Shown here in pieces: positions 1 to 34,254 of a stretch of DNA of 34,254 nucleotides. The DNA lies in the NCBI GenBank assembly GCA_026025795.1, contig JAPEUG010000172.1, positions 1 to 34,254 of the forward strand, given 5' to 3'. A program made the position numbers and the translations under genes. Each line of letters opens with the position of its first letter. Position 1 is the first letter of the stretch. The notes beneath the pieces are model-generated. The model saw only the letters and a list, made by a program, of their open reading frames with translations. It was not told where the DNA came from and searched no databases. The stretch is from Thelocarpon superellum. Taxonomy: Eukaryota.

Positions 1-260
1 ATCCATGGCGAGAAAAGGCTTTGCCGGATGCCGAGAGCACCATCTTGCTGTACAGCAACCGCTATCTCTATTTGCGAGAGATCAACAAGTATGTCGTCGC
101 CGTGGCTGGACGTTCGTGTGCGCTGCTGACCTCCCTTCCCAGATATCTGGCCCTGATCTGTCTGATGAAGGACGATTGCGCGCCCAAGAAAGGCATGATC
201 GACATCAATGTCAACACCTTTCAAGATGCTCTGGCCAAGGTCTTTGGGTTTGAGAAGTGA
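1..260 (+). CDS. GTR2: 3' end of Rag-family small GTPase (Gtr2/RagC-D-like), partial; intron 89-142
   Basis: Removing GTATGT(89)...GCTGAC...CAG(142) gives ...AESTILLYSNRYLYLREINK/YLALICLMKDDCAPKKGMIDINVNTFQDALAKVF. This resembles the C-terminal roadblock segment of Gtr2/RagC. The N-terminus lies outside the window. Confidence 0.7.
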   Translation, partial: PWREKALPDAESTILLYSNRYLYLREINKYVVAVAGRSCALLTSLPRYLALICLMKDDCAPKKGMIDINVNTFQDALAKVFGFEK

Positions 261-573
261 CGGGCGTGGCACACCGTGACGGGTGACAGCACGATCGCGA
301 GCGCTCTTCTTTTGATACCACTCGAGGAGGCGTAGTAAGTAGGAGCTGGATAGTAGTGTAACACAAGGACATTCCGTACGTCTTTGCATCGGTCAGACGC
401 TGGCGTGCATGTCGTGAGAGGCGGCGTAGTCGTAAGCGACGAGAGCCTGGAAACACACGACAGCGATCCTCCACGAGGCTTCCAAGTATGAGCTCACAAT
501 TCGCCGATCCTGAGCACCGGCCTCTAATGGAACAGACAAGCTCCTCAAGCATCAGCTTACGCAGTCTGGCACC

Positions 574-1541
574 ATGAGCACATCCGCCGCCGAGTACCAC
601 GGGCCCGCCACGACACGGTCCCGATACCGATCCCGCACGACCAAGGCATCATCCTCATCCGTCTCAGACGAGTTGTTGGAGCCTTCCCGCAGCAGCAGCA
701 GCAGCAGCAGCAGCGACGACAGCCGCTCCAACACCCTTTCACCCTCCGCGTCCAACGGTGACAATGACAACAAGAAGGACGGCCACTACGGGAACGACCA
801 CGAGAATGAACACGCCTCCTCCTCCTCGTCCTCCTCCTTCTCCATCCTCGACATCTTCCGGCTCCTCACGGGCCTCCTGATCCTCAACAGCGCCCTTTCC
901 TACTTCGTCACCAACGACTCGTTGATCTGGGGATACAAGACACACTGGCTCCGGCCCGGCGCGATTCAAGCCTGGCTGCGCGGCCCGCTGGAGCTCACAC
1001 CCGAACAGCTGCTCCTGTATAACGGGAGTGCGTACCCGGACCTGCCCATCTACCTCGCCGTCAATGGTACCGTGTTCGACGTGAGCGCGTCACCGCATCA
1101 TTACGGACCCGGCGGGGGGTATCATTTCTTTGCGGGTCGGGATGGTGCGAGAGCGTTCGTTACGGGCTGTTTCATGCTGGAGCATGTCGTCCCGGATCTT
1201 AGGGGCGCAGAGGAGCTGTATCTCCCTGCTGCCACGGGGCCGTATACTGTCGAGGTATGTGGATGGTGGGATTACGTGCCTAGACGTGCGATACCTGCCC
1301 TTTCTACCGTACCTACCGTGCGCGTTGCTGATGGATACATGCAATAATGGTTCAGGAACGAAAAGCAGCACAGGGGAAAGTATCAGAAGGCGTAAAGCAC
1401 TGGGAAGAGTTTTTCCACAGGAGCGATAAGTACTTCGCCGTCGGCAAGGTTGTGCGGCCGCACGGCTGGTTGGAGGCGTCGCCGCGGCTGGGCCTTTGTG
1501 AAGCTGCGGAACGGTCGAGGCCAAAGCCGAAGTCAAACTGA
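574..1541 (+). CDS. Cytochrome b5-like heme/steroid-binding membrane protein (MAPR/Dap1/neuferricin family); exons 574-1254, 1356-1541; 288 aa
   Basis: Ser-rich N-terminus and one hydrophobic segment (ILDIFRLLTGLLILNSALSYFV). Then LTPEQLLLYNG..PIYLAVNGTVFDVS..HYGPGGGYHFFAGRDGARAFVTGCF. Intron GTATGT(1255)...TTCAG(1355) joins in frame to ERKAAQ...HWEEFF...KYFAVGKV. Confidence 0.9.
691..714 (+). repeat. (AGC)8 coding microsatellite (poly-Ser)
   Basis: Direct reading of agcagcagc... in frame with the heme-binding protein gene. Confidence 0.9.
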
Positions 1542-1887
1542 CTCTTTGCCCTACTTCCCTGCCCATGTGCATGTCCAGAAGAAGGGCAGGAAAATTGGCA
1601 TTTTGGAAGGTGTGGACGGCCAAGGCGTTTCTTCCTCTGGACGTCTCTTGTATCATATCGTATGGCAGTGCATTGTATTGTATTCGTACCGTGCGTACAA
1701 CCCGACGTGGCGCCCCTGGCCTATCATAGCACCTCAGAGAAGAGAGTTCTCGTCTCTCATCTGGTGCCCTAGAACCGACCCGTTCTGCTTCTCGTTTCCC
1801 CATCTCACCTCGCGTTCCATCTCTCCTCTGCTGTCATTGAACCCGCTCTCTTCCGCCACCGCTCATCCAGTCGCGACCTTGACGTAG

Positions 1888-2457
1888 CTAATCGGCGGCA
1901 GTAACGGCACGAGCTAAGGAAGCGTCATCAGCATATTGCCCTCCTTCTTCCTCTCCTCTCTCTCTCTCCCAATAGAGATAAAGACGGGGACTCACTGTAG
2001 ATGCTCAATTTGCTATGACCCACGACCTTCTTGATCTGGCCCTTCTCCTCCAGGTCCTGCAGCGCCTTGCGCGCCAACGAGCCGTTGATCTTCAATCGGT
2101 CGACCAGCGTGGCCACCGTAATCAGCCGATAGGATTGCACGTCTTTGTACAGTTTCTCCGAGGTTGCCTTATCCAGCACCACCGCGTGTTGCGCCTTGTC
2201 CTTGACTATGTTTCCATATCTGATTAGCTAACTGACTGGCTGACTGGAGACAATAGCGAAGAGAGAGAGATATAGAGGAACATAGAGATGGAGAAGAATA
2301 AGGGAGGAAAGATGAAAAGGCTCACCCTTTCCCTTGGACCACTTCTTCTTCTGCTTCTTGCCACCGGCGGCAGCAGCTGCGGGGGCCTACATCGAAGCAG
2401 GTAGAATCAGCCTTTGCTTCCAATCCCCAACCGCCTCCACAGAGAAAAACTCACCAT
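1888..2457 (-). CDS. RPS25: 40S ribosomal protein S25 (eS25); exons 2457-2455, 2386-2326, 2205-1996, 1913-1888; 99 aa
   Basis: Spliced product MAPAAAAGGKKQKKKWSKGKVKDKAQHAVVLDKATSEKLYKDVQSYRLITVATLVDRLKINGSLARKALQDLEEKGQIKKVVGHSKLSIYTRAVTAAD. All three introns are GTGAG...TAG. Confidence 0.98.
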
Positions 2458-2563
2458 GTTGAGACAATGTATGAAGACCGTCGACCTGAACTTCTCTGTC
2501 AGATCGAGGAACTGTCGGCGTCGTGGGGCTGTCGATATGTCGAATGTGCGTTTGCCGAGTCCT

Positions 2564-2796
2564 GTCACGTGTGCCTTGGGCTAGGGCTGCTGAGGATGAG
2601 TAAGGCTGAGTGGGGGAGGGTGACGAAGCCGCTTGGAGAGACGCGAGACACGAGCCGCGATTAGGGGGATCGTCACTTGCCCTCAACTTCACACTCTTCG
2701 ATGTTCATTATATACTATGTTCGGACATCCGCCTGGTGTGGTCAATCTGGTGTCGGTGTTGACACGTCATCTCTTCCAGGTCGGAAAGTGTGACTG
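2564..2796. promoter_or_regulatory. Candidate ribosomal-protein promoter motifs upstream of RPS25
   Basis: GTCACGTG E-box (2564-2571), CTAGGGCT (2581-2588, Tbf1/Homol-E-like) and an exact Homol-D box TGTGACTG (2789-2796). These are short motifs, so chance occurrence is possible. Confidence 0.4.
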
Positions 2797-3341
2797 TCCT
2801 AGGAATGAGTCGATTCACTCTGCCTACTCTATTGCCGTGCATTCGTCCCGTCTCCTCTACTTCGTCAGTGTGGAGATGGGCCGAGTGCATGGATCAAATG
2901 CTTGCTCTTCGAAGGACATTTCTGTGGAACCAGGGCGATGGGAATGCTTGCGTATTGGAGACGACTATGTTGGAGCTGATCCACGATATCGCTACTGGAG
3001 GAATCCGCGTTGCATAGGACATCGGGACATGGAGTGGCAGGGAGCGCCTCGAATGTACACACGATTCCACTTCTCAGTTTCTGACCATCAGTGAATAGAT
3101 GCTAGGGTACTTGGTGGCCCGGTCTTTTTCACACGCCCACTGCAGGCCTTCTACTTCCTAACCCACTTCCTATCGCACTTCTCATCCAGCTTTCTCATCT
3201 TCTTCCATCACCATTTCTCACACCGCGCGATTCCATAACAACAACATCATCGCCACAACGATCCACCCCCGCTCCATCCCAGCGCGCACCACACAGCACA
3301 TCACAACAAAGCAGCCATCACCATCCATCACCACTGCCAGG

Positions 3342-4706
3342 ATGACTCGTTGGCACCCACTGCTGATCACGATGCTCCTTGTCCTGCACTTCATGACCTT
3401 GGGGTCCAACAACCACAAAGAGCAACAAATCCGCGAGATACGCGCGTTCGCGGCCCAGCTGAATACGACCGTCACCCGTATGAACCAGCACCTGGCAATG
3501 ATGAACGTAACGGTGATCCAGATCGACAAGGCCATCGCGCAACTGCATTCGAGCATGGGCCTAGTCAACATGACCCTGTACGCCATGACGGAGGAACTGC
3601 GCTTAATCCGCATCGCCCTCACACTCTTCAACGACCTAAGCAGCGCCTTATACGCTCAAGAGTCCACGCCTGGCTCCGTGCCCATCATGAAGACCTGGCG
3701 TTCCTCTGACCCCTCCGCCCACGGCCTGTACTCGCGCGACCTCCCCGACCTCTCCGTTTATCGAGCGCAGATGGTGCCGGGCCCCGCGGGCCTAAATGAC
3801 CAATGGCGCTGCGGGAACTACTGCATCTGGCCCCTGCAAACGGGCTCTGGTAAGTGCATTCCCCTTCCCTCGCACGCCGTCCTTCGCAACACATGCTAAC
3901 GTCGCCCCCTGAACCCAGTAACGTGCCAGCTCAACGTCTCCCGCCTCCCCAACGAGCCCATCACACCCGGCAACGCCAACCTCCCCTTGTTCAACGATGC
4001 GTGTTTCTGCTCCGATTCCCGTGTCATGGAGTACCTCCCGCGCTGTCTCTGGTGTCTCTCGGCCTTCCAGCTCGCGCCCGCGACCGCGACCGTGCTCCGT
4101 GCAGCCTTTGACACCTGCACTGCCCCGCCGCAACGCTACGATGTCTGTCCCGACTCGTGCGGCCCGCTCGACCAGAAACTCACGTCCAAGATCACACCGT
4201 GCCTCGAGACTGCCGCTTCCGTGTCCGAGGTCAACCAGTGCGTCTGCGACAAGAGCACCTCCACCCTCGTCGACAACTGCCAGTGGTGTCTCCTGGGCTA
4301 TAACCGCACCGCTAGCGACGAGGTGGCCGGTCTGCTCGACACGTGTGATGGGGCTTTGGTCGACGACGTCTCCGCTTCTCCTTCGTCTGCGGCTGCGTCG
4401 GCCGGTTCCACTTCCATGGGCACCTCCACTTCCTCCAAGAGCAAAGGAAAAGGAAAAGGAAAAGGAAAAGGAAAAGGAAAAGGCAAGCGCTCCGTCATGC
4501 CCACGCCCACGCCCACGTCAGCCAGCACGACCACGAGCAACACCAAGGCCGGACCCGACGAACCCTCGTCCAGCAGCTCCTGGGACACCAACATTCGAAC
4601 CGTCAAGCGCGACGCCGGCGTCCGAGCCGTCTTTCTCGACCTCAACCTCCTGAAGGACGAGAAGGAAGAACGTAAGCGCGCCAAGCGCTCGGGATTCGTT
4701 CACTGA
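3342..4706 (+). CDS. Uncharacterised secreted Cys-rich protein with two 8-Cys (CFEM-like spacing) modules; exons 3342-3849, 3919-4706; 431 aa
   Basis: Signal-peptide-like start MTRWHPLLITMLLVLHFMTLGS. Intron GTAAGT(3850)...GCTAAC...CAG(3918) joins ORFs 3342-3899 and 3987-4706 in frame. Ser/Thr-rich tail. Confidence 0.75.
4443..4484 (+). repeat. (AAAGGA)7 coding hexamer repeat encoding (KG)n
   Basis: Direct reading; the last unit is AAAGGC. Confidence 0.9.
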
Positions 4707-5117
4707 ATCCGCCTTTCCCACCCCCCCTCCCCCCCCTTCTTCGTTCATCTGTTCATCGAATAGAGGGATGTTGCGGCGGTCGTCGTGTGGATGAAATGGA
4801 AATGTCGAGAGAGGACCGAGATTGATGCATTCTGGTGTGCTGGATTGGTACCGTCATGGTATGCTGCGAGGATGGATTGATGGTATGATGAGCGGGTGGG
4901 ATGATGAGACTGAGACCGGAAGGAGGAGAGTGGAGATGATGTGCCATTCCTGAACTTTGATACTGGACTCTTGACACTCCGAAGAAGTGGTAGGATACGA
5001 TGCAGACGATACGATAGTTAGATGACTCCATCAAATGGCAAGCGACCTGTGCTAAATCTCCAACGTCAACGCCCTGTCGCCTTTTCCTCCGTGCCCTGTC
5101 CCTCCGTGATATGTACA

Positions 5118-6849
5118 TCACACGTGAAAGGGTCTTCGATGATGAAACGTGTCGTCTACCTCTCCGGCTCCCGAAGGCAGCTCATCATCATGAGCATTAC
5201 TCTGGAACATCCAGTCGGAAGAAGAGCCGGTTTCGCGAAGTGGGTGTGACGGTGGATCTGATTCGTTCGTCCTTGCGCGCGTGGGCTGATGCAGCCCCCG
5301 CGTCTCCTCGGACGCGTCTGGCTCGATGTCGTCCACATATCCCACGACAAGCTGATTTGCGTTCCGAAAGAGCAGCTTCGGTCGCTGCTCGTACCACGCC
5401 GACGGATCGTTGCGCGTCCACTTTGCCTCCTGTCGGCCGCGTTGGTCTTGCAGGGGAATGGCAACGACGTGCGGGTCCCGCCATGTGCTGCTCCAGAGGT
5501 ACACGGCCGCTTCGTCGTTGAGGCAGTGCAGGAGGAGCAGATGTGGAAGCGACGGGTGCCACTGCATGCTTTTGACGGGAGAGTGGTGGATCAGGACCGC
5601 TAGTATCGATTGCGCGCTCACGGACCAGATCCACACCGTCGTCGGGATCGACTCCACCCGTGTCGCCATCAGGGTGGAGAGTCCGTCCGGGTTGTTGAAC
5701 GCCATGGCGGAGATGCCGATCTTAGGCCCTCCGTCCGAGGTGGCCCCGTTGACGCTCGGCGGACTCATGGCCTGTGTCGCGCGCGCGTAGCTTCGTTGCC
5801 CCGTTGAGCTGATGATTTCCTGCCACACTGACGTTTGCGGCTGGTCGATGAGGTTCGTGTGGTTGAGGTACATCACGGGGGAGAACTGCGGATCGTGAGT
5901 TGGAGCTCACGGGGCGTATGTCATGAGGGAGCATCGTACCGTCGAGCTGTTGAGCAACGTGACTTGCTTTTCATGGTCTCCGATGGCGAGATAGTCGCCG
6001 CGACGACTCCACTCCACGCTCTTCACCCCCAGTCCGCCGCTCCCGTCCAGTTGTGCTCCCATGAAGGTGCGATAGAGATGGCCGTCGGCGGTGTAGATCA
6101 AGACTCGGTATCCGCTCGATGCCGAGTCCCACAGCGCAATCCATCTTCCACAAGGACTCCACTTCAGACCTTGCGCGTCCACGGTCGCGACCGTGAAGGA
6201 GTGGAGCACCTCGTACGCCCCTGGCGCATGGATAGTGACCATGTCGCCCGCCGCCGGTCGTGTCAGGAGCGCAAAGTGTCCGGTTCTCGGCCGGTAGCCA
6301 TACCCGTGACCTGCAGACACGCTCTTGGGATCCCGTATCTCAATCGACCGGCCCGCGTCCAAGAGCCAGACGGTCACCTTCACGCCACATTCCGCAAAGA
6401 CCAAGACTTCGTTCGAAGTGCCGCCAAAGAAGACGTTGGCAATCTTTCCAACTCCACCGCCCGCGCCGTCGATCGTCGCACTCCATGCTGGGTCGCTGGT
6501 ATCCCACACCTTCACCGTGTCTCCATCCGCGAGCAGCAGTCGTGGTGGAGGATCGGTTGCGCCCGGCGCAGGAAAGACGTCGACGTCGCCCGTGGCCTCG
6601 TGTGGGATGACTGAGTCGGACCATCGCAGAAATTGCACCCGTGCTGCAAACGCAGGATCTAGCGTGATGAATCGAATTGGGTCGAGAGAGGTGGAAGATC
6701 GGAGGATGAGTTGCCACTGGATCACGGTCGCAATCAACGTGCCATCCACCGACGGCACGGCATGCTGCGAGCCTGGGCAAATTGATCAGCGACGCGTTGA
6801 TTGGAGAGCACAGCTGGAACATACATTCAATCGAAGGCGAAAATTCCAT
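5118..6849 (-). CDS. WDR8: WD40 protein, WDR8/WRAP73-like (spindle pole body/centrosome); exons 6849-6825, 6772-5940, 5885-5118; 541 aa
   Basis: Start MEFSPSIE/CSQHAVPSVDG. Motifs TVDAQGLKWSPCGRWIALWDSASSGYRVLIYTADGHLYR, GLGVKSVEWS and MATRVESIPTTVWIW. Introns GTATGT..CAG (6824-6773) and GTACGA..CAG (5939-5886) restore the frame. Confidence 0.85.
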
Positions 6850-7310
6850 GTCCCTCGTGGTAAATGCATTGCAACGCCTTCTCTTGACGATGCCTATTGC
6901 CCTCCTCGGCGGGGCAGTAAACAATGTTCACCTCCATGCCGTTTTTGGTTTAGCGCGTTGAGGTTCAGCCTCCTGGCTCCTGGCCTCTGGCCCCCGTTAT
7001 CTCCCCGTAGAATCGTCTCTTATTCCTCAAGTCACCCTAGGGGCCAGGGAGCCGCGACGTTCGACGATAGACTTAGCTTCGAATTATCCTGCTTTGCGAA
7101 TTCGAGTAGACGCTAAGTTCGTCGTCGGACGTCGCAGCTCCTGGCGCCCGCCAACAGCTTGGACCGAATGATATGTTGGTGGGATCGTCTGCTCTTCCTT
7201 CAAGAGCTTTGGGGGCCAGGAGCCACGACGTTCGACGACGAACTTTGCATGAATCATCCAGGCCGGATTTTCCCAGCAAGGGAGAGTGGGTGCTACAATG
7301 GCTACACCGT

Positions 7311-8050
7311 TCATTCCACAAAACCTTCCTCTCGAGACTCTCCGCTCCTTCCACCACGCTTCAACACCACTCTGACGTCTTCGATCCGCATGCCACGGTC
7401 CACACCCTTGCACATGTCCACCACCGTAAGACACGCGCCCATCACCGCTGTCATTGCTTCCATCTCCACTCCTGTCGGGCCGTAGCACTCAACCCTTGCC
7501 GTAGCTTGTACGCCCCCATTCTCGAGCTTCTTGTCTTTGCGTCCATCGCCCCCTGCGCAGTCGATTCGCCCTGCCTCTGTTACCTTCTCATCCACTAGCT
7601 CAACGGCGAGGTCCACGCCCGTCAGAGCCAGGGGGTGACAGAGGGGAATCAGCTCTGCCGTACGTTTGGCAGCCATGATGCCAGCGATACGCGCCGTCGC
7701 TAGCACGTCGCCTTTTTTGACCAGCGAGGCTGGGATGAGGCGGAGAGGATGTTTGTTCGAGAATCGCACAACCCCTCGAGCGATGGCGAGTCGGTTACTG
7801 GCTGGCTTTTCTGTGATCCGCACCATGTGCGCTGTTCCATCGGGTTGAAGGTGCGTGAGTACAGGACGTGCCTCCGATGCAGGATCATCTTTTGCTCGTG
7901 TCGCCATGGTCGAGAACCGTTGCGCCGATTGGGAGGACAGGGGCGGAGTAGGTAATTGTTGACTGTGTGGCCACGCAAAAGGTGTCCCAGTTGCTGACCG
8001 TGCTGAAACTCCTCTCACTACCCTCCCGTGCTGACCAGGGACTTTGTCAT
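7311..8050 (-). CDS. cnxABC: cPMP synthase (MoaC/MOCS1B) domain, last exon of a 699-aa MoaA-MoaC fusion isoform
   Basis: LTHLQPDGTAHMV, KKGDVLATARIAGIMAAKRTAELIPLCHPL, GPTGVEMEAMTA, VVDMCKGVDRGMRI and KRGGRSG. It is in frame with MoaA when the donor at 8117 is used. Confidence 0.92.
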
Positions 8051-9538
8051 CTGCAGATGCATCGTCAGCCAAAGTTCCCATCTCGGCACTCGTCAACTAA
8101 AGCATAAACGTACCCACCAATTAAGATCATGGGCCGATTTTTCATATTCTCCAACTGGCCAATGCCTGCGTGCTTTGCTCGTTTTCGCTTGACGGCCATG
8201 CCGATGACTTCGAGTAGCTCTTGCTCCGAGTCTGAGGAGGGAACCGGTTGGGGAGACGTTGTTGCATCGTTGATACGGGCCGCCTCGGTCCTTTGGATGA
8301 GATCCAGGGCGGCCTGGTCGATCGGTAGACCCCCATTACTCTTCCTCAAGAGCTCTCGAAGGGAAACTTCGGCATCTCCGAATAAACACACCTTAAGATT
8401 GCCGTCGGCGGTGATGCGCAATCGGTTGCAGGTGCCGCAGAAGTTATGCGTCATGCTTGTGATGAAGCCCACTCTCCCGACAAACCCGGGAACCTGGTAG
8501 GTTTTGCTGGTGTCATTGGCATGGTCCTGGACTTTTCTCATAGACGGGTGCTTGGTCTTGATGACGTTCATTATCTCCTCGTAGCTGAACATCTTCTTCT
8601 GGCTCCACTTGTTGCCGTCAAAGGGCATGTATTCGATGAAACGTACTTCCACATCCTTCTCTTTGGTAAGCTCGACGAACGGCAATATCTCTCGCTCGTT
8701 CATCCCCCGCATCACCACACAGTTGATTTTGAATTTGATGTTGGCCCCAAGTCGTTTTCGCTCGAGCACATCCTCGATGGATCTCATGACCATGTCGAAC
8801 CCCATTCGCCGCGTCATGAGCTGGAACTGAAAAGGATCGAGCGTGTCGAGGCTCAGGTTGATCCCCGTCAGACCAGCGGCAATCAAGGTGTCGAGCTTGC
8901 GATGGAGCGAGATGCCATTCGTCGTGATACACAGCTCTTGCAGGCCCTGTGCGCGGAGGGAGCCAATAGATTCGACCAGGGGAAGGAAGTCCCGTCGTAC
9001 CGTCGGTTCGCCCCCGGTCAGTCGAATCTTCGTGACACCCTGTGAGACAAACAGCGCCGAGAGCGCAACAATCTCGGCGTTGGTCAAGATATGGTCCGGC
9101 GGGGACAAGGGGACGCCCTCTGCAGCATCGTCAGCCTTTCCTAAGCAGTCCACCGAGGCCGTGGTCCAAGACCAAGATACCTTCAGGCATACAGTAAAGA
9201 CATCGCAGGTTGCACCTCTCTGTGATGCTTATCCGGAGATAATCATGCTGCCGGTTGTACGTATCGGTCAGGAAGCGTGAGAAGGGTTTAGCGTGCTTGA
9301 GAGCATCGCGCCTGTCTGGGGAGCGTAGAAGGGCGGCCTTGGGAGTAGTAGGGAGGATCTCAGTTGCGAGCTCAGCGCTGACATAGGCGTGAGGCCCATC
9401 ATGGGCTGCACCCGCAGCACTTGCTATCCCTCGAACTGACATTCCACTTCGGCATCGTGGGACATCAAACGGAGTGCGGGTGCGTGCCGGTCGGATGCAC
9501 GCCATAGATCGCCCGGGCCACCACCGTGATGCACACAT
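8047..9538 (-). CDS. cnxABC: GTP 3',8-cyclase (MoaA/MOCS1A, radical SAM) isoform ending Gly-Gly-stop; exons 9538-9181, 9119-8114, 8050-8047; 455 aa
   Basis: [21 protein letters not shown] (CxxxCxxC), [41 protein letters not shown] and C-terminal NRPMILIGG. Arg-rich N-terminus resembles a mitochondrial presequence. Confidence 0.92.
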
Positions 9539-9680
9539 GATGGTGCACGCATAGGTATTGAACTCTCATGGATCGGCATCCTCTATCTTCCGTCCAGCAT
9601 TTCGACGGGTCTTTCGTCGCGAGGCGGGTGGAAAGGTCTATCTGATCCTCCGTGGGGATAACAAACATCTGTAGGAGCGC

Positions 9681-9701
9681 GCACGTGATCTAGTCACGTG
9701 C
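9681..9701. promoter_or_regulatory. Paired E-boxes in an inverted repeat (bHLH, Cbf1-type site) upstream of the MoaA-MoaC gene
   Basis: GCACGTGA-TCTAG-TCACGTGC, about 145 nt upstream of ATG 9538. Confidence 0.55.
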
Positions 9702-10181
9702 CCACTCCTATCACTATCCCGACTACGCGTAGATTAGCAATTCAGTTCTGATTCCTACACATCGCCACATATGCTGACTCATGCGGCCAGCGTCACTCGG
9801 AGGGAATCGAGGATCCGCTAAAACGTCTCTTGACACACAAACTCACCACGTCCGAGGGGCGCCCTGTACAAATGGGAGAGCAGTATCCTGGGATCGCTGG
9901 GAGCGCTTCAGGTCATGTTACATCGACTGCCTAGTACTATGGCCTAGTAGGCCAGAGTGTCTAGCATGCACACCAATTACGTCACTGAAAATCCCAGCAA
10001 TGCAAGGCGCATATATTCTGGGCCCCATCATCAGACTCACCTTCTTGTACGGAACGTCTCTGATGAATGAACATGTGTGGGAGCAAGTAATGCCCTTCAA
10101 TGACATGACACCCTCTTGAGAATTGATTGCTCGAGGTCCTGGAGCTAAGCTGTCGGCGGGATCAGGTCTCATGAAGCATAT

Positions 10182-11162
10182 CTAGTCCATTAAGATGACG
10201 ATTTTCCCGCCGGCCTTGTTCGCTTCCATGGTCTGGTGGGCCTCGACAATCTGATCGAGCTTGAACGTCTTTCCGATTTGAACGTGCAGCGTGCCGGCCG
10301 CGACCTGCTCCACCAAGCTATCCAGCGGCGTCTGGATAAAATTGTCCGGGCCTCCGTTATACGCCGTAAGACGCACGCCAGTAGGGATCACCTCCATCGG
10401 ATTGAAGTCGTTCACCGCCCACTTGTTGCCCACGATCCCAGTCATGCAGACAATCCCGCCGGGTCGGGCGCATCGGAGGGAGTCGTGCAGTGTCGTCATC
10501 CCGATCAGCTCGAGAACCTTGTCGAAGCCCTCGGGATGCTTTTCGCGCACCGCCCCCTCGATAGACCCGTTGTCCACGAACATTTCGCTGGCGCCGTTGG
10601 CGTAGAGCAATGCTTCCCGATCGGCGCGACGACTGGTCGACGCCACCGTGCAGCCATAGTTCTTGGCGATGGCGGCCGCTGCCAACCCAATCGACGTCGT
10701 TCCCCCACGGACGAGTAGTGTCTCGCCTTGCTGGAGGTCGAGCGCAGTGAAGAGCGAGCCCCACGAGGTCTGAAACAACTCAGGAATGGCGCCTAGCGTC
10801 TCCCAGGGAATTTGGTGTTTGATCTTTTGCACTTGCTTTGCCGGGACGGACGTATATTCCGCATAACCACCATCAAAGTCGCGGCCCAGTCCACCCATGG
10901 CCGTGGCAACAATATCGTCCTTTTGAAACTCCTGTCCTGGCGCGTCGACTACGAGCCCCACTGCTTCGATGCCGAGGATGCGAGGAAATTTGACGTTGGG
11001 TGAGAATCCTTGACGCGTAAACATCTCGGATCGATTGAGGCCGCACGCCTTGACCCGGATCAAAATCTTCCCCTTCTCGGGCGTCGGGATCGGTCGCGTC
11101 TCGAGCTTCAGGACCTCGGGCCCACCGGCCTCGTGGATGACGGCAGCTTTCATGGTCGCCAT
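10182..11162 (-). CDS. MDR-superfamily NAD(P)H:quinone oxidoreductase-like protein, intronless
   Basis: MATMKAAVIHEAGGPEVLKLE, LIRVKACGLNRSE, PRILGIEAVG, DGGYAEY, LLVRGGTTSIGLAA and EAHQTMEANKAGGKIVIL. No Zn-binding Cys cluster. Confidence 0.92.
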   Translation of the reverse strand: MATMKAAVIHEAGGPEVLKLETRPIPTPEKGKILIRVKACGLNRSEMFTRQGFSPNVKFPRILGIEAVGLVVDAPGQEFQKDDIVATAMGGLGRDFDGGYAEYTSVPAKQVQKIKHQIPWETLGAIPELFQTSWGSLFTALDLQQGETLLVRGGTTSIGLAAAAIAKNYGCTVASTSRRADREALLYANGASEMFVDNGSIEGAVREKHPEGFDKVLELIGMTTLHDSLRCARPGGIVCMTGIVGNKWAVNDFNPMEVIPTGVRLTAYNGGPDNFIQTPLDSLVEQVAAGTLHVQIGKTFKLDQIVEAHQTMEANKAGGKIVILMD

Positions 11163-12126
11163 GGCTTGGGCGCCGGCGTGACCAAGGGAGCGCAGAGACC
11201 GAATGATGGAGGGTAAGAGGGAGGCTTCGAGAGAGAATGGAAAAGGGTCTCTAGAGAGCAAGGGACTCACGTCCGCAGCAAGGTCAAGAGAAGTGCAGAG
11301 CAGTCTATGACGAGAGAGAGAGGGAGCTCGTCACCTACCTCGGCCGATGGAGGACCCACCACATATATACAGGTGCTTCTTGACACGGCTTGCCAGCTTT
11401 CTCTGGGTTGGTTCAGATTCAAGCTTGAAGGACTGCTACGGCCGAGGGCTGCCACGGCCGTGCGCAGCCCGACCAGCGCTTGAGTCGCTAATCAACGCCT
11501 GAAGCAGAGAGTTTGGCAGAGCAATACCATATGCTTAGTCGTTGACAGCAGATCATGGCCCCCACTATTGAGCGGGCGTGACGCCTCGTTATCCAAGCTT
11601 AGGTAAGGCGGTGCCCACCCTGAGTAATAATTAATAATCCCCAGAGAGCATACTTCTTGCGACTGCTCGTACACCTAAACGTCGAGGGCCAAGCGGCATC
11701 CAAGAGAGTAGAACAGAGATACCGATTAGATCGACAAGGGCCGGACCTCTGCCTAAACTCGGCGCGGGAGGGGTCCATGCTCATTGTAGATCGAGCTCGA
11801 GAGCTCCTCACAAGATCAAAGCCTACACGATGTGACGCTCGCGACTGCTAACCGAGCAAGCTGCAAGTCGTGGCTATCTTACTAGTAGTACATATCTCAG
11901 GGTTATCTCCGTCCGCACGTATCTGCATCTTAAATCCGGTCAATGACATGTCCAGATATGCGGGGGCCGCCTGCTTCTCGCATCCACGAGGGGCTGCTCC
12001 TGTAAAGAAGCTTACAGTACAAGCATCCCCCTACATCTCCGCAATTGGGTCGGCTCCATTAATCCACGAACGTCGAGTACTTGCACGCGCCCTACTCCCG
12101 CTCAACAATCTTCGCTCGGCTACAAC

Positions 12127-12929
12127 ATGGCATCTGGCAGACTCGCCGGGAAGGTGGCTCTTATAACGGGCGGTTCCAAAGGAATCGGCAAGGCGACGGC
12201 GTTACGGTTGGCGCAGGATGGGGCCAATGTGGTTATCAATTATTCGTCCGATTCCCACGCGGCCAATGCGCTGGTCGAGCAGGTTGGCAGCGAGCGATTC
12301 ATGGCCATCAAAGCCGATGCGGGCAAGATGGTGGACATTCAGCGTATGATCGATGAGACAGTCCGCCGCTTTGGGAAAATCGACATCTTAATCCCAAACG
12401 CCGGGATCCTGCTGATGAAGGACCTCGCCAACACGACGGAGCACGACTTCGACCTCTCGCTCGAGCTCAATGTCAAGGGCCCCTTCTTCCTAGCGCAGGT
12501 CAGTATCGCGGGGCTCGCTCTCGTGGTCCACGACGGCGACTGACAACGGCGCAGAAAGCAGCCCCACATATGGCCGCGGGGTCGCGGGTTATCTTCATCT
12601 CTACCACCTTAGCGGCCGCGTCCACCGTCACGCCCTCGTATCTGGTCTATCTGACGACCAAAGGCGCCATCGAACAGATGACCCGCGCCCTCAGCAAAGA
12701 CCTTGGACAGCGTCAAATCACCGTCAACGCCGTCGCCCCCGGCCCCACGGCGACAGATCTTTTCTTGCGTGGCAAGCCTGAGCAGCTCATCCAGACGCTC
12801 GCCAACAGCAATCCCCATCATCGCCTGGGCACGCCTGACGACATTGCGGATGTCATGGCCTTCTTGAGCTCGGATGACAGCCGATGGATCACTGGGCAGA
12901 CCATCAGAGTAAACGGTGGCATGGCATAA
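12127..12929 (+). CDS. Classical short-chain dehydrogenase/reductase; exons 12127-12498, 12555-12929; 248 aa
   Basis: GKVALITGGSKGIG, DILIPNAG, catalytic YLTTK, ITVNAVAPGP and WITGQTIRVNGG. Intron GTCAGT..CTGAC..CAG. Confidence 0.95.
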
Positions 12930-14480
12930 CGCCGAGTTGAGCCGAGAGCTGGGAGCTGAGAACGACCAGTACGAGAAGTCCAGCTCAGGCATGTCGACCA
13001 GATCAGACTCCTGCACGTATGGTAGAACATTGCTGAGGACCTCTCGCTGTCGCGATCACGATTGAGACGGTTACATATGTCAATGTTGGAATACCTTCCG
13101 TTCAGCTGCAGCGCACCCGTAACCCATAGCTTTTCGTACACCCGGTGCAACTCCAGTGCAACTGGGGGGGGCTGACGCGAGAGCAAGCCAGAAAATTACG
13201 GACAGCGGATGTCGGATCTCTGTCGGCGCCGTGCGAAGCGAGGTCAGTTGATTATGGCGGAGGCGACTTGCTGCGGCGGGGATGCGCAAGATGCGCAAAA
13301 GTTGAGGCGTTCGTGGCGCATGATATGACGTAGCCGGCAACATGCGAACGAGGGCGAAGCCAGTACTACACTGGCTTCAGTTACCTGCCAGGTACAGGAG
13401 AGACGTCGGCCAATGCGCACCGCACCGCGTTCCCTGTGGTAACTAGCTGCCAAGATCCGCAGCATTATTAAGCGACTCCAAGCCCTTTTCAGATCGACCG
13501 TGCTGGGTCCGGAAGTACCACGTCGGAGATGCCGGTCACGATGAGCCACGAACGCCGCGAACTCCTCGTCCCTGGCAAGAGTACAATTTTGGGTCTAAGG
13601 GCTTTCGACGAACGATCATCCTTAGCACTATGAATAACAAAATGCTCTGCTTGCCACTGGAAGCAACTTGTACTCGGCGACGATTGGCGCTCCATCCAAA
13701 CTGACTGACGCCGTCGGGCTGGGAGGGCTTCTACGAGACCTGTTCGTAAGTTATGGGACCAAAAATGGCCAAGGGGAAGATGGAATGGAAACTTGGATCA
13801 GCCGCACCAGAGGATCCGTCGGCGACTAGCGACGCTGATTGGTCGTATGCCGGATCTGCACCGCGGTCCACTCTGCGTGTTGCTCTGTCATACTCGTACT
13901 TGGGCTGCGAGTAATGACCCCGACTCGGGCAGGTGCACCCCGCCAAGTAGAGGAGCGGTGCCTAGGCCACGCGGCCGGCAACTCCGGCACAGCCCCAGAG
14001 GACTGGCGGCTTCCTCCCTGTATCGGCTCCGCCTCCCTGAGACAAGGACGGTTTCATTCCCCGACCATGCCACCGACTTCAACGTGCACCACCACTTTTC
14101 ACCCTTCTCCAACCCTTTCTCCACTTCCATCTTCAACATCGCCGCTCCTCTCCCCCCGTATCGGACTTTGGGTGGCTCCCTTGCGTACCAACTTCAAGCT
14201 GCAGCTCATCGTCCCACGATCCTCGTTGGCCTGACTTCCGCAGCCGCTGACACGCTTTTTGGGCGGGCCACATCGCTAGACGGGCGCGGCAAGTCCGGGA
14301 TCCGACGGGCTTACGCAACACCCCATCCCGACTCCAGGCAGCAATCTGGGACCTCAGGCACTCAATACCGTTAACCTGGAAGTGTTTGCCTCGCCGCGTG
14401 CTCGTCTTCCGGAAATCACATCTCACGGTCGGCCATTGAACACGGTCGCTCGATCGCGTCTCCAGGCATCCACTTCGACC

Positions 14481-16489
14481 ATGGCGTCCTCGAAGCAACC
14501 CTCCACTGTCATGGAGCCTTCTAATACCCTTGGTGCGTGCTTCGATCCGCTCGATGTTGACTCGTTCATCAACTTCGATCAACTCCGGTGCCCGTCGCCG
14601 TCCATGTCGCCTCTCTCCTCGCGGCCAAAACTCTCGCGACGGTCGACATCAGCCTCAGCCTTTGCACGCAACAATCTCTCGATTGGAGCGAACAGCAACT
14701 CGGCCAATACCCAGATCTTCTCGGGCCCCAGTCATCAATATGACCAACACAAGCAGACGACGGCGCCTCCGGTCGAAGCCTTCGCCGGTTCCATGGGCAG
14801 CAACTCCTCAGGCAGTTTCACTCTCGCGCGACAGGCTGACACGGTCAACGTGTCGACGGACGATGCCTTCTTCAACGCCACCTCGAGCGTCGATGAATTC
14901 ATCGACTTCAACGTCATGCCCCACAACCCGTCGCTAAGCGTCTCCTCCGACGTGGACATGGACTTCGATACCCCAGCCGGGGAACCTCTACCGGCTTTCT
15001 TTTTTTCGGAGAAGTCCGGTCCCAGCGCATCCGAGTTTGTGAATCCCAGCGCCATCGGCGGTCAAGAGGGATCTGTCGCGCCGAGTCCCTCGACGACTCT
15101 CGATGCACGCCAGAGCAAGGCTAGTGGACGACTATACCCCGGTGTGCATCAACAGCAGGCGGCGACGGCCAAGGCGCAGCAGCAACAGCGTCTGCAGCAG
15201 CGAAGACAGATTCAACACACCGCTCCCGACCCCCGTGCACAACGCCCCGTCGCGTCGCAGTCAAATGACCCGATCGTGGAAGAGCGCATCTCCCGCCTGC
15301 TCAATTCCATGCGACAATCTAGCGTGGCCGCGTCGAGCGATGACGATGCCCTGACGCCCAACCACAGCGGGGTCCTACCGCACATCGCCCGGATGCGAAA
15401 GGAAGAGGAAGATATGGATGAGGACGAGCGACTACTGGCGAGCGAACAAGGGAAGAAGCTCAGCAGCAAGGAACGTCGACAACTGCGCAACAAGGTCTCG
15501 GCCCGGGCCTTCCGATCACGACGAAAGGGTAAGCATGAGAAGACCTCGTATACCGCGATAGCGACCCGCTAACAGCTGGCGCAGAATATATTGGTCAACT
15601 CGAGGGTGAGATCGCGGCACGGACAAACGAAGCCAGCGATCTCAAGGCGGAGAATGCGGCGCTGCGGGAGGAGAATACTCGCCTGTCCGATCTGACCCGC
15701 ATGCTCCTCTCCTCTTCCGCATTCTCTACCTTCCTCGACGATCTCAGCACGAACGGCATGCGACCCTCGTCAATGCCCGCCCCAGCCACGGCCGAAGCAT
15801 CGGCGCCTGCAGAGGTGGTCAAGCCCAACACGCGGAAAGATGCCGATCCATTCACCGTGGCCCAGCAACAGCTGCATACGCCACCGCGCACCGACGCCCA
15901 AGTCGGCATGACCCTGGTCCCGGACCACACCCTCGACTTCTCGTCGCTGGACTTGGAAGGCAACGGCAACTGGGCTCTCGGCGACATGGGCAACGCTTCA
16001 TGGGGCATCAACGCCCCCCAAGTCTTTTCCGTCCTCGACGTCCCTCAAGGCCCGGCCGTGGATCAGATTGACACGGCTGCGCTCGCCGGCAAATCGTCCA
16101 ACGTCGTCGGACCCTGCTACTCTCATGACGAGCATAAGGACGAGGCACCCGTGATCGAGCGCATGCCCGCCATCGAATCCAGAACACCAGTTAGGGACGG
16201 AGTAACGCTCAATGTGAACGACCCTGGCGACATCGATGAGTCTGATCCTGCTTTCGCCCTCTTCTCCCACACGCCCACCACGCCCACTACGACCACCTCT
16301 CTTGAACGTGAGCCGGCTTGCGCTATCGAGTCCGAAAAGGTGTCTGCCCCCATCGAGCTCATTGACGTATCCACCCTCAAGCTGGAGTACGCGGACGTCA
16401 GCGCCAGTACGATGGATCGCTTTCACATGATCTGCGAGTCGATGGAAGGGGCTATGCAGCGGATCAACCGTTTGACGGCTCATCTCTAA
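14481..16489 (+). CDS. bZIP transcription factor (recalled as Ada-1/LziP-like); exons 14481-15528, 15585-16489; 650 aa
   Basis: Basic region LSSKERRQLRNKVSARAFRSRRK/EYIGQLE followed by a leucine heptad repeat. Intron GTAAGC..GCTAAC..CAG (15529-15584). The start ATG is inferred. Confidence 0.9.
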
Positions 16490-17611
16490 ATCCCTCTGAT
16501 GAGACTGCAACGGACTTTCTCCTCTGGCTTCCCGACAGTGTTTCACAGCGTACCTTACACGACTTGTTTGCATCTACCGCCTCCTCATGTTCGACCACGA
16601 AGATGCGATGGAATGGGGCTCTACGGTGTCCCAACTCTTTCATATTCCGTTTGGTTCTCTCATCCTCACTCCGTTAATGACTGTCGTCCGACGTCGTTGC
16701 TCCTTCCATTCGTGGCTCACGTGGGGGATTGTTTGTAGCGCGAGGTTCAGATTGTCTATACATAGATTCAATCCGAAGGTGCCAATCAGCTGTAAAGACC
16801 ATTTATCCTTTCTCTCGCTCGACATGGCCACGGGCTGAGAATCATCGCTGTCGCTGGTATGCACTTATTCAAGCCGTCACCGCACTGTACCCTGTTCATA
16901 CCTCCGTGGGGATCATCGACCACTCTCAGCGACATTACAACAGCACATGTATTTGGGGGATCCCAAATCACTGAGGAGAGAGTCTAGTCCTCCTTGCCCC
17001 CGCGGCGAGATGCCGGCCGGCCGACCTGTCATGTGACCTCGTGACGAGGATTATGTAACGCGATCTCCTCTGACGTTTGGTCGAGCTCCTTTGGAAGCTG
17101 TTGCGTGACCTCCAACTTTTAAGAAGAGCAGATAGAGGGAAGCGGGACAACGCAGAAAGCCAGGATCTATTCCTCACAGGAGTGACTTCTAAACCTTCTC
17201 ATTTGACCGCATTGCACGGTAGACGCATTGCCAGCTGCAGCTATAATAGTCCTGCCCGCCACATTGGCGTGCCCACTGCTCGCCGTCTCGCCCTTCTCGA
17301 TTCCGAGGTCGACATGGTGCCGGATCCTGCCCATCACGCCGGGGACGACCCCTCTCGCCTTCCATCCCGTTCCCAGATTTCTTAACGGCAGCTCAATCGA
17401 CTCCGGTCGGGCCGCTCCCACATCTTCCTCGCATCTGGCCCCGCCTCGTGGACACAAGCGTTGGCCCTATCGATCGCAGAATGTGCCCCTGACCGATGTC
17501 TTCCGCTCACCGCGATTGAGACACCGGATCCGCAAACAAAGCATCATCTTCGAGCCATTCGGAGCCGTGGCGCGAGGCCGAACGGCTCCACGTCCCACCG
17601 TGCCGAAGAAG

Positions 17612-20600
17612 ATGCGGTCCTGGGTGCAGTTCCTCACCACCCCCACCGCCGACACACCCGGCACCACGCTTCTCTTGCATTTCGACAACAAGCGCTATCT
17701 CATCGGCAACCTTGCCGAGGGTACACAGCGTGCCAGCATCCAGCGCGGTGCCAAGCTCATCAAAGTTTCCGACATCCTGCTGACGGGTCGGGTGGAATGG
17801 TCCAATATCGGGGGCCTATTGGGCATGGTCTTGACCCTGGCCGACGCCACTTCCGCCGCTGCTACCACTTTGGCCGGCATTGCGGAGAGCAAGGCAGGAA
17901 GACGCCAAAAGACGGGAGACACACCCGGGGGTAGGGAGGACCCGCCCCTGGTTCTGAAAGGTCGGGACACGAGACCGAAGCTGCGGGTACATGGTGGGGA
18001 GAACTTGAGCCACATGTTGGCAAGCGCAAGGCGGTTTGTCTTTCGCACAGGCATGCCAGTACATGTACACGAACATTCGGCCGGGACAGACGGGCCGCAC
18101 AACGGTTCAGTCCCACCATCATCCAGTCTGGGTTCGAATCGGGCAGATCCTTCGTCGCCAAGCCGGGGACACGGAGATCCGAGTGACGATGGACATTCCC
18201 CGACCTGGAACGATGAGAATATCAAAGTATGGGCGTTGCCCATCAGACCTTCGCGTCCCGACGGCGGCAGTCCAGCCGCTGACGAAGCCGTTCGCTCCAG
18301 GAAAAGGAGTTTTGACGAGTTTAAAGGACCCGCTGTGCGCGCGCAGGATGCGTCTCTCGCGGCCGTCGACCGCGATCGCCAGATCCGGAAGGCCGTCGTC
18401 TCGGAGATGTTTGACTCAGCGTGGCGACTCGATGCGCTGCTCGAGATGCCACTGGACCAAGTCCAGCTACCGGCTGCGCTATTCATTCGCAATCCGGAAA
18501 GCGGGCGCATCGAGAAGTACACCGGTCCTTTACCGCCGGCCGGAGGCAACGCCGCGGCTGATGCAGCATCCTGGATGAAGACCAAGGTCTTGGTACGCAA
18601 ACCATGGCCCGGGGCATTGATCGAGTCGCTACCACCAACTCGACCTTCGTCCGTTTCCATGTCATACATCATCAAGAACCATCCACAACGGGGAAAGTTC
18701 GTGCCGGAGAAAGCCATCCGGCTTGGGGTGGAGAAAGGACCCAAGTTTGCGGAGCTCACCCGTGGCAAGAACGTCACAGTCGCTAATGGGACGGTCGTCA
18801 CCCCCAATATGGTCTTGACGCCGGGTAAGGAGGGCGGAGGGGTGGTCGTGGTCGATTTACCGTCCGTCGACTACGTGGATGATCTGATCAGCCGGGAGGA
18901 GTGGAAGCTTCCCTCAATCATGAATGGTGTGGAAGCCGTCATCTGGCTGCTCGGGCCCGGCGTTGGGCTGGACGGTCGACTACGCGCCTTCTTCCAGGCC
19001 TGCTCCAGCATGAAGCATATTGTATCCTCGGCCGATTACTGCCCCAATTACCTTGCCCTCGACTCCGCGGCTGCTGCGGCCATTCGACTACATCAGATCG
19101 ATCCCATCCACTTTCCCGTACCGGTTCATGACAACACCACCTTGCCGCAACCCATCACACCACCCGCCCTCGCTTCGCCGAGTGTGCCGGCTGGAGGAGA
19201 TGGCCTTTTCGTGCCGGCGCAGCGGGGCCTACTCGTCCAGCTGGAGCCGACGGTTGAGGTGCAGGACCGAACCGTCCAACCACATCTCAACACGGCCAAG
19301 GTCTGGAAGGATACGCCGGCCGATGTTCTGCACCTCGCGCGGAAGGCCAAGGAAGCCTTGGCTGCGGGGGAGCTCCGCCAACGTCTCGATCACGAACAAC
19401 GCACATTACCGGGTCAGGATGCAGAGATTGTGACACTCGGCACCGGCTCGGCCTTGCCCTCAAAATATCGCAACGTCTCTGCCACCCTCCTCCGGGTTCC
19501 TGGCCTGGGTTCTTATCTTTTCGACTGCGGTGAGAATACTCTAGGTCAGCTACGGAGGGTCTTCAATCCGACCGAATTGGCTGAGGTGTTGGGCGATCTC
19601 AAGGCCATCTGGATCAGTCATCTGCATGCCGACCATCACCTGGGTACCGTCTCCGTCATCAAGGCATGGCATCAACACGTGTGGGGCGGCCCCTCTCCTA
19701 CTACACCCAGTGGCGACGCGGAAGGCGATCTGGATGTCACGCAGGTGTTAGAGAACGACCGACGGCTCTTCATCCTCTCGGATGACGGCATGATCCACTG
19801 GCTCGAGGAATACTCATCGATGGAGGATTTCGGTTACGACAAACTAGTACCGTTATCGGTCCAGAGCGCCCGACGCAACAATGGATTCTCCACCCGGATG
19901 ACGTGGAAGGGAGTTCACGTAGGATTTGATACCGCCAACGGCGCGCTGTGAGTGGGCGCGAGCGCCTTGGCGTGATGTCCCCATATCTGACTTGCTTCGT
20001 TTTAGCAACCGAGCCACGGCAGCGGCGATGGGGGTGTCAAACATTCAAGCGGTGGATGTCAGCCACTGCCACGGCGCGATGGCGGTCTCCCTTACCTTCC
20101 CGACTGGATTCAAATTTTCCTACAGCGGCGACTGTCGACCGTCCAACGCATTTGCGCAGATTGGCAAGGGCTCGACCGTACTGGTTCACGAAGCGACCTT
20201 TGACGATGAGTTGCAGGGCGACGCCGTCGCCAAGAAGCACTCGACCACGAGCGAGGCCCTTGGCGTCGGAATCGCTATGGGCGCTCGTCGCGTGCTCTTG
20301 ACGCATTTCTCCCAGCGATACCAGAAGATTCCCATCATGGACGCAGTCGACGGCGCCGAGCCGTCCTTCGAGGATGTGCCAGAGGACGAACAGGCGGATG
20401 GGGTCGACCTCGGCATCGCCACGCTGATCCCAAACCGGAACGACATCGCCGCCGATCGCGTGGCCGACGTGGGCCCCAGCCGGGAGCCGCGTCAAGGAAG
20501 CGAGGAGCGAGTGGTAAAAGTGAAAAACTCCACCAAGGCCGCTGCCGACATGAAGATCGGCGTCGCCTTTGACTACATGCGGGTCAAAGTGGGAGAGATC

Positions 20601-20744
20601 AGCCACTTGGAACAGTTTACTCCCGCCCTCTTGAAGTTGTTCGACGTGGCCGACGTGGAGGAGAAAGAGGCCGAGAAGAAGTCGAGCGACCGGCCCAACA
20701 GCCCAGCGGATAAGGCCAAACCCGGCAAGAAGACGAAGAAGTGA
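17612..20744 (+). CDS. TRZ1: Long-form tRNA 3'-processing RNase Z (Trz1/ELAC2); exons 17612-19947, 20006-20744; 1024 aa from the first in-frame ATG
   Basis: TPTADTPGT..LHFDNKRYLIGNLAEGTQR, RGKF..KAIRLGV..GP, LGTGSALPSKYRNVS, LFDCGENTLGQL, ISHLHADHHLG, YSGDCRP, HEATF and LTHFSQRY. Confidence 0.96.
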
Positions 20745-21840
20745 CCGGAACGGTGGAGCAACCACTTTCAATCTATGTATCACATGAGACACCATTCCAT
20801 CATAGAAGCGACATCAACCACGTCACTCGTTTGCGCTGACCTCATGTTTGCTGACGTTTGCCATATGCCGACCTGAGCGAATCATGGACGTGGCGCTTCT
20901 TCGTTCTTGATCCCCCTCCACGACGCACCCCATAGAGTCCCCAGGTATAAGAAGGTGACTTGGCAGCTCGCCATGGCGGCGCCACCCGAGAGAAGTGCCC
21001 CGCATCTGCTCAATTCACGTGTCGAACCTGGTCCGGGCGCGCTCCACGCATGTTCATTCATTCCATCTGTTCGCCTGACCATTCACTGCACTGGTAGACT
21101 GTCGTTGTCACCTTATCACTCACTCGAAGCTGAAGCTGTAGATGGCGACCTCGACTCTACTGGTTGTGATCTTGCTTGTGCCATCATTCACTGCCGAGTC
21201 TCGACGATGGTCGCTCACTCGCTTCTCCCCTCGTCCCATTCCCGGATCTGACTGGCCGAGCCGCGAGTGCCGCGAGTCATTAAAAGATCCAACTTTGCTT
21301 CCAGCGCTAGGCCGCTTCACTTCTTTGTTCTCCCTCACGCTCAAGGTTCGTTTCACACCAGCAGCCAAACGATTGGATGCCGTCGTTCGTAGCAGTCGGG
21401 GTGCCCCGTTCACCTCGATCGACTGCCCCCTGAGCATGACGCCCTCTTTGTCAGTCCCCGCTTCAGACAAGGACAGGGGGCTCCAGTCGCTCGTTTTCAG
21501 TCCCGGCGCCCGGGTGCTGGGTTGGTCGAGCCCACGGTCGACTGTGAATTTTCCTGATACGTGAATGCACCCACAGTACCTGTCTCCCACCCGCCGGGAG
21601 TCTCAATGAGAGAGAATCTTGCTTCACCCGTTCACGACCATCCTCTCTCTTCCTCACCACCGACGCTAATCCTTCCTCTCTCATCCTCACCACCCACACT
21701 TGGCTCTCCTCTCCTTGTCATCTCGCTTGGCCCCGTCCCTCGGTTCCTTGTACAGCGAGGATGAAGGCAGCAGTGACGATGCTGGAGCCGCCGATTCACG
21801 TCGTCAGTTCGGGATGGTAACGAGCCCCAAACTCCGAATC

Positions 21841-21885
21841 CACTGCAGGACAGTGCTTGATTCACGGTCCCACTGCAGGACAGTG
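21841..21885. repeat. Two identical 15-bp dyad elements CACTG-CAGGA-CAGTG at a 30-bp period
   Basis: Copies at 21841-21855 and 21871-21885. Confidence 0.85.
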
Positions 21886-22223
21886 ACGACGACGCCCATC
21901 CGGTATGGGCACTATATATCGAGAGGACCTGGAGCAGACCTCATTCGAGGTAATCTTTTCCTTGTCCTTCTTCCCGTTCTTCTGCCCTTCTGCGAACTTT
22001 CCATCCGCCCGGTCCGCACTCAGATCCCAGACGTCTGCGTGTTTGACATCTCCACATCCTCCACTTTCTACACCACCTACACGTTCTCGAGTTCTCGACC
22101 GTCTTGACCTCCACGAAGTTCTTGACGTTCATCAACTCCTCCACAAAATACGCCCGCTACACGTTTTCTGCATTCAGCTGCATAGAGAGACCCTTACTCA
22201 CATCCATCTTCGTCTCACCAGGA

Positions 22224-23834
22224 ATGTCTCCACCGAGAGACGCGGCCCGGTCGCAGGGCGAGGGCAAGGGCGATGAGAGGAACGCACCGCGGTCTTCCAT
22301 CGACCCTCCAACCTCCCCTGCAGTTGCAGCCCGGCCGACCCGTCCACGCGGGCTCCCAACCCGCGCAGCGACGATGCCGGTGAGGGAGGGGCAGCGGCCC
22401 TCGGCCTCCGCCACGACGTCGACGACCAGGAGACCAGTGAGACGAGCGACTGGGGAGGACGCCGCCGCCGCCGCCCCTGCTGTACCGAGCGGAGGTAGAC
22501 CAGCGCAGTCGGTCGTGTAAGATGATCTTGTCCTGACCATTTCGAACCCCAGAGACCCCCAGCTAATGCTTTCCAGGGCTCAGGGGAGTGGGCGTGACGC
22601 CCCGCCACCCTATATCAATCGCAGCGGTGCGATTGTCGAGCCAATACCAGATCCGAGGGGCAAGCGCGTCTACCGGTCCCGACAGGGCATTGGCCGGGTA
22701 GCGACCGGCCGGGCGAAGTTGAGTGAAGAGACGGCAAAGGCCCAGGCCAAGCCGACCGTGGGAGGCGGACAGGTCAAGCGTGGTGCATCGACACCCAAGA
22801 CCTCCTCCGCTGCGCAGGCACGCTCGCTGAGACCCGCCACCTTGCCGTCTAAGACGAAGTCAATGGTAAAGGCCCGGAGTTTGGCCCAGAGCGTCGAAAG
22901 CAGCGTTGTCCGAGACGCAACGCCACGGTCGGTGGCACCTGGGTCCGCGCATGCTGCGGCCCGGGAATACGACGAGCGACGGCGCCTGGAGCAGGGCCTG
23001 ACGGAGGAAGAGCGCGCGGAACGCCGCCGAGCCCGGAACGCCGCACTCTTCGCCGCCCAAGAGGCGGATCGCCGCCGAGCGACCGAGGAGGCGGATCGAA
23101 GGGCCCGCGAGGAGCTTGCAGCCCAGGCGGAGGCTGCACTAACCGCAGCGGCCCCGATCGCGACCGTTGGGGTTGAAGAGGCGGTGGGTGGGGAGGAGAT
23201 GGGGGACGACGACGAAGACGACCCCCTGGCAACCCGGCGGAGATACAGCCACGATGTGGACCGGGAGCCCGCCAAGGCTGAGGACCCAGCCAAGCTCCGC
23301 ATCGTCGTCCGGACCGGGCCCCACACGAGTGAGGAGCACCGCTACCCGGGGACGGTGGACTGGACCAGTGGTGCCTCGATCAAGGCCCTGAATCGTTGGC
23401 GCCAGCAAATTTTCCGGCGGAAGCTCGGGGCGAAGCGGACGTCCTTCGTCCCCTTCGAGGTGGAGGAGAAGGACTTCCTCATCGAGGCCCACCGTCGAGC
23501 CCCCAAGGCCATCGATTGGCAACATCTGGCCGTGGAGTTCAACGCCCGGTTCCACGGCACGATCCTCCCGTCTGCGCCTGGTGTTCCTAGACCGTGGCGG
23601 ACTGAGAACAGCCTAAGTTCTCAGCGGAACCGGATCCCCGAGATCGATGCGCTGCGGCGCACGACGACGAGGCAGGCTGAGAAGGAGGCCAAGGAGCGCA
23701 ACCGGGCCAAGCGACTTGGGCTGGAGGCCGCCACTCGCGAGAGGCAGAGGAAGACCAAGGACGATGGAGCCGCAGACGACAAGGGGAATGAGAAGGGGGA
23801 GGGCTACGATGAAAACGAGACGGAGGAGGAATAG
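22224..23834 (+). CDS. Uncharacterised protein with a charged coiled-coil and a C-terminal Myb/SANT-like domain; exons 22224-22516, 22577-23834; 516 aa
   Basis: Intron GTAAGA(22517)..GCTAAT..CAG(22576) fuses ORFs 22104-22520 and 22566-23834. Domain VDWTSGASIKALNRWRQQIFRR...FEVEEKDFL...IDWQHLAVEFNARF...RPWRTENSLSSQ. Confidence 0.7.
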
Positions 23835-24995
23835 GATGCCCGGGCGGCTGGTCCGTGGCACCTCCGACCGAGCGCGCGTGGCCGACACCAGAGCGCCAAC
23901 CCTTTCATACCCGTTCTCGCCACCTCAACGCAAACGTCTCTCGTGAACGGTATCGAATCGAGAGAGCCCGCTTCCTGAGCAGCAGCCCGGACGAGGTAGC
24001 AACACCTTACATTCCGGAACCAGATTCCCCCCATCCTCTCACACCCGCTCTCGTTAGCCTGACGCATTTCATCTCTTGAGAATGATGTCAAACCGGAGAG
24101 AGGCTGTTTCCTTGGGAGCACCTCCAACGAGACAGTACGAGCCTTCCACTCCTTGGGACCCGGATGTAGCCCGCTTTCTGAGTAGGACCTCCAATCAGAC
24201 AGCAAAACCTGCAGCCCCTTGGGACCGGACTTTCGCGTTCGGCGAGAAGCTTGCTCGATCATTGCAAGGTCTTCTTTCCCTCTCGATCAGATAAGGCGGC
24301 CCCCGTCCTCTCATCCCCACAGCCAGCGACGCAAATACATACTCTCAGGGCAAGGCTTGGTCACGACACGGTTATGGACTTGAGCACGGCGCGGTTGATG
24401 GACTTGATCATGATGCAATTGATAGACAAGATGACGATAATGTAAACATGATGACTGCAACAGATGCTCTCAGCTGTGTGGAACCAGATGGCATCCAGGG
24501 ACAGTTCTTTTTTTCGGCACGTGTATGACTCGGTCAACTTGTTGGCATCGAATCCTGCAACGGTAGAGAGATGAAGGGTGTCCGAGGGGTCAGCGATAAC
24601 AAATCGAGAGAGACCTGCATGACTCCACAGAACCAAGGGCGCCTAGGATGGAAGAAGGAGGGAATGATACTGGTCTCCTTGCACAGCCGAGTAACATGGA
24701 CGTCTTCGTTCTTCGCACTAGACGAGAAGTAAATGAGGCCGTGCTTGCTTCCCCGCGGTACGTGACGGGTCATATGGAGTCCAAAATTTCTTCTGTTCTA
24801 ATCATCCTCTACGTCACTCCCTCCCTACTTTCTTTCCCTTGCCCCCCTCTTCCATCACCCAGAGATAGGTTCCGCCTGCCCCCGGTAGGTAGGCAGTCGC
24901 GTCAAAATGCCGGGCGAGACATGTGAGCCAATGTCTCAGGATGGCGTCATGGCGCCGTTGACTGCGCCAGCCCGAGCAGCAGCAGTTCTCATGAC

Positions 24996-25024
24996 TAGTA
25001 GTAGTAGTGGTAGTAGTAGTAGTA
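24996..25024 (+). repeat. (TAG)n microsatellite, left flank of the transposon
   Basis: tagtagtagtagtggtagtagtagtagta. It resumes as tagtagtagta at 34079-34089. Confidence 0.9.
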
Positions 25025-25730
25025 CCTAGTCGCACCTCTGTGGTTGGCGAACACGGTGTTGATACTGTACCAAGTAGCGGTGGATATGAAGCTAGTATTG
25101 ATACCATATTTGCAGTACATTTGTGGTGTTTCATCATCTAAGAGGGTCGAGACACCCAAGGTATCAAAATAGTTAAGGTGTTGAGAAAGACCTAGTGTCA
25201 ATATGGTGTTGATATTGAAACTGAATTCCCCTGTCTGGTAGGAGTGATAAGGGCTCGAATTTGAGACTGTTTTCAACACATGATGCTGTCTCCAATACCA
25301 CAATACCAGCTTGACTGTGACAGCTGATACTGTCTCAAGAATAAGCCAGACCCAATCTTGTATCTACATTATCCTACAGTGGTCTGTGATACCTGCTTTG
25401 CATTGATACTGGGTTGACACTAGTTCTCTTTTGATAGAGGTGTGATGCTGTATTGATCTAGTATAACACTGTTTTGATATGTTATCTCAATGGCACAGGT
25501 ATGACCTGTAGGTCTTGGGGAGTATCACTCTATTCATCTGCAACATGCATTCCTAATTCAGCATTCAACATGATAGATGAATGTATATCTAAGTAATCAA
25601 AGCAACATGTAAACTGCAAATAGATATAGACTAGATAGCCACTAGCAATGCTCCTGCTTCCTGCAAACTACAGTGTCAATGCCAGTTGTGACTAACCTAG
25701 AGATCTCATGCCCACATGCATACTCTCCAT

Positions 25731-26733
25731 TCATTCCCTGGCCTGGGTCTGCTCACTCTGAGCCTCCTCCTCATCCTCCTTGCCCACCTCCTGATCACCC
25801 TCTTCATCACCCTCTTTGTCGCTGTCCTCCAGGGTAAGCGTGGGGTCGATATTGTCACTATTGACACTATTATCATCACCATTGTTGTAAGTATTTGGAA
25901 ACTGGTGCTTCTTCAGAGGGGGTTTAGTCCCAACAGTGAAGAGTCAGAGGGAGGTGATGGCATGTGCCTTCCTCTTCAGAGTGAGGCTCTTCTCTAGTAA
26001 TCTGACAAAGTTGTCAAGATCACAATCCACAAAGTCCTCAAAGGAACCCATCCTCCAGAAGTAGTGTGAGAGATTGTCCTGGTTGTGTGGGTGCTCAGCT
26101 TGCTTGTACTTGTCAGCAGCCCAATCAAGATGCAGCTTGATCTGTGAGGCATAGTTGGAGAACAGGTCTAATGTGTACATGGTTAGTCAATCACTAGTAT
26201 TGCTACACAGGGAGACAGTGCACTCTTGGTGTAGAATCACGCATATTTGTTCAACATGTCAATGTCAAGAAACCTGTCAATGAAGGGAAACACCCAGATG
26301 AGATTCATAGAAGTGTATTGCTTCTCAAAATATCCAGCCAGTTGCTTCATGTTGTCACAAGCCACAATCATGTTCTTGTTGTTCTTCAGAGAGATGGTGA
26401 TTGAGTTTTTGACAATCTCCTAGAGTTCACAGATTAGCTTGGCCATTCAAAGGTGTGTCCAGGACATTAACATACTGTCATGCCCTCTAGAGATCATGCC
26501 TTCTAGTTCTTAAAATTGGACTGAAGCTTCTTCTTCCCCTCCTGATAAAGGTATCTGTGGGGATCAAGTGCTTCCCTAAATGCCACCTTCAGCAGGGACT
26601 CCTTGTCGACTTGGTGAAAGTAGTGGAAGAACCAGAAACAAGTGTGGTATTCCAGCTTCTTCAAGAGGAGATCATGCACCTGGGCTTGGCGCTCAGCCTC
26701 TGCATCCTCCTTGTCACCTTCTGTGGCTGCCAT
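25731..26733 (-). pseudogene. Transposon accessory gene relic of unknown function, two introns (26475-26420, 26223-26168), acidic C-terminus; 5' end uncertain
   Basis: ORF pieces 26503-26733 and 25944-26180 join in one frame through introns with GCTAAT/ACTAAC branch sites and TAG acceptors, interrupted only by in-frame stops. It ends ...EDSDKEGDEEGDQEVGKEDEEEAQSEQTQARE*. Confidence 0.65.
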
Positions 26734-27759
26734 AGCTCATCCTGGTACTGCACTGAATACAGTCCTAGGCACTCTTGCAGGTGGCTTGTTGACAACACAG
26801 CTCAGCTCTTGGATGTCTAGGGAGGATGCGCTGTTCTGAGATAGTAGGATGCAATGTTGAGACAATGTTGGGATGGTTTGCCCCCCTTTTCTAGCAGTTT
26901 TTGAGTGGGAGGAAGAGGAGGACAGAGAGTTTTGAATGTTTGAAGACTGCTGATTGAAAAAGTGTGGATTTTGAGGAAGTGGGGGCTGAGGAGGGTTGTA
27001 ATCACCCTTGGAGTTGTGGATCGAATCCTGTGTTGGATTGAGTGTCTATGTCAGTTATGTGGTTAGCATCTGCTTTAGCCAGAATCTACATTGTTCAAAA
27101 AGAATATATTGACCTCTTGTGACATTCCTGGAATTGACTGGCCTGCTGAACAGGTGGTAAGAGTAGCAATGGTCGCTTCTGACACATGACCAAGGCTCTG
27201 GGAGAGGCTGATCCTCCCTTGTTCCTGACCTGGCTTTACCCTCTTCCCATGCATGGTGTCTCAACACAGAGAGCAGAGACCAAAGGTCAAGGAGGAGTAG
27301 ATAGAAACGCTCTCCCCAGAATTGGACAATCCCAAAAGGAATACTGTCTTGGTGAGGTGGTGGTATTGTACATAGAATGTATGGTGGGGTGCTGATTGTA
27401 GTGATTATTGGTGTGAAGTTGCTAACCAATCCCTGGAGACTGCGAATCATCAACACTATAGTCAGAGCCTGTGATAATGCTGATCTAGCACAGTAGACAC
27501 AATCTATACTTTGCATGTGCATACACTACATCTGCCTGTCCTCTGGATTTCCTCATGTGCATCCTGAAAATCCTGGCATACATCAAATCCCTGCAAGTGT
27601 ACCTATCTGACATATCTACTGCATCTATGTCAAATCTAGCATTTGCACAATGCTGCAGCTTCCTTGGCACTCTATCTGTATCATGCACTAGTCTTGATCT
27701 ATGTTTCTCTCCTGCTACTGATATGTGTAGTTTGCAAACATTGCTAACATCTGAATAGG

Positions 27760-30700
27760 CACAGTGACTTTGGTCTAGCAAGAGCAATCTGCATCTGTCC
27801 CAGAACACCCCAACTTCTATTTTCGGCCTTCTGAGATTTTCACTTGAATTCACAACACACATCGCTGTGTAGCTCCTGCTGATACAGATTCCTGATGCTG
27901 CAACAGAAGAAGCAGGCGCACCCTGCTGCAATAAGAGAGGCCAACATATTGAACAATGCACAACTCTCCCACCTTTCTGAGCTCTATGCCTAGGAACACC
28001 CCACCTCTCCTCCAGTCCCTCTACCTGCACCTGTGCTTGTTAAGGATACATTTGCAGATGTGCTCCTAGGCTTGAATGTGAACAACACTACCAACAACAT
28101 CCTTGCTGTGTTCTAGGATGTGAATGATGGAGGCAATAATCTCAATGATGTGGAGGAGGATGAAGTACCTAAAGACCATTTGGAACTAGACCCACCTCTT
28201 TCAAGTACCACTCCCAACCCTCTGGATGTGTTGGGTGGTATCCTAGTACAAGACTTCATAACTACAACCTTTGAATCTGAAGTGGTTGATAATGAGGATG
28301 ATGATACCTATAACAATCCCAGCATACTACCCCCCCTTCAGCATTTGTCCAAAGGGCTAGATGCTAATGATGGAGAGGAGGTACCCTATCTCTGTTTATC
28401 TACATCAATGCAAGGGTTCATCTTCTCCCTTGGTCTTTGGTGCAAGACAACACAGCTCTCACACTAGAATTACACTTTGCTTCTTGAAGTACTTGACTTG
28501 GTTTCCAACATTGGCTAGCTTAGGATTCTCTCCTGGTTGCTTGCAACACTGAAACACTAGACCCAGCAGCAACTCCCACTCCTCAAGATGAGGAGAAAGC
28601 AGATTCCTCTCACACTATTGAAGTTACCTACCCAGAGTGCCCTAGAGAAACAGTTGGCACTGACACTATCTGTTAGATGGTTGTACTTCTTTGATCCCCT
28701 CCATCTCTTCCAGACCATCCTCTCCTCTAATGCATATGTGTCACAACTTCATGTTAGGATGGTGCATTTTGTTGACCACCCCTCTGAGCTCTATCATTCC
28801 ATGGCATAGGGCTCATCCATCTGCACATGTTCAGGCAACTTTGCGCATTACAGCACAGACAAGTCACCAATCTTCCCCTCTAATGTTGTCTAGTTCTAGT
28901 GCACTATATCTGGATGCCAATGTTAGAAAAGAGTAGGCCAACCACACACTGGTTGTGTTATCTGTGTTGCACACAACTTTTGTTCCAGCACACACATTCT
29001 AGGCACTATCCTCATCCACTTGCAGCAGCTTGTGTCAGGTGAGACACTCTCTTCATTTTTCGAGACTCTCCCCACTCCAATTACTACACAAGACAGGCAG
29101 GAGGAGATGCTCCTTGGTGAGGATCTAGTGCACAGGATAGAAGAGAAGAATGTGCTAGAGCAGGTACCTAATGTATACTTCGATTACAGCACAAAGGATG
29201 GGTTAGAGACTAGCCAAAATCCAGAGGCGCAAGCAGCAACTGTCATTGTCCAGAAGATCTACAACCACAAGCTTCACAAGATCTGGGACCTTAGTCTCTC
29301 TACCCCCCTTAGGGTGGAACTCGAGATAGCCACCTTTGGCTGCCAGTATCTACTTGACACATGTGTGGTTGACAATGTGCTCACAATGCCTTACATGGCC
29401 TTTGTTGATGGCTTTGGCCTGTACAGAAACATGTACCACAGTTTGATGGGATTCTACATCATCCCTGCTAGTCTGACTGTCTACAAAAGATCCTAGAGGG
29501 CCAATATCATCCCACTCACCCTTGGACTACACAGAAGCAACTTCGAAGACATTGTGTCAGGACTATACTGTCTTCGAGATCTGGACAAAGGAGTAAAGAT
29601 GACTATTAATAGCATGGAGAAAACTGTGTGTGCATTTGTGATAGCGTTTATTAGGGACATGCTACAACAGCAATCCAATTCCAGGTTCCTCTAGCAGCAG
29701 GTGACACAAGGATGTCAGTTGTGCCTAGTAAACAAGAAGTCTCACAGAGACTTGTCATACAACACCCAGTTGCAGAGACAATATCACCATGCCACTATTG
29801 CCCTACACCAGCAAGGAGAGTTGCTTTGCACCAAAGGTAAGAAGAAGCAATTCTACCAGCTCTAGAGTATGCAAGAGATGCTGAGTCCTCTCATGTTGAT
29901 CTCTCCTGCTCTTGATATCATCCAGACACAACTGTCAGATCCAGCCCACTTGGAATTTGCTAGCCTCACAAAGCGATCCCAAGAGCTGCTTTTCACAGCC
30001 ATTCTTACAGCAGCAGCACAGGACATGTATACACTAGAATTGTGTCACTTTCCTTTCCCTCCTAGGTGGAATCGCCTCCAGTCCCTGAAGCTTCATCTAC
30101 ACTGCTGGCAAATGCAGGAGTGTGCACAGGCATCAATCATCACCCCAATGCTTCTGTGATGCTAGCTCAAGGAGAAACATGTCTAGAAAGACTACACAGC
30201 AGCATTACAACATGTCTTTGAACTTGACCAGCTTCAAACCAATGTTGTTGACACAATATCCTAAGTCTTTGCTACCATGGGTTGGAGTAACACAGTCATT
30301 TTAGCCTATCAAATGTCGAATTGGGACCAAACTCAACTCTACCACATTTTGAGCCATGGGCGAGATGGATTCCAGAAGCTGCATGAGGTCACTGCTCTTG
30401 CAACCACCCCTCAATTCTCATCCAACTGCACATTGCAAAGAAGCAGCACAGCCATGTTTTCATCACAGACATTGCATCATTCAAGCCTGTTGAAACAAGC
30501 TCTTCCTGCAGCAGACACCATTTCAGATTACAGGGATGATATCCCTAACAACATGTCTGTTTTTAGCAATGAGAGTACAGCACAGGAGGGGAGAATGTCA
30601 GGCTTGGGCAATGCAGATTTCCAGAAGTACTAGAAGATCATCACTCTCCCAAACATCCATATTGGCCTTTATTATACCAATGTTGCAGACAAGTATGTGA

Positions 30701-31668
30701 CTCCAAATAACTGCAACACACTTAGTGGCAAAGACAAGCATTAGTATCCCTTACCTCCACAGGTAGAATATCAAGATCTGGTGCTAATGTCCTCCTAGGG
30801 GTTTCAAATCAGCCATTGTGCATTTGAATTACCACAATGTGGAAAGGTTCCTGCTTGGAAGAGAAAACTTCTAGCAGACTCTCTGCTTCAGACTACTCAG
30901 GTCCTTCAATCAGACCAAACCCACATTTGCAGAGGCCCTTTGCACTATCTACAAACATTGCCTATCTCTCCTCAACAGTGTCCATCCAAGCACTAACACC
31001 ATCGCTGCTGAGAAGGATGATTTGTGTCTACCTTCACTAGACAATTCTACACATATCAACATCTGTCTTTTCTACTGCATCTATCACAAGTATGTTCTTG
31101 AAGTCCTTTGATTGCCTCTAAGGCTAGACAATCTCAATGTTGGAGACAACTTCCTTGCAATGCTACAAGAGGTGTTCAATGTAGACTACCAGATGCCTCA
31201 CATTCTACATTTCAGACATGGCCAAGTGCAATAGTGCTCGAAGCTGGGGTTCACAAACTTGTCTGCCCTCCCCCTCCTCTTCTCCTTCCTCCTAGTCTGC
31301 ATCTTGCTGACTACTGTAGAACTTTGAGACAGTGTGTCATTTTCTGCAGCAGCGACTTCCTCCAAACCTGCAAGTCCCTAATCTGTTGTGTCAACCACTT
31401 CTTTGCCTATGAGCATCTGCAAGGGATTTAGTGCACATTTGCCCTTGTCACAGAGGTGGAGACAAGGGAGCAGGAGCAGGATGGGGTTTTGAATATCCCA
31501 ATCCAAAGGATTGGGATGAGACAAAGAGTGGTTGGCGTCCTAGGGCTAGGGTTTGAGCATCTCTACATAGTACCAATTGAGAGAGTTGTCTATGACCATT
31601 AGATTAGATTACAGAGAGGTGGCAAGAGTAAGCTTCTCCACTGTGAATGGGACATACAGTTTCTCTAG
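27760..31668 (+). pseudogene. Large DDE transposase pseudogene (CMC/EnSpm-like), many in-frame stops; intron 30744-30798; 5' end approximate
   Basis: Collinear fragments WLYFFDP, PYMAFVDGFGLYRNMYHSLMGFY, RANIIPLTLG, LDKG..VCAFVIAFIRDMLQQQSNS..GCQLC, SDPAHLEFASL, LPNIHIGLYY, LSGKDKH/GFK and terminal LLHCEWDIQFL*. The order matches the D..D..C-x2-C..DxxH..E layout of CMC transposases. Confidence 0.78.
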
Positions 31669-31699
31669 ACTTGTTTTTGAAAGCCAATACAAGTAGCTG

Positions 31700-33610
31700 C
31701 AAATGTTGTACATGTGTCCAGCTAGTCAGATTGTGATGGATCCATCCCTTGTGTGTCTCCTTGCTAGCACTGTGAATTCGCATCCATTGGACACAACTCT
31801 AACCTAATCCAAGTGTTGCCCTAATGCCAGTCCCAATGGTGGGACATATTACTAATCAACAGTGTTGCTACCACCAGATTTTAACCTAATCAACTATCAC
31901 AGATATCAATGTTCACAACTCCACACCACACAGTTGTGGTCCCTTGGTTCAGAGATGGAATCCCACCCCAACAATCAACAATGAGTTCATCGACTTGCCA
32001 AGCTCCTGTTTATCACACCATGCTAATGTCTCTCTGTCACTGCATTGTCTTCAGTGACATTAGAGCACCCTGCAAATGCTCCCATTTGCTTCTTTCCACT
32101 TGTCCTGCCACTCTGTTAACATCTTTGAACATGACTCTACAAGCCAACCTTTGGTAGACTCCTACAGCATCCCTGCACTTGCACTCAGTGTCTCATTATT
32201 ATGAGAATATCTCTGTCCCATTCTGCATCTCCAAACCACAGAACCTGCAATTCCAAACATTTCCACTAGTTGCAAACATTGCCAATACCTGGTGGGGCTT
32301 TATTGCAGCAAGTGTGTGTGCATCATCACCAGAGCACAGTCACTGCGATTTTAGCCAATTTTGAGTGTTTCAAAGGGGGTACCCTACAAAATTGATCAAG
32401 TTTTGAATGGTTCTCTAATCCCCACACAATTTGTTAGTAAATTGAAGAGTGCAATTAATCAGGTGACATAACTGACATGTATACCCACTATACCCTGACC
32501 AATGCATCACAACTACACTAAACTAGGAATCTGTACTAACTGAGGAGTATCAATGCACAGCAGCTGATATTCCACCCTCCCCCCAGCCTGGTCGCACCTC
32601 CCCCACACACCCTACTGCCCTTCGCCACTCCTCCCCAGCCTGTTGATGCTGCTTACAATGTTGTGTAATGTTTTGCACCATGTGCTGGCATTGTGAAACA
32701 CATGGGCAATAGAGACACATGCTGTGTTTCTCCCTGCGCATATGTGTGCTGGTCGCAATGCTAATGATGTTTTCTAGTACTCCTACACTAGGAATTATCA
32801 GTTGTATTGGCCCTGCTGCCCTATGTGCCCAAGTGGCTAGTTGTGTAGTATGTTTCTCTAACAAACAGAGTATCATCTGGCATTGCTATTCACAGGAATC
32901 ATACTCATCCCTAAAGGTCTATTGAATGATGCTGATGGTGAGCAGGATATTGCTAGCATGATTCCAACCTGTCACCATTTATAAAGAGGGGATAATGCAA
33001 ATCAGTCCAGTGAGAACCCCTATTATATTCATCTACACATATGCTTATCAGTATCATCTTCAATAGGAATTTATGCTTACATACATACTCTCCCCTGTAA
33101 TCCTAGGGCAAATTCTGTTGCACCCTTTGCACAATTCCGACCACCACTTTCCCACCATGCCACAGCAGACCTTTCCCAATCACAACTGCTCTTCCTTCCT
33201 ACCTCCTCATACTGAAATGGGGTGTTTGCGAATGTAGAGTTGTGTTGTGAATTCCCAAGCATGTTTTGCTGATGTTGGACAGACACATCCCCCCTCCCAT
33301 GATACATCTGTGCAACATTGTGTGTGACATACTATGTTGAGTTTCGCTGGCAAACATCCTGCACCCCCATTTCTGGTGCTACCATTTGGGGCACATCACA
33401 CTGTAACTGTTGGGGAGAGTTTGGGATCCATGGGGATGCCAAGGAGCAGGTGCAGTGTTGAGTGAGCAGTGCAGTGTTGCACAGTGTCAGAGATAGATCC
33501 TCAGTGTTAGGAATCAAGATTCTGGTTTGTTCAAGTACATCTCTTGAGAAGAGCACAGCATCGCTATTAAAACCATGTCTGATGTGAGCCTGCATTGTCA
33601 CAGAGCCCAT
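31700..33610 (-). pseudogene. Possible third, heavily decayed gene within the transposon; boundaries approximate
   Basis: Chain of minus-strand ORF fragments (33332-33610, 33077-33307, 32550-32876) and a GTATGT(33088)...TAG(33020) intron-like segment. No recognisable motif, and the frame is ambiguous. Confidence 0.3.
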
Positions 33611-34089
33611 TCAGAATGGAAACAGTATTGAGCTCAACACCCTTCCAGGTTTTGAAGAAGTCAGTTGCTAATACAATCTCCATCTTGAGGCCAAGCACAT
33701 AGGTATAGGAGTCAATGCCAGATTGGTGTGGATACTAAAGAACAGTTGTAAAATTGATACTGGCTGATACTACATCAGTTTGGACTCTGTAACACCAGGT
33801 CAAGAGTAATACCAAATAAAACAACTTCATCATTGATACTGTTTCTAGTAGTTGAGAGCAACACAGTTTCATTTTTGATACTTTGAACCTAGGTCGAGGC
33901 TGACACAGAACATTGAGGTCACAAATTTTCAATACCAACTCAACAACACTTAGGCTTCTAATTCGAATTGGTTCTAAGCACAAGTTGATCTAGATATACA
34001 GGATAACACCCTGGTTGCTAAATACAGTGTTGACACAGTATCAATACTGTGTTCACCAAACATACTGGTGCAACTAGGTAGTAGTAGTA

Positions 34090-34254
34090 ACAGTATTCAC
34101 CTACTTTCCGCCCACACCTACTTTCCACCCACTTTTCTCTCAACCCTACCTCCACAATCAGCTACAACTCCACCACCACAGCTTCTACTTATCAATCCTC
34201 AAAGATGTAAGTAGACAAGACCTTAAGCTATCATTTGAACCTAGGTTGATGATG
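34090..34254. mobile_element. Probable terminus of a second transposon (Tc1/mariner-pogo-like), truncated by the window
   Basis: Begins (A)CAGT right after TA of the microsatellite. Tandem 17-mers CACCTACTTTCC(G/A)CCCA at 34098-34114 and 34115-34131. CpG-poor sequence continues. Confidence 0.4.

Follow-up and report, generated by a model that had tools for sequence, protein, structure and literature searches.

What is the CpG-depleted tract at the right of the window, the 34,254-bp stretch of the Thelocarpon superellum contig JAPEUG010000172.1 analyzed here, and to which group of mobile elements does it belong? By combining terminal structure, gene content, related loci, and predicted protein folds, we assign a probability of about 0.8 to its being a full-length, inactive DNA transposon of the cut-and-paste type that carries two genes, derives from a filamentous ascomycete lineage, and belongs to the CMCT clade (which unites EnSpm/CACTA, Mirage, Chapaev, Transib, Plavaka, and ESTA). 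Within that EnSpm-like clade, the family is probably an undescribed ascomycete variant. The features are collected in Table 1.

Table 1. Features of the element and its insertion site in the window
Feature	Position	Strand	Remarks
(TAG)n microsatellite hit by insertion, left part	24996..25024	+	resumes at 34079-34089
Left TA, target-site duplication	25023..25024	.	2-bp length inferred from relatives
Whole transposon	25025..34078	.	9,054 bp, CpG-depleted, sole copy in assembly
Left TIR	25025..25068	+	44 bp, begins CCTAG
Left subterminal region	25054..25420	.	TTGATAC-type motif repeated, both orientations
ORF2, divergent accessory gene	25731..27254	-	exons 27254-27114, 27045-26476, 26419-26224, 26167-25731; 447 aa, 5 internal stops
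DDE transposase	27895..31668	+	exons 27895-30743, 30799-31260, 31320-31668; 1,219 aa; 23 in-frame stops, no frameshift
BAH-fold domain (predicted)	28756..29310	+	precedes first catalytic strand; approximate, mapped from P0017 residues ~289-470
Catalytic core	29407..30732	+	Asp 29407, Asp 29656, C-x2-C 29713/29722, His 29785, D-x2-H 29938-29949
Possible third reading, unsupported as gene	32550..33431	-	two exons 33431-33081, 33032-32550
Right subterminal region	33620..34050	.	repeated motif as in left region (TTGATAC-type)
Right TIR	34035..34078	-	44 bp
Right TA, target-site duplication	34079..34080	.	

Results

The element and its decay

The terminal inverted repeats (TIRs) claimed in an earlier note on this DNA are borne out: the pair is the longest inverted repeat within the 34-kb window and is identical at 36 of 44 positions, the differences being five transitions and three transversions. 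A TTGATAC-type 7-mer, picked only after counting, occurs eight times in 1 kb of both ends versus once in the middle 8 kb; subterminal repeats in relatives reach only two to three copies. As the insertion sits in a (TAG)n microsatellite, the length of the target duplication is ambiguous from the window alone, where 2, 5, 8, or 11 bp all fit; once the element and a single TA are taken out, the (TAG)n repeat runs on in register. Collection of genomic copies with the TIR as query, as proposed in the earlier note, yielded no further one in the assembly, and neither DNA, TIR pattern, nor protein searches found another copy there (results that are lower bounds). Neither a second insertion of the family with different flanks nor an empty site was seen in the T. 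superellum genome. A reading of the right flank as a retroelement tail proved wrong, and none of the 162 candidate stretches from viral contigs could be confirmed.

The copy is complete but mutation-killed and inactive. The CpG observed/expected ratio is 0.11 inside the element and changes abruptly at the left TIR, the left 25 kb giving 1.03. A second version of the element, from run X1, shows 299 transitions and 7 transversions relative to the window copy, in most cases having C/G at sites that are T/A in the window. The host has a DIM-2 orthologue and a gene that, from its motifs, we take to be RID-like.

The transposase

An intron-containing transposase of about 3.9 kb had been proposed, and the gene does span 3.77 kb with two introns; the relative P0017 aligns to its residues 74-1197, across all three exons. 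The residues D502, D585, E930, C604, C607, and H682 are present in 35/35 relatives and H628 in 31/35. All of these residues are retained in the window copy except the final Glu, the position of which (30730) is Lys. Pfam searches with 10 raw ORF fragments of the window gave no real match, and PDB sequence searches with transposase profiles gave no significant one.

The structural model of P0017 (pLDDT 79.5, the first ~160 residues being of low confidence) matches RAG1 with a Z score of 13.1 (rmsd 5.0, 461 residues) and Transib with 10.7 over ~400 residues of the core, and the Foldseek E value is 3e-6. On this model, the transposase core of the family is of RAG1/Transib type with an inserted BAH domain, and the proposed CMC/EnSpm-like (CMCT) assignment is sustained by the fold together with the conserved motifs. 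Structural matches to BAH domains have Z scores of about 10 (rmsd 3.4-4.0, 123-141 residues). Within the domain lies a conserved C-x4-C-x-C...H cluster (28900-28947 in the window); the Cys-rich segment claimed earlier is not N-terminal, the cluster being ~335 residues in. In the BAH alignment, the presumed cage positions show no clear aromatic methyl-lysine cage. Profile comparison gives no support for the C-terminal beta domain being a second BAH copy (probability 8%).

ORF2 and a third reading

The suspected divergent accessory gene proved to be a coding sequence, ORF2, which matches its relatives at 29.4 bits (maximum 8.5 among 1,000 shuffles) and has a codon score of +0.073, above all 48 null windows. 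No Pfam family matches it, the protein database contains two close relatives only, and the Atlas search gave no usable hit. ORF2 adjoins the transposase in 23 of the 26 loci with at least 2 kb upstream (12 of the 23 served as profile training rows, and 11 were not used to build the profile), and it is present in both deep branches of the family tree, in either orientation relative to the transposase. For this second gene, the suggested ascomycete lineage with its own gene set is upheld by that association and by the named relatives, which belong to Pezizomycotina. Two ORF2 subfamilies are weakly linked (HHalign probability 15%, E 0.002). As ORF2 is absent from L010, L011, L027, and L043, the last of which carries both TIRs, it may be dispensable. 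The modeled core of an ORF2 relative is all-helical and is not a dioxygenase fold; its best match, homeo-Prospero (Z 8.9, rmsd 3.4, 133/139 residues), is the sole one with Z≥8 among 48,161 chains and falls below the caution line of the tool for helical folds (Z about 13). Foldseek returned nothing at E≤0.001 for this model.

A possible third, convergent gene found no support and is rejected for now: 80 related loci contain no homologue of it, Pfam gives no match, and its codon score of -0.132 resembles the non-coding mean of -0.122, in a test that could miss a captured gene whose composition differs. The gap from the transposase to the right TIR is 2,410 bases in the window versus 415-840 in five relatives.

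Relatives and their ends

The family comprises 2,832 protein clusters at E≤0.001 and 795 at 1e-30. Intact relatives are common, and every named one is a hypothetical protein of Pezizomycotina, in searches that reach close relatives only. Many family loci are near-duplicates from few samples, and the family tree, in which the window was not placed, has weak deep nodes. When 26 loci were tested without assuming a target-site duplication, seven had a flanking inverted repeat with ends of the kind seen in the window, representing six independent elements, all from metagenomes, and one allele; in these, TIRs and genes travel together, as the earlier note had supposed. The other 19 yielded no such TIR pair, several despite at least 7.9 kb on both sides (L010, L011, L054, L074, and L083).

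All 12 ends of the six two-ended relatives have TA followed directly by C, as do five of six further single ends; deviant flanks are AG on the left of L061 and CA on the right of L070. The 2-bp TA duplication claimed from the window thus draws its support from relatives, the window alone fitting longer ones equally. The claim of non-CACTA ends stands: relatives start with CC, CT, or CA, five of the six two-ended ones with CC or CT and L081 with CA, and none with CAC or CCC. The postulated ancestral end CCCAG or CCCGG is unsupported, as no related end begins CCC and one begins CCTTAG; CCCGG could still have been ancestral, because within the element CCGG has been lost and CTAG shows five-fold enrichment. 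The TIR of the beetle (Tribolium) TRC element (PMC1636069) matches 11 of the first 12 bases of the window element with an offset of one base, and this likeness suggests that CCTAG is the true terminus.

Discussion

The family combines the CMCT motif residues and predicted RAG1/Transib-type fold with TIRs and a duplication within the 2-5 bp of that clade. The clade's CA..TG ends, which hold "in most cases" according to the accessible part of PMC12730594 and so are usual rather than universal, are seen in L081 but not in the window or the other two-ended relatives. Features of EnSpm/CACTA in the strict sense, namely, CAC(TA) ends, a 3-bp duplication, and Transposase_21 (matched by 0/35 relatives), are absent.

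The closest described group is ESTA (Kojima 2025; PMC12730594), missed in the earlier note, an EnSpm-like lineage with TA duplications and, in the entries listed, CAC ends and rust hosts; a TA duplication is on its own less novel for that reason. The element could be an ascomycete branch of ESTA with drifted terminal bases, as the two share this duplication, a RAG1-like DDE transposase carrying the C(2)C and His motifs, and a similar size (about 7-14 kb among the listed ESTA entries), L081 has a CA end, and the nearest Atlas hits include a cluster rich in Basidiomycota (score 0.93, a lead only). We nevertheless consider this unlikely, since all 16 ESTA 5' ends among those listed (20 of 88 places), from rusts, begin CAC, whereas no end of the family does, and the named relatives are Pezizomycotina within the reach of the searches; compared with the ESTA descriptions accessible, the family also has a conserved ORF2 and no TET/JBP gene. 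Plavaka shares the CMCT motifs and, in some families, 2-bp duplications, and PF18759 is matched by 12/35 relatives at E≤0.1 (best 6.7e-7) and above the cut-off by one of six scanned singly (29.3 versus 26.3 bits). These mostly sub-cut-off matches span no more than positions ~195-318 of the 325 in the profile, where the second Asp, C2C, and His stretch common to both lies, and the ends given in the accessible part of PMC12730594 (TGT..ACA for PlavakaA and CATCA..TGATG for PlavakaB, with varied duplications of 2-3 bp and no fixed TA) are unlike those of the family, so that membership in Plavaka is very improbable. A lineage distinct from both is the reading we lean toward, with ESTA compared by its description.

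Alternatives also exist for the insertion site and for ORF2. The TA could be part of the TIR without duplication, or the duplication here could be one of the longer lengths that fit the window, and because TA is palindromic, inverted homology always takes it in. Against this, the homology shared by L046 and L061 has the C as its first base, outside which L061 reads AG, the restored microsatellite register argues for a duplication, and none longer is visible by eye in the flanks of relatives; we therefore regard these possibilities as slight. ORF2 is somewhat favored to be a DNA-binding helper recognizing the subterminal repeats, like TnpA, which binds such repeats in En/Spm according to the accessible part of PMC2613891. 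An anti-silencing or passenger role, which we hold with considerably less conviction, would accord with its absence from the two-ended L043, its variable orientation, and the TET/JBP cargo of fungal DNA transposons noted in the accessible part of PMC12730594, but the modeled core is no dioxygenase, and the gene is kept beside the transposase in both deep branches, although the link between its subfamilies is weak.

Among further known systems, animal TRC/CACTA-like elements (SmTRC1, Tribolium, and Aedes; PMC1636069) share a 2-bp duplication and, in Tribolium, the TIR likeness, but begin CCC and carry Transposase_21. Plant En/Spm resembles the family in its two products (TnpA plus TnpD), subterminal repeats in both orientations, and CMCT transposase, and differs in its CACTA ends, 3-bp duplication, and splicing of both products from one transcript, where the family has two separate, mostly divergent genes. 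With RAG1 and Transib, the family shares a predicted core fold over about 460 and 400 residues, respectively, at about 10-12% identity, to which it adds the BAH insert, the C-terminal beta domain, and the TA duplication. The duplication made by Transib is 5 bp.

By analogy with RAG1 and Transib, from which the cut-and-paste chemistry is inferred, an active transposase would have attached to the pair of TIRs that start with C, excised the element, and placed it at a TA, with duplication of this dinucleotide; the fold (on the model of P0017), motifs, TIRs, and TA flanks are themselves observed. The ORF2 product may have recognized the subterminal repeats as a helper, and the BAH insert, for which we see about an even chance of contact with nucleosomes or another protein as its most likely role, might have made such contact. 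On this account, the window copy inserted into the (TAG)n microsatellite and was inactivated when CpG and CpA sites underwent C-to-T hypermutation of a methylation-linked or RIP-like kind. More speculatively, the family might be an unnamed, superfamily-level CMCT lineage across Pezizomycotina, in which a RAG1-fold transposase with a zinc-decorated BAH domain and a homeo-Prospero-like partner would form a counterpart of the two-component RAG1/RAG2 or TnpD/TnpA systems, steering insertion to TA in particular chromatin; some of the genes that occur singly and intact, as in Xylariales, might even be domesticated.

The window copy is inactive, with no evident effect on its host. No description of the family was found in the literature covered, most subscription papers and Repbase Reports being outside its scope, and in the accessible part of a 2017 summary of Repbase (PMC5751038), Basidiomycota and Mucorales are the only groups with CMC elements. 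Hundreds of filamentous-ascomycete protein clusters annotated as hypothetical and mostly below Pfam cut-offs would be absent from the annotation of fungal repeats and taken for host genes. The family contributes a RAG1 relative of which intact members are available for assays. Should its BAH insert read chromatin, it would be a counterpart, among DNA transposons, of the LTR elements guided by chromodomains.

Boundaries and decay of the element

The fungal DNA of the window has a GC content of about 58% up to position 25,024, where the observed/expected ratio of CpG drops from 1.03 to 0.11. No inverted repeat in the window is longer than the one joining 25025 and 34078, which has 36 matches in its first 44 bases; these positions delimit an element of 9,054 bp with TA on either side. 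As the element lies within a (TAG)n microsatellite, target-site duplications of 2, 5, 8, and 11 bp are equally compatible with its flanks; the register of the microsatellite is restored by deleting the element with one TA and broken by deleting both TAs.

Features of the window and of related metagenome loci (L-handles)
Feature	Location	Detail
Element	25025-34078	CpG-depleted copy
Transposase exons	27895-30743, 30799-31260, 31320-31668	GT..AG introns; 1,219 aa; 23 in-frame stops, 0 frameshifts
ORF2, spliced model	 	447 aa; GT..AG sites; 5 internal stops
Two-ended relative	L007	end CCTTA
Two-ended relative	L043	end CCATG
Two-ended relative	L046	end CTGTA
Two-ended relative	L063 and its allele L070	end CTATA
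Two-ended relative	L071	end CCATA
Two-ended relative	L081	end CAATA
Direct repeat outside the TA of the L007 element	L007:7125-7164 and 13704-13743	exact, 40 bp
Split transposase	L006:1796-5105	split by about 3.3 kb
Tandem arrays flanking transposase	L055:4051-4415 and 8715-9320	long; inverted orientation
moaC-like (+) and moaA-like (-) pair	7311-9228	convergent, adjoining; presumed molybdenum cofactor genes
Short inverted repeat beside this pair	7112-7248	 
tRNase Z (Trz1) gene	17612-20744	E 6e-56 to yeast ribonuclease Z
Start of second, unrelated element	34090-34254	TA flanked; ACAGT ends; same microsatellite

One copy is visible in the assembly. A second version, of lower depth, spans a large part of the element in contigs of sequencing run X1, whose left flank shows no differences from the window. 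The two versions differ at 306 positions, of which 299 are transitions; 226 carry T or A in the window but C or G in the X1 version, and several of the 40 differences listed coincide with stop codons of the window, and 38 of the 39 transitions listed lie in a CpG or CpA context. Mutation signatures in both contexts have been described for ascomycete transposons (PMC4352252). Run X1 is probably the source sample of the window, and its contigs are therefore not independent of it; the second version may be a second copy or may belong to another strain or another organism.

Inside the element, CCGG falls to 0 per kb (5.6 outside) and CTAG reaches 7.5 per kb (1.4 outside). A preference for certain 5' bases marks the decay. 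On either strand, ACG and CCG are nearly gone; surviving CpGs are located in [TG]CG[AC], and the gain of TpA peaks after C (5-fold for CTAG), with none in GTAC. This context is unlike the TCG reported for Microbotryum (PMC4352252).

Transposase: relatives, fold, and BAH domain

P0017, a related protein, aligns with the transposase gene as three collinear segments that together span residues 74-1197. A search with the largest open fragment returned 14 relatives among 689 candidates, and a profile search returned 2,832 clusters at E≤0.001 (795 at 1e-30) among 1.84 billion representatives, with 150 of the clusters listed. Nine of ten proteins looked up are named; they, and every named protein among the other matches listed, come from Pezizomycotina of several classes, nearly all as "hypothetical protein". 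All 35 aligned relatives share two Asp, one Glu, the cysteine pair of C-x2-C, and the histidine of D-x2-H without exception. The window copy keeps all of these except the Glu, replaced by Lys, and, judged by its sequence, is unable to encode an active enzyme; this copy is dead. In a Pfam scan of the 35 relatives, 12 matched part of Plavaka and none matched Transposase_21.

Full-length, apparently intact transposase genes stand on large contigs in many Xylariales (e.g., P0067, P0088, P0172, P0176, P0178, and P0179). Together with loci such as L010 and L011, which carry neither terminal inverted repeats (TIRs) nor the accessory gene ORF2, they may hint at domestication.

An AlphaFold model of P0017, a relative rather than the window copy (pLDDT 79.5), was compared with known structures, also by Foldseek. 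It matches RAG1 (Z 13.1, rmsd 5.0, 461 residues), ProtoRAG (Z 10.8), and Transib (Z 10.7). Residues ~289-470 match the BAH domains of ORC1, ASI1, EBS, Polybromo, and DIM-2 (Z 9-10, rmsd 3.3-4.2), and within this domain lies a C-x4-C-x-C...H cluster conserved, position by position, in 31, 28, 27, and 34 of 35 relatives. The earlier note had reported a Cys-rich N-terminal segment; this cluster is probably the one meant. At the alignment positions that we take to form the methyl-lysine cage in BAH domains of the EBS type, the relatives do not consistently carry aromatic residues, and a role as a reader of modified histones is therefore unsupported. Fusions of transposons with chromatin readers involve chiefly PHD and chromo domains in the work of Grau-Bove, the portion of which considered here makes no mention of a BAH-transposon fusion (10.1101/2021.11.30.470311).

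The accessory gene ORF2

Clustering of adjoining ORFs in the relatives' loci identified a conserved gene upstream of the transposase, which bears out the divergent accessory gene first noticed in the window. In most loci ORF2 points away from the transposase; in L007 and a separate branch the two genes share a strand. When a nine-ORF profile was run on the whole window, cut into 348 chunks, its best matches were two consecutive collinear exons (E 0.008 and 0.01), and a third exon matched locus L022 (E 5e-4). The spliced model, its junctions picked with relatives in view, scored 29.4 bits; none of 1,000 shuffles exceeded 8.5. ORF2 is present in 23 of 26 loci with at least 2 kb upstream, 12 of the 23 being training rows and many near-duplicates, and is missing from L010, L011, L027, and the short two-ended L043. 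Its two subfamilies align weakly to each other.

The model of an intact ORF2 relative (pLDDT 72) is all-helical. Its top match among 48,161 chains is a homeo-Prospero domain at Z 8.9, under the caution line for helical folds (rmsd 3.4, 133 of 139 residues), and PROX1 had the top Foldseek probability, 0.28, in an otherwise empty list. We regard this modeled likeness as a lead. A TTGATAC-type motif is repeated in both orientations in the subterminal regions of the window element, as in En/Spm, where subterminal repeats serve TnpA (PMC2613891). On the basis of this motif and the homeo-Prospero lead, we lean slightly toward ORF2 acting as a TnpA-like DNA-binding helper. The element would likewise resemble En/Spm in being a two-component cut-and-paste transposon, a mode of action that we infer by analogy.

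A third, convergent gene had also been suggested. The gap between the transposase and the right TIR is 2.4 kb in the window versus 415-840 bases in five relatives, and two minus-strand exons can be drawn in it. This reading has no homologue in related loci and no Pfam match, and, unlike ORF2, it does not pass a codon test; the third gene was dropped as unsupported.

Ends of the relatives and of the window element

A metagenome scan confirmed 90 loci, of which the best 80 were kept; in 26 of these, picked by length, inverted repeats flanking the transposase were sought without presupposing a target-site duplication. Seven gave an inverted repeat of the window's kind (elements of 4.9-9.4 kb). 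In the six independent elements, every one of the 12 ends has TA beside it; the right flank of the allele L070 is CA. L051, with a 19-bp repeat without TA, was left out of the count, and the other 18 loci, many too short, gave nothing convincing. No convincing TIR pair was found in L010, L011, L054, L074, and L083 despite at least 7.9 kb on both sides. Six further single ends, at different sites, came from comparing the loci with one another: five are flanked by TA (L014, L047, L048, L055, and L064) and one, L061, by AG, with homology beginning exactly at C. Two-ended and single-end relatives together thus define the ends as TA followed by C and a second base that varies; neither CAC nor CCC occurs. 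L046, L047, L051, L055, L059, L061, L063, L070, and L081 form a long-branch subfamily with tandem ORF2 and related TIRs, C(T/A)RTA-CAAAAA (support 1.0, for the seven of nine loci placed in the tree).

The earlier note had proposed CCCAG or CCCGG as the ancestral end. With a one-base offset, 11 of the first 12 bases of the window element agree with the Tribolium TRC TIR (PMC1636069); taken with the L007 end, this comparison of sequences favors CCTAG as the real end, and none of the relatives' ends begins with CCC. Since CCGG is lost and CTAG enriched inside the element, CCTAG might itself be a product of decay of another sequence.

Placement of the family

Kojima 2025 defines the CMCT clade (EnSpm/CACTA, Mirage, Chapaev, Transib, Plavaka, and ESTA) and gives the ends of Plavaka (PMC12730594). 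The family shows the features of this clade, except for the usual CA end, and lacks the ends of ESTA, Plavaka, and CACTA proper. The name ESTA is given there to EnSpm-like elements of rusts that duplicate TA, and 16 of the 16 ESTA starts examined are CAC (20 of 88 ESTA places; PMC12730594), whereas the ends of the family here never begin so. CMC elements are given in Repbase for Basidiomycota and Mucorales only, with a wider distribution by Pfam domains (Muszewska 2017, PMC5751038); in red algae, Plavaka elements accompanied by accessory genes have been described (10.1101/2025.02.11.637652), and Plavaka is noted as lacking from public repeat databases (PMC11075540). No description of this transposon family was found in the literature searched. 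It is probably an unnamed ascomycete variant, set apart from ESTA, Plavaka, and CACTA by their described ends, and the BAH insert and the orphan partner gene are its most distinctive features.

Host genome and neighboring features

The host genome (19.2 Mb, 797 contigs) contains three C5-methyltransferase loci, a set that fits a filamentous ascomycete. A DIM-2 orthologue is among them, with E 1e-178 against entries 9bap and 9baq (9baq bears the title of a DIM2-HP1 complex); another we take, by its motifs, to be RID-like. Further upstream genes in the window are presumably ordinary host genes (cytochrome b5-like, WD40, zinc alcohol dehydrogenase-like, and bZIP). The ACAGT element begins 11 bases past the right TIR and presumably resembles a Tc1/mariner-type MITE; matches to it occur on at least 14 further contigs of the same assembly (G000), many at contig ends, and an 815-bp copy with both TIRs is present in L094.
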